Assembly: GCA_025558095.1 (NCBI GenBank)
Contig: JAIVFI010000003.1
Coordinates: 62,001 to 126,000 of the forward strand
Direction of reading: 5' to 3'
Origin: Hyaloraphidium curvatum SAG 235-1
Lineage: Eukaryota > Fungi > Monoblepharomycota
DNA: 64,000 nt
Shown: positions 1 through 64,000 of the stretch, in pieces
Position numbering within the stretch: position 1 is the stretch's first letter
Layout: every line of letters begins with the position of its first letter
Program-made: the position numbers and the translations under genes
The notes under the pieces: model-generated
Databases searched by the model: none
What the model was told of the DNA's origin: nothing
What the model saw: the letters and a program-made list of their open reading frames with translations, nothing else

Positions 1-3000
1 GGACCTGCCGGCAACAACGACCGCAACGACCGTTAGAAGTCGTCGCAGGGGCGGTAGCGCCACCCGCACGGCTGCTGTGAAGGCCGAGAAGGACAGCCGC
101 AAGCCGGTCGAGATTCTCAAGCCGGCGCTGGTGGAGACAGGCAAAGGGATCAGACCTGCTGCCGTTTTCAAGCCTGGCCAAATGGGAGCATCTGGGGACT
201 CGGTGAGTACTTTTCGCGTGGCCCACTGGTCGCGAGCTTGAGTGATTGATTTCCACGGCCGCCAGACGAACACCAAGGCGAACGTGGGCTCCAAGAAGAC
301 CGGCAAACAAGCGGCGTCGAACAAGTTCTTCCAAAAGCTGAAGAGCGGGGTTGACATCCCTGTTGTCGGCAAGGTGACCCTGGCTGTCCCGGCGCGCTCA
401 CGGGCACCGAACTAACAGTCCACCAGGGCATCCTGCTCGGGAAGGTCGACCGGAACAAGATGTTTGCGCTCGCAAAGGAGGCATGGATGGCGGCTCCGAA
501 GAACAACCAGTGCCCTCCCGGCCAAGAACCCTTTGGTTCCTTGGAGAATGGAGGCTTCTGCTGCGCGGGCCGCGTGTCGGCCGACGGGAAACGGTGCGAC
601 GGTTCCTTCTGCGGCTTTCCAATCACCCCGAGGCCGGCCGGTGCCAAATGGAGCTACTGCTTGGGAATGACGCGGATCAGCTGTCCTGCGGGGTATTCGG
701 CCTACGCAGGTACGTTCCTTTCGAGGCAACACACCATGACCTGCTCACGCGCTCGCACTTGCAGATTTCGAGGGCGGAATGTGCTGCAGAGGGAAGATTC
801 GCAACAGCGGCACGACCTGCGAGGGGAAAGCTTGTCGGCCGACGGCGGTGAGCACATTTCTTTCGCGTGGTCAACGAAGTGTCTCATTCGCTCTGATCTC
901 TGCCTTTGCAGAACAACCGGAACTCGGCTGAGCCGACCTGCAACTACGCCGACGCCTCGGATCTCGAGTCGGGAGCGGATTCGCTGGGCACCGTGTTCTC
1001 GTCGCTCCAGCGCGGCGAAAGGACTTCTTCCGGGACGAACTCGAGCTTCGGCCCTATTGATCCGAAGCTGATCACCAACTACGTCTGCCCTTCGGGATCC
1101 GTTCCTTTCGGAAGCGAGACCCGCGGCGGCTTTTGCTGCAGCGGACAGGTTACTGTCGATCGCCTCAAGTGCGTCGGTGGTTCGGTCTGTGCCTTCCCTA
1201 GCAACGGCAAAGCTACGGACACGGGCATCTGTGCGGGTGGCTCTCGCTACACCTGCCCCGTGGGTTCCATCCCGTACGACGACATTGGTGGCGGTTTCTG
1301 CTGCTTTGGCAGCCTCGACCGAAAGCGAGAATGCAGCGGCACTTTCTGTGCTTTCCCCACGAACCCTGCGCCCCGCGGCGTTGCTATCTGCTCGGGCATC
1401 ATCACCAGGGACACGAGCGTGTTGCGGGATCCGTCGGCGACTTCTTTTTCGGCCGTGCAGCACGCTCTTGGGCCGACGACTCCGGACTCCGTCTCTGTCT
1501 CTCCTTTTGACCGGGGCGACATCTCTCTCCGCTGTTCCGGAATCACGGCGGACTTCAGCAGGCGCGTCAGCGTCCGCGTTCCCGGGATCAAGCTTTCTTG
1601 GAATCGGGCCCGCCCGGTGACTAGTTTGCTGCTCGGCGAGGCCGACTTTGATCTGCCGCAGGAGATGGGCAAGCTGCCGGAGATTGCGCACATCCACCAC
1701 GTCGCCATCGACTTTGATCCTCTCCCGAAGCTCGACACGGGACGGGTCATCGCCTCGATTTCGGACATCTCGTTGGACGATGATTTCCAGCTAGTCAATG
1801 TGACCGGGACTGTGTCCTACGACTCGGGAGTGGGCACGTCCTTCGACCTGGCGGGGAGCGGTCTTCTTCCGGTTTTCCGCGGGGGCATCGGCTTCAACAT
1901 GCCTCTCATCTCGGACGCCGACCTCCTGCCGCTCGTCTTCGCGACGCAGCAGCGAATGGTCACCGTCGGATCGTTCCTGTCTGACGTCAAGGCCGATGGC
2001 ATGGTGAAGGATCTGCCGCCGATTCCTCTGCTCGGCGGCAGCGTGCAGGACTTGATGGCCGTGCAGGTCAAGGAGGTCGTCATCACCTTCTGCAAAGCAG
2101 GCGCGGCAGATTGCTCGACACGCCTCGCCGTCAACGCGCTCATCCCCGCCAACATGTCGTCCTTTGACGGCGGAATGCTGCCCATCTCGTTGGACTCGCC
2201 CAAGGCTCAAATTGGAATCGTTGATCCGTTCCTCAAGGCTCGCCGAATCGACGCCAGGGTGATCGGCCGGTGGACGGTCGCGGGGGTACCCCTCACCCTG
2301 ACCGTGCTTCGAGCCCCCTCGAACGCCTCTATCGACCTGACGGACTTTTCGAGCATGTCCGAGGGGGACGCACGACTACGGCGCCGCGGCACGGTGGACC
2401 AAGAGTGGGAACTTCAGGATGTCGACGACGTCGAGGACTTCGATGCCGATCCCGAGGACGATAACGTGCCCAGTGACCTGTTTTCCCCTGATTCCTGGGT
2501 CTGGTTTCCGGACGCGGACCACCTCTCGAACCGCTTCTCGTTCTTCGACCTGCCTCTTGCGCACGTCAACCATCACATCTACGTGCGAGGCGCTTCGCCT
2601 GACGGTTTCGCAACAAACGCGAGACTTGGCCGGCGACAGGAGCAGGCGGAGGCCGCTGCGAAGCCGAAGCCGTCGACCGCCCGCGGCCGGAAGAAGAAAC
2701 CGTCGCCGAGTCGTGCCAAGTCCCCCAAACGGAAGCCTGCCCTCCGAGCTCCCCGTGGAATTGCCGGGAAATGGCTTGTTTCGGCCCAGGGCCCGACGAT
2801 GGAACTGGACAGGCTCCTGGCCGCTTTCTCTGCCGACGTCTTTCCTACTGGTGAGCTGCCTCTATCATCGCTGACCACCGCCTGACTCTGACATGGCTTT
2901 CAGGTCCAATTGCGTCCGTCATCGATACAGCGGGATTCAAATCGCTGGTGATTGACAACGTGACCTTAACCGTCATCCTGGAGCAGAACGAGGCGTCAGT

Positions 3001-6000
3001 TCGTTTCGTTGGCCCGACGAAGATACTGCCGAACGCGACCGCGCAAGTTGTGGTCACCAGGCAGCGTGGTGGATCCTTCTCGGGCTTGATGGCTCTGGCG
3101 ATGGACGGCGAGCTCTATCCTGCCGTGCTTGGGAGATTGGTTCCTGGCTTTGTCATTCGGGACGTGGATCTTGTTGCTGCGGGCCAGACGGTTTGTCGTG
3201 TGCGGTTCCGCGCCTCCCTTGGCTAATCGTTTCTCCTTCTCCTCAGATGGCGGTTCTCATCTCGAACAAGGAGCTCGTCCTGACCAACACCCCCTTGGCT
3301 CTTGACCCACCTCTGGATTTGGTCATGGCGGTCAAGAAGGGACTCGAGCTCAACGTCCGGATGCGCTTGCCGCGCGACTGCCTCGGGAAGCCTTTCTGCG
3401 AGGTCATGAAGACGCTCCTCGGAGACAGCACGCCGCTCCAGGTCAGCACGGTGGTGAATCCTCCCGACGTCACCCTGTCGGCTTCCGTTGCGGACATTCG
3501 GATCACCAACGGGCTCGTGCTCAAGGGCGTGCGGTTCTCGGCGTCGTACCCCAAGTCGCGCGTCATGCTTTCGGGGAGCCTGCAGATCACGGTCGACAAG
3601 GGCCGGCCTGCCTTGCTGCTCGACGCTAGCATCGAAATCAGAGGTTCGGGGGTGATTCTGGGAGCAACGTTGCCGGGCAGTTGGGACAATGCTTTCGGGC
3701 TGGACCGCATGGCGGTCGGCAACATCCTGCTCGACGTCGGGATCAACGCCGCTCTGGGGGCCCCGTACATCATCATCGGGGGCGACGCGGCCTTCGGAAA
3801 GAAGTGCATCGGCTCCTCCGGGCAATTTGACCTCGGCAGCTCCTGCTTCGGCGGACCGATGTGAGTTTTGTGCTGGACGTGGAAGACTTGGCCTCACCAT
3901 GCCGTTCCACCAGCTATATCTCCGTGTTTCCGACCGATCCCAAGTTGAATTGGTGCGCGCCGGCGACTCGAATGCAGTCGATTTCATTGCTCATCGGGTC
4001 CCACAGGTTTGCCGGCGAGATCAGCAACCTCGACCTGAAGCGCATCATCACGGCCTTCGCCGACTACGTGCCGACGCAGAAAGACATTCCCGCTCCCGTC
4101 CTCAACGCCGTGTTCCCCGGCAAGGTCACCGTCTCGTACTGCCCGTCTGGCGAATGCTCGGTGCCCGGCAAAGCCTACCCGCAAGGACTCTGTGGGTGCC
4201 GACGCGCGCTCTCGACTCTGATGCCGTTGCTGATGGCTCGCTCCCGCAAATCCTTCTGCAGACTTGACGGGGTATGTTTTGGCAGCTGTCGATGAGGTTC
4301 GACGTTTCTGACCATGCTCTCCCGCAGTTCCCTGGGCATTTTCGACGCGCACGCGCAAACCGACATCCAGGTCGTGCCCGGCAAGAGCATCAAGATCGGC
4401 GTCGACATGAGCTCCCTCACACTCGCCGACGGCCTCATCCGCGCCTTCTTCAGCAAGTCGGACCGGACCCGCGGACCGAGATTCCTCCTGGAGCTCGAGT
4501 ACGACACCATTTCGCCCATGTCGGTCAAGCTCGACTGCTACGTCAAGGTTCTCGTGTTCGAGACCAAGGCCGAGATCACGATCTCGCCAAAGGTTCGCCG
4601 CGGAACCCGTCCAGCCCCGTGCTGAGCTGACGAACCTTAACTGCGCAGCGCTATTTGGTCGCCTTCAATGCGCAGTACTACAGCGTGACGGCCTCGTTCA
4701 TCTTCGAGGCCAGCGTCGGCGCCCGCCTCGGTGGGTCCCATTCTCGCCCAGTTTTCTTGGCGCGCCTGATGTCGTTTTCCACAGACTTCGTCGTCTCCGC
4801 CGGCTTCGACATGACCACCTTCCAGCCCTTTGTCGACGCCGTCTCGGCCGCCGCCGCGCGCTGGGCCTCCCAGGGCGCGGAGCGCCACCGCGCCGTCAAG
4901 TCCCGCGCCGACGCCGCCCGCCGCGACCTCCTCGCGCGCCGCGAGGCCGCGTGCGACTGGAGGGAGAAGTGCAAGGTCGACGCGCAGGACGTGGAGTGCG
5001 GGGAGGAGTCGGGCGGCGTCCAGCGGAGGTCCGAGGGCGGGGAGGAGGGAGGGGCGGCGAGGCTGGGGAGGAGGCTGGAGGACTTTGGCAAGTGGCTCAA
5101 CGGCAAGTTCGTCGATGCGCAGAGCCAGCCGCGCCGCGTCAAGGGCGGGAACACGGTGACGGATCGCGTCAAGAAGGGCTCGTGCAAGGGCTACATGTTC
5201 TCTTCGGGTGGGTTCTTTGTTGGATCCTGATTCGCGGGCTCTCTGACACCCGCCGCAGGCTCGATTATCGACGTCGAGTGCCAATCCCGCTGCGCCGCCG
5301 CCCAGGGCGGCATCGACCTCGCCTCGGCGGCCCTGGCGTCGGCCAACGCGGAGCTGGCGGACCTGCCCGAGGAGCTGGGCTCGGCGTCAACCATCGAGAA
5401 CTGGATGGGCGACAAGCTGGCGTCGCTGGTCAGGTTCCGCGCCGCGGGTTTCGGTCGGTGCCCGTTCGTCCCGCGGCGGTCCAATGGCTGACCTCGTTGT
5501 TCCTCAGCCGCCAACGTCGACGCCACGTTCAAGGCCGGCATGATGGCCGGCGTGGTTCCCATCCGGTTCAACGCCACCATCTTCGGCGACTCTGTCGAGG
5601 CCGACTTTCTGTTCAACTTCAACGACGTCCCCGCGACCGCGGCCTCCTTCTTCGACATCCACGTCAAATCCCGCGCCGCGCGCGCCGCGGCCGCCGTGCG
5701 CCTCGCGGAGCGGGACCTGGCGCGCGTGGACGCCTTCGACTACGGGCACTTCCGCCTCGTGCGGCGCAACCCCGAGGGGGGCGAGACGTTCGACCGCGAC
5801 ACCCGGATCGCGGGGCTGCCGGAGCTCGAGGAGCTGCACGTGCTCGAGGAGAGGCAGGAGGCGGCGTCGGCGACGAGCCGGCGGCGGAGGGGATCGAGGA
5901 AGAGCGGGTCGAGGTCCGGCCGGCGCACGCGCAGCGGGACCAGGACGGGCGGCCGCAGGGGCAAGGCCACGGGGTCGACGGACGATCCCGGTGCGGCGAT

Positions 6001-7066
6001 CGGGCAGCGCATCCCGGCGCGGTACCTCCCCGTCGTCGCCCCCGCGGCCGGCCCGCTCCCGGGCACCGAGGGCGGGGAGGACAACGACTTCCGGATCAGG
6101 TTCTCGGACGAGCTCTACCTGAGCTGCCCCACGGCCATCGGCGCCCTGTCGCGGCGGGCGGCCGTGTGCGGGCTGAGGCCCAAGGACAGGGCGACGGTGT
6201 TCACGGCGTGGGCGGAGCCGTCGGGGCATTCGTTCAGGGTCAACAACAACCTCTGCCTCTCGGTCGCGGCGCGGGGCAACGCGGTGCTGGCCGCGTGCCT
6301 CCCCGATCTGCCCAACGGGGTGTGGAGGTTCGACAACGCGACGGGGCAGCTTTCTGCCCGCGGGGCGGGGGTGCCGCTGCCGCCGGCCGACGGCGGGCCG
6401 GTGTCGGTCATGGACGTCGTGGTCGCCTCGGCGCCGTGGGACGGGCTGTGCCTTTCCGCGACCAGGCGGAACCGCGCGCGGATGGCCAGGTGCTGGGATC
6501 CCGAGCGTGCCGAGGCGCGGGACCCGCGGGCGCAGAGGTTCGAGCTGCGGGTCAATGCCGAGGCGATCAACGTCGGGGACAGGGTCACGCTGCAATCGGA
6601 GGGCGTGCTGGCGCCGTCGTACCTTTCCGCGGGGGAGGACGGCGCGGTGAAGCTCGCTCAGGGCGGGCTGAGGGAGCAGGCGGGCGACGGGTCGGCCGCG
6701 TTCCGGGTCGTCGATCCGATCTGCGGGGCCAACTACCACGTCTCGCTCGAGAGCGTGGACAGGCCCGGGTTCTTCCTCGCCGCGGATCCGGCCAACGCGG
6801 GCGGCGTGGTGCTCACGGACTCGCTGCGGTCCAAGACCGAGGCGTGCTGGCTGCCCACACCCGGGCCCGCGCGGCCCGAGTTCGGCTCGGGGTGCCCGGG
6901 GATCACGTTCGCGCTGCATTCGAGGAGCAGGAGGGGGAGGTACCTCGCCGCCTCGGCGGACGGCGTGGTGCTGAGCGGGGAGGACCGCGGGATGCTGACG
7001 TGCTGGAGGCCGGTGCCGCCGAGGGGGGCGCCTTCGGCGATGCGGCCCAAGGGAAGGGGCGGCTGA
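1..7066 (+). CDS. Large multi-exon protein (5' partial): four Cys-rich repeats, long beta-rich region, helical segment, ricin-B-like lectin and AbfB/CBM42-like beta-trefoil
   Basis: Frame is open from base 2 to a GTGAGT donor at ~203. Successive ORFs (460, 906, 2948, 3193, 3861, 4314, 4655, 5540) are joined by short GT..AG introns (e.g. ~710-763, ~848-910, ~2851-2903). Repeats follow CPxGxxP[FY]..GGFCCxG..C.G..C.FP. C-terminal motifs NLCLSV..NAVLAAC..WRFDNATGQL and VSLESVDRPGFFL. Exon boundaries only partly resolved. Confidence 0.7.
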
Positions 7067-7726
7067 GGAGGGGAAGCCCACGCCGGTGGGGTGGCTTCGG
7101 GTTTGGACTCAAGTGGCTGGGGCTCGGTGCCAGGGGGTCGTTCCGCCTCTATACGCGGCCTCGGAGAGCCGCACCGTATGTATCGCACGGTCGCCAATGC
7201 TAGAAGAGCGTGTTTCTCGTTCAAGTCTGGTCGTCTTGACCCGAGGTGGTCTGTGCATTGCCAAGGTGGGCGTCCAAGCTTCAATGGCGCTCGGGCCAGT
7301 GGGGAAGCGGCACGTGAAGAGTCGGAGTTCGCTGCGGTGCGGCCGCGCGTCCTCGGCGCGTCCCCAGCAGGCGAAGGCAGCGGACATCGCACATGATCGT
7401 GTGCCACCGTGCGCCGTTCAGGATCCGTGCATTTTTCCACGTCCGACGGAACATCTCACAGAGCAGAAGCCGCCCTTTTTTTTCGAGCCTGCCGCCACGA
7501 GACCAGGGCACCGTCAGCCACCTGCCGATTCCTCCCATCAGCTGGACCCCCGGCCGACGACCTCGAAAACGCACTCTCCGGCTCCTAAACGCCCGGGCTG
7601 CATTCCCTAGAAAGGCCCGACTCGCGCCCGGCGGGCCCGGCGCGGGTTCCGGGCGGCGCTGCGTGGTGCGTCCGGCCGCCCCGTTCCGGCCGACGCGTCT
7701 CACCTCGCCCCCGCAGGCACGGCGAA

Positions 7727-9581
7727 ATGCCGCACGCGGCCGACGTGGCGGACGGCACGGCCGGCCCGCCCGACGGCTCTCAGCACGGCGGCGCGCGGGG
7801 GCGCGCGCACGGCGCGGGGCCGCCGCCGCCGCTCCCCGCAACGCCGCCGGCGCGCGCCCGCCCGATGCCGCCCACGCCCGCGTCGCCCGACCCGCCCGAT
7901 CGCGATCGGCACTGTCCCCACGCGGCGCTCCTCCTGCCCGGCGGCGGCGGCCCCGCGGGGTCGCCCGGGACGCCGGCCGCCCGCTCCCTCCCGCGCTTCC
8001 CGCCGACGCCACCCCCGGCCACGCCGCTCCTGGTCTCCTCCTCGTCCGGCGAATCCCTCGCCGAAAACGCAAACGAACTCTCCGACGGCGCCCCCCGCAA
8101 GCGCAGGCCCGGCAGGCCGACCTACGCCGACACCTCGGACTCGGACGCCGAGTTCGAGGGCCACCAGCGCGACCAGCGCACGCGGAGGTTCCCATGCAAG
8201 TTCAAGGACGAGAGCGGGGTCGTCTGCACCAAGGACTTTGCGCGCATCGTGGGTGTCGCAGGAGATCCGATGCAGCTGTCATCTGTCAGCTGTCAGACGT
8301 CAACCTGCGCGTGCTGACCGCCCTTTCCCCCGGCAGGCCGAACTGAACCGGCACATGAAGATCCACAACAAGATCCGGGAACATGTCTGCCACATCTGCG
8401 GCAAGGACTTTGTGCAGGTGGGCGTCGGGTTGGTGCCGCGAGCCGAGACCTCATGCTGATCTGCTCTGGTTCCCTCCGCAGAAAGGGGCGCTCCAGGTGC
8501 ACATCCGCACCCACACGGGCGAAAAGCCGTACAAGTGCACCATATGCAGCACACGCTTCGTCGACGTGGGTACCTTCCTCTGCCCTTTGGCCCCAGCCCT
8601 CGTCGCCGAGATCTGACTTGCCTCCGCATCCCTTCCCCACAGAGCTCCTCGATGCGCCGCCACGAGCGCTCGCACGTCCAAGAGACCCCGCACGCATGCA
8701 ACCTCTGCTCCCGCGCCTTCACCCGCAAGCAGTCCCTCCGCAAGCACCTCGCCCGCGCGCACGGGATCACCGACGAGTCCGGTGTCCGCGCGGCGTCGGC
8801 CCCGGCGCAGCCGCGCAGGCCGTACAAGAAGGCCAGGAAGGCGGACAGCAGCGACGAGTACGAGGAGGAGGACTCGCCCAGCCCCGAGCCCGTGATCGAG
8901 TGGGGCGAGGAGGAGGCGCCGACGGCGGAGCAGACCAGCCGGGAGGAGACGCCGACCCCGGCGCCCACGGGCGGCAAGGCCCGCCGCTTCGTCACCCCGC
9001 CCCCGACCATCAAGATCGAGGACGCCGACGACAACGACATGCACGACGGCCCGAGCGACCTAGAACCCGAGCTCTTCCCCGCCCCGGTCTTCTTCGCCCC
9101 GACCGTCCCCGCGCCCCAACAGCCAGCCGGCCAGCACCTCTTCCCCAGCACCACCCTCCCCCACCCCACCCCCACCCCCCTCGCCACCCCCCTCCGCAGC
9201 CAGCTCGCCGCCGAGCTCGCGCTGGCCTCGGAATCCGAGCTCCTCTCCGTCGCCGTGCTCTCCCCGCAGCGCACGCCGGGGTACCACCGCGCGGCGTACG
9301 ACCCCGCGCCCGCCGAGCGGGAGCTGGGCAGGCTGATGTCCGCCAGCGACGGGGGGCTCGGGGGGCCGGGGCCGCACAGGCGCGTGCCCCGCGCGGTGCT
9401 GTTCGGCGGCGGCCGCGGGGCGGAGCAGTTGGGGACAGTGAGCCCCAGGCGGATCCTGCCCGTAGGGGGCAGGCCGGCGTCGGCGGATTTCGTCGCGGCC
9501 GAGGGGGGGTGGTGGAACCCGGCGGAGGCCGTTTCGCAGTTCGGGTTCGCCGTCGATTCGCTCAGGAGCGCCTCGCGGTGA
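7727..9581 (+). CDS. C2H2 zinc-finger transcription factor (4 fingers)
   Basis: Introns 8249-8336, 8418-8481 and 8566-8642 splice [23 protein letters not shown] / [51 protein letters not shown] / [24 protein letters not shown]. Confidence 0.9.
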
Positions 9582-10565
9582 TCCTACCGCGGCGAACGAC
9601 ACCATCATGCACAGATCCTCGGGACGGATCGGAAACTGTACAACAGCACCGCCGGCATCTTCATCGGACTGCGTCGGACTATGTCTCCACGGCTCCGCAC
9701 ACTTCTTCGGCCTTGATCTTCACCCTTCATCTTTCGACCGCTTCGACATCTTCCTTCGACCACCATCGATTGGCATCGATTCCCTGGGACGCCACGATTT
9801 CATGTAGATACTCCGCACAGGCACGAACAATGTAGAGCATCACGGGCCGAGAGCGGCCCGAATATCACGACATCCACCGGCATCCGATCCCGATCCCAAT
9901 CTTCTCCATATGTCTGTTTCTTTTGTCTTGCATGGCGCGGCGCCGGCTGAGTCGGGATCGGCGGTGCATCAGCTGGCAAGCGAGGACATCCCGCCGGTCG
10001 ACGCAAGCCGCCGGCCGGGGGAGGATGAAGCGCGGGGCAGTTCGGTCCGTTCGAACGGGCGGGACGCCGGCTCGGAGGTGGTAGGACGGGGAGAGGGGGA
10101 TGCGGCGAGGGGGGACGGTGCCGCCGTCTCGTCCGCATCTGCCGCCGATTCCGGCAATCCAGAAGGTCTAAGTTGTCGGTGCCGTCGTCGGCGACGCGCG
10201 TGGGGTGCAGTTGTCGGCGCGCGCCCTCTGGGTGGGTTTGCGGCGTATCACGTTCGACCTTGCCTAGGAACACGGTTGCGGGTTCCAATCCGCACCCCGG
10301 GACCCTCCGCTTGCTGTACGAGTTTGCTGGACACCGTAGACCTCCAGGGACCCTCACCATGCCAGTGCTTTTGGCCTAGCATTGTTTTTCGGCTTGCTGT
10401 AGGTGGGCGCTCGCGGGCCGTGGAAGCGTTTTCGACAGCCACCTCAACGACACAACGGAAGTGAGCCCGATCAATTTTCCATTCTCTCGGAGCCCTACTG
10501 GAGGGGGTGGACTTCTTCCCAACAACAGCGGCTTCGGAACGGCGCAACCGCAACCCCGCTTGTTG

Positions 10566-10865
10566 ACCACCCACGCGGGGCTTTCGACGTCAAAGATAGC
10601 GGGTCAAGAATGACACACAGGCACTCAGACTTCATTTTCGTAGTCAATACGCTGTTACAGTCGCCGCAACGCGACGTCGCGCGCTGGCGTCGTCGCGGCC
10701 CGCCGTGGGGGATCAGCGCGCCAGAGATGCCATGGTCGTCCCGTCTTGCCCCAGCGACCACTTCGTCGGGTATGAGAACGGCACCCGGAGCTGTCGGCGG
10801 GCGTCCTCGCGCCCCGACGGGCTCGTGGTTCGGCGACGCCTTCGTGTCAACAATGCGAAGGGCTT
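10566..10865 (+). repeat. Copy 1 of a ~300-bp non-coding element, upstream of the ABC ATPase gene
   Basis: Reverse-complement match to 14877-15175, e.g. TCGTCGCGGCCCGCCGTGGGGGATCAG and GTCAACAATGCGAAGGGCTT are identical. Confidence 0.9.
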
Positions 10866-10937
10866 GCGCATCGGTCAGCGGCGTTCTCAATCGCCTCCTT
10901 AGCTCACCTCTGTCGTAGGAGGCTACCACAGGACGCG

Positions 10938-12794
10938 ATGCTATCCAACCGAACGGCGACGCGTCTGGCGGCCCGCCTGCGGCCCCGCCACATGTCGCTG
11001 TCTCCCGCCGACGCCCCCCAAACATCGTCCCTCGCGGTCATAAAGGGCGTGTCCCTGGCCGGCAAGCCTTTCGTAGACGAGCTCCGCATTAATGCCGGAG
11101 AGCACTGGCTTGTTGCGGGCCCCGCTGGTTCGGGCAAGTCGCTCCTGGCGGGCCTCCTCGCCGGCCTGCGCGGCCCGCTCGACCCGGTGCGGTACGCCGC
11201 CTCGCCCGACGCCCCAACCGAGGGCAACAAGGGCACTCTGTACCTCGACCCGCGGCTGTCGACGCGGCTGCTCGACTTCCGCGAGGAATCGGACGCGTTC
11301 AGCTACGCCGGGCACTACTTGCAGGAGCGATTCGAGTCGCTCTCGTTGGACGGCGACAACCTGGTTCGGCGCGGCGGCCGCGGCGAGCTCGACCTTTTCG
11401 GTTTTCTGCTCACCGCCCTGGACGGCCCGCCGGGCTCGCCCGAACCGACTGCCGAAGAGGCCGCCCGCCGCGACGCCGCCGCTCTGGCCATGATGGACCG
11501 CGTCGCCCTGCCGCGCTCCAAAGCCGGCCTGCTCTTCATGAAGCTCTCCAACGGACAGTCCCGCCGGGCACGGATCGGCCGGATGCTGCTGCAGCTCGAG
11601 GAGGGCGCCTCCCCCGCCGTGCGCCGCGAAGCCGCCCCCTCGCTGCTCCTTCTGGACGAGCCATACGTCGGCCTGGACCGGTGGTCCCGCGTGCGGGTTG
11701 GCGACCTCGTCCGGGACCTGGCCTCGCGAACAGCCGATTTGGGCGTCGCCATGTTCACCCGCGACCCGCGTGGACCAGCCGTCGACGGCGAAGGGCCCGT
11801 GCCGGAGTGGATAACCCACGTCGCGGAGCTTCACCCGTCCCCGCACCCGCACCTCGCATGGTCCGGCCCCCGCGCCGAGTTCGAGAAGCGTCTGACGGCC
11901 AAGGCATCGTCCGTGCACCGCAGCGCAGCCGTCCCCATCCCGGCTACCTCCCCCGCGGAACCGTACATCTCCCTCCGCGGGATCCGCATCGCCTACCCCT
12001 CAAAAGCGGGCACCACTGCTCCGCCCGTGGTCAGCAACCTCACGTGGCACCTCGCCCGCGGCGAAAAATGGGCGCTGCTGGGCCCCAACGGCAGTGGCAA
12101 GAGCACACTACTTTCCCTCCTCACGGCGGACCACCCGCAGTCCTACTCCAACGACGTCGTGCTTTTCGGCCGCCCCAGGAAGGGCATGTCGATATGGGAG
12201 GTCAAGAAGCGGGTGGGCTACACGAGCCCCGAGCTGCTCCTGTACCTGCCCAACCTGCTTGGGAGGCGCGCAGTTGGGGAGGGCGCCACGCTGGGCGACG
12301 TGTTCCGCAGCGCGTGGGAGCGCGACCCCACCGATCCTCCCCCCGCTTCGGCGCGGCCCGCGGTGGACGCCGAGATCGACCTCATCGCACGCCCGTTCGC
12401 GGTCCGCGGACTGCTGCCTCCAAACTCGACCCCGTTCGCCCGCCTCTCGACGACGCAGCAGCGCCTCGCCCTCTTCCTACGGAGCTTCATGGGCTCCCCT
12501 GACCTGGTCGTGCTGGACGAGCCGTGGCAGGGCATGGACGCCTCGGCCGTGGCGCTGTGTCGCGGGTGGGTGGACTGGTGGGCCGGGATCGAAGGCGCGG
12601 CGCAGGGCGAGGGGCTGCCCGAGGGGCTGAGGGGCAAGGGGAGGGATGTGGCGGTGATCTTCACCACGCACGATTGGGAGAGGGAGCTTCCCGCTTGCGT
12701 GACCAAGCTGTGCTGGCTGAAGATGGTGGAGACCCCTGAGGGCGAGGAGGTCAACGACGGGTGCACGCTCGAGGAGATCACTTCGGCACGGTGA
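10938..12794 (+). CDS. ModF/YDR061W-like soluble tandem ABC ATPase, probably mitochondrial
   Basis: 618 aa. Two NBDs: GPAGSGKS..LSNGQSRR..LLLLDEP and GPNGSGKS..LSTTQQR..LVVLDEP..H. No TM domain. Arg-rich, acid-free N-terminus (MLSNRTATRLAARLRPRH). Confidence 0.88.
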   Translation: MLSNRTATRLAARLRPRHMSLSPADAPQTSSLAVIKGVSLAGKPFVDELRINAGEHWLVAGPAGSGKSLLAGLLAGLRGPLDPVRYAASPDAPTEGNKGTLYLDPRLSTRLLDFREESDAFSYAGHYLQERFESLSLDGDNLVRRGGRGELDLFGFLLTALDGPPGSPEPTAEEAARRDAAALAMMDRVALPRSKAGLLFMKLSNGQSRRARIGRMLLQLEEGASPAVRREAAPSLLLLDEPYVGLDRWSRVRVGDLVRDLASRTADLGVAMFTRDPRGPAVDGEGPVPEWITHVAELHPSPHPHLAWSGPRAEFEKRLTAKASSVHRSAAVPIPATSPAEPYISLRGIRIAYPSKAGTTAPPVVSNLTWHLARGEKWALLGPNGSGKSTLLSLLTADHPQSYSNDVVLFGRPRKGMSIWEVKKRVGYTSPELLLYLPNLLGRRAVGEGATLGDVFRSAWERDPTDPPPASARPAVDAEIDLIARPFAVRGLLPPNSTPFARLSTTQQRLALFLRSFMGSPDLVVLDEPWQGMDASAVALCRGWVDWWAGIEGAAQGEGLPEGLRGKGRDVAVIFTTHDWERELPACVTKLCWLKMVETPEGEEVNDGCTLEEITSAR

Positions 12795-12827
12795 ACAGCT
12801 TCGACAAGAACGCAACAAAAGAGAGAT

Positions 12828-14843
12828 CTAGACGAGACCTTGCTCCCTCGCCAGCCTTTCCTGCTCCTTCTCCTTGTCCGTCTTGTACCTCTCGATCCCC
12901 ATCCCCTCCACGTTGTCGTCCAGCACCCCCGCCATCACCAGTATGTCCCTGTCCACCCCCCCGCCGGCCTTGCGGATGTTGACCTCCTTCCTCCTGTCGG
13001 CCTCGCTCTTCTCGCTCGCCCAGGAGCGCTTCTGCGCCGCCCGCGCCGCCGGCCCGCCCAGCCCGTAGGCCGCCGCCTCGAGCACCTCGAAGTCCCACGA
13101 GAATCCTTGCTCCCCGTACGTCGGATTGCGGAAGGCCTGCTTGCCGCCGAGCACGGGGTCGTGACGGTACCGGCCCTGCTGCAGGGTGGCGTCCACCGCG
13201 AGGCGGTACCCGTCGCCCCGCTCCCACGGGCCGATGCAGATCCCCGCGGCAGGGCTGACGAGGAGGTGCCTGTCCAGGGTGGGTTTGGGCGGCGGAGAAA
13301 GGGCCGAGGGGTACTGCACATCCAGGGCAGGACGCAGCAGGGCGAGGACGGAGCGGGGGAGGGGCTGCGGGATCTTGGCGGTGTTGCCGGCGTTCATCTT
13401 CCAGGGTTCGGGGTTGAGGAAGGCGAAGAGGAGGGGGGTGCCGGGGGTGCCCGAGGGGATGCCGGGGGTCGGGGGGGAGGTGGGTTTGGTAACGCGGCAC
13501 GAGAGAAGGAGGAGCGAGGCGGCGGGGTACTTGAAGGCGTTGGATTCGAAGCTAAACAAAGGGTAGTTAGGATGTGAAGGGTCAGGGAGCGGACAACAAC
13601 CTCACCGATTCATGCTGAAGCCCATCTCGCTGCCTTGGTAGAGCAGATCCCACCGTCCCTTCTCCGTCTGCCCCTCGGCAGCCGGCGGCCCGGCGAGGAT
13701 CTCGCGCGGAAGCCAGAGGCTGAGCAGCCACATGACCTCCGGGGTGAGGATCGGCGCGGGTGGCAGCGGAAGGGGCGGGTACAGAGACACGGGATCGTTG
13801 GGCGGCTGCACGAGCATGAACGCCGGCACGTCGGCGCCGTGCAGAAGGAAGCGGGTGTAGACGAAGGCGCGCAGCACGCCGAAGAGGTTGGGCGACTGCA
13901 GGCTACCGACGAGGCGCGAAAAGAACTCCTTGAGGGAGACCGGCGCGGTCGCGTTGGGAAAGAGAAGCGCGGCCACGGTACCCGAGCTCGAATTCACGTC
14001 CAGCGTGACCTTTGCGGGATCGATTGCCGGCGCGCCCTCACGACCTTCGGCAGACTCGGCCCGAATCATCTCCCCGACCATGTCCAGCTTGGCCAACAGC
14101 GCGAGCCCGTCCACGAGGGCAGCAAAGTCGGCAGCGGAGAGCAGCTTCGAGGAACCCTGCAAGAAGCTCGTGTCCTCCTTCGCCGCAGCACCTGCTTGCT
14201 TGTTCCCGCCGTCGATCAGCTCAAGGAACGAGTCGAACTCTCCCGCGGCACGAGAGCCCGATCCCGGCCCGGTCCCCCCAGCCTCGCCAGCGGCTGCAGC
14301 AACAGCCGGTGAACCTGTCGCCCACGCGTCCCAAAGCAACCGGATCCATGCGCCCTCGGAACCGACGGCCGATGTCGCCTTGCCGGCCAGCAGCGCGACC
14401 GCGTTGACCAATTTCGGCCAGTCCACCAACTCCGGGTCCAACCCGGCGACGCCCTCGTAGTCCGACGCTTTGTAGATGTTGCCCACATGCAGGATCACGC
14501 GGAACAGCACGTCCGCAAAGGCCGAGCCAACGGGGTTGGCCGCCTCGGGGAACGCGGCGCGGAATCCGGCGAGTGAGACGCCCTCGGCTCCGGACGCGCG
14601 CTTCTCGCCGCGGGACTTGTAGAATCCCATCAGAGAGTTTCTTTCCTGCGTGTTCATCAACCTTTCGACGTCGGAGAAGCGGGCGAACGGCTGCGGAACA
14701 AAGGTCGGCCGCGAAGGGGGAGACGCCGCGACTGGAGCCGCGGCCGGCGCGGCAGCGGGGCGTGGAGCCGCATTGGAAGCAGCAGCAGGCGCAGCAGCGT
14801 GCTTCGCCTGCTTTTCGGAGTGCTTACTCTCCTTGTTGCCCAT
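12828..14843 (-). CDS. RTC5: TLDc-domain protein, Rtc5/MEAK7-like
   Basis: Myristoylation-type start MGNKESK. Intron 13552-13605 joins WDLLYQGSEMGFSMNR to FESNAFKYPAASLLL. C-terminal ..EADRRKEVNI..DRDILVMAGVL resembles fungal Rtc5. Confidence 0.8.
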
Positions 14844-14876
14844 CGCCGTGGGCCCGTTGATCGATCGCCGGTGGGT

Positions 14877-15175
14877 AAGCCCTTCGCATTGTTGACGCGA
14901 AGGCGTCGTCGAATCACGAGCCCGTCGGGGCACGAGGACGCCCTACGAGAACTCTAAGTGCCGTATTTATATCTGGCGACGCGGTCCGCGAAGCGGGATG
15001 GGGAAAACATGACATCTCTGACCCCCTGATCCCCCACGGCGGGCCGCGACGATGCCGGGGCGCGACCTCGCGTTGCGGCCATTGTAACAGTAAATTGACT
15101 ACGAGAATCAGTGCGACAGTCCCTAGTGTGGTCCTTCGTTCGTGTTTGAGGCCTCGAAAGCCCGGCGTGGGTGGT
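14877..15175 (-). repeat. Copy 2 (inverted) of the ~300-bp non-coding element, upstream of the Rtc5-like gene
   Basis: Matches 10566-10865. Contains TATAAATA on the minus strand (~14964-14971), about 125 nt before the ATG. Confidence 0.9.
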
Positions 15176-15579
15176 GCGCAGGCGCGGCTGAGCTCTCCCT
15201 AAGGCACTGCCGTGGGAGTCTCAATCATCCGGCATGGTTGAAAAGAATGTAGAAGCGGTCGAGCTCATTGGTGTGGCCTCGTTGAGGCGGCGTTCGAAAA
15301 AGGTCCCCACGGCACGCGGGCGACCCGCACCTGGTACGAGCCGAAGGCATTTCGAGCAAAAAGCATTGGCATGGTGAGGGTCACTGGGAAGTCTGCGATG
15401 GCCTAACATTTCGCACGGCAAGCCGAGGTTCCCGGATGCGGATTTGAACCAGCAACCGTGTTCCAAGACAAGGTCGACCCTAGGTACGCCGCAAACGACC
15501 CAGCGCGCGCTGACCACTGCACCATGCCCCCGCACGCCGAACCACACCGCTGGAACGAATATGTGCCGTCCTAGCTCTT

Positions 15580-17310
15580 AGAAATCGGTGCTCTGCACTG
15601 GCCAAGACGGCGAAGCGCCATAGCGACACCGACCGGCGGGCTCGTGGTGCTTTCTGGCTGCCATCTTTTCGGCGACAAGTAGGTCCGCCACGACGAGATC
15701 GTTTCGCGGGGATTGGTCAGCTCGACGGAAAGATTTAAGCGAGGGTGCTTCACTGTCAAAGTCAATACGACGGAGGACGCGCTTCTAGTCGCTGCCGGCG
15801 CGATCAGGGCTGGTTCGCTTCTGCTTCTTGACTCCGAACACCGCAAGAACGTGCTCATCCTGGGCTTCAACATCGGAGTGAAAGGGCACTTGAAAGGCCG
15901 CACGAAGTTCGACGTGGCCCTGTCGGTACTCCGCAAGCTGGATGGGCCGACCCCGGTTTTCGTCGACGTCGGGGACACCGCCGCTGCTGAGGATTGCACG
16001 CACGTGCAGGCCGGAGACACCACGGTGCTTGTGAAGCTCTCGTTCAACGCGATGGATTCCGAGCGGGAACGCAATCGAGAAGCTCGGTCTTCGTCCGTCG
16101 AACGAGCGGCCGGGGCAATCGTGGGCAGCTTCCTCCACGTCGCCAAGCATTGGATTGCTGTGCGGAGGCACGGCCACGGTCAAGTGCATCAGGATTCTTT
16201 GCATGCCAACCCCGCCGACGCCGCTCCCGTACATCCCGCCCGAGATCGTGCGCATGTTCATGAGTCTAGCTGCTCCCGTCGGCAAGATCAGGTTCTTGGT
16301 CTGTTTGATGCACGTCAACCGCGAATGGAGAGAAGAGGGGTTGCAAAACCACGAATGGAGAAATGAAGGGTTGGATATCCTCCGCAGGTGATTCTCCAGC
16401 GGGACTTGTGCAGAGCGCCGTAGGACTCCGCCGCAAAAATCCACAGCGGGTTGGCGTCCGTCTCCGAGAACTCCCGGCGAGCGCGATACCTGGGGCTCGT
16501 CCTCGCACGAGCCCCATGAGCCGCCCTCATGCGTTTCCGCGACACTGCCGGTTTGATGTTGGCGTCGGGCGTCGTCCACAGTCTTGGCGACATTATAGTC
16601 CACGTGCGTGACGCGCCAGCCCGCGCGGCTCTTTGGCTCGCGGTGTAGCATAGCGCAGGGCGACCTCCTCCTCAGCTTCGGCAACCACCTCGTCTACAGC
16701 AGCAACAGCCAACGCAGGGTCCTGGCCGGGGCCAACGTCCTCGCGAACCGCCTCGGGGGCGGCGGGGGGCGTGGGAGCCACCTCATCTAGGACACGTACG
16801 AACCCACGGATTTTGGTGCCGAGGATTGCCCGAACTCGAATGGGACAAAAAAAGAAACTGCCCATTCCCACCACGCGCGGAGAACTACATGCGACACCTA
16901 GAAAGCTTATCAGGCAGTAGAAGTCATGCGGAGATGACGCAGCAAGCCTGGCGGGCCATGTTCGGGTGGCCGCCAGGAAGGCGCCGAGAAGATCTTCCCG
17001 GCTGTATCGTCAGCCCGAGCTCTCTGACGGAACCCTGCGCAAAGGCCTGCACTTGTTCCAGTGTCTTGATTGTCATTCGTGATCGGATCAGCGCGCCTGG
17101 CGGCATCTCGAGCGACGCTCCGGCTCGAAGCTCCAACGTGCCCGTGGTCTGAAACGCAATGCTCCAATCAATCAAGCTTCAAGCGTCGCTCGGGCAGCTC
17201 CGGAAGGAATGGGAGCCGTTCCCCTTCGACGTCCCAGGCATCCGAAATGCCCTCGCCGTCGCCCTCGGGGGTGTTGCGGGCGGCCCATGCACTACATAAT
17301 AATCGCCACG
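15580..17310 (+). pseudogene. Degenerate coding remnants, including an F-box-like start (MPTPPTPLPYIPPEIVRMF, ~16202)
   Basis: Short interrupted ORFs with protein-like composition and an LPxIPPEI F-box-like motif; no continuous frame. Confidence 0.35.
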
Positions 17311-17317
17311 ACCAAGT

Positions 17318-18094
17318 CTATTCCGTTTCAGGCAAAAGAGAAGTATTCAAAGCATCTGAATCCACTTCGCAGCTATGGCCGGGCGCGTCAGGAGAAAGAT
17401 GAACAAGACTACGGACAGGTAGGTCAAATCCGCGGCCTTCGCTCCCCTTTCGGCTCGCGCATCTGCGTGCCAAGCGCTGAGCGGCAGCAGGATGAGCGAC
17501 CTGTACAGCGAGTTCTTGTTCATGACATTCTCGACGGTTGGCGTTGTAAACCCCTGCACGAGGCACGTCTCATTCCACACATGTTGGCCAATCTTCCAGA
17601 GGAGACGCACCGTAGAGCCAAGAGGTTGATCCAAAGACCCAGGCCCCTGTGACCAGGTTTCCATACGCGTCTCGGTGTTCCAGGATCTTCTCGTTGGCAA
17701 GAATCATCGCCACCCCTGCGTTGTCTGCGGGGGGCTGGAGCATGGGCATGGCAGGCAACACCAACGAAAGACGGCGACTGTCGAGCCCGGACAGTTGGAA
17801 CGCGACCATAACGGCCTCGTAGAGGTCACGTCCAGTCCCAGTCACGACGTTGATCTCGATGTCTCGTTTCTCTTGGTCGTTCGCCGTGCCGATGAGCGAA
17901 ACGTGCACAACGACCGTCCCTGGAGCCGCAGGGGCCGCCACAGCGGCCGGCGCAGGAGCCGCAGGAGCCGCCGCCACAGTCGTCAGCGCACCCGTCGTAG
18001 GGGCCGCCAGCGCTTGCTGAAACTGAACGGCCTCTTCCATCGCTCGCGGATCGCCTTTGGAGCGGTGACGTGGCTGGGGCAAAGTGATGCCCAT
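17318..18094 (-). pseudogene. Hypothetical protein, possible ubiquitin-like N-terminal domain, with an in-frame TGA at 17570-17572
   Basis: ORF 17570-18094 continues in the same frame into ORF 17318-17566. VVVHVSLIG..RDIEINV..GRDLYEAVMVAFQL..LSLV has a beta-grasp-like pattern. Confidence 0.35.
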
Positions 18095-18193
18095 GCCCAG
18101 CAGGACAAATCAGCAGCTCCTTCGGTTCTTTTCCACATCTGTTGTCATTCATAGACTATGTCATTCGGCGGGTTCGCATCCTGCGTCACAGCT

Positions 18194-18265
18194 CTAGATA
18201 CCTGTACTCTGTAGTCGAACTTACTTGAACTAGATACCTGTGCTCTGTAGTCGAACTTACTTGAA
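18194..18265. repeat. Tandem duplication of a 36-bp unit
   Basis: CTAGATACCTGT(A/G)CTCTGTAGTCGAACTTACTTGAA x2, one mismatch. Confidence 0.95.
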
Positions 18266-18380
18266 GTACTCCTTCGAGCGATCGCTGTGAGTGGACGGCC
18301 AATCTTGATTTGTAGGCGACCGCACCAAGTTAGCAGTGCAAAAGGGAATGAGAAGGACGAGAGGTTTATTGATCATGGAG

Positions 18381-20226
18381 TCAAACAGTTCGTTCCGCCT
18401 CCCTGATCAGCTCGAGCACGTGGGAGGGGTACGCCTCGAGCAGCTCCGAGACCGAGAGCACGTCCCGCTCTCCAAAGAGCTCGGCGACGGCCAGATCGGG
18501 CAGGAGGACCGCAACCGCTTCGGCGGCCAGGCGCGCGAGCGAGGGAATAGCGTTTCGACGGGGCGGGGCGGTCGGATCGAGTTGTTGTTCTGTGGGTAGG
18601 CGCGATGTCAAGCACTCGGTCTCCAAGTCCGACAGCGAACCTCCCACCTTCCCTCAGAATCCGGACCGCCCTCCCGCTGCTTATCACCGGCACCACCACC
18701 CCCAGCGCCTTCTCCAACCCCCTGACGCCGGGCAGCGCCGGCACCACCACCACCGCCTCCTCCTCCTCCTCCTCCTCCTCCTCGCTCCCGTCCAGCCCCA
18801 GGAACCGGTGGCACGGCACCGACAAATCGACCTTCCATCCCCGCCCGAGCCAGTCCGCCGCCACCCGCGCCGCGAGCGGGCCGAGATCGGGCCCGGGGCC
18901 GGGGTTGGGATGGCGCGAGCGCGACCACGCCAAGAGGTCCGCGGCGAGCGCGCGGAGCAGCGCGGGGAGGTACCGGAACCAGTCCGGATATGACGTGGTG
19001 ACACCGCGGCCGGCCGTGTGCGCGTGGAAGGGAACGGCGAACGAGGGCGGGGAGGAAAATTCGGGGTCAGAGTGCCAGAGCTGGGAATGGAGGTGGAGCT
19101 GGGCCAGCAGGGCAAAGACGGCGATCGAGAGGGAGTTGTGCGGCGCGGGAGGGCCGCCGGCGGGGGCACTTGTCCGGTTGAATTCGGAGGGCAGGCTGGG
19201 GAAGGCGGAGGTGGGGGAGAGGTTGAGCAGCGAGCGCAGCTCGGCGAGCTGCTTTTGGATCCCCGAGGCGAGGCGGCGCGGAACCTTGGCGACCCCTCCC
19301 TCGGCCCATCCTTCCGAGCCTTGCGAATCGCGCCGATTCGAAAAGGCCGGATGCCGATCCACGAGGAACTGCAGGTCGTCCACCGCAGAGTGCAAGAGGT
19401 AGTGCGGGACCATGGAAAGGGCAAAGGTGACCAGCTCCGCGTCTTCGTGGGGCTTCAGGGGACGCTTACGACCCGTCGGGCCCGCAGAGAGGAAGTAGGG
19501 GAGCGGCGGGAGGGCGGAGATTGAACCCTTGAGGGCATTGAGGTGCGCGAGGAGGGCAGCCGCGTCGACTTCGAGTTCGCGGCAGGCAGATTCGAGGGCG
19601 CCAGCATCGGCAGAGCCACCGACAGCGTCGCTGCTCCCAGGGCGCTTCACAGACGAAGGAAAAAACACCAAGTTTCCAAGCCCGGCCGTCCGCGTCCGAT
19701 CCTGCGTCGCCGCTGTCGCCCGCGCCGAAACCGCCCTCCGGATCCCGATAAGCGCCGCCACAAGCTTCACCGCCTTGCGCGCGAAATGCTGCTTCGGCGC
19801 CTCCTTCTGCCTTCCCTGCGCCGCCGGCCGGGGCAGCGCGTCGGGCACGTTGGCGAAGCTTCGAGCAAGCAGCCTCGCGTCGTCATCCGGTGTCCAAGAA
19901 CTGCAGCCCCACAGCACCGCGGCTTCCGGTCCGGTGGCCGCAGCGGTGGCATTGGTGGTTCTTCCATTGAGCAGGAGACTTCGACGGCCGAGTTTCGGCA
20001 CTCGTGGCCGCCAGAAGAGGGCCGATTCCTTCCCGTCCGCGGAGGAGTCGGAACCCGACTCGGAGTCCGAATCCGAGCCGGAGGACGCGTCGGCGTTGTA
20101 GAACTGCTTCCTAGCTTTGACGGGCCGGGGAGAGAGGGCCCGGCCGTCCGAACCGGGCGGCATGTCACGGCGGAGACATCGTTGGGCTGGCGCCTGCGAC
20201 GTATCGGCTGTAGGCGTTGCGACCAC
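18381..20226 (-). CDS. Hypothetical nuclear protein with degenerate Myb/SANT-like motifs and a C-terminal BC-box-like motif
   Basis: 617-aa ORF with WTPDDDARLL and LKPHEDAELV. Intron ~18594-18648 joins a last exon containing IPSLARLAAEAV. Start codon uncertain. Confidence 0.55.
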
Positions 20227-20837
20227 CTATTCTCCATACCGCCGCGGACGCTTCAAATCACAAAGACAGACGGATGTGCTCTTCACATCTCATGTTTCAA
20301 AAGCCACCGAGTCTACCCATCCGCGCCCTGCTGATTTGCGATCGTCCGAACCTCATCGAAACCGAAAATCTCGGCTTCAGCAACCGAGCACACGGAAGTC
20401 CTCCCAAAACTATACGACGCGGAGCCAGGAGCGCGCATGTGCAGGCGTCCAGAAAGAGACGGATGGGGTGCAGGCCAAGCATCTGATCAGAATCTTGAAT
20501 TGGGGCGTCCGCGTGCCTCCGGAGGCGCCCAGAGCGACCACCCCGTCCGACGTCGCTCCACCAGCCGGCAAAGGAGAAAGCTGTGATTGCATTTCGGCAG
20601 GTCGGAGCGGGCGCGGCGGAAAGAGAGGCAGCCATTGTTTGGGCTCGGTTGGAGAGTTGACTCATCACCGTGCTCCCGGCCCACCCATTGAACTCCGTCG
20701 TTCCGAGCAAAATGGACTCTTCGCTTGCCGGATCAGTCAATTGGGAGCTCGTAATGTAGCATGTACATCAACAATGACCAAAGTGGAACAAGCTAGTCCA
20801 TAAGCGCATCGCGCAAACAGTCGCAGAAGACCGAGAA

Positions 20838-23703
20838 TCAGAAGTCCACGCCGGGCAGCATCGGATCGTGCTGCCCGCGGAGAGCGTTGGCGGGGATCGG
20901 GGGTTGGACGAAAGCAGGGGGTACGCCGACGGGCGGGGGGAGGAAGAGGGGGTTGTGCTCATGCCGCATCACAGGCCGGGCCTGCGCCGCCTGCGCCTGC
21001 GCCGCGGCGAGCAGCTGCGCGTGCTGGGCCTGGTGCTGCGGTGCACGGGCCTGCGCCCTCTGCGCGGCTTGCGCCACCTGCGCCAGCGCGCGCAGCTGGG
21101 CATGGGCCTGGGCCTGCCCGCGCTGCAGCGCCGCCTGCGCCGGGATCTGCGCCTGTAGGCCCTGCCCCTGGAGGTACGCCTCGACCTGGGCCCGGTGCGC
21201 CGCCGCCGCCGCGGCCTGCACCTCGGGCTCGCGGGCCTGCGCGGCAGCGTACTCGGCTCGCAGCTGCTCGACCCGCGCCGCCGCCCCCGGGAGCATGAGC
21301 CTGGCCCTGGCCGCCGCGTTGTTCTGCCGGGTGATGTTGCCCTTCAGGGTGCTGATTCTGCGCCCGTTGGCCGAGCGCTCCGCCGCCTCCAGGTCCGCCT
21401 TCAGCTGTGCCGCCTTGCGCTCCGCCTGGGTGATCTGGAACTCGTACTGCCGGTGCATCCTCTCCGCGTGCGCGAGCTGGTTCCGTGCCGTTAGGAGCTG
21501 CGCGCTCTCGCCGCGCAACAGCGCCCCCGCAGGCGGCGCCCCCCGGGCGATCGCAAGGAGCTGGTGCACCGGGATTGCATGGAGCCCGTTGGCCGCCGCC
21601 GCCGCCGGGCCCGCTGCCGCCGGCTGGTCGCGGTACTGCATCGCCGACCGCGCGTTGGCCGCCGGCACCGCCGCCAGGTCCACCTTGATCTCCTCGCCGA
21701 CCGCCGGGTCCAGCTTCTTTGCCTCCTCGAGCGCGCGCTGCGCGGCCTCGTTGACCGCCAGAGCATCGCCGCGCACCGTGTCGTCCCAGAGCGGGCAGCG
21801 GTTCTTCGAGTCCGGGTTGGGCTTGCCGTCCGCGCCGTGGGAAAAGTGCTGGTAACCGGGTATCACCTGGCGGCACACGTAGCAGATGGTCGCGCGACAC
21901 GTGGGGCAGGTCATCTTGTTGCACCCGTCGACCTTGAAGAATCGCGATCCAGGGCAATTGGGGCAGCTCCGGACCAGGGCTTCGGTCATGGCCTCCTCCA
22001 CCGTGTGCTGTACGTTCAGGGCGCGATCGCGCTCCTCCTCGCCGCACCGCTTGGGGAGGTGGTTGGGCTTGCGGCACAGCCGGCACGAGACGACGCTGCA
22101 GGCGGGGTTCAGGCAGTGGAAGAGGGTCACGGCCTCGCCGAGGTCGTCCTCGAGGATGATGGCAAAATAGCAGAACGGGCAGTCGACGAGCCCCTCGATG
22201 CCGGCCTAGAACAAAGCCGCGGGTCAGCAGAAGGCCGACACCGCCGCACGAGGAAACCCACCTTGCGGATCTCCTCCTGCTGCATCATCTTTTCCCACCC
22301 CTCCATCGTCTTGGGCCCCAGGAACCTCCTCATCTCCCTCCTCGGAAACACCTCGGCGCAACCCCCCTCGTCGGTGCTCATGCACGCTATCGTGGGCTTG
22401 CGCGCGCCGATCAGCTCCTCGGCGTGCCTCCGCGCGCAGTCCAGGCAGAACGCGTGCCCCGCCTCGCACCGCGCGGTCTCGCGGGCCGGGTACGCGGCGA
22501 AGCAGCATCCGCACTCGAGCTCCGGCCCGCCGTCCTCGCCGTCCGATCCCGAGGCGCGGTCGTGCGCGCGGTCTTCGAGCCAGGCGATCTCGGCAAGGAG
22601 GCGCGGGTCCGTTGCGGCAGGGGGAACGGCAGGCTTGCCCTTGCCTTTGCGGTCGGTCGGGTGATCGCGGAGGGCGATGCTCATGCCTTGCGGGAGGGAG
22701 TTACACTCGACCATGGCCATGAGGTCCGACAGGTAGGCGTGGGTGGGGGCGAACTGCGAGTTGCGGGCGCGGAAGGCGTTGAGGATGGTGGTATCGGGCT
22801 GGAGGCGGGGAAAGTCGTGCTCGAGCAGGGCGAGGCTGGAAAAATGGGCACAAGAATGACATGGACGACTCGGCCAGGTTTCGAGCGGCACTGCTACCTT
22901 TCCGACTCGTACTGGGGTCCGACGGTGACCTTGACCTCCTCCACGCGGCCGTAGTCCTTCCTGTTCTCCTTCCCCTTGTACCGGAGCACGTCCTCGCCGT
23001 AAGCCGGCGCAGCTGCCGCCGCCGTCCCCACGTCGGCCGCCCGCCTCGGGTATCCGGCGCCGGCGGCAAAGATGTCGTCGACCACGGCCTGCACCCTCGC
23101 GTCCCAGGTCTCCAGCGTCAGGGAATGGTGCCGCAGCCGTTCGAGGATGTAGGAAACGGAGCAGTCCGGAAACATTGCCGTCACGGAATCCAGGGCCTCG
23201 CGTTCCAGGTGCTCCGCGAGCGTCACGGTGCCCTCGTTCCGCCTCATGGGCGACGAGGGGATATCGTCCAGGTCCACGACGATGTCAAAGCGGGCCGCCC
23301 CGTCCCGGAGGTCCCCACGGAGCGCCGTCGGGTCCGGGGGCGCCCGTGCGACGGGCGAGGCCTGTGCCACCTTGGCCCGCTTCGGCGGCGGCGGCAGGTC
23401 GTCGTCATCGCTCAGCTCCACGTAGTATCCCGCATTGCCCAGGAATTGCTGCGAAGGCGCACTGTGCGGACCGCGGTTGGCCTGCTTCCTCGCCGCGGGG
23501 AAAGCGGCACCGTGCGGGTTGCCGTGCGAAGCCGAGCCGTGCGGACCGCCGACGTTCGGCGCCTGCGCGGGGTCGCCCAGCGGTCTTCGTGGCGGCGCAG
23601 GCCGCACGCTGACGATCTGCACGTCGTCGTCCGAGTCCGAGTCGAACGGAGTGGGGGCGCGAGCGACACCGGGGGCGAGCATCGCCACGCCGGGCGCCGC
23701 CAT
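20838..23703 (-). CDS. RBR (RING1-IBR-RING2) E3 ubiquitin ligase, RNF216/TRIAD3-like
   Basis: ECGCCF..CEAGHAFCLDC; CLNPACSVVSCRLCRKPNHLPKRC; CPNC..FFKVDGCNKMTCPTCRATICYVC. Introns 22836-22897 and 22206-22261. Ala/Gln-rich tail. Confidence 0.9.
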
Positions 23704-23985
23704 GGCCCGTCCAGTCCTCAGCAGAGATCCTAATGAGCCGGGGAATATCGGCAGACTGGGTGCCTGACGCCTGCGGAGGGTGGGACGAGTGCGGTTTGCA
23801 GCGATTCAACTGAGGAGCGAAGTCCGTCGCTTCGTTCCGTCCTGCATGTGCGTCGCCAGCCCAATCTCAACCAAAACCCTGGGCAAGTGAAGGATCGAAG
23901 GTCTTGAAGAGCTTATGGATGGAAATAAATCAAATCGTATTGGTCGGACGCGGCGCTGGCACTGATACTGTCGGCCTGGGTACGG

Positions 23986-24036
23986 CAGTGTCCAGACAGT
24001 GTCTAAACAGTGTCTGGACACTGTCTGGACGCTGTC
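23986..24036. repeat. Short array of near-palindromic 11-bp units
   Basis: CAGTGTCCAGA CAGTGTCTAAA CAGTGTCTGGA CACTGTCTGGA CGCTGTC; includes the perfect 14-bp inverted pair GTCCAGACAGTGTC / GACACTGTCTGGAC. Confidence 0.85.
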
Positions 24037-24078
24037 GATGCAGTTCCAGCCCAAACACCTCCTAGAAGCCTCCGTATA

Positions 24079-25114
24079 TCATCCGAGCTCTATCCTCGCA
24101 TCTTTCTTGGCCTCACGGTCTACCTCGCCGGTCCCTGCCGGTTTCCAGCTGCCCCCAATGACGCCTCCCACCACGCACGCGGCGCCCAGCATCTCCGATC
24201 CCCCCGGCATCCTCCCCATCGCCACCTGCGCCGCGAACGAAAACACTACCTGCAGCGTTCCCACCAGCAGCAGCCTCGCGGCGGTCAGGTGCTCCACCGC
24301 CAGCGCCGCGCAGAGCTGGCCCGCCAGGCCCGAGGCGATGATCCACAGGAAGAGGAGGTAGTCCAAGGCGCGCAGGTCCTGCGATGGGGCTCCGCCGGAC
24401 CACCATTCCCCGGCACAGAGCACGAGTGTGAGGGCCAGCATGCCCCCGAACCCTGAAAAGAGGACCTGGGCGGGGTCCGGCGGCATTGTCCGGCCCCGGT
24501 TGACCTTCCTCAGGTGAACCGCTTGGAGGGCCGTCGCAGCGGCCCCCAGCAGGCCCAAAAAGAGGCCAAAGGCGTAGGAAGAAGATTCCCGGGAGGAAAC
24601 GCCCGCCGGGGGCGGCGAGGCAAGGGAGAGGAAAGCAATCCCGACGACGCAGACGACCGCCGCGGCCATTTCCCGTCCCTGAGGGGCGTCAAGGAACAGT
24701 CAGCCCCGCGATCGCGACCCGACGCGTCCGAGACGCGGCGAGGGCACCGACCTCCCACTGCTCCCCAATCAGCATCCCGAACGGGCCCGACCATATCGCC
24801 GACGTGTAGTTGAGCACCGTCGCCGCGCCAATGTCCATGTAGACCAACGAGAACGAGAAGGAGGCGGACGAGGTCGCGCATATCGCCGCGCGGACCGCCA
24901 TCTCTTTCCGGAGGTCCGCCGGCACCAGCGGTATCCCTTTCCGGACCGCATACAGCGCACACAGCGCCGTGGAGGCCCCGTAGCGCCAGAGCATCGCCAT
25001 CAAAGGTGTCCGGTCGGGGCCGCCCGAGAGGTGCAGCTTGAGGGCCGCGGAGAGGGACGAGTAGGAGAAGGCCATGAAGGCGGCGAGGGCGGTGCCCCGC
25101 GAAGTCGCCGCCAT
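24079..25114 (-). CDS. EamA/DMT-family membrane transporter
   Basis: About 10 hydrophobic helices. YMDIGAATVLNYTSAIW..GMLIGE motif. Intron 24679-24751 fuses the two ORFs in frame. Confidence 0.8.
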
Positions 25115-25439
25115 GTTTGGAGGAGATGAGAAAGCGGGATACCCGCTTCCCAGGCGGGTCGCCGTTACTGCAAAGGGTGTTTCGACCGAAGGAGATCAGC
25201 AGCTTGGTCTTGCCGCCCGCCTGCCCGCCCGCCACAGCGCACCGTGCATTTCAGACTTCCGCTGGACGGCAGACCAAACGAAGGACAAGGCATGGGTTCG
25301 CACCTGACTCTCCAACGAGGTAATCTGCTCTTTCGATCCGTTCTCTGATGATGACACAGGCTGATGCACGCTAGCTACTGCACGATCCCCCGCTCACCGC
25401 CCACGAGCTACAAGCATACACCAAACGCACATGATCCAA

Positions 25440-26219
25440 TCACGAAACGAACCTCCAGCATATTGGGAACTCTGCGTCTTCCCACCAGTTTGGCCTGTCT
25501 TTCCCGGCGTATCGCCCGAACGCCGCCACGCTCCCCGGGGTCAGGTCCAGCCCGCCCCAGGGGCACCCGACGCAGCGGTCGACCACCGTGAACCTCCTCG
25601 CGATCCCCCTCTCCACATCCAGCACGTCCACCTGCATCCGGTTCGTGCACATCTCGGCGCGGTATTGCGGCGCGTTCATGGCGACGCCTAGCACTGCGTC
25701 GTTGATCCGGTTCCCGCACGAGCCCATGCCGGACCAGCCGTGGTTCTGCGAGGGGTCCTCGGTGTTGTACCACGATGCACGGCCGCAGAAGGAGAAGGTT
25801 TGGTTGGGGTTGGCGGTCGGGACCGGGGGGGCTGTCGTCGCTGGGGGCCGCGAGGTCGTCGGGGGCGGCGGCGGCCGAGTCGTCGTCTCGACCGGGCGGA
25901 CCGTCGTCGGCACCGGCTGCATCGAAGTAGTTTGGGGAGGAGGGAAAAACATGGTCCTCCGCACCGACGGCCTCGGTCTGGGTGCTCGCGTCGGCCGCGG
26001 CCGCGGGCTGCGGGTGGTGAGAGCACGCGCCCGCGGCGGCGCTTCGTCCGCGACCGCATTGCCGGCCAGTTCCGCCACGACGGGCCCGACTTCGAGCCGC
26101 TCGCCCTGCAGGCCCGAGTGGTGCCCGCTGCTCGGGTGGCCCGGTGCCGCCTGCGCCGATGCGCGCGGAATTGCGGCCGCGGCCATGCAGAGGAGCGCGA
26201 GCGACAGGGCGCAGAGCAT
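25440..26219 (-). CDS. Secreted RlpA-like DPBB (expansin/loosenin-like) protein
   Basis: Signal peptide MLCALSLALLCMAAAA, Pro/Thr linker, GRASWY..GSCG..VAMN..C..VVDRCVGCPWGGLDLT. Confidence 0.88.
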   Translation of the reverse strand: MLCALSLALLCMAAAAIPRASAQAAPGHPSSGHHSGLQGERLEVGPVVAELAGNAVADEAPPRARALTTRSPRPRPTRAPRPRPSVRRTMFFPPPQTTSMQPVPTTVRPVETTTRPPPPPTTSRPPATTAPPVPTANPNQTFSFCGRASWYNTEDPSQNHGWSGMGSCGNRINDAVLGVAMNAPQYRAEMCTNRMQVDVLDVERGIARRFTVVDRCVGCPWGGLDLTPGSVAAFGRYAGKDRPNWWEDAEFPICWRFVS

Positions 26220-26455
26220 CGCTGCACTCCGGGTCTGCCGGCGTGAAAAGACGCCCGCCACGTGCATGGTGTTTTTCATGTGCGGTTGCGGCCGCTGCGG
26301 ACGTCTACGGTGGCGGCATTGCGGGGGGACGTTTCGGGAGCGCCGCAGCAAATTTGCCGGACGGACGGAGACCTCGTGCAGGGCATCGCATCGAGCAGGG
26401 CATGCTCCATAGTCAACTGCGATGCCAAATTCATTAAGACGGCTGCTAAGGAGAG

Positions 26456-27666
26456 CTAGACAGAGCCGTCTGCCAGCTTTTGTAGCGCATCGAATCCCAC
26501 GATGCGCGTGCGATCCAGTGCTCCGATCTCCCGAAAGAAGCAGACGATCTCGAGGGCGGTGCGCGCATCGTCCGCCGTCCAGTCCGCCTCCGGGCTGCAT
26601 TCGAGCATCCCGATGCCAATCTCCCGCGGTGAGTTCAGTGCCCAGCTGCTCCGCGCCCGGCCCAGATCCCAATCAGCGAGGTCCTGGCCGACGATCTCCA
26701 TCTTCTCGACCCGCAGCGCCCGGACCTGCGGGGGAAGCTCCATACCCAAGCAGAAGCGCGGTGCGACGTCGGAGAAGACGAGCTCCGCCAACCGGCGGAT
26801 CCGGGGCAGAATGCGCCACAGAAAGGAAGATTCGGCCTGGGCGCAGAGTTCGCCCCCGTGCTGAAGCGTCTTGGGGTTGAAGTCGGCAACGTGGGCGAGC
26901 ACATCCAGCTCGATGGTGTCGTGAACTGTGAAGACCTCTGCAAACCCGAGCAACCAAGGCGGAAAGTAGCTTATACCGGTAAGTTCCGGAAAATGGACGT
27001 CGAGCTCCGCCCTTTCAAGAGCGGGGAAGCACGTCTGGGCCTCGAACAAGCGCTTGTGCTGGGGTTGGAACGAATCAATCGTCAGATCCAGCTCGCGAAG
27101 CCGAAGCGGATATCGGCCGTCGGATCGAGCTTGTCCGACATCGTGAGCTTCAGCACTTCCAGCATATCCAGTTTGGCCCTTGCGAATGCCGCCGCCAGTT
27201 CCCAGTTCCTCAATGTTAGCGAAAGTCGCGCCAACCGCGCGCCGGGGCCGGCACATCCCTCGAGCAGCGCGAGATCCGCGCGTGTCCGGACGAAGCGCGG
27301 GTCCACGAAGCGTCCGTCGTCCAGATCCAGGTCGGAAACCAGGCGGAGCGCCCCACGCTTTGCCAACGGTTCGACGGTCTCCGCAGTGCGTTGCCGGCTG
27401 CGCGGCTGGAGCCATTCCAGGCGGAACCGCGACATGAGGTGCGGCAGGAGCAGCTCGTAAAGACCCCGGCAAGATAACATCCATTCCAAAAGGCTCCGTG
27501 ATCCCGGCGTGAAAAAGGACGCGACGTGGAGCACCAGCTCCACCGGCAGGATGGGTCCAAGCTCAGCTGGCGTCGCGTCCGACGAGATTGCGACGCCGGC
27601 GCCCGTTGGCGCGCCATTCTCTGCCTCCAGGAGACGCGTCCACGCCCCGGTTTGCTGGCGCAGCAT
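26456..27666 (-). pseudogene. F-box/LRR-like family member A, frameshifted near 27105
   Basis: LPVELVLHVASFFTPGSRSLLEWMLSCRGLYELLLPHLMSRF in one frame; C-terminal half (..CFFREIGAL..IVG) in another. Confidence 0.8.
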
Positions 27667-27829
27667 GGTGGGATGCAGCATGTTCAAGGGGCAGAAGGCC
27701 CGATCGCGCTCCGATCATCGCAAATTCGCGGCCCCGCGTCGGCCCGAAAACTCGACTTCCTGCCGCAATCCCCGGGCTCTGGGGCCATTTAGACACGTCA
27801 CAGACGCGCATCGCACCCTTTGAAACGCG

Positions 27830-28759
27830 ATGCCCCGGCCTCCGAGCTACCTCGACTCCCACCTCCCCCTCGAACCCGTCTCCCCCGGCCGCTTCTCCCT
27901 CGTCCCCTCGCCCGAGTTCCTCAACGCCAACGGGGTCGCCCACGGCGGCTACATCCTTGCTGCTGCGCTGTCGGCCGCGATGGCGCACGCGGGGGAGAAG
28001 GCGCACCCGCTGACGGCCCACTGTTCCTATTTTTCGGCCGTGGTCGTCGACACTTCGCGGCCGTGGGACGTTTCGGTGCGGGAAGTGAGGAAGGGGCGTC
28101 GATTCACCTCGCTGGAGGTCGACATTTCCGCCGGCGGCAAGCTTGGCACCCGCACCGCCGTGCTGCTCTCCGCGGACCCCGCGGGCGCTCAGGGCGGCGG
28201 CCGCCCCTTGGCCTCCCTTTCTCCTTCCCTCCCCCCGCCGTCGGCATGCATCCCTGCCCGCCCGCACTTTGCCAAATCCGGCATCCCCATCCTCGAGCCC
28301 CGCGAGCTGGTCGAGCTGGTCGCGGCGGACCAGCGCAGCGACGTGCAGAGCTACTGGTGCTACATCGGCTGGCCGGGGACGCCGTTCGGGGGCGCCCGCG
28401 CAGCGGGGTACTTTGTCGACGCGCTGGTTTCCTTGGGGGTGCGCGCGGCGCTGGCGCCGCTGTTCGGCGGCAGGAAGGGGCGCCACTCGTGGTCGACGCT
28501 CACAATGACGGTGGACTTCCCGGGGCCGTTCCCTGAGACGGCGCCGCCGGGGTCGTCGCCCTACGATCTGGTGGACGGGACGGAGATCTTTGCCGCGCGG
28601 CAGTCGCTGTCGTGGATCGCGGGCGGGCCGCCCGACGGGGTGCGTGTGCAGGAAGAGGTAGAGATATGGGATCCGCGGACGGGGAGGGTGCTCGCGCGGT
28701 CCAAGCAGCAGGGTCTAATGGAGTGGGTGGATGAAGACGCCGGCAGGGCGAAGATGTAG
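27830..28759 (+). CDS. Double hotdog-fold acyl-CoA thioesterase-like protein, possible PTS1 (-AKM)
   Basis: NANGVAHGGYI..HPLTAHCSYF..VRKGRRFT; STLTMTVDF..EVEIWD..GRVLARSKQ. Confidence 0.85.
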   Translation: MPRPPSYLDSHLPLEPVSPGRFSLVPSPEFLNANGVAHGGYILAAALSAAMAHAGEKAHPLTAHCSYFSAVVVDTSRPWDVSVREVRKGRRFTSLEVDISAGGKLGTRTAVLLSADPAGAQGGGRPLASLSPSLPPPSACIPARPHFAKSGIPILEPRELVELVAADQRSDVQSYWCYIGWPGTPFGGARAAGYFVDALVSLGVRAALAPLFGGRKGRHSWSTLTMTVDFPGPFPETAPPGSSPYDLVDGTEIFAARQSLSWIAGGPPDGVRVQEEVEIWDPRTGRVLARSKQQGLMEWVDEDAGRAKM

Positions 28760-29039
28760 GCGTTCCTTGACTGCCGCCAGCGGGATCGAGGGCGACTGGT
28801 CGCCATGAACCATACCTCCACATCAATCTACGCGCCTGCGCACGCCGTGTCGAGTATTCGAGCGCCAGCGTTTCTCTGGGGACCCCCGCAACGCCCCAGC
28901 CCCAGCATGATGTCACTCTATGAGAATAGCGGGCTTCGAGATTCGGGATGTGGTTGGGGCCGATGTGCAACTGCAAACGGCGGACAAGCGTTGCACAGTC
29001 GCTGTGACAGAAGCGCCCGTCGGCGATCTACAGGGTCCC

Positions 29040-29584
29040 ACAACGTGATCCCTCAATCTGACTACTGGCTGATGGAGGTCGCAGACGCCTGGACCGCGAG
29101 CTCGACCGCGGAGATCGAGTCCCTCGCCCACGTCGGCGGTTTCCGCGCGAAAACGCCGCGCTACGGCTTCATTTACCACGATGGTGAAGTAGCGGCCTTG
29201 CGCGAGGTACTGCCCCGGATCCAAGGGGTGGAAGAGCCCGTGCTCGCGCACTGGGCGGTCCGCTTGGCGCCGAACCTGGTGCCTCCGGCATCGAGGCTCG
29301 AGAAACTGCGCATAGATCGGATGCAGATCTCCGGAAAGGACATCGAGGACTGGGACACGGAACGCGCGCGGGAGAGGATGGCGAGGGAGCCCGCTCTGGA
29401 GGTGTCCGTAGGAAGTTTGAACTGCGACCCCGCGTTTCCATGGACCCCGGCCTATGCGAGCACAGCTCTCGCAATTGTGTGCTTCTGGAGCAAGATTGGA
29501 GCGCTGGAAGGGGCGGAGATCGTGGGCATGGAGGACCTCGAAGGCTTCATGGAAAGCGCCGACCGAGGGGTCCTTGATAGTTGA
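29040..29584 (+). pseudogene. F-box/LRR-like family member B, C-terminal half only
   Basis: WLMEVADAWTA..LEKLRIDRMQISGKDIEDWDTERAR..WTPAYASTALAIVCFWSKIGALEGAEIVG aligns with member A; no F-box upstream. Confidence 0.75.
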
Positions 29585-29677
29585 CATGTCTGCTTGTTTC
29601 GAACGCACTGGAAATGATGGGCCGTGGAACACTATGGAGACCACTGTAGTCGAAAACCGGCACCTCCATCTCGCCCC

Positions 29678-31351
29678 TCAAGGCCCGGCCAGCCCGACCG
29701 CGGCCAGCACCAGCTCCTTCAGCGCCACCATCCGCCTCCTCCTCCTCTCCTCCCACACCTTGGGCTCCCTCGGCGGCAGATCCCCCTCCGCCTCGCACGG
29801 CACGATCCACGACGCGCACACGGCGACCGTGCCCATCTTCCCCTCGGGCGACACCACCGCGTGCAGGAGCGAGTCCACGACGGAGACGGCCACCGCCCCG
29901 GCGTCGTAGTCGTACGCGTCCGCGGCGGCGGCGACGGCGTTGCCGTAGGCCTCGATGCGGGCCTCCACCGCGCGCACGCGTGCTAGGAGCGCGACCTCGG
30001 CGTCCCCGCCTGCGCCACGATCCATCGCGTCCGCAAGTTCCACCGCCAGCTGCAAGCCCTCCTCCACACAGCCGACGTCCGCATCTGTCCACTCGGCCTC
30101 GTCGGCGTCGGTGGCGAAGTGGTTAGGCCGGGGAGGTTGCAGGCCGAGGGCCTTGCGGGCGACCGCGAGGGCGGCGCGGATGCCCAGCGCGCGGTCGGCG
30201 GCGAAGAGGGCGTCGAGCGCCGCGGGGCCGTCGGGAGCTTTGACCACGGGGTCCAAGAGGGCGTTCCGGGCCTCCTCCGGCGCCCGGGAACGGAACCGGT
30301 CCAGGCCGAACGGCGCCAGGAGCTGGTCGCGGCGGCCCGAGGTGATCTCCTCGGCCACAAACAGCCCGATTGCCGGAGCAAGGGTGATCCCCGAATGGGT
30401 GACCGCGACGTGGAGCCCCGGCGCGGCCGGGCCGACGATCGGCAGCCCGTCCTTGGGCATCGGCCTGCGTCCCACGGTCCACCCCCCGAGCCGCAGCCTC
30501 TCGCCGCCGTTGAAGGCGGCCCGGAAATTGGCCACCGCGGCCTCCGCGACGCCAGCGGGGTCCGACCCGGGGTCGCTCCCGGCGTAGTGGCCCGCGCCGA
30601 CGAGGCGGCCGTCCGGAAGCTGCCGCAGCATCATGCCCGGGCCGACGACGAGGCCGTTCAGGAGGCGGAGGGAGGGGTCGGTGGTGGCAAGAAGGCCGGG
30701 AACCTCGTGAATGGGGATGTCGGCGCCCGCTTGGGCGGCGAGGAGGGGGGTGGCGGCACCGGCGGCGAGCACTACGTGGTCGGCCTTAAGGGTGGTTCCG
30801 TCCGCGAGCGCGACGCCGGCGACCCGTTCCCCATCGAGCAGGAGGCGCTCCACGGGCTGTCCGATCACGAGATTGGCGCCCAGCTTTTCTGCGTCGGCGA
30901 GGAGCGCGAGGGCGGCTGCCTTGGGATCGACCGCTCCCTCCGCGGGGGAGTGGGCGGCCAGGGGGGGCGGTTCCAGCAGATTCGGCTCGATCTTCGTAAC
31001 CTCGTCGCGATCCACGAGCCGGATATCGTAGCCCTGCGCCTGCCGCTCCTCCACGAACTTCCGCAGGTCGTCCTCCGTCATTTCCGCCCAGACGAGGGAG
31101 CCGCACCATTCCACCCCCAAATCTGGCACCTCCCCCGCGAGCCGCCGCCACTCCTGCATCGCCCGCATTCGTAGCCGCGCGTACGGCTCGGCGTTGCCCC
31201 AGCTGGCGTTGATCCACGCCCACGACGCCGGCGTGGCGAGCCCGCCAGGGGCGGTGTCCACGACGGCGGGGGCGCGCCCGGCCCGCGCGAGGTGCCACGC
31301 GATCGACGCGCCTAGGATCCCGGCGCCCACAACGACGACTTCTTGGGGCAT
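29678..31351 (-). CDS. FAD-dependent oxidoreductase (DAO/DadA family) with a ~200-aa C-terminal extension
   Basis: VVVVGAGILGASIAWHLA Rossmann motif; ATPASWAWIN; VGRRPMPKDGLPIVG; VTHSGITLAP. Intronless. Confidence 0.9.
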   Translation of the reverse strand: MPQEVVVVGAGILGASIAWHLARAGRAPAVVDTAPGGLATPASWAWINASWGNAEPYARLRMRAMQEWRRLAGEVPDLGVEWCGSLVWAEMTEDDLRKFVEERQAQGYDIRLVDRDEVTKIEPNLLEPPPLAAHSPAEGAVDPKAAALALLADAEKLGANLVIGQPVERLLLDGERVAGVALADGTTLKADHVVLAAGAATPLLAAQAGADIPIHEVPGLLATTDPSLRLLNGLVVGPGMMLRQLPDGRLVGAGHYAGSDPGSDPAGVAEAAVANFRAAFNGGERLRLGGWTVGRRPMPKDGLPIVGPAAPGLHVAVTHSGITLAPAIGLFVAEEITSGRRDQLLAPFGLDRFRSRAPEEARNALLDPVVKAPDGPAALDALFAADRALGIRAALAVARKALGLQPPRPNHFATDADEAEWTDADVGCVEEGLQLAVELADAMDRGAGGDAEVALLARVRAVEARIEAYGNAVAAAADAYDYDAGAVAVSVVDSLLHAVVSPEGKMGTVAVCASWIVPCEAEGDLPPREPKVWEERRRRRMVALKELVLAAVGLAGP

Positions 31352-31873
31352 TGCGTCTAAAATGGGGAGCTCGAGTTATGTTCCCGACCGCGGCGCGCGT
31401 GGCGAAGCAGCAACAACGCCCCGCACCCATCAAACGTAAAGTAGGGTTGCTCGAAAGGCGAAGGAAGACAGGGTGCGTACGTCAAAGAGAATCATCGTGT
31501 CCAATGTTTCAGGGGAGTCGATCGGCTATCCTCCTCCTGCGCGAGAGACCAGCCAACCTGGCAACGATGAATCCTGAGGTGTACAGCTCAGCAAAGGCGG
31601 TAGACATCGAGACGCGATCGATCGATCGTTGCGGCATCCTCGCGGACGCAAGATGTTCACGATGCAATGACTACAGGGGGCCTTCTATATTGGCGCGAAG
31701 TCCGCTCGAACTCGAAGCCCTCTGGGGCATCCGTTCCGTCCTGGACATCCCCGGTAGGTCATGTTCACCGTTGACCGCGAGCGATAGAGAAATCCCGCAA
31801 CTTCAATTCACTAAGTTACACGTTAATCGCAACTTCAAGATGTCTATTCACTAAGCTACACGTTGGCTGCCGG

Positions 31874-31985
31874 TCACAGGTCTTCGAGTCCAACCATATC
31901 CGTTCCGGCTAGAACCCCGAGTTCCTCCCAGACATTGAAGACCCGAAGCCAAGCACGCGCATCCTCAGACGGCCACGGAGTGTCG
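31874..31985 (-). pseudogene. F-box/LRR-like family C-terminal remnant C1
   Basis: PWPSEDARAWLRVFNVWEELGVLAGTDMVGLEDL* matches the family terminus. Confidence 0.7.
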
Positions 31986-31987
31986 CG

Positions 31988-32297
31988 GACGGCTTCCCCC
32001 CGAACCTGAGGACGCTGGATTTGCAGCACCTGGACCTCTCTGCGCCTCCCCCGGCGGAGCTGGACCGCCTTGCACGCGACTTGGAGTCGAAACCGCCTGT
32101 CGCAATCTCCATCCCACAAGGCCCGGTGCATGCCTGGGCCGGACTGGGCTCAGAACGAGGCCCGGGCATGTTCGTGCGAGATCGAGTTGTGGACCAAGCT
32201 TGGGGCGCTTAAGGGCGCCGAGCTTGCGGACATGGGGCGGATCCTTGAGATGGCCGGCCCGGATCTGGATTTCGAGGTGCAGGCAGCAAGCGATTGA
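31988..32297 (+). pseudogene. F-box/LRR-like family C-terminal remnant C2, frameshifted
   Basis: FPPNLRTLDLQHLDL..KPPVAISI, then in another frame ELWTKLGALKGAEL. Confidence 0.65.
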
Positions 32298-32481
32298 GCT
32301 CCCGGGGCCGACGATGCACTTTTGGAGCGGCAGCGAGGAATCGGAGTTTGGCCCGCCCAGGGTCTCGACGAGTCGGCCGCCCCTTTCCAGGGTCCGTCCG
32401 ACTTCCGACCGATCCCCGAATCTGCACCCCGAACACCGTTCTCTACTTCCGGACGCACGTTCCCTCCGCCGAATCGCAAGC

Positions 32482-33616
32482 ATGGCCGCCCAGCAGCCCG
32501 CCCCCACCGCCTCGTTCGCTCCCCCGGCCTATGCCCCCGAGGCTGCCCCCGCGCCCGCCGCCGCCCCCGTCGGCGCCGCGCCCCCCGCCGGAGCCGCGCC
32601 CGTTGGCGCTCCGGCTGCTGCTCCCCCGCCCTTCCGCACCGAGCCCCCTCCGCCCACTGATTTGAGCAAGGAGGCGCAGGAAACGCTTTCGCATATGAAT
32701 CCACTCCCCGAGGACATGGACAAGGAGTGCGAGAAGGCGGTAGGTTGCTGATTCCGGGCCATGCGGGGGTGGAGCTTATGTGTTTGCCCTCCGGCAGGCC
32801 GAGACGATCGACAACTGTAGGGATCCACGCCCCCAGCGTCTTTTGCGCAGGCAAACTGACCCTTTCGTTATAGTGATCAACCCCGAGAAGTCGCAGCTCG
32901 CCATTCCCAAGTCGATCCTCGACAAGGCAAAGGGCCTCGTGGTCATGCACATTGTAAAAGCCGCCGTCGGCTTCTCGGGCCGTGCGGGCACCGGGATCGC
33001 GGTCGCCAAGACCGCCGACGGCTCGTGGTCGGCGCCTCTGGCCGTGGCCATCACCGGCGCCGGGTGGGGCGCGCAGGTCGGTCTTGCGTCATTCGGGACG
33101 CGCCACGGGTTTGCTGAACCCCCGTTTGCCAGATGGGCGTCCTCATCTCTGACCTCGTCTTCGTGATCACCAACGAGGACGGCATCCGGGCCTTCTCCAA
33201 GGGCTGGAACTGCACCTTCGGCGTCAACGTCGCCGTTGCCCTCGGCCCCATCGGCCGCGAGGGCGAGATCGACCTCGTCCTGAGCGACCTGGCCCCCGTG
33301 TACACCTACAGCAAGAGCAAGGGCGTGTTCGCCGGCATCTCGCTCGAAGGCTCGGTGCTGCTGCAGCGGACGTCGTGCAACGAGGCCAAGTACGGCGCGG
33401 GGGTGACTGGGGAGGCGATCCTGTTCGGGCAGGTGCCGCGGCCGGCTGGATCCGAGGTGCGTGGCACGGGGAGGCAGGTGATTGTTTGGGCACCTCTGAT
33501 CGATGGTCCTCCAGGTTCTGTACCAGAAGCTCGCGGACCTGGATGCCAAGGCGGCCAAGAACGCAGCCGCGGCAGCCGCGAAACTGGCGCCGACCTCGGC
33601 GGCCCCGGATTTCTAG
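32482..33616 (+). CDS. Ysc84/SYLF (YAB) domain protein without SH3
   Basis: IPKSILDKAKGL..GFSGRAGTGIAVA..DGSWSAP..GWGAQ..YTYSKSKGVFAGISLEGSVL. Four introns, including a 19-nt microexon at 32798-32816. Confidence 0.9.
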
Positions 33617-34445
33617 TTGATGACGCCAGATGTGAATGTGGCAATTATAGGACGACAATGATTTCTGATCACGGAGCGATCTTGTTGGACCACAGAGGGA
33701 AGGGTAGTTTCGGCTGGCAGGGGCTACTCTGCCTGTACCGAGATCTCGGGGCTTTCTGATCACGGTCAAGCTGCGGTTCGCCGGCCCCGAATAGCCAGAC
33801 GGACCTGTCCGCGCCATGTAGCGCGAGCGGGAGCGAAAGGCCGAGCGGGAAGGCGGAAAGGCGGAAGCGGCGGGCGGTAGCGGCCCGCTGCCGAGGCCAG
33901 ACCGTCGTCAGCGAGCGATATTCCCTCTGAGGGCCAGGTGGGACGCGGCCGATCGTCAGCGTCACCGGCCGCAGCACCTTGGCGATCCATTGCAATAACC
34001 GATGTGTGCCACCAATGGGCGATCGGAAAACAAACGTAACTCAATGGAGCCAACGTTCCGGGGATCGAAAGTCGCCTGCTGCGTCCGATGGGCGCTGCGA
34101 TGCCCAGGGACCGATGGGGCATCGGGTTGCTGCTGGTCATCGGGCCAATCGACAGCGTGCTGGGGGCACGGTGAGCAAAGAAAATAGCTCGGAGTATTTC
34201 GGCCGCTCCGGGCCGAGCTGGATCGATGCCGTCTGCGCGGTCGGGCAGGTCGAGCACGGAAACCAGTCCGGATGACTCGCATCTGGACATCACCAAATTC
34301 AAAATGAATGCAGTGTAGCGACCGCAACAAAAAGTGTCCCGATCGGAAAGCGGTTTGGTGGTTGGCGCGGCGGCGGCCGGCGGGAAGGCGGGGACGACGC
34401 ATAAAGTGCCCGGCTCGCAACCGCGTCCCGCCACTCCCTCCCGCG

Positions 34446-36675
34446 ATGTCGTCGCCCGAGCCGCCGGACGACGACGCGGCGGACGGCACCCACGCGGCCC
34501 CGCGGCGCACGAAGCCGGCGTGCGCTAGGTGCCAGGTAGGCCGCCCGAGTCCCCGCGGCTCCGTCGCTGACTCTCCAAACCCGCGACCATTTCCGGCCCG
34601 CGACGCCTCCGAAACCCATTTTGCCCGGATATCCTAACCTGTTTCGTCACGGTGGCGGCCTTTTTATATAGGGTCACAAGAAATCCTGCGTGTGGACCGA
34701 CGGGCACGCCGTCTGCGGACGATGCTCGCGCCTGAACGTCTCCTGCGAGCCGGCCGACACGTCGATGTCGCGGCGCGCGCGGGAGCGACTCAAGAAGGCC
34801 GAGAAGGCGCGGCAGCGGCGCGCCCGGCCCGCCCGCCCGCCGCCGCCGCCCGGGCTGCGCGAGCTCGCCGTCTCGCACCAACCGGCGCTGCCGCCCCTCG
34901 TGCCGCCCCATTTATCTCAATTTCTCCCCTCCCCGATCGGTGCCGCCGGTTTCGGTTCCCCGGCCGCCGCGGTGCCGATCCCCGCCGCTCCGCCGGACCG
35001 CCCGAAATCTACCTCCCCCAAACCAGTGTCGCCCGGCTCGCTCATGCGGCTCAGCCCGACGCCGCACCCGGGTACCGCGCCACCCAACGCCGACGTCGCC
35101 ATGCTCGAGGGCGTGGCAGCTTTCTGGGCCTACTTCCACGCGACGACGCCCGTGGTTCACCGCCCCTCGTTCGAGGCCGCTTTCGACCCCGCCAACGCCG
35201 GCCGCGGATCGCCCGTGTACGGAATCCACCCCCCTTTGCCGCTGCTCTACGCCGTGGCTGCCAACGGGATCCGCTTCGCCGCGCTGCCCGGCTGGAGCCA
35301 CGCCGAGCGGGCCGCCATGTCGCGTTTCTTTTGCGCGCGCGCCCGGGACACCTTTCTGGCCGCCTACGTCGGCGTGGGGATGCCGGATCTCGAGGCCCTG
35401 CAGGTGCTCTACCTGGTCTACAACTTCATCATCTGCGAGCAGACCGCTCCGGCCTCCTTCGTGCTGCAGGAGCGCTGCGTCGAGGTGTTGCGCCGGCTGT
35501 GCGACGCGCTGTCGGGAAACCCGCGCCCCGGCGAGCCGGACACCTCGCCGCTTGGATTGCGCCCCCCGGTGGACGCGCACGAGTGGCTGCACACCGACAC
35601 GGTGCTGCGGCTGCAGACCGCCATCGCGCTTTGGGACGTTGCGTTTGCTTACCTCCACGATCGCCCGCTGCTGCACCCGTACTTCAACCGGCGCACGGGG
35701 CTGCCACATCACGACGGGCTGTTCCAGCTGCCGGCCGAGGAGGCCTTTGCGCTGCTGCTGTCGCGCCCCGAGGGCACGATGCGGGCCAGCGTGGACTTTT
35801 CCCCCCTCGTCGGCCCGGGTCCGCCGGACCCAGAGGCCGCTGCCCGGGCAGCCGGCGACGCCATCCGCCCCGTCTTCACCTTCGAGGCCTCGCACCTGGC
35901 CGCGTCCTACCTCCTCTGCTTCCTCCGCTTCCAGCGGCACCGCATGCGCCGCCTCGCGTCGGACCGCGGCATCGACGTCTCGGCCCTGGCCTCGCGCGAC
36001 CCAGCCCTCGCCGACCCCGGCGAACGCGCGTATCTCGCCCACGCCCGCGCGCTCACCCGTGCCGTGGCCTCGGTCCCCGGACACATCCCCGCCCCCGTCG
36101 GCCCCGCCTTGGCGCTCGCCGACCCCCGCCCCTTGTTCCTCACCGCCGCCTCGCACTTCCCCTCCGAGGCCCACGCCCATGCCTTCTGCGGCACCTTTGC
36201 CTACCTCCGCACCCTCCCCGCGGAAAGCTGGCTCTCCTCCGCGCACCCCTCCGCGGATCCGGCCTTCCTCGCCTCCCCGGGCTTCCTCGAGGTGCTCGAA
36301 TCCGCCATCGCATTCGCATCCCTCGCGCGCAGGCAGCTCGCCCGCGACCCGAGGGTGGGGTGGTGTTCCCCCTGGGGCTTCGCCCCCGCGCTCAGGTGCG
36401 GGGGGGTGCACATCGCCGCCGCGGGCCTTTCCCCCGGCACCGAGGCCGGCTGGGCGGCGGGCGAGGATGCGAGGGCGGTGATGGGGTGGTTGGCAGCGAT
36501 GGGGGAGATTCACAGGCCATGGGGGTACAACCTCGCGCGCAGGTTCGAGGATATGATGGAGGCGGCGGGGTTGGTTGGCGGGGGCGAGAGGCCGCCGGCG
36601 GGGGATGGCGCGCTCACGTCGTTTTCGGGAGCGGCGCTGGCGACCGAGACGTGGATGAAGCCCTACGTGCGGTGA
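34446..36675 (+). CDS. Zn2Cys6 transcription factor with fungal-specific TF domain (paralog 1)
   Basis: Intron 34536-34671 splices ACARCQ/GHKKSCVW..CGRCSRLNVSC; YFHATTPVVHRPSF. Confidence 0.9.
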
Positions 36676-36969
36676 TCGGGTGGGGTTTTTGCGCTTGTAC
36701 GTGGATGGACGTCGAGGAATATGATCTGGTTCATGAGACGCAAGGGCGGCCGCTCGCATCGATCTCTTTCCCAACCACTACGGTGCGTCGCAACTAGCTA
36801 TATCGAAACCTGTCGAGGACTGAAGGGTTCCGTTCCTGGAGTGGTCAGTGACAGCCTCAGCCAGCCACACTTGTCGTGGGGGCAGCAGCGTCTGTCGAAG
36901 TTCCGAAGCTTCGTGCCCCCCCAAACACGGAACACGTCTGTTCCGCACTCTAGTTCGCGCTCCGAAGCA

Positions 36970-39900
36970 ATGCCTTCTTCGGAAGATTTGCCGCCCGCCG
37001 TCGCCGCCCTGCGCGCCTCCCCGGACCTCCTCCGCGACGTGGACCTCGCGGCCGCGCCAGGCAGCCCGCTGGCGGCATTCTGGCTCGGCGCCGTCGGCGC
37101 GGATCGCATCTCGCGGCACATTGCCGCCTCCCGCGCCGGCACGGCGGTGACGGCCACGCTCTGCGGGCGGACGGCGCTGGGCGGCCCCTCGGGCGTGTCG
37201 TCGTCGGTGCAGGGCGGCGCGGCCGCGGGGATCCTGGTCCAGGCGATGGAGGACGCCGCGGCGACGGCGGGCCTGCCGGAGGAGTGGGGATCCTACCGGA
37301 TCGCGAAGCTCGGGGTCGTCTACACGGCGGGGGTGCCTGGTCCCGGATGGGTCGCGGCCGAGGGCGAGGTCGTCCGCACGCCGGAGGGTTCGAGCGAAGC
37401 AGTGTCTTGCAAGGCGCGGATCGTCGATCCGGACGGACAGGTCTTGGCAACCGCCACCTCCGAATGGACGATCAAGGAGCCCGGGCTGGCGTTGCGACGC
37501 CTCGACACCGCCCACGCGCCCCTCCCTCCGCAAGTGGCCGTCTCCATCGCCAAGTATGGCGAACACAGTATTCGCATGGTGGCCACCAAGCTGCTCCACA
37601 GCATCGCCCCGAATTTCGTGCTAGGGCGACCCCGAAACCCACTATTACAACCACTACGGGCGGCACTACATGGATCTGCGGCGCCGTCGTCATTTTCGAG
37701 TGGGTCGCCTTCGCCGCTCCGCACACACGCGGACCGCCTGAACACCCCGGCCGGACAGCGGATTCCTCGCTTCCATGACCATGGTCCACAGCAACAGCCT
37801 GCTCGCGACGGCGTTCCTGGACCTGGAATTTTCGCCCCGTCGGCCGAAACGGGCTCCGGGTGGGTGCACGGCACGGGGCGGGTCACTGGCACTGAAGGCA
37901 GGAAGACGCACTCGAGCGCGACGTTCGTGGACGGGGAGGGGAGGGAGGTGATGCGGGGCGCTGCAGTTCGCCGGACGTGGCTTCCCTGGCAAGGCCGCCG
38001 ACCGGCTGTCGAGCGACGTGGAGGTCTTGGACCCCAAGGAGCCCTGGGTGGAGGCGGAGATGGGCCGCCTCAACCACCGGGAGCCGTACGGGGACCATGA
38101 CATTCCAGACCTCCCCGCCGCGGCCACCGTGGCTGATGCCTTCCCGGGTGCTGATGATGAGGAGACGCGGGTCAAGATCTACGACCTGCTCCTGCAGAAG
38201 CTTGGCACGACGGGCAAAGGCGTCGATGGTGTGTCCTACCGCCGGCTCCTCCGCCAATTCAACTGCCGTGCGGACGCCTCTCGGGTACGCTTCCACACGC
38301 CAGTGAAGTTCATCGAGCTGGTCTTTTCCGGCACCTTCCTCGCACCCTCCCTGCGGAGTTGGATCTCCACGATGAACGGCGTCGCGCTCTCGAAACCAGG
38401 CCGGCCGGGAACTGGGCGCCCCATCGGGATTGCCCTCTGTCTGGTCCGCCTGGCGGGATCGTGGATCGTGGACTACTTGAAGGAACACGTCTCACCCGAC
38501 TCTGCCAACTCGGACGGCTTGCGCTGGCTCCTCCATGCCGACGACCAGGGCTCCTACGTCCCCGATGGTCCGGCACTCCTCTATCGCACGATCCAGGCCT
38601 TGCTGGCGATGGACCCGGAGCTGGTGGCGCTCAAGCTGGACCTGAGAAACGCGTTCAACTGCCTGCCGCGGCGTCTGGTCTTCCGTTGGGTTCGCCAGTT
38701 CCCCTCGCTGATTCCCTTCTTCCGGACCTTCTACGGTGGGCCATGCCGGATCATCTACCGTGACATCCTGGGCCAGGCAGTGTTCTTCGCCGTTTCGGCC
38801 GAGGGCGTGATCCAGGGCATGTCGGAGAGCGGGGTCGTCTTCGACGTGGTCTACAGTTTCCTGTTGGCAGCAGTGCGTGCTGCGCACCCGGCGACACGGA
38901 TCCTCACCCTGCACGACGACACCTACATCCTGGGCCGCCCGGCAGCCGTCGTTGCCGCGTACGTCTCGCTGCTTGAAGTCCTGGAGGAAAACCAGCTGGC
39001 TGTCCAGCCCGGCAAATCCGCGCTGTACGTGGCCGACATCGCCTCGCTCCTCACCCCGGTCGAAGGCCACGCCTCGCTGGCTACCTGGGCCTCGGCCACG
39101 GGCATCCCGTGCGTTAACGAGGCTGCCAACCCCGTCGAGCGCGGGTTCCTTGCTGGTGGACTCCCTGTCGGCTCCCCTGAGTATGTCGAATCGTTTCTCA
39201 AGCAGGCATGCAACTCGACCATGGATCTGGTTCGGACCGTGGTAAACAAGTGCGAGGAGTGGCCGCTCGAGGTGGGCTTCCCAAAACGCCACGGTCTTTA
39301 CACCGTGCTTCGCCTCTGCGTGGCCAGCCGCCTCATCCACGTTGTCCGTGGTCTCCCTCCGCGGTTGACCATCCCCCACGTGGACGCTGTCGACTGGTGC
39401 ACCATGCGGGGCCTACTTCTTCTTGCGGGCCACGGAGAGCTCGCCGCCCTGCCCAACGCGCGTTGGCAGTCTCACAGCCTGCTCCGCCAGCTCCGCCGCC
39501 GCATCTTCCTCTGGCTCGATGGCGGCGGCATCGGTTTCTTGGAACTGGCCCGGCTCGCACCCTTTGCGTTCGTCGGCGCCCACGCGCTCTCTGGCGTGCG
39601 GTTACGCCGCCTCATTGGGCTGCGCCGGGCCGGTGACTCCTACACCATCGCGGAGGACGTGCTTAGCCGGCTCACCGCGGACCTGGACCTTGCGCTCACC
39701 GCAGTCCGTGGCGCTGGGCTTGCCGAGCCCGTGCTTGCCTCGCTCTCCGCGTCGGGCATCGAGCTGTGGATGGCTTCCATCGGCGCCAAAGGCCTGCAGC
39801 ACGAGTTGTACCGGGCACAGCTGGCCTGGATCCACCAGGCCATTCTGGCGGACCTTCCCGCGGGCTCCCAGCAGCGCGCCATCTGGCTTAGCGTCAAGGC

Positions 39901-40893
39901 CGGCCACTCGGGTGCCTGCCTGGGTGCGCAGTGCTTGGAGAAGGGCACCGGCCTGGACGACGAGGCGTTGCAGCTGAACATCTGTACCGACCTCGGTCTC
40001 CCTGCCCCTTGGCTCTCGGCCCTACCATCGCAGATGCTCTGCCCGCTCGGGTGCACTGTCGACGACGGCAGTGGCAGGCAGGTCACACGCATCCTTGCGC
40101 CGCGGGGAGCCGACTTCCTGCACGCCTTCACGTGCCCGATAATGGGCAAGGTTGCGCGGCACAATGCGCTTGAATCTGCGTTGGCGGATGAGCTCAAGGA
40201 CAAGCTCGCCTCCCGTGGCGTGGTCGTCGACCGTCGTCATCGTGGTTACCTTGAGAATGGGTTCGTGCCCAAAGACACCACACTTGCACGAGCCCTGGAC
40301 ATCGGGAAAACCTCGACCGACATCGTCATCCGCCGCGTGGGCGCTCGTTCTGACCTCGTCGACGTCACCGTTGTTACCCCCAGCGTCACGGCCTCGCGCT
40401 AGACGGACTCCCGCAACGAGACCTCGCTCCTGCGCCGCGCTGTTCAGAAGAAGGCGACGGCCCTTGCCAACCAGTTCTACGTTCCCGATCCCCCCGTGCA
40501 CAACCTCGTTTGGTTTGCGGTCTCGACCTTCGGCCGCCTGCACGACGTGGCGGACGAACAGCTCCGTGTTTGGTCTCGAGAGATCTCTCCCCCGCGCACC
40601 AAATCCGACGGCAAAGACTGGGATGTCGATGGTCTCATGGCCCGCCAGACCGGCCGTCTACGCGCCGTTGTTCAGCGGGGGCGCGTACTGGGTTGCCAAC
40701 AGCTTATGAACAGGTTCAAGGAAGCCTGTACCCGGCAGCTCGGCGGACATCTAACCCCTCCCCTCTTCCCCGAATTCAATGTATATGGCGTGACGTGATG
40801 TATCGGGGTTGGGGGGCGCTCAGCGCCTGTGATAGAGATCTGATGCGGGGTTCGGGCATGTTTGTGGCGTTCGCGCCGATGCCGAAGCTTTAG
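36970..40893 (+). pseudogene. Double hotdog (PaaI-like) thioesterase gene interrupted by a retrotransposon
   Basis: VQGGAAAGIL..KLGVVY..ARIVDPDGQVLATA. The second domain ..GRKTHSSATFVDGEGREVMRG resumes after the insert as SGMFVAFAPMPKL* (40851-40893). An additional frameshift lies near 37830. Confidence 0.8.
37959..40840 (+). mobile_element. 5'-truncated non-LTR retrotransposon, CRE-like (RT + CCHC + restriction-like endonuclease), 10-bp TSD
   Basis: Frame 37961-40798 with one internal TAG (40400-40402). RT motifs GVDG, RPIGI, KLDLRNAFN, GVIQG, LHDD, GLPVGS, GGIG; then CPLGC..HAFTC, RHN, TD..VDVTV, FAVSTFG. TGATGCGGGG at 37949-37958 and 40841-40850. Confidence 0.92.
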
Positions 40894-42029
40894 GTCCTGC
40901 GGACCGGCAAAGGGGCGGGGTTGCAATAGAGCCCGTAAGGGCACTTTTGCGTGGATGCGACCTCAAGGAGGATGCTGTGATTGGGAGGCTAGAATATGAG
41001 GCGCCTTCTTCCTTCCTCTCAGGATCGCATTCGGCCGGAAGCACTGGTTGACGGATTTTGGCCGTGTGGCAGACCCAGACCCGGTCTGCCCGTACACGTC
41101 ATCACGGGGATTGATAGAGCCTCCCTGAGGATCCGGACGCGGGCATGGACTCGTGGATCGGGACTTGGGTGAGCTTCGGGGGACGATCTTGGGTAGCCGA
41201 TCCGTAGGCGCCGATGTATAGGCTCAGGCACGGCTGCGCCTCATCAGGCACCACTACATTTCGTTGGCCTCTTTTCCTTTCGCCTCACGGCGGACAGCTC
41301 AGACTACTCCCGGTCTGGGTCTGTCACAGCCGACTCCCACTACTCGGGCTTACGGTCTGCATCATCGAGTCACCTCCGACATTTTTGCACACGCCCCGAG
41401 GGGGGACCAAAGAGCACGCCATGCGGCTTTCGACGAAACCAGGCAGCCGCAGCGGCCGGGCTCTCGGCCGCCGCTACCTCACCGGCCGGAGGCGCGCGCG
41501 GGCGCTTCCCGACGTGCGCTTGCCGCCCCCCGCTGGCGCCACTTTCCGCGCCGCGGCACCACATCGACCGTTCCGCACTTTCCGGCCGGTGGCGCGTTTT
41601 GCGTCGGCGGCGGCGAAGCCCGCGGCGAAGCGGCTCGTCGGCCCCTGCGGCGGATATCGCCCGGCCCGGAGGAGCGCGGCGGCACCGTCGCTCGACGACC
41701 CAATAATTCGCGATCGCCATTTTATGATCCGCACGCCGTCTTGAAGTGCTTTTGGACAGGCTCCGGAAGGGCACCGTTTTAGGCTCCGTCGGGCGGGGGC
41801 TGGGGCAGGCGGGCGCGTTTTTCGGGCCTGCACCCGCGGGCTTGCAGCTGAGGGAAGGGGCCCGCGATCGCCCTCCAATTGGAGCAAGAGCATCCCTCGA
41901 TCGCGATCGTGCACGGCCGGGCCGGGTTTCGAAGGACCGGTCGGACCCCCGCGGAGCGCAAACGGTGGTGTCAGGCGGGCCTCGGGCCCAGAACACGCCA
42001 GGCCCCGCCCACCGGGACGAGGGACCGCG

Positions 42030-44231
42030 ATGGCGCCCCGCGGCGCGACGCGGGTGGCCTGCTTGAGGTGCCAGGAGGCCAAAAAGACATGTGTGCCCTC
42101 GCCGGACGGCGGGCCGTGCGAGCGGTGCGCGGCAAAGGGCGGCGAGTGCGCGCCGCCCGACCCGGCGCTGCCGCGGCGGGCGAGGGAAAAGAAGCGGCGG
42201 GCCGAGCGGTGGAACGCGTGGCGCGGGGCAAAGGGCGGAAGCGCGGACGGGGAGCCGCGCGAGGAGGAGGCCGGCAAGGGGGCGCGGGCAGCCAGGGCAC
42301 CCGGGGCCGGCGCGAGGACGCCCTCGCCGGGCACGCCGGGTGACCCGTCGACGCCGTCGGACGCGTCGTCGGCGTCCTCGCCCGCCGCCCTCGTCGGTTG
42401 GAGCCGCGGGCCCGGCTCGCCGTCCGTCTCCTTCTCCTCGGCGCACGCCGCCTTACCACCCAACCCCCAAAACTCCTTCCGGTGGCCGCCGGGCCCGCCT
42501 CACCCCGGTACCCCGCAGCACGTGCCCGCTGCCGTCTCGACCGGCCCGGCGGGTGCGAATGCGCGGCTGCTGCCCGCCCTGGCCGCCTACTTCGAGTGCT
42601 ACCACGCCATGACCCCGCTCGTGCACCGCCTCTCGTTCCACGAGGCCTTCTCGGGCACAGGCTCGGTCGTGTACGGCAAGATGCCACCGCTGCCGCTCAT
42701 GTACGCCATGGCCGCAAACGGCATGCGCTACGTGGCGGACCCGGTCCTCTCCTCCGCCGAGCGGGTCCGCATGGGCCGCTTCTTCTGCGAGCGCTCCAAG
42801 GACGCGCTGCTCGCGGGTTACTTCGGCTCGGGCAACACGGGGACGACGGACCTCGAGGCTGCGCAGGTGCTCTTCCTGCTGTACATCTTCGTGACCACGG
42901 AGCAGTCCCCCGCCTCTGCGGCGGTGCTGCTCGAGCGCGGCCTCGAGGTCATCCGGCACATCCTTTCGGACCCACTGCAGCGCCTCGCCATCATGGGCGA
43001 ACGCGCGCCGCTGGACCCGGCAGACTGGCTGCGGACGGAACTGCTGATCCGGCTGTACGCAAAGTTCTCGCTGTACGAGGCCGCGGCCTCCCATCTCATG
43101 GACCGGCCCATGGGCTACGATTTCTTCGGGACCAAGCTCGTGCTCCCCGTGCACGACGGCGTCTTCAACCTGCCCGCCGCCAGGGCCTTTTTGGGCTTCC
43201 AAGGGCCGGCCGGCGCGACGGTCCCCTGGATGGTGGCCGATTTCGGCGCGGTGGCCCGCAACCCCGAGGACCCCATCGCCGCGCACCGGCTCACCACGGA
43301 CATCTTTTCCTCGGTCTTTTCCCGGCGCGCGTCGCACCTCACCGCCGTCCTCTTCCTCGCGTACCTGCGCTCCTTCCGTCAGCGCATGCGCCGCTTCGTC
43401 ACCGCCTCTGGGATCGACACCCTCGAGCTCGCGTCCCGCCCCGCTGGCTGCCCGGAGTCCGCCGCCGAGCGTGCCTACCGTCGGCAGGTCGCCCTCTTCG
43501 ACGCCATGGTCTCGGCCTCGACGGCCTGCATCCCCCCCGAGCTGGGCAAGCCCCTCGCCGCCGGCGACCCCCGCCCCCTCTACCTCGCCGCCGACGCCTA
43601 CTTCAACGGCTTCCCGCACGCGCACGCCTTCGTGTGCACCTACATCTCCCTCCGCGCCATGTCCATCGAGAGCTGGATCTCCGCCTCCGTGCCCGCCGAC
43701 CCCCCGCAGGGCTTCCTCGGCTCCCCGGCGTTCCTTTCCACCCTCGAGAGCGCCATCGTCGTCTCGGCGCTCGCCCGCGCGCAGCTCGCCGGCGAGCCGG
43801 GGCTGCGCTGGTCCCGCCCCTACAGCGCCGTGCCGCTGCTCCGCGTCGGGGGGCTGCATCTGGCCGCGGTGAAGCTGAGCGGGGGCAACGCGGGGGTGAG
43901 GCAGGGGGCGGAGGAGGACGCGAGGGCGGTGTGGAGGTGGTTGGACGTGATGGGGGAGACGCACAGGCCGCTCCGTAAGTCGCGCCGCCTCCGCAGATGG
44001 CACGTGTTTGGCTGACCCCGTTCCCTCCCTCCCCTCCCCGCAGTCCGGATGTTCGCGGACAACTTCCGCCGCATGATGGCGCTCGCCGGGGTCACCCCCT
44101 CGACGCCGCCGCGCCCGCCTGACCCGGGGGAGGAGGACGAGGAGCCGAAAGGGAACGGGTACGAGGCGCCGGGGACCTTCAGCGGGACGGTGCTGGCGGT
44201 GGAGCGGTGGACCAAGCCGTTCGTGAGGTGA
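42030..44231 (+). CDS. Zn2Cys6 transcription factor with fungal-specific TF domain (paralog 2)
   Basis: ACLRCQEAKKTC..PCERCAAKGGEC; YHAMTPLVHRLSF; intron 43975-44043; ends WTKPFVR*. Confidence 0.92.
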
Positions 44232-44879
44232 GGGCGGGCAAGGGGGTGGAGCTCTAGCGCGGGAGTGGGATTGTGCAGTGTGGAATGGACGAGGTGGTTC
44301 GCTCGTGATTTTTTTCCCCACCTCGCCTATTCTGGCGCCTTGTGCACACGCCGATCGACCTGAAGAAGAGCGCAAAGGAGGATGGCTAGTTGGTCAATCT
44401 CGCACCGTGCTGCATCCCTGTATCCTGGAAATACCTCCATAAATGGCAACCGCAGGAGCACGCAGGATTCATGCAAGGGCGGAAGTCGTAGGCGGCGACG
44501 GCCGATCGCGTCGCTGCCGGTGCAGAATAGCACGTCGATCGTGTAAGCTGCAGCGCTCGGGCAGTGCAGGCCTTCTCGGCACCTGCCAAAGCAATGGAAC
44601 CGCCCGAAAGCGCGGCGCCGCCGGCGTTCCGCCTGTCCGCCCTCCAATGGGCGGCGCTGTTCCCGACCGCACCCGCGGCGCCCGACGAGTCGCGGCTCCT
44701 CCCGGAGACGCCCGACGAGGCCGCCGCGCTCCGAGGATCGACGCCTCAGAAAACGAGGAGCTGGGGAACGGCACTGACGAATTCTGCTTGCCGATTATGG
44801 GTGAAGGTTAACGGGAGCTGAGGCTCTTTTGCACAACCCCCGCCGCGCTTTCACGATCAAAGCTCTTTATTTCGAAACG

Positions 44880-46065
44880 ATGTCGCGCCCCGGAACCCGA
44901 GCCTGGCGGCGGCGTCTGCAGGCGGCGGCGGATGCGGTGCTGCCTCCCGAGCTGTTTGCGCTGGTCACCTCGCATCTCGCGCCCGGATCGCGGAGCCTCC
45001 TGGAAATGATGCTATGCTGTCGCGACGTCTACGAACTGCTCCTGCCGCACCATATGTCCCGCTTCTGCCTCGGGTGGCTTCGCACGGACCGGGCGAAGGC
45101 GACCATCGATGACATGGCACGGCGCGGCGCCCGCCCTGATCCCGGTCCGCGATCTGGTCGTACCGCACGTTGCACAATACTGGCTCGAGAGCCCACAGTT
45201 CGACACAACGATCAGACCTCTTCTGCTCCGGGGATGCACACGGCCTGGTTCTCGACTGTCACGGCTCTCGCTTTCCTTGCACGACAGGGAACTCGCGGCC
45301 TCATTTGCGACGCTTGACCTCAGCCTGCTCGACGAGCTTACTCTGATTGCACATCCGCATTTCAATCTGGGCCCTGATTTCCATTTGCCTCCGCTTCTGC
45401 ACCTGCGCCGTCTGGTTCTGAGCACGAGCTCGAACTCGTCGGGCTGTCCGGAGATCCTGCGCTGCTTCGAGTCGCGGTCACATTTCCCTGCACTCCAAAC
45501 GGCAGAGTTGGATCTTTGGTTTCATTCCGCTGCCAATGTTTCATCGATGCCGCGCTGGCTGCTCGCTCTTGCCCACTCCTGGACGGCACGCGAGACCGAC
45601 ACACTGGAGGTGCTCGCCGACGTCAAAAGCTTCACACCCAGGACGCTCCGATTCGAGGGCCATCTCTTCGACAACGAAGGCTTTGGTAGCTTCTCGCGCG
45701 TCGTGCCCAGGATGCGCGGGTTGGAGGAGCTCCTTCTGCGAAACGCCGGATCCGGCGTCTTCACGGACATAGCCCCTCCGCCTCCACCGTTTCAAGCGGT
45801 GCGAATCGGCTCGGTTGAGATTGTTGACGTGCGGGATCTGCGGGCATGGGACGTCGATCGGGCGCGCAGGAGCTGGATGAGGAATCCTCCGCTGCGATTC
45901 GTCGTCGACGATCATGTCGATTTCCACATGCACAGTCTTTCGACTGCCGCAGATGTGCGCAAGGGGCTCGAAATGGTCAGCTTCCTTCGCGAGCTGGGGA
46001 TGCTGGACGGGCCGGAGATCAGGGGCCTCACCGAACTCGAGGAGCTCGCGGCATGGGATGTCTAA
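44880..46065 (+). pseudogene. F-box/LRR-like family member D, frameshifted by a 4-bp duplication
   Basis: LPPELFALVTSHLAPGSRSLLEMML..; CGCC is duplicated at 45128-45135, and removing one copy restores RRGA-LIPVRDL and the full frame. Confidence 0.85.
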
Positions 46066-46498
46066 GGCGTTCGGGGCGGAAGGCAGTCAGAGAAACGTCC
46101 TTGTTCTCGTAATGTCCGAGAAGGCAATGAAAAGGCAAATGGCTGCTCTCATTCAACGTCCTCGCTTGTTACATTGGATTTTCTCGACGTGTGCTACGCT
46201 GTGAATGGACTGTGGCCGCATGAGGCGGAGTGCCGCTCACGGCCCCACAGATCGTCTATCGGCCACGGGCGGATTCCCATCAACCTTACACGAGCCTTCG
46301 ATTTCTGGGCTGGGGACGATCGTGCCATATTCATCGAGCGGAGGTTTTCTGCGGCCACCGCTCCTGCTTGGGTTGCCGCCGCAGCACCGCCCGGCCCAGA
46401 CCCTCTCCCCGCTGACGATCCCCTCCGGGATCGGACGCCGACCCCCGCGGCCGCGTGCCCGCAGCCTCGCCTTTCCCCCGCCGGACGGCGCCGCGGCG

Positions 46499-49217
46499 AT
46501 GGCAGGCCCGGGCGGCGCGGCCACGCCGGGGCGCGTGGTGGCGGGCGCGCCCAAGTCGGTGTTCGACGACGTGCCGATCCTCGTGCTCCGCCTGTGCGCC
46601 ATCGTCTACGCGTCGATCGGCACCGTCGGCAGCTGGGCCGTGTGGGAGCTGACGCCGGCGCCGCGGCGGCTGCGCGCCGTGGCAATCACCTCGGCGTGCG
46701 CCGTCGCCGGGTTCTCGTACTTCGCCTTCAGGCTCGCGTACCGCCCCACGCTGCCGTCCAACGCGCTGTTCCACGTCTTTGTCTCGGTGGTGCCGTACAT
46801 CGCCTTCCTCACCGCCGTCGTCGCCGCCTCGCCGCTCTCCCTGGGGATCATCGCGGCCTACCCAGTTCCGATGGCGATAGCCGGGGTGCTGTTCGACCCT
46901 TCCGTCACCGTCTCGGCCTGGGCGTCCTCAGTGCTCGCAGTCTTCTTCACCTCGTGGGCTGAGGGCGGCACGCTCAAGGCCGCCATCTTCTGCACCACGG
47001 CCGACGCCGTGGCGCTGGCCGTGGTCGCCTGGATCACGGCCGGCAAATCGGTTCGCCACCGAGAAATCCAGGCCGAGCTGCAGGCCTCGCGCGAGGTCAC
47101 CGTGGCCGCCTTCGAGGCGTCTGTGGACGCCATCTACCTCTCGGACTCCTCCACCGGCAGGATCCTCGAGGCCAACAAGGGCTTCGAGCGGCTGTTCGGC
47201 CTGCGCCGCGAGGACGTCGTCGGCAAATGGACCTGGCAGATGCTGTGGACGGACGACGAGCAGCGCGACGCCTACGAGACGGCGCTCACCATCTCGGGCG
47301 GCCACGTCTCGTCCTTCCGCGCCGAGCACCACCGCCGCGGCGCGGGCCCCTTCTGGGGCGAATCCTCCTCCACCGCTCTCGACCTGCAGCGCGGCAAGGT
47401 GATCCTCACCACCACGCGGGACATCACGGCCCAGGCCTCATACGAGGCCATGCTGCTCCAGGCGAAGCAACTCGCCGAGGCATCCGCCAGGGCGAAATCC
47501 GAGTTCGTCTCCAACATTTCGCACGAAGTGAGGACCCCGATCAACGGCGTGCTCGGCGGCATGACTCTGCTCCTGGACACGGACCTCTCGGATGAGCAGC
47601 GGAGGCTCGGCGAGACGGTCCGATCTTCGGCCGAGTCCCTCCTCGGCCTGGTCAACGACGTCCTGGACCTCTCCAAAGTCGAGGCCGGCAAAGTCGAGCT
47701 GGAGCACCTCGATTTCGACCTCGCCGCCGTCGCCGGCGAGCTCGCCGCGGCTTTTGCCCCCCGCGCGCAGGCCAAGGGCCTCGAGTTCTCCGTCCTCCTC
47801 GCCCCCGGCACCCCCCGCAGCCTCAACGGCGACCCGGGCCGGCTGCGCCAGGTGCTCGCCAACCTGTGCTCCAACGCCGTCAAGTTCACCGAGCGCGGCC
47901 GGATCGCCGTGCGCGTGTCTGCCGCCTCCCCACCCGCGGCGGGCGCGCGCACGGTGCTGATCCGCTTCGAGGTCCGGGACACGGGGATCGGGGTACCCCC
48001 TGCTGCGCGCCCGGGGCTGTTCCGCAAGTTCCACCAGGCCGACACCTCCGTCACGCGGCGGTACGGGGGCTCCGGGCTGGGTTTGGCCATCTCGAGGGAG
48101 CTCGCGGTGCTATTTGGGGGCGAGATCGGGGTGGACAGCGAGGTCGGCGCCGGCTCGACGTTCTGGTTCACTGCGAGGATGGGGTTGGGGGAGGCGCAGG
48201 GCGCGGAGCCCGAGGGGCGGGGTGCGGCGGTGGTCCTCGAGACCGAGGCGGACCAGCTGGAGGCCATCCAGGCCGAGCTCTCGCGGCTGGGCATGGCGGT
48301 GCTCCCCGCCTCGGGCCCGGAGGAGGCCGCGGCGCTCGCTTCCCGTGCGGACGTGCGGCTGGTCCTCGCCGAGGACCGGGAACCGACCCGGCTGGGCATG
48401 CAGCTCGTCGGCAGGCTGTCGTTCGCGGGGTCGGGCAAGGACCCGCCGCTGGTGGCGCTGGTGCGGCCGGTGGCGCTGCAGGAGAAGGCACCCTCGCTGG
48501 CGGACGGCCGCCCCGCGCGCACGCTCTTCCGCCCCGCGCGCCCGCTCGACCTCCGGAGCTGCGTCGCCTCCCTCGCGGGCCCCGCGGGCGGAGGCAGGCC
48601 CAACGGCTCGCTCCCGCGCAACAAGTCGTACGAGCCCGACCCGCTGCTGGCGGAGGCGCGGGTGCTGGTGGTGGAGGACAACCCGGTGAACCAGCAGGTG
48701 GCGCTGGGGCTGCTCAAGAAGATGGGGATCCGCGCGCGGGCCGTGTCCAACGGCCGCGAAGCCGTGGACGCCGTCGCGGAGGCGGAATTCGACCTCGTGC
48801 TGATGGACGTGCAGAGTAAGTCCTGCAAAGCGGCGTCATCTGGTCGTCCGCTCACCCGCTGTCGCCGCAGTGCCGGTCATGGACGGCATCGAAGCCACCC
48901 GCGTCATCCGGCAGCTCCCGTCCCCCTCCGCCCGGCGCGTCCCCATCATCGCCATGACCGCGCACGCCCTGCAGAGCGACCGCCTGGCGTGCCTCGAGGC
49001 CGGGATGAGCGCGTATCTGACGAAGCCGATCACGTTCCCGCGGCTCAGGGAGGCGGTGGAGAACTGGGTGCTCCGCGGCGGCGGGGAGGACGGGGAGGTG
49101 CGGAGGCTGGGGAGCACCGATACGGACGTGACAGTGGCCGACCTCGCGGATCGGGTGGCGGTGGCAGAGGTTGTGGGCGATGCGGGGTCCCTGGAAGGCC
49201 TGCGCAGGAGAGTCTAG
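46499..49217 (+). CDS. Membrane-bound hybrid histidine kinase (TM-PAS-HisKA-HATPase-degenerate REC-REC)
   Basis: H-box FVSNISHEVRTPING; N-box NLCSNAVKFT; G boxes DTGIG and GGSGLGLAI. Receiver VLVVEDN..DLVLMDVQ/MPVMDG (intron 48816-48870)..KP. Confidence 0.95.
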
Positions 49218-49274
49218 ATCTTGCTCAGAGAGGACGTAGATTATCTGTGTCAAATACCCAGCTTTGATGTATCT

Positions 49275-49447
49275 TCCACCTGCTAACCCGAGCCCGACGA
49301 GGGTTCGCTCGGTTCACTCGCGCCGGGGAGACACGGAGGGAGGGCCCGGTCGCTAGGTAGCGACCGTGTAGGTCGAGGTGATGGGGTCTGGCGTGATGCC
49401 AGCGGGGCGGAGTAGAGGTTGTCGCGCGCGCCGGCGCGCCCTTCCTT
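49275..49447. mobile_element. 173-bp GC-rich structured insertion flanked by a 25-bp exact direct repeat
   Basis: TCAAATACCCAGCTTTGATGTATCT at 49250-49274 and 49448-49472. Confidence 0.75.
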
Positions 49448-49599
49448 TCAAATACCCAGCTTTGATGTATCTATGCCACGGTTTCGATCTGATTTGTCAT
49501 TGACATACATGCAGAGAGATGCCTCGGCGTCACTCGGGGCCTTTGAGCGATTTTGAGACGCCCCACTCCCCGTCTCCCTCTTCGACACCGCGCGGTTGA

Positions 49600-51504
49600 G
49601 GGTTGTGCCCCGCGTCCGCGATGTCGGAGCGCAGGAAGCTCCACCAGACGCACGCCGCCGACGTCTTCCACTCCCTGGAACGGACGTGGGTCGAGAGCAT
49701 TTGCTCCACCAAGAGATCTGCGACCGATTGCCCTCGCGCAGGTGACATCAGTTGCCGCCACCTACATGGCGGTCGGGACGCGGCTCAAGACGCTGGCCGT
49801 GTGGACGCGCGGGCCACCCCAAGGCTCTCATGCGTTCATGGACACCATGCAGGATCTGGATCCGGAATTCCACTCTCCGCTGCCGCTGAACGTGGACCGT
49901 GAGCGTGCGTGCCGGGTCCCGTCTGCCCCCGCCCGCGTTCCGGTGCGTTTCAGTGCTGCTGTACAGGAAATCCGTAAGGGCAACCGCTTCTCTCCACTTT
50001 TGCTTACGTCAACCTGACCCAGGATTGCCTTTCTTCCGTGTACACTCTGCGGGTCAGGATCATGGACACAGATCCTTCAATTTGGAGGTATGTTGCGCGG
50101 CAGGGCCTTTCAGAGGACACGTTCTCACCGTCGCGACAACGTCCAGGCTGATCAAGCAAGGTCCACGGATCGGCACCGCTGCATCACCTCCACTCGTTCA
50201 TTGCCGTGAGCTTTGGCTGGGCCCTGCTGTACCACCAGCAGTACAAGTTCGTCCTCCCTGACTACTTCGAGAGCTTTCACAACTTCAAGAGCACCATGGA
50301 TGCGGTCTTCACCTTCGGCTTCCCGGCCCTAGATGCCATGCACGTACGCCTCGGCCAGGCGGTCCGCGAAAAGGGCACCGTCTTCCACTACGTCTACGAC
50401 CTCGGCATCGGATGGGTGCACGAAATCGAGGTGGTGGACATCGAAAAGGTGTTCCAAGTCCGACTTCGTGCCCTTCTGCCTCGGCGGCGAGCGGGCGTGT
50501 CCGCCAGAGGATGCCGAGTCGATCCGCGCGTAGGTCTCGTTCTCCCTTTTCTGCAAGCTCGTTTACCTTAGCTGGTGCCTTTCGGCAGCTTCCATGATCT
50601 GCCCAAGATTCTGACCGATGCCTTGCACGAGAACCACGAGGAGAAGGTCAACTGGATCCCGACGGTGGCAAACGCGTCCAACAACTTTGCTCACGTCAAA
50701 TGGGTCAAGGACTACAAGTCCCGCCGGCTGACGGGTGCCGAAATCATGAAGATCGCTGACGAGATGAACCGCAAGAACGAGGAACTGTTGACGAGACAGA
50801 TGGAGCTCAACAAGGGGAGGGGGAAACGGAAGGAGGACAAGAAGCCGAGCAAAGCAGCGGGCAGCACCGCTCCCCTCTGGGATTTCGAGACGTTCGAGCC
50901 GCGCGTGAGGAACATCTTCCTGGAGGGATCCGTTGCCGTCGATCGGAAGCTCCTCCCTAACCCTTCGCCCCTCGACCTGGATCCCAAGAAGGCGCCCCTG
51001 TGCCCGATCATCGCGATGCCTGCAGGGACCGCCTTCCGGGAGCACACCCGCACGCGGGGCTTCCTCGACCGCATGGCCTTTTCCCACGACACCCTGCGGC
51101 GCTCCTTCGAAGGGGTGCCGGTGGAGCACCGCGTCGCGTTCGCCGTACAGCACATTCTCCGGGAAAAGGGGCGGATGCCCGACGCCCGGGAGATGGTGGA
51201 GATCGAGGCGCGGGCGGATCCGAAGCCGATGGAAGGCGCTCCGTTCCGGTTTCCCCAGGTTTTCTACCCGCTCGCGACCTGCTCGGGGTGCGGCAAGGCG
51301 GAAGGCCGCGTCCTCGGCGACGTGAAGGACAAGGTCGCACTCACAAAAAAGTCCGACATCGACAAGGTGACCTACGAAATCCTGGACACGAAGCTGGCCA
51401 TCTGCTCGCGCTGCCGCAAGGCGTTCTATTGCTCGTCCGATTGCCAGCGCAAGCATTGGCCGACGCACAAGCCGGATTGTGTCAAGCCGACAAAGGCTAC
51501 GTGA
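49600..51504 (+). CDS. pRiA4b ORF-3-like domain plus C-terminal MYND zinc finger; possibly a pseudogene, 5' structure unresolved
   Basis: LHHLHSFIAVSFGW; FHYVYDLGIGWVHEIEV; PFCLGGERACPPED (apparent frameshift near 50454); CSGC..CSRCRKAFYCSSDCQRKHWPTHKPDC. Confidence 0.7.
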
Positions 51505-51552
51505 AGCGCGGTAGTTTCTCGTTCAGGTGGCCCGCTCTGGTAGCCAGCTTCG

Positions 51553-52545
51553 CTAATCGATGGCGATCAGCCCCTTGACCTTCCACGGCCACTCGGCGTC
51601 GTCCCCGTCCGGGCTCCGCTCCACCACCACGACCGCGCGCTCCGTCCTCTGGGGCGCCCCTTCCTCCGCCGGCCCGGGGTCCTCATCGGCCTTGAGCGCC
51701 AGCAGCGACTGCTTGCCGTAGTGCAGCACCAGCACGTCGAGGAACGTGTAGGGCTCCCCCGCAAACAGGATGCGGGCGCGGAGGCCGACGTCGTCGACGT
51801 CGACCAGGGGTTGCCCCACCTCGGCCTCGGTCTCGACGATGCGGGGCGCGCCGACGGCGGGGGAGTACCAGAGCGGGAGCGCGCCGCCCCTGCGTTCCAG
51901 GATGAAGGCCCCGACGCAGCCCATCATGGGCTGGATCTTGCAGTCTTCGTACTTCCTGGTCGACAGGGCCGGCTCGTCGGCCGTGGCGGCGGGGATCTTG
52001 ATGCGGTCCTTGGGGTCGCTGGCAGCGGCCTTGGCAAAGAGCTCGCTGCCGTCGGGGTAGGGGACCCCGCTGACCTTGCCCTCGTCAGTCGTGCCGCGGA
52101 AGACCATGCCCCAGTTCTTGAGCGAGTCGCGGAACTGCAACGGCACCGCCGCGACGTCGGCGTCCGAAAGGGGGGCGGCCCGTCGGGCGATCACGTAGAG
52201 TCCGCGGCCGTCGAAGAACTTGTCCCCCAGGGTCGTGATCCTCTGGAAGTCCGAGTCCAGCGCAACGGCATTGCGGCCCGCGGCGATGATTTTGCCCTGC
52301 ATGGGAGTGTGGCTCCACCCGGCGGCGGTCATCTTGGCGATGAACGCGTCGAAGGCCTTGTCGTCGGCCGAGAGCACCGGCCCGTCGGCATAGCCGGGGG
52401 CGTACTGCGGGAACAGCGCGGTCTTCGCGTACAGCGCCTTGTCGCGGGTGCTGAACGCGTGCTGGTACGCCGCGAGCACGTCGAGCGCGGCCTTCGCGGG
52501 GGCGTCGTCGGGCGGGAGCGCCGTGGGGAACGCGAGGACGTCCAT
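51553..52545 (-). CDS. Hypothetical protein with an N-terminal NTF2/SnoaL-like domain
   Basis: 330 aa, strong GC3 bias, intronless. LAAYQHAFSTRD..ALFP..GWSHT..FQR..GLYVI pattern. Confidence 0.65.
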   Translation of the reverse strand: MDVLAFPTALPPDDAPAKAALDVLAAYQHAFSTRDKALYAKTALFPQYAPGYADGPVLSADDKAFDAFIAKMTAAGWSHTPMQGKIIAAGRNAVALDSDFQRITTLGDKFFDGRGLYVIARRAAPLSDADVAAVPLQFRDSLKNWGMVFRGTTDEGKVSGVPYPDGSELFAKAAASDPKDRIKIPAATADEPALSTRKYEDCKIQPMMGCVGAFILERRGGALPLWYSPAVGAPRIVETEAEVGQPLVDVDDVGLRARILFAGEPYTFLDVLVLHYGKQSLLALKADEDPGPAEEGAPQRTERAVVVVERSPDGDDAEWPWKVKGLIAID

Positions 52546-52880
52546 CGTGCCCGGTGACTGGTCGACAATAGGCGATTCCCGTGGGCTCGACTCTAGAGGC
52601 CGATTGGTTTAGGGTTGTCGGCGTCGGACCCCGTCCCGCCTCCCGCTCCCCCTGCCGATCAGGGCCCATTTCTCCCCGGGAGGATTCGCCCGCAGACGAA
52701 GGACGAATTGGAATATCCCGCACGAAATGTAATGCTACCATCTCCCACTTTATCACCCTTTGCGTTGCTGTCGAAGCCTATTGATGTAGCCGCGAGTCCG
52801 CTTATTTACCCCCTCAAGTCCCGCCGGAGAAACATAAAGACAGAAACATTTAGCAATTTGATTGCTTGAACCAGCCGCAA

Positions 52881-54108
52881 TCAACCTGATGGCGCCACGG
52901 TGCAGCACGTCGCGATGAAGCCCTCTCCACGCGACGGATCGCACCCCCAGGTGAAGAACTCGTCCAACTCGCCGTTGTTCGGATTGCACGTGAACGACAC
53001 ACCGGGACGGTTGACCAGGAAGCGGGGCGGGTCGTAGTTTTGGTCCCTGCACAGAACGCCGTTGCAGTTGTCGGCCGTGGATCCTTCAAACTCGGCAAAA
53101 TCGACGCAGCAAGCATCGGCACCGGTCTGGGGGAGGCAGGCGCCGTTCGAGTTGTCGCCGGCGTCGCTTACGTCGCCCGTTGCCAGCATGCATGCCCTGC
53201 CGGAGCCCACTCCGGGCGGGCAGGTCTTGAAGGAGGTCATGCAGGTCGTCCCGACGAACGGCTTGCAGCATCCGGCAACCAGGCCCTCGGTCTGCGAGAG
53301 GCCGGACGGCGCCGCGCAGGATCCGGTGGCGCCTACCACGACGATCCCGTTCTGGGCGGCCTGGCACGGGATGGTCTCGGAGGAGTCCGCGAACGCGACC
53401 AGCTCGCTGCCCGGCGTCAGGCAGAGTGGCTCCGCCGCATTGGAGCACGGGTTGGCGACCGTTTTCCAGGTGTCTGCATTCACGCAGCAGAACGAGCTTC
53501 CATCGGGGATGCACACCCCCATGGGGTTGATGCTGGTAGAAAATGCGCCGCTGGATGTGTCGCAGACCCTGTAGGCGGCGTTGGCGGCCGTGGGGTCGCA
53601 CTGCTTGAAGGCCCCCAGGCCCGCGCCGGAGCAGGTGTCGCCGAGGTAGCGCCGGAACAGGGAGTGGGCGTCCTGCTCGGCGTACGCGACACAGGCGACG
53701 CCGCCTTCGGGGGTTCCGGGGTAGCCATACTCGCTGGCGGGAGCGGGAGCGGGGCGTCGGCAATGGTGAGCGGAGCGTCGGTCGTGCCGGGCGTTGTTCG
53801 CCGGCCGGCGTGGCGTTTGCCGCGGCAGGGCGGCCGGATGACCGGGGGGGGTGCGTGTACGTCAGAAGACCGTGCGACCGGGTTCGCGCCGCGCCTCGGT
53901 CCCACCAGAACATGCCGACATCACACTCGGCGCAGCTGCGGCGAAACAGCACGCCGGTCGCCAGATCGGGCAGCGGCCTGCAGGGGGAGCGGGCGGGATC
54001 AGTTACGCCCCTCGTCGGGGGCGGACAAACACCCACGTCGCCGCGATGGCGGCGGGCCCGAGAGCGATTAGGACGGCCAGCACCGTCACGATGGCCGTCG
54101 GAGCCATG
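52881..54108 (-). CDS. Secreted Cys-rich protein
   Basis: Signal peptide MAPTAIVTVLAVLIALGPAAIAA, followed by introns. Last exon ~53736-52881 has more than 20 Cys, including CC pairs. Middle exons uncertain. Confidence 0.65.
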
Positions 54109-54849
54109 GCGGTAGCCGGTGGGGGTGCGCGGGAGGGGGAGGTTCGGGCTGGAGCGGATATTCCGCGGAAGGGACAGGGCGTTGCGCAGGACTCACTCAC
54201 CAGCCCGCGGCGGTACGATTATTCGGCCGCATCTTCCCCTAACGCACGGCAATGTGGGCGAAACCGCAGGGAAAGAGCGCAGAGCGAATCTATGGGATAT
54301 CATCAAATTTGTCCGCAGTGTCGCGCGCCGCGGAGGTGCCGAAGGCGGCCACGGCACAGATCGCCCGCCTATTGATGCCTGAAGCGATATGAGGGGCGCT
54401 TTTTGTTTCGTGCCTACGGAAATATGGCAGTGGATGCCGTCTCCACTCGGATGTCTGCAACGGCGGTACCATTGGGGGAAGATGGGGTCTGTATCTATGT
54501 TGCACCAAGTGCTAGCTCTAATCAATCCTTGCCGCCTCGCTGCGTTCGTAATGGCTTTGCTCCTGGGCGGAAGTCCTATGCTTGGACTCGGTCCCGCACC
54601 TATTCCATTCGTTTGACCTCGGCAAGGACCTGCACAGCGCCCCTTTTGGGACGAGGCGCGCGCGCGCCCATCTCAGCAATCCAAACAAGACGCGCAACCA
54701 CTTTCGGAACGCGGGACGGCCTGTTAGTCCCAGTTCCTGCCCTCATCTCTGACTGAGGGGGAAGCATTCGGTGGCAAGCCGGGCTCGGAAGCGCCTAGGA
54801 GGCCGTCCCGTGCCGCCAGAGAGGCGGAGCCACAAACACCGCCGGGCAC

Positions 54850-56160
54850 ATGGCACTGGCGCCGTCTGCTTCCGCCATCCCCGGCTCGACATCAAACGAG
54901 TCTCTGCCGGCATACTCGCCATTCAACCCCCCGGACCCGTGGCGGGACCCGTCACTGCCCCCTCCCGCGCCCCCGGCCGCCGCCCCCACGCGCCCCCCTC
55001 CGCCGCCCCCGGCCCCGGCCCGCCCGCCGCCTCCCCCACCCGTCCCCGATACCAGGATAAACTACAACGTGTATCCCAGCGGCGACCGCAGCAACGCCTC
55101 GCTGCCCAACATGGGCACCCTCAACACGGACACGTACATGCCGGGAAGGACGCTCAGCGACGACGAGATACCCATGAACCCCAGCCCGGCGAGCCCGCCG
55201 CCGGGCGCGGGACCGTACGATCCCGTGCCTGCGGCGCCTGCTCCCCCCGCCAGCGCCTGGACGTCCTCGGGGGGCGGGTCGGCGGGCAGCATGGCCAACG
55301 TGTACGAGCCGGTCGGGTCGGCGGGGAGTAGCGCGTACTTGGCGGCGAACGGAGCCCAGCAGGCTGGCGGGAACGCGTACGGGAGACCGTACTGGGACGC
55401 TCCGTCGGCGACCAGCAACGTCTATACCGTGGGTCACTGACGTTCTGGCGGCCGTTGAAGTCAGCTCACAGTCCTTGTTCATTCTCAGCCCGTCACGCCG
55501 GCGAGCTCGCCGCCCATGCCTCCTCCGACCAGCTTGGCCACGACCAACAACCCCGCCCGCCCTGCCAACGCCCCCGCGGCAAAGCCGCCCCGGAAACGCT
55601 CCGAGGACCCACGTCCCTGGGGCAACCCGTACTTCTGGATCATCCTCTTCGTTCTGCTCCCCTCGGCCGCGCTATCAGGCGTCGCCTGGATCCTCTGGAA
55701 CACCTGGACCCTCGAGTTCCCCGACGCCGTCACCCTCGCCCTCCCCCTGCGTGTGCTCTCCTACCTGGCCTTTATTTCCCTCGGCCTCTCCTTCACGTTC
55801 CTCCTACTCTCGATCGTCGGCGACCAATGCTGCACCGCCCCCGACCCCTCCTCCACCTCGGACCGCCGCATCCGGAAGCAGCCCCCCGTGTGGCTCGTCG
55901 ACCTCCGCCTGGCGCTGTCGGTCCTCGTGGCCTGCGCCTTTTTGGGCACGCTGGTCAGCTACTCCGTCGCCCTCTCGCCCAACGTGAGCTTTCTGAACTC
56001 GGCGTGCGCGGTGCCGGGGGTCTTTTGCGGGCAGGCGAGGGCGGCGCTGGGGCTGGCGTCGGCGGCGGGGTTCGGGTGGCTGCTGCTGGCGGTGTGGTCC
56101 GGGGTGAGCAGGAAGAAGGCGGTGTGGGCCAGGGCGATGAAGCAGGCGGCGAGGGTGTAA
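54850..56160 (+). CDS. Pro-rich N-terminus plus four-TM (MARVEL-like) membrane protein
   Basis: Intron 55429-55488 joins ORFs 54850 and 55516 in frame; four hydrophobic helices. Confidence 0.7.
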
Positions 56161-56339
56161 CTTGCGCGGCGTGATTTCAAGACGGATCTGGTATTTGGCC
56201 TCCTCCGGGGCCCTTGATGCCTCCAAGTTACACTGGTTACGACTGATCGGCTTTTCGCCTAAGTTACTTCTGCCGGGACCCGCGGCCCGCGATCCATTTT
56301 TCGACGTCGCAATCCTCCGAAAGCGTCCCCTTTTCCCGT

Positions 56340-57635
56340 TCACGCAGCGAGCTTGTCCAGCGTGCCCGTCTCCTCTGCCAGCAGGTAGTAGAACGTCACC
56401 CTGCTCTTGTTGGTCACCCCCTCCATCCTCTCCACCACCCTCGCGATCGCCGCGTCCGCCTCCTCCTTGGAGAGCCCGAGCTTCTTGGCCGCGAACCCGT
56501 CGCGCACCGTCGCCAGCTCGCGCGGGTCGGTGGCGGAGACCCACTTAGCGTCGCGGGACTTGAGCGCCGGGCCCGAGTAGGCGACGATGGCGTCGACGGC
56601 GGCCTGGGAGACGGCGCCCGAGGCGTGCTTGGCGACGTCCTCGGCGTAACCGGTCAGGGGCTCGTCGTCTTCGTGGGCATGCGCGTGGCCGGCATGGTCG
56701 TGGTCGTGGTCGTGCTCGCCGTGGTCGTGAGAGTGCGCGTGGCCCGAATGGTTGTGGCCAGCGTGATCGTGCCCGGCATGGTCGTGGTGGGCGTGCCCGT
56801 CCTCGGCCTCTTCAGCCTGGGCCTCGGCCTCCGCTTCTTCGGCCTCGGCATCGTCCTTGCCGGCCTTGCTCCCGCCCTTCTTGCCGCCCCTGCCGCCCCG
56901 GCCGCCGCCCCTTCCCCCGCGCTTGCTGCGGCCCTTGCCGGCGTCCTCCTCCTCGGTCTTGCCCGTCAGCTTGCTCAGCCTGCCCGTGTGGTGGGCGAGC
57001 AGGTAGTAGAAGGTGACGCGGCTCTTGTTGTTCTCGTCGTGCATCTCTTCCACGACGTCGGCGATGGCCTCGTCGGCCTCCTCCTTGGACAGGCCGAGCA
57101 CGTTGGCCGCGAAGCGGTCCCTGATGCCCGCCAGCTCCTTGGGGTCGGTGCCCGAGACCCACTTGCCGTCGCGCGACTTGAGGTTGTTGCCCGAGTACTT
57201 GACGATGGCGTCGATCGCGTCCTGGTCCACGTCGCCGACGTATTGGGCGATGTCTGCTGCGTAGTTCTCCTCGGCGGCGGACTTGGCCCTGCGCGCCGGC
57301 CGCGTGCGCCTGGGCGCCGGCTCCTCCTCTTCCACGGGCTCGACGGGTTCCTCGGGCTCGACACGCTTGGTTCGCGTGCGCTTGGGCGCCGGCTCCTCCG
57401 CGGGCTCGGCGGGCTCCTCGGGCTCGTCGCGCTTGCGGGTCTCTTCGGCGCCGGCATCGCCGTCACCGAGGTCCACGACGACGCCCTTCTCGAGGTGGTG
57501 CTCCGTGCTCGGGTCGTCGTCGCGGCCGTCGTCGGGGTGCTTGATGGGGGCGCCGGCGGGCGCAGAGAGGTTGATGGTCACATTGTGCTCGAGGTGGTGC
57601 TCCGTCGACGGGTCGTCGTCGCGGGGCGCGCTCAT
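56340..57635 (-). CDS. Protein with two DUF2853-like domains and an RGG/His-rich linker
   Basis: Two copies of YAxD[IV]A..AIDAIVxYSG..LKSRD.KWVS.TDP.EL..RD.FA...LGLSKEEAD.AIA.VVE.M...NKSRVTFYYLLA. Intronless. Confidence 0.85.
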   Translation of the reverse strand: MSAPRDDDPSTEHHLEHNVTINLSAPAGAPIKHPDDGRDDDPSTEHHLEKGVVVDLGDGDAGAEETRKRDEPEEPAEPAEEPAPKRTRTKRVEPEEPVEPVEEEEPAPRRTRPARRAKSAAEENYAADIAQYVGDVDQDAIDAIVKYSGNNLKSRDGKWVSGTDPKELAGIRDRFAANVLGLSKEEADEAIADVVEEMHDENNKSRVTFYYLLAHHTGRLSKLTGKTEEEDAGKGRSKRGGRGGGRGGRGGKKGGSKAGKDDAEAEEAEAEAQAEEAEDGHAHHDHAGHDHAGHNHSGHAHSHDHGEHDHDHDHAGHAHAHEDDEPLTGYAEDVAKHASGAVSQAAVDAIVAYSGPALKSRDAKWVSATDPRELATVRDGFAAKKLGLSKEEADAAIARVVERMEGVTNKSRVTFYYLLAEETGTLDKLAA

Positions 57636-58081
57636 GGCTTCAAGCTTTGGGCAATCGGAGGGGGCAGGAGGGCCTGAGGGCGCGATGCGGCGCGCGAGAG
57701 AACACGGAAGAAACGGCCGCCGCGGAGGGGGCGGTGCAAGGGCAGACCCTGAAAAGCCAGGGCGTCGATCGGAAGCCTTCCGTCCAGGCCAAGCGCTCCT
57801 CGGCGGCCGAGATTTATCCGGAAAGATGGGAGCGATGTCCAATGATACGCCTCTCTATAATCCGAACGAAGGTGCGGCCAGGGCCCCGCCGATCGCTTTC
57901 CGAGTTCGGAGCTCACAACACGCCCTCCCGGCCAGAAGAGGATAGAGCTCTGCCGTTTCCCATTTCCGACAAACTGGCCGACATTCGGGATTGGATGTTG
58001 CCGCATCAGAGTTCCCGGGGAGGTGAACAGACCCCGCGTCGTACGCTCTGCCTGCGAGGCTTCTCGGTGACTCCCAACAAA

Positions 58082-58749
58082 ATGGCGCACCTCCCTGCCG
58101 ACCTGGCAGCTCCCGCCCCCGATGCCGTGCTGCAGCCGGTCTTTCTTTCTTCGCCGTGCGCGGCCGCTGGGCGCCCGGCCTCCGACGGAGACCCCGCCGG
58201 CCGCCCGCGCCTCTTGCCGGAGATCCTTCTGAACGTCGGCTCGCTGCTCGCGCCCGGGTCGAAAAGCCTCCTGGAAATGATGCTCTCGTGCCAATGGCTC
58301 TATGTTGCGCTGCTTCCGCACCTCATGTCGCGGTTCTCTCGGTATTGGCTCCCTTGGGAGCGGGCGGACGCCCTCGTGGGCCTGCCGGAACGAAACGGCG
58401 CCCTCCGCCTGGTGAAGAACCTGGATCTGCTGAGCATCCGGGCGGAGCGCTGAGCGACAATCCTGCCAGAAGTCGCCCACCGTCTGCTGCGCCAGTGCAT
58501 GGCTCCGGGCTCCGCGCTGGTGAAGCTGTCGCTCTGCTTGGCGAGAGAACAGAACGCCGACGCTTTCGCCGAGGCCGACTGCGGCTGCTTGGAGACTCTG
58601 GAGCTGAGGTGCGGCCTTGGACCACCCCCAGGCCTGCTCGGGCGGCGCTGGGAGTCCTTGCGTTTTGGGAGCAGCTCGGAGCCTTGGCGGGGTCCGAGTT
58701 GATCGGGCTGGACCGGCTGAGGGAGCTGGCCGAGCGGGACGGGGAGTGA
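58082..58749 (+). pseudogene. F-box/LRR-like family member E: premature TGA (58451-58453) and large internal deletion (~58612)
   Basis: LLPEILLNVGSLLAPGSKSLLEMMLSC..; jumps from LETLELR directly to the terminal WTTPRPARAALGVLAFWEQLGALAG. Confidence 0.85.
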
Positions 58750-58931
58750 TCGAGACGCGCGGGGTCCACAATTAGGTGCTTGTTCAGGAACTTCGATGTA
58801 GTTGGTTGGGAACGACTTCGATTTCCATCGATGGAGGCGGATTCGACGTACTGAGCTACTGTGTGGGCGTCCGCATCGTCACCGATCCGCGAGTCGACGC
58901 CCCACCCGCTCCCCCGCCCCATCGCCAAACG

Positions 58932-60122
58932 ATGTCCGCCGAAAACGCCGCGAGCGAAATCCAGAACATTGGAGCCATGTCTTTGCAGGAGAAGGGCCAC
59001 GGGGTCGACGCGGCGCGCCCGAGCCTCGAATCCGCACTGGTCGGCCACGTCGGCTCCTTCCTCGCTCCCGGGTCCCGCAGCCTCCTCAACTTGATGCTCT
59101 CATGCCACGACCTACATGATGCGCTGCTCCCGCACCTCATGTCGCGCTTCTCGGGGGACTGGCTTCCCGCTGACCGCGCCGCCGATTTCGCCGGAGCTTT
59201 GGAACGGAACGGCAGCCTGCGCTTCGTCAAGGATATGGACCTGAAGAAGTACCTCGTGACGCGTGGCTCAAGCTGGGGAGTCCCCAAGCCGAGTTTCAGG
59301 GGCGTCCTCCTGCGGGGCTGCATCGGATCCGAAGCGGTCCTCACCATGCTGTCGCTCCGTCTCCAGAACGAAGGCGACGCGAAGGTCTTTGCGGATGCAT
59401 CGTTCCCGCACTTGGAGTTCCTCGATGTCGATTTGATGCAGGTCGAGCCGCAGTGGCTCCGCTTTTGCTTCCCGCCTTCCCCCAGGCTGCGCCGGCTCGT
59501 TCTCAGCTCGTTCTTCGACCATCTGCTTCTGTCCTCAATGGAAGCTGCCTTCCCTGCGCTCGAAGCTGCCGATCTGAGCGTGAGCCCTCGGCCCGAAGAG
59601 GTTCCATTCTTCCCCAGGTGGTTGCTGGCCAGGACGGCCTCGTGGACTGCATTCCAGCTCACGGAGCTCGAGCCCTTGGCGGAAATCACGGAGTTTCGGC
59701 CCAAGGTCCTCAACATCTTCGGCCTCACCGATCCGGGGGGAGCAGACGGTCACAGCTACATCTGGGGCATACTGTCGCGGTTCCCAAGCGTCGAGGAGCT
59801 GCGCCTGGACTTCGAGATGATCGAGACCCGCTTCTTCGCGCAAGCTGTGCTACCTGCCCGGTTCCGAGCTCTCCATATCTTCCGCCTCATCTTGGTCGCC
59901 GATTCCATCACCGGGCTCGAAGCCGTTCGCCGGAAGCTGGTCCGCAAGCCCCCGCTGAAGATCATGGTGGAGCAGGTGCTGTGCATGACGAGCCCGACTT
60001 GGACGCCGGCGGTTGCACGGAGGGTGGTGAAGGTCCTCGATTTCTGGGAGGAGCTCGGTGCGCTGGCGGGGGCCGAGTTTGATGGGGTGGACGAGCTCAA
60101 GGCGCTCGCGGGGCGGCGATAG
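58932..60122 (+). CDS. F-box/LRR-like family member F (only intact copy)
   Basis: Uninterrupted 396 aa: VGSFLAPGSRSLLNLMLSC..LLPHLMSRF; LxxLxL repeats; FWEELGALAG terminus. Confidence 0.8.
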   Translation: MSAENAASEIQNIGAMSLQEKGHGVDAARPSLESALVGHVGSFLAPGSRSLLNLMLSCHDLHDALLPHLMSRFSGDWLPADRAADFAGALERNGSLRFVKDMDLKKYLVTRGSSWGVPKPSFRGVLLRGCIGSEAVLTMLSLRLQNEGDAKVFADASFPHLEFLDVDLMQVEPQWLRFCFPPSPRLRRLVLSSFFDHLLLSSMEAAFPALEAADLSVSPRPEEVPFFPRWLLARTASWTAFQLTELEPLAEITEFRPKVLNIFGLTDPGGADGHSYIWGILSRFPSVEELRLDFEMIETRFFAQAVLPARFRALHIFRLILVADSITGLEAVRRKLVRKPPLKIMVEQVLCMTSPTWTPAVARRVVKVLDFWEELGALAGAEFDGVDELKALAGRR

Positions 60123-60314
60123 GAACCGATCAGGACGGAGGGATAAGGGCTTGAGCGACAATCGATTGCAGTTTTCATCATCGCTACGTCCGGATTACAT
60201 TCTGATAGGGCTAAGGACGAATCTCGAGACAGTTGCCGACGAGGCTTCGCGCATCGTCATCGGTCCCGCGGGTCGCCTCTGCCCGCTCGACTTCCACGCG
60301 CAATCACCCAAGCG

Positions 60315-61532
60315 ATGTCGGCGGAACCTCCCGCGAGCGAGCTCCGCCATGCCGAGGCCACGTCCTCGCCGGAGCAAGGTCCCGCGGACGGCGCGCGCGC
60401 CCCCGACACCCCCGCGGCCGGCGACCAGCTCCTCCCGCCCGAGCTCTTCGCCCACATCGGCTCCTTCCTGGCACCCGCCTCGCGAAACCTGCTGAAACTA
60501 ATGCTCGCGTCACGCTTTCTCTACGAGCTGCTGCTCCCTCGGCTCATGTCGCGCGTGCGCCTGGAATGGTTCGCTCCCGAGACCGTCCTGGACGCCGTGG
60601 ACCGGCTGCGGAGGCGCGGGGCACTGGTGCACGTCAAGGATCTGGATCTTCGCGTGCCCAGCGTTCCGCTTTACCACGACGCTCCTGCGGTCTACCTCGA
60701 ATCGTCGGCGCGCATTCTCGGTTCGTGCTCGGGCCTGCGCGAGCTTTCGGCGACGATCACGACGTTTCCGGTGGCCGCTGCGTTCTCCGAAGGGAGCTTT
60801 CCTCAGCTTTGCAGCCTGGATCTTACGTTGCAGATACCGGCGTTGCCGGAGCCCCGTCCCGTCTTCTTCCGCCGTTTCCCACCGCTTCCGAGCCTGCGAG
60901 CCCTCACCTTCCGTGCAAACTACTGCGACATCGGAGTCCTGGGTTCCATAGAAGCTTGTTCTCCTTTGCTGGAAGAAGCACACATCGCCGTGCCTTTGTT
61001 CGGCCTGGGCCACGCGCTGGCGTTCCCCCGCTCGCTGCTGCGACGGACCCTTACGTGGCAGTGCAGCACCCTTGAGCAGCTGCGGCTCCTCGCGAACTTC
61101 GGGATCTCGCTCCGAGGATGGTTCGCTTCCGCTTCGTCTTCGACGACGATGGGTTCGCGTGGAACGATCTGTGGGGCGCGCTGCTGCGGCTGCCGCACCT
61201 CGAGAACCTCGTGATCGAGCGCATCCTTGCCGACGTCCTCCAGAACGCTCAGTTCCCTCCCCGTCTGCGGACTTTGATGGTCGAGCACGTGCCCTGCTTC
61301 GAGCCTGCCGATCTCGACGTCATGCGCCAGAATCTGACCCGTGATCGGCGAATCGAGGTCTCCATCCGCAAGGTCGACTGCAAAGTGTACGAAGACCACC
61401 GTGCCTGGACGAGGGAGGAGGCTCTGGGCTGGCGGGCGTCGGGTGTTCGAGTTCTGGCGGGAGATCGGGGCGCTCCGAGAAACCGAGTTCGTGGGTACGG
61501 ACGACCAGCCCGAGTTCGCGCTTGCAATGTGA
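60315..61532 (+). pseudogene. F-box/LRR-like family member G, two frameshifts (~61103, ~61430)
   Basis: LPPELFAHIGSFLAPASRNLLKLML..; LPHLENLVI..FPPRLRTL in a second frame; EFWREIGAL in a third. Confidence 0.8.
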
Positions 61533-61663
61533 TGGAACGAGGAATAGAATCTTTGTGGTGTCTCTCCAACTCGCCTAGTCCCTGGAGTTCTGGCGTTGCG
61601 AGTAGGGTTCTGCGGGTTGCCGCACCGCCGCACGCGACGCAAAGCAGACAGCACTCCAAACAA

Positions 61664-64000
61664 ATGGCTCCCGCCGGCGTGCACCGCGTCTCGGCGGGCG
61701 GCCGGCTCTCGCTGGCGGTATGCGAGGATGGCACCATACAGGCGTGGGGCGACCGCACCGGATTCTCGGCGGCGCTGCGCTGGGCGTGGGTATCCCAGGC
61801 AGCGGCGGGCGATGCCGGAATCCTGGCGTCAACCTTCGACAATGCGGCGCTGACCGACGGCTCGCTCGACGTGGGCTGGCCGTCCGAGATGTTCGATGTC
61901 ATGGTGATGGCGGTCGCGGCCGGCGACGGCTTCGGGGCCGTCCTCACGGGGCTGGGCGACGTGGTGCTGGTCGGCTCGGTCGGCGGCGCGGGCCCCGGCA
62001 AACTGGACATCGGAGGCGCCGCACGGAGCATTTCCATCTCGGGCACCCGTGGGCTGGCGCTGCTCGAGAACGGGACGGCTGTTGCTTTCGGGGAGGGCGA
62101 GCCTCTGGGAGCCCCGCCCGCCGTTCCGCTCCGGCACGCGGCTGCGGGTTTCAACCACGCCGTGGGCCTTACCCGGGACGGCAAAGTCGTTGCCTGGGGT
62201 CCCAATGCCTCGGTGCCGCTGGACGTTGCCTCCGAGAAGGTCGTCTCGGTCTCGGCCGGCGACGGGTTCTCGACGGCGGTGACGGAGGACGGCCGGCTGC
62301 TCGTCTTTGGCAGCAACGCGGTGGTTGTGAACATCGCGCCGGCGGATTTGCGCAATAACCGACCCGGGCCCGTGGCACATTGCGATGGCGGCTACAGCCA
62401 CGTGGTGTGCCTGCTCCGAAACGGCACCGTCGTTGCCTTCGGGGACAATGCCTTCGGCCAGTCGAGTGTTCCCAACAACGGGCAGCTGTTCGGCAATTTC
62501 ACCACCTTCCCCGACCCCAACCCTCCAAAGCCGACTGGCGACGAGGCAATGAAGCCCCCTTCGGCCACGAGGACGACCGAACTTATCCTGGCGACCGGCA
62601 GCGTCGTGAGCCCCACGACGGCTCCGCCCGAACCCACCCCTCTCCCGCCACCGACGCCCGTCGATCCCAACGTCCCGATTTACCGCTTCGGCGTGCGCAG
62701 GGTGGTTGCGGGGCCCCGCTGGAGCTTCGCCGTGATGGACGACGGCACGGTGCGCTCCTGGGGCCGCTACGCTGGCAATGCGACCTCGTGGATCCGCATC
62801 AAGGACCTTGCCTCGTCGGACCGCGGGGCTACTTATGCGCTGACGACCGACAACACCATCCGCGCGGACTCGCCGCAAGGCGGTCTCCTGGGGGAGTTCG
62901 CGTACCCCGCGATGCTCGAGGTCGAGGACGACAACGTGTTCGTGCAGCAGATCGCGGCGGGCGGTTCCTTTGCCATTGCCGTCACCTTCGACGGCCGCCT
63001 CTTTGCGTGGGGCGACTACACCGACGACCCGAAGGCGGTGCTGCCCGTGTCGGGCGTCCGCTCCGTCTCGGCGGGGCTGAACCACGCCCTGGTGCTCCTC
63101 CGCAACGGCACCGTGCGCGCCTTCGGGTTCAGGAGCAGGGTGTCGATCGACGTGCCCCCCGGCCTGAACGCGACCGCCGTCGCCGCGGGCACCTCGCACT
63201 CCCTCGCGGTGCTTGCTGACGGTCGGGTCGAGGCCTGGGGCAGCAACACATTCGGCGAGCGCGAGGTTCCCGCGGAGCTGAGGAACGGCACCGCGCGCGC
63301 AAGGTCGGTGCATGCCGGGACGGGCTACTCGCTCGCGCTGCTGGACGACGGGCGGCTGCTCGGGTGGGGCGCGCAGGGGATGGGGCCCCGGCTACCGCCG
63401 GCGGAGCTGCAGGAGGAAGGAAACGTGCGCTACGTGTCGGCAGGACAGGTGCACGCGCTCGCGCTGCTGCAGAACGGCACCGTCGTGGCGTTCGGATCCG
63501 ACGAGTATGGCGCCGTGAGGGTGCCTTCGTCTCTTGGCGGCCAGCCTGACCCGGCGCCATCTTCCGGACTTTCTGGCGGCGCCATCGCGGGCATCGTGAT
63601 CGGCTGCGTGGCCGGCCTCGCCCTGCTGGCGGGCCTGGCGATGTTCCTCGCGCGTCGGCGGAGGCGCGCCGGCGCCGACCCGTCCAAGAGCATCGCCTCC
63701 TCCCCCGCCTCGACCCTGCACCCGGAGATGGAATCCGCCCCCGTGCTCCGCTCCAAATCTTCGGGCTCGGGCGCAGGCTCCTCCTCCTCCGCCGCGGACT
63801 GCGACACCTCGACGCTCTCCCTGGCCCCCGAATCCCCCCTCAGCCCCGCCCCGCCGAGCGTCAACCCCGGCGACCTGCTGGTGGCGCTGATGCCGTTCGC
63901 GCCGCAGAACGTGGACGAGGTGATCGTCAACCGCGGGGACTACCTGCTCGTGCACGAGGTGTTTGCCGACGGGTGGGCGAGCGGGGAGAACGGGACGACC
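61664..64000 (+). CDS. RCC1/BLIP-II-repeat, single-TM, SH3 protein (3' partial; absent from the ORF track)
   Basis: Frame open to the window end. Repeats of the type VSAGLNHALVLLRNGTVRAFG. TM GGAIAGIVIGCVAGLALLAGLAMFLARRRR. SH3 start ALMPFAPQNVDEVIVNRGD..FADGWASG. Alternative in-frame ATG at 61532. Confidence 0.85.
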   Translation, partial: MAPAGVHRVSAGGRLSLAVCEDGTIQAWGDRTGFSAALRWAWVSQAAAGDAGILASTFDNAALTDGSLDVGWPSEMFDVMVMAVAAGDGFGAVLTGLGDVVLVGSVGGAGPGKLDIGGAARSISISGTRGLALLENGTAVAFGEGEPLGAPPAVPLRHAAAGFNHAVGLTRDGKVVAWGPNASVPLDVASEKVVSVSAGDGFSTAVTEDGRLLVFGSNAVVVNIAPADLRNNRPGPVAHCDGGYSHVVCLLRNGTVVAFGDNAFGQSSVPNNGQLFGNFTTFPDPNPPKPTGDEAMKPPSATRTTELILATGSVVSPTTAPPEPTPLPPPTPVDPNVPIYRFGVRRVVAGPRWSFAVMDDGTVRSWGRYAGNATSWIRIKDLASSDRGATYALTTDNTIRADSPQGGLLGEFAYPAMLEVEDDNVFVQQIAAGGSFAIAVTFDGRLFAWGDYTDDPKAVLPVSGVRSVSAGLNHALVLLRNGTVRAFGFRSRVSIDVPPGLNATAVAAGTSHSLAVLADGRVEAWGSNTFGEREVPAELRNGTARARSVHAGTGYSLALLDDGRLLGWGAQGMGPRLPPAELQEEGNVRYVSAGQVHALALLQNGTVVAFGSDEYGAVRVPSSLGGQPDPAPSSGLSGGAIAGIVIGCVAGLALLAGLAMFLARRRRRAGADPSKSIASSPASTLHPEMESAPVLRSKSSGSGAGSSSSAADCDTSTLSLAPESPLSPAPPSVNPGDLLVALMPFAPQNVDEVIVNRGDYLLVHEVFADGWASGENGTT

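Follow-up and report, generated by a model that had tools for sequence, protein, structure and literature searches.

Retrotransposons of the RLE type, that is, non-LTR elements with a restriction-like endonuclease, are the oldest LINEs and are being developed as site-specific gene-insertion tools, for which the central questions are how the target is picked and how cDNA synthesis starts. An ORF upstream of the one that encodes the enzyme is present in SLACS and CZAR. A single ORF is typical of RLE-type elements, as a trait rather than as a strict rule (PMC3636483), and some of them, namely Hero, EhRLE/EhRLE3 and YURE, have no site specificity and no repeated target locus (PMC4640811, PMC3636483). 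Given that such non-site-specific RLE elements are already known, dispersed insertion alone is not the property of a new lineage, and the element described here, which belongs to a dispersed RLE family, is not of a new kind.

The element is located in the window, the whole stretch of 64,000 nucleotides of Hyaloraphidium curvatum DNA that was analyzed; coordinates refer to this window, and all features named here are on its + strand. As stated in the preliminary description, an exact 10-bp repeat, TGATGCGGGG, flanks a 2882-bp insert (37959-40840), with the left target-site duplication at 37949-37958 and the right one at 40841-40850. The probability that an exact 10-bp repeat would be placed precisely at both ends of the insert by chance is ~1e-6 for that position, and the repeat is not a chance occurrence given that 44 further copies in this genome fix the 3' boundary at 40840 independently of the repeat. 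The left repeat ends in GG, the same 2 nt that precede the truncation point in the full-length element; this makes the duplication in the window 8-10 bp long, with 2 nt of junction microhomology. Relative to the full-length element of 4615 bp, a two-ORF copy of which was identified on another contig, the insert spans positions 1734-4615. It is this 5' truncation that makes the window copy begin within an ORF, a feature noticed at the outset; the copy opens at the second base of ORF2 codon 268. Taken as a whole, with respect to both identity and insertion history, the segment 37959-40840 is best interpreted as a dead-on-arrival, 5'-truncated and later nonsense-mutated copy of a young RLE-type (R2-group) non-LTR family, a reading to which we assign a probability of about 0.9.

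Upstream of the insertion, an ORF of 329 codons from the ATG (36970-37958) is the sole open frame in this region and has a coding-like GC3 of 0.79. Cutting out 37959-40850 fuses ...GEGREVMRG with SGMFVAFAPMPKL-stop in a single frame, so that script translation, on which this result rests, bears out the proposal that excision restores the host frame. The final 13 host codons with the stop codon (SGMFVAFAPMPKL-stop, 40851-40893), which are in frame with 36970-37958 after removal of the insert and one repeat, mark what the host lost: through the insertion, the ORF is cut short by these 13 codons, which end in PKL. The flanks of the insertion are single-copy in the assembly, where no empty paralogue or haplotig of this site was found. 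The host protein, called a hotdog-fold thioesterase in the preliminary description, is possibly of the hotdog type (4HBT-like), as judged from sequence comparisons: Pfam 4HBT_3C matched it with E=0.089 and 13.4 bits, below the cut-off of 24.1, and its Atlas feature similarity to 4HBT clusters was 0.88-0.90, with fewer than 170 shared features. No homologues were detected in a word search, and there were no matches in PDB or NCBIfam; the single-sequence AlphaFold model (pLDDT 40.6) was unusable.

The full-length element consists of a 95-nt leader, ORF1 (279 aa), ORF2 (1213 aa) and a 42-nt 3' UTR. It was found as one copy only, with both frames open and an 11-bp target duplication, TGACGCCGTCG. 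ORF1 and ORF2 overlap by ATGA, and the same 4-nt overlap is present on the contig of a relative. ORF1 showed no homologue and no known family in Pfam or NCBIfam, and it does not resemble the upstream ORF in a relative that is 46% identical; nevertheless, the single open frame, the GC3 periodicity and the overlap shared with the relative suggest that it is a coding region. The order of domains in ORF2 is an N-terminal C2H2-type finger, accompanied by a second Cys/His cluster, the reverse transcriptase (RT), a CCHC knuckle and a PD-(D/E)XK nuclease.

The window copy differs from the full-length copy by 7 substitutions, an identity of 99.76%. It retains ORF2 codons 269-1081 (37961-40399), which encode the RT, the linker, the CCHC knuckle and the first half of the nuclease and in which Pfam RVT_1 scores above the cut-off. 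The RT core, with the active site LHDD, maps to 38393-39028 (the RVT_1 match), and the CCHC zinc knuckle (C962, C966, H989 and C993 of ORF2), which aligns to its counterpart in solved R2 proteins, to 40040-40135. The core of the restriction-like PD-(D/E)XK endonuclease (H1002 of the RH motif, D1055, D1069 and K1099), recognized by profile and fold matches to R2, occupies 40160-40453. Within it, codon 1082, TCG (Ser) in the full-length copy, is an in-frame TAG (40400-40402) that splits the nuclease between D1069 and K1099; codons 1083-1213 and the TGA stop follow at 40403-40798.

The assignment of the element to non-LTR retrotransposons that combine RT, CCHC knuckle and restriction-like endonuclease, originally made from the letters of the sequence, is upheld by a profile of the family and by a fold model of high confidence, each of which matches solved R2 proteins across the CCHC and PD-(D/E)XK nuclease region. 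Pfam RVT_1 scored 31.5-32.7 bits against ORF2 (cut-off 29.6). A PDB sequence search started with the single ORF2 protein or with a 3-sequence profile produced no match and did not reach R2. The profile of 39 sequences matched the R2 structures with 1.8e-38, including separate RT (5e-27) and CCHC-nuclease (6e-9, i-E) stretches, and L1 ORF2p was matched by the same profile in the RT only. The AlphaFold model of the C-terminal part of ORF2 has a pLDDT of 86.7, and the top 7 Foldseek matches of this model are R2 structures, with a probability of 1.00; the solved structures compared were 8gh6, 9dou and 9nl3, from Bombyx mori (R2Bm) and Taeniopygia guttata (R2Tg). Across the 39 relatives, the RT residues R/P, D, G..QG, DD and K are invariant; the CCHC columns are invariant or nearly so in both the 39- and the 75-sequence alignments, and the same holds, in the 75 relatives, for C962, C966, H989, C993, H1002, D1055, D1069 and K1099. 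Neither ORF1 nor ORF2 showed a match to Exo_endo_phos, the APE endonuclease, at E up to 1, and Pfam detected no Myb domain in the element proteins.

At a threshold of E<=0.001, altogether 4403 related proteins were identified, the majority on contigs of environmental eukaryotes, with the green alga Closterium as a further source, and another family in the same genome, with open frames of 1318 aa, is 31% identical to ORF2. The preliminary description likened the element to CRE, and the family could belong to the CRE clade (kin of CRE1/2, SLACS, CZAR and MoTeR) and have lost the specificity for repeated loci. In favor of this possibility, ORF2 has an N-terminal C2H2-type finger, and the two-ORF layout recalls SLACS and CZAR. 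Target duplications are made as in all described CRE elements, and fungal relatives such as MoTeR exist (PMC3636483). However, the proteins nearest to ORF2 come from environmental contigs and are 45-46% identical to it, all others being at ~20-25%, with Closterium among the relatives, and the spliced-leader or telomere targeting of the classic members is absent at the 44 insertion sites, so that a CRE origin appears rather unlikely.

The family comprises ~50 copies dispersed in the genome: BLAST detected 42 places and a pattern search 45, compared to 0 in the reversed control, and seven more ultra-short copies were found. The main copies are 98.4-100% identical, which indicates that the family is young. 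An identical terminus, ...TGATAGAGATC, is present in at least 44 copies; the 44 copies other than that in the window end in ...GTGATAGAGATC, which corresponds to 40840. By contrast with this common 3' end, the 5' start points fall anywhere from element position 1 to 4596, with a cluster of nine copies at the hairpin described below. Clean target duplications of 8-13 bp are present in ~18 copies; about half of the copies lack one, in some cases due to nested insertions of LTR elements or to rearrangements. The element was inserted by target-primed reverse transcription (TPRT), as the preliminary description held, given the common 3' end, the variable 5' truncation and the target duplications. 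A stretch of sequence shared by copies L011 and L012 upstream of the element was considered as a candidate template switch, i.e., a tRNA or small-RNA chimera. This explanation was rejected, with no tRNA or Rfam match; the shared stretch belongs to an LTR retrotransposon of ~10 kb that is inserted in both, and comprises the 3' end of this element with its 466-bp LTR.

The 3' UTR of the window copy (40799-40840) has the 42-nt length and the hairpin initially reported. The latter, GGCGC-TCA-GCGCC (40815-40827), forms a local stem of 5-6 bp and is the exact point of truncation in the nine copies mentioned above. The last 30 nt are identical even in subfamilies that are 12-16% diverged elsewhere, and the stem of the hairpin is kept in these diverged subfamilies, too. 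Because the folding of the 3' region (75 nt) is not superior to that of shuffled sequences (z=0.12), the support for the hairpin comes from conservation and from the clustering of truncations, not from energy. Separated from the hairpin by TG, an 11-nt unit, TGATAGAGATC (40830-40840), that is identical in nearly all copies closes the UTR. In L006 and L018, this unit is present as 2-3 tandem repeats, each beginning with TGAT. Thus, the characterization of the element as tailless stands insofar as no copy has a poly(A) but not with regard to the terminal 11 nt, which make up a unit that can occur in tandem. Two other copies deviate at the 3' end: L023 ends at an internal ...CTGTGA joined to a TGAC target, and L025 lacks the final C.

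The 3' flank begins with TGAT in 30 of the 44 copies, against a background frequency of 0.22% (P ~1e-69), and is within one mismatch of TGAT in 38. At position 5 of the flank, 36 of the 44 copies have C or G, so the typical word is TGAT[C/G], and C is absent from position -1; about one quarter of the copies are followed by other words (TGAC, TGGT, CGAT etc.). The 44 sites are dispersed rather than confined to one conserved locus, and this short word is all that they share. The preliminary description proposed insertion into ordinary genes with relaxed specificity; the first part is correct in that the sites are in dispersed single-copy DNA, whereas the specificity is not relaxed, with TGAT at 30 of the 44 junctions. 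If only the 3' flanks are inspected, the frequent TGAT after ...GATC might be taken for a part of the element, which would then end in ...GATCTGAT, with duplications that are 4 nt shorter and independent of sequence. This interpretation is already contradicted by the upstream members of the duplications, which begin with TGAT in ~18 copies, including the window copy (37949-37952), without any element 3' end adjoining them, and by the copies followed by TGAC, TGGT, CGAT or other words; accordingly, it is highly improbable. Given its presence in both members of the duplication, TGAT belongs to the target.

The following sequence of events might account for these observations. The nuclease would nick the bottom strand just 5' of TGAT (as viewed on the top strand), and the freed ...ATCA-3' end would pair with UGAU at the 3' end of the template RNA. 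The most likely source of this UGAU would be read-through of 4 nt into the TGAT downstream of the donor copy, such that the RNA would end in ...GAUCUGAU rather than in ...GAUC. The paired end would then prime cDNA synthesis exactly at the last base of the element; the top strand would be cut 8-13 bp downstream, and the 5' end of the cDNA would be joined through short microhomology. We consider the chances of the read-through pairing step, taken separately, to be about even. In R2 biochemistry (Luan and Eickbush), downstream target sequence on the RNA reportedly sets the start point. Under this mechanism, the TGAT preference would be self-perpetuating because each new copy restores TGAT after its end.

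Alternatively, TGAT could be chosen by the nuclease alone, through sequence-specific nicking by the RLE nuclease and zinc fingers, with an RNA that ends in ...GAUC and no need for pairing. The preference at position 5 and the missing C at -1 are outside any 4-nt pairing and resemble protein read-out, and protein-DNA contacts are the established mode of R2-type site recognition, with the solved R2 complexes among the structures matched here. Furthermore, the sole full-length copy that was found precedes TGAC, not TGAT like most copies, so this copy need not be the source of those flanked by TGAT. On the other hand, the start of L023 at an internal UGA of the tail, the L025 junction that is one base short, and the tandem units starting with TGAT fit slippage between a ...ATCA-3' primer and UGAU, whereas pure nicking does not predict L023, L025 or the tandem 11-nt units. 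The computational results are compatible with either nicking specificity or primer-template pairing; nicking as the only determinant of TGAT appears possible but the less probable of the two. A more far-reaching version of the pairing mechanism is that the family represents a deep RLE lineage outside the five named clades, in which the site is chosen largely by the 4-nt pairing of the nicked target with read-through RNA and the 11-nt unit serves as a re-usable template, with telomerase-like slippage. In this combined form, the proposal would have to be regarded as doubtful.

Regardless of how TGAT is selected, the 30 conserved nt, that is, the hairpin and the 11-nt unit, amount to a compact 3' recognition signal. 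The ~50 insertions at a word of 4-5 nt are a clean natural data set, in which the mis-registered copies and those with tandem tails report on primer-template pairing. The family was recently active in the host genome and is able to hit coding sequence.

Among the known systems, R2 shares with the TGAT-targeting family the order of RT, linker, CCHC knuckle and PD-(D/E)XK nuclease as well as TPRT that starts at an exactly defined 3' end lacking poly(A), and a 3' UTR with secondary structure. The two differ in that R2 uses a single 28S rDNA site whereas the TGAT family uses any TGAT[C/G], and in that the latter has no detected Myb domain, two ORFs instead of one, also in contrast to the single ORF typical of RLE-type elements, and a UTR of 42 nt instead of ~250 nt. 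In addition, the TGAT family regularly makes duplications of 8-13 bp, whereas most R2 elements make deletions (PMC3636483). With the CRE elements, it has in common the RLE enzyme, the N-terminal C2H2-type finger and target duplication on insertion; however, classic CRE members hit spliced-leader genes, and MoTeR telomere repeats, as opposed to dispersed unique DNA (PMC3636483). Hero, EhRLE3 and YURE, which were compared by behavior only, resemble the TGAT family in combining an RLE enzyme with dispersed insertion, but the TGAT family keeps a strict word of 4-5 nt at the nick. Finally, L1 copies are, like those of the TGAT family, often truncated at the 5' end, can be inverted or rearranged and show microhomology where their 5' ends are joined. 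Nicking by L1 also favors a short word, TTTT/A, with which the terminal poly(A) of the RNA pairs; L1, however, employs an N-terminal APE nuclease and poly(A), whereas the TGAT family has a C-terminal restriction-like nuclease and TGAT as the candidate pairing word.

The 2882-bp insert in the window (37959-40840) belongs to a repeat family in which the 3' end is fixed. On reading the sequence, it lies between exact copies of the direct repeat TGATGCGGGG (37949-37958 and 40841-40850) and ends in ...GGCGCTCAGCGCCTGTGATAGAGATC without an A-run, both as stated in the preliminary description. When the genome (31.9 Mb, 55 contigs) was searched with the insert as the query, 42 places were recovered, nearly all of which start at differing points of the query and stop at its last base: the end claimed earlier to be tailless is common to the copies. 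A 22-nt pattern of the 3' end was found at 45 places, compared with 0 for the reversed control, and a 14-nt pattern comprising the tail plus TGA added seven still shorter copies. Identity is 98.4-100% for the main copies and 80-88% for older subfamilies.

A full-length copy lies on a different contig (locus L031, 4048-8662, minus strand); flanked by the 11-bp duplication TGACGCCGTCG, it reaches 1733 bp further 5'. The full-length element (4615 bp in total) consists of a 95-nt leader, ORF1 (279 aa) ending in ATGA, ORF2 (1213 aa) beginning within this ATGA, and a 42-nt 3' UTR; beyond two short relics, the genome search detected no other occurrence of its upstream part. Given that the window copy matches positions 1734-4615 of this element, from which it differs by 7 substitutions, its previously noted start inside an ORF stands and is explained by ordinary 5' truncation. 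The long frame of the window copy runs from the first insert bases to 40798 and includes an LHDD motif; its single TAG interruption (40400-40402) is Ser1082 (TCG) changed by one of the 7 substitutions. The family is new and young, and of a known kind of element rather than a new class. Older relatives are located at G000:C17:688917-690071, C9:164750-165136 and C1:528244-529138: a fragment of 43% identity with an open frame of 437 aa, and relics of 72-83% identity, among them one that spans the 5' part of ORF2 lacking in the window copy. The genome also contains a second RLE-type family of higher abundance (at least 25 copies, for example G000:C26:600157-601608 and C1:1440531-1441994), which is 31% identical to ORF2 over the RT and has open frames of up to 1318 aa, many of that length. 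Two element copies (L011 2121-2958 and L012 1950-2790, minus strand, contigs C43 and C22) are each split by an LTR retrotransposon of roughly 10 kb, whose 466-bp LTRs have at least 35 matches genome-wide; the halves of the C43 copy overlap by 4 bp, the LTR element's own target duplication.

The flanks of the window copy are single-copy, with no second occurrence in the genome search. When 37959-40850 is deleted, ...GEGREVMRG and SGMFVAFAPMPKL-stop share one frame, as in the proposed empty site, in a script translation of the joined sequence only. The interrupted ORF (36970-37958) is the sole open frame there, with coding-like GC3. Its Pfam match to 4HBT_3C is below the cut-off (E=0.089), and its similarity to 4HBT clusters in the Atlas is 0.88-0.90 with low shared-feature counts; a word search yielded no homologues, there were no PDB matches, and the fold model was unusable. 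The earlier designations of the product as a thioesterase and of its terminus as a PTS1-like PKL, both by-eye readings rather than findings, are plausible. Just downstream, a 265-bp stretch (41065-41329) recurs on another contig at 94% identity and as fragments at 76-90% on four more, and is a small dispersed repeat.

The RVT_1 domain, the conserved CCHC and nuclease columns, and the profile and fold matches to R2 make membership of the family among RLE-bearing (R2-group) LINEs well supported by sequence comparison and modelling. Among Pfam families, RVT_1 alone exceeds the cut-off in the element proteins (32.7 bits against 29.6), with sub-threshold C2H2 fingers near residue 55; at the ORF2 N-terminus, a C-x2-C-x11-H-x4-H finger and a further C/H/H/C cluster are conserved, both missing from the window copy. 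The closest proteins in a protein search are two environmental sequences (45-46% identity), one on a 4.5-kb contig in which ORF1 and ORF2 overlap by 4 nt as in the element; the relatives that bear a name are all gene models of the alga Closterium. An exhaustive profile search recovered 4403 proteins at E<=0.001; the C-terminal domain is present in 117 of the 159 examined, mostly best matches, and C-x2-C...H-x3-C...RH(N/D) is visible in many of them. The RT catalytic residues, four CCHC ligands, one His, two Asp and one Lys are invariant in a 39-sequence alignment and hold in 75 sequences. The 39-sequence profile matches R2 proteins of solved structure (1.8e-38 to 1e-24), with separate significant stretches over the RT (5e-27) and the CCHC-nuclease region (6e-9), where CCHC, RHN, PD, DVT and K are paired; against L1 ORF2p, the match is in the RT only. 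With the AlphaFold model of the last 295 residues of ORF2 (pLDDT 86.7), the top seven Foldseek matches are R2 structures (probability 1.00), followed by other PD-(D/E)XK nucleases.

Among 44 distinct junctions at the 3' end, ...GATC is followed by TGAT in 30 cases, TGAC in 4, TGGT in 2 and CGAT in 2, against a TGAT background of 0.22% per position (P of about 1e-69 for the excess). In 36 of the 44, C or G occupies the fifth position. TGAT is part of the target, not of the element, because the upstream member of the target-site duplication, clean and 8-13 bp long in about 18 copies, likewise opens with TGAT. A motif search upstream of the insertion sites found nothing further, except that C is missing at -1, and the flanks are otherwise unrelated to one another. 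Of the relaxed target specificity previously proposed, the dispersed targets hold, but the relaxed choice does not, given TGAT at 30 of 44 junctions.

The last 30 nt (a G-run, a GGCGC-TCA-GCGCC hairpin, TG and TGATAGAGATC) are exact across subfamilies with 12-16% diverged coding sequence, and one subfamily has a 3-nt insertion, restricted to the hairpin loop. Nine of 44 copies are just 20-24 nt long, with 5' ends in the hairpin loop or 5' arm, as if reverse transcription often aborts at the hairpin; in folding, the hairpin is thermodynamically ordinary for the local GC content (z=0.12). The final 11 nt open with TGAT, the same as the target word; the 11-nt unit occurs two or three times in tandem in copies L006 and L018, L023 stops at an internal ...CTGTGA joined to a TGAC target, and L025 lacks the last C. 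In the contig of the 45-46%-identical environmental relative P0001 (L083, 3976-4020), the region after the ORF2 stop has ATCGGGGTT and ...ATAGAGA... as in the element's 3' UTR, then TGAG; this is a single copy, so its end cannot be fixed. This shared sequence is a hint that both the compact 3' signal and a TGA-type target predate the family of this genome.

From these footprints, which are what is observed, we infer the steps of insertion. The bottom strand would be nicked immediately 5' of TGAT, and the ...ATCA-3' end would anneal to a template UGAU, normally 4 nt of read-through into the donor's own downstream TGAT; occasional annealing to an internal UGAU would give the short L023 copy, and re-annealing after one round, the tandem units. 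The main rival explanation is that sequence-specific nicking alone accounts for the TGAT preference. Following annealing, cDNA synthesis would run, frequently aborting, the top strand would be cut 8-13 bp downstream, and the 5' end would be joined via 0-7 nt of microhomology; GG is the 5'-junction microhomology of the window copy. Two rearrangements look like template switches in reverse transcription: a 164-bp piece of the nuclease region abutting the 5' end of a 2626-bp truncated copy, both oriented alike (L004/L030, G000:C29:1934-4718), and 18 nt of the 3' end attached at the 5' junction of L006. Copies of 369 bp and 23 nt are arranged head to head about TGATC/TGATCA words (L014/L060, G000:C30:389962-390360). 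TGATCA is palindromic and so offers TGAT on both strands, which points to a single site primed twice.

The compact 3' signal and the TGAT-anchored insertion rule merit a short description. For the putative CRE label initially applied to the family, the target-site duplications, the N-terminal C2H2-type finger and the upstream ORF would fit, while the absence of spliced-leader or telomere targeting points away from it. Known RLE clades are mostly locus-specific, the non-specific exceptions being Hero, EhRLE and YURE (PMC4640811, PMC3636483); the present family inserts into dispersed DNA, yet at a strict short word.
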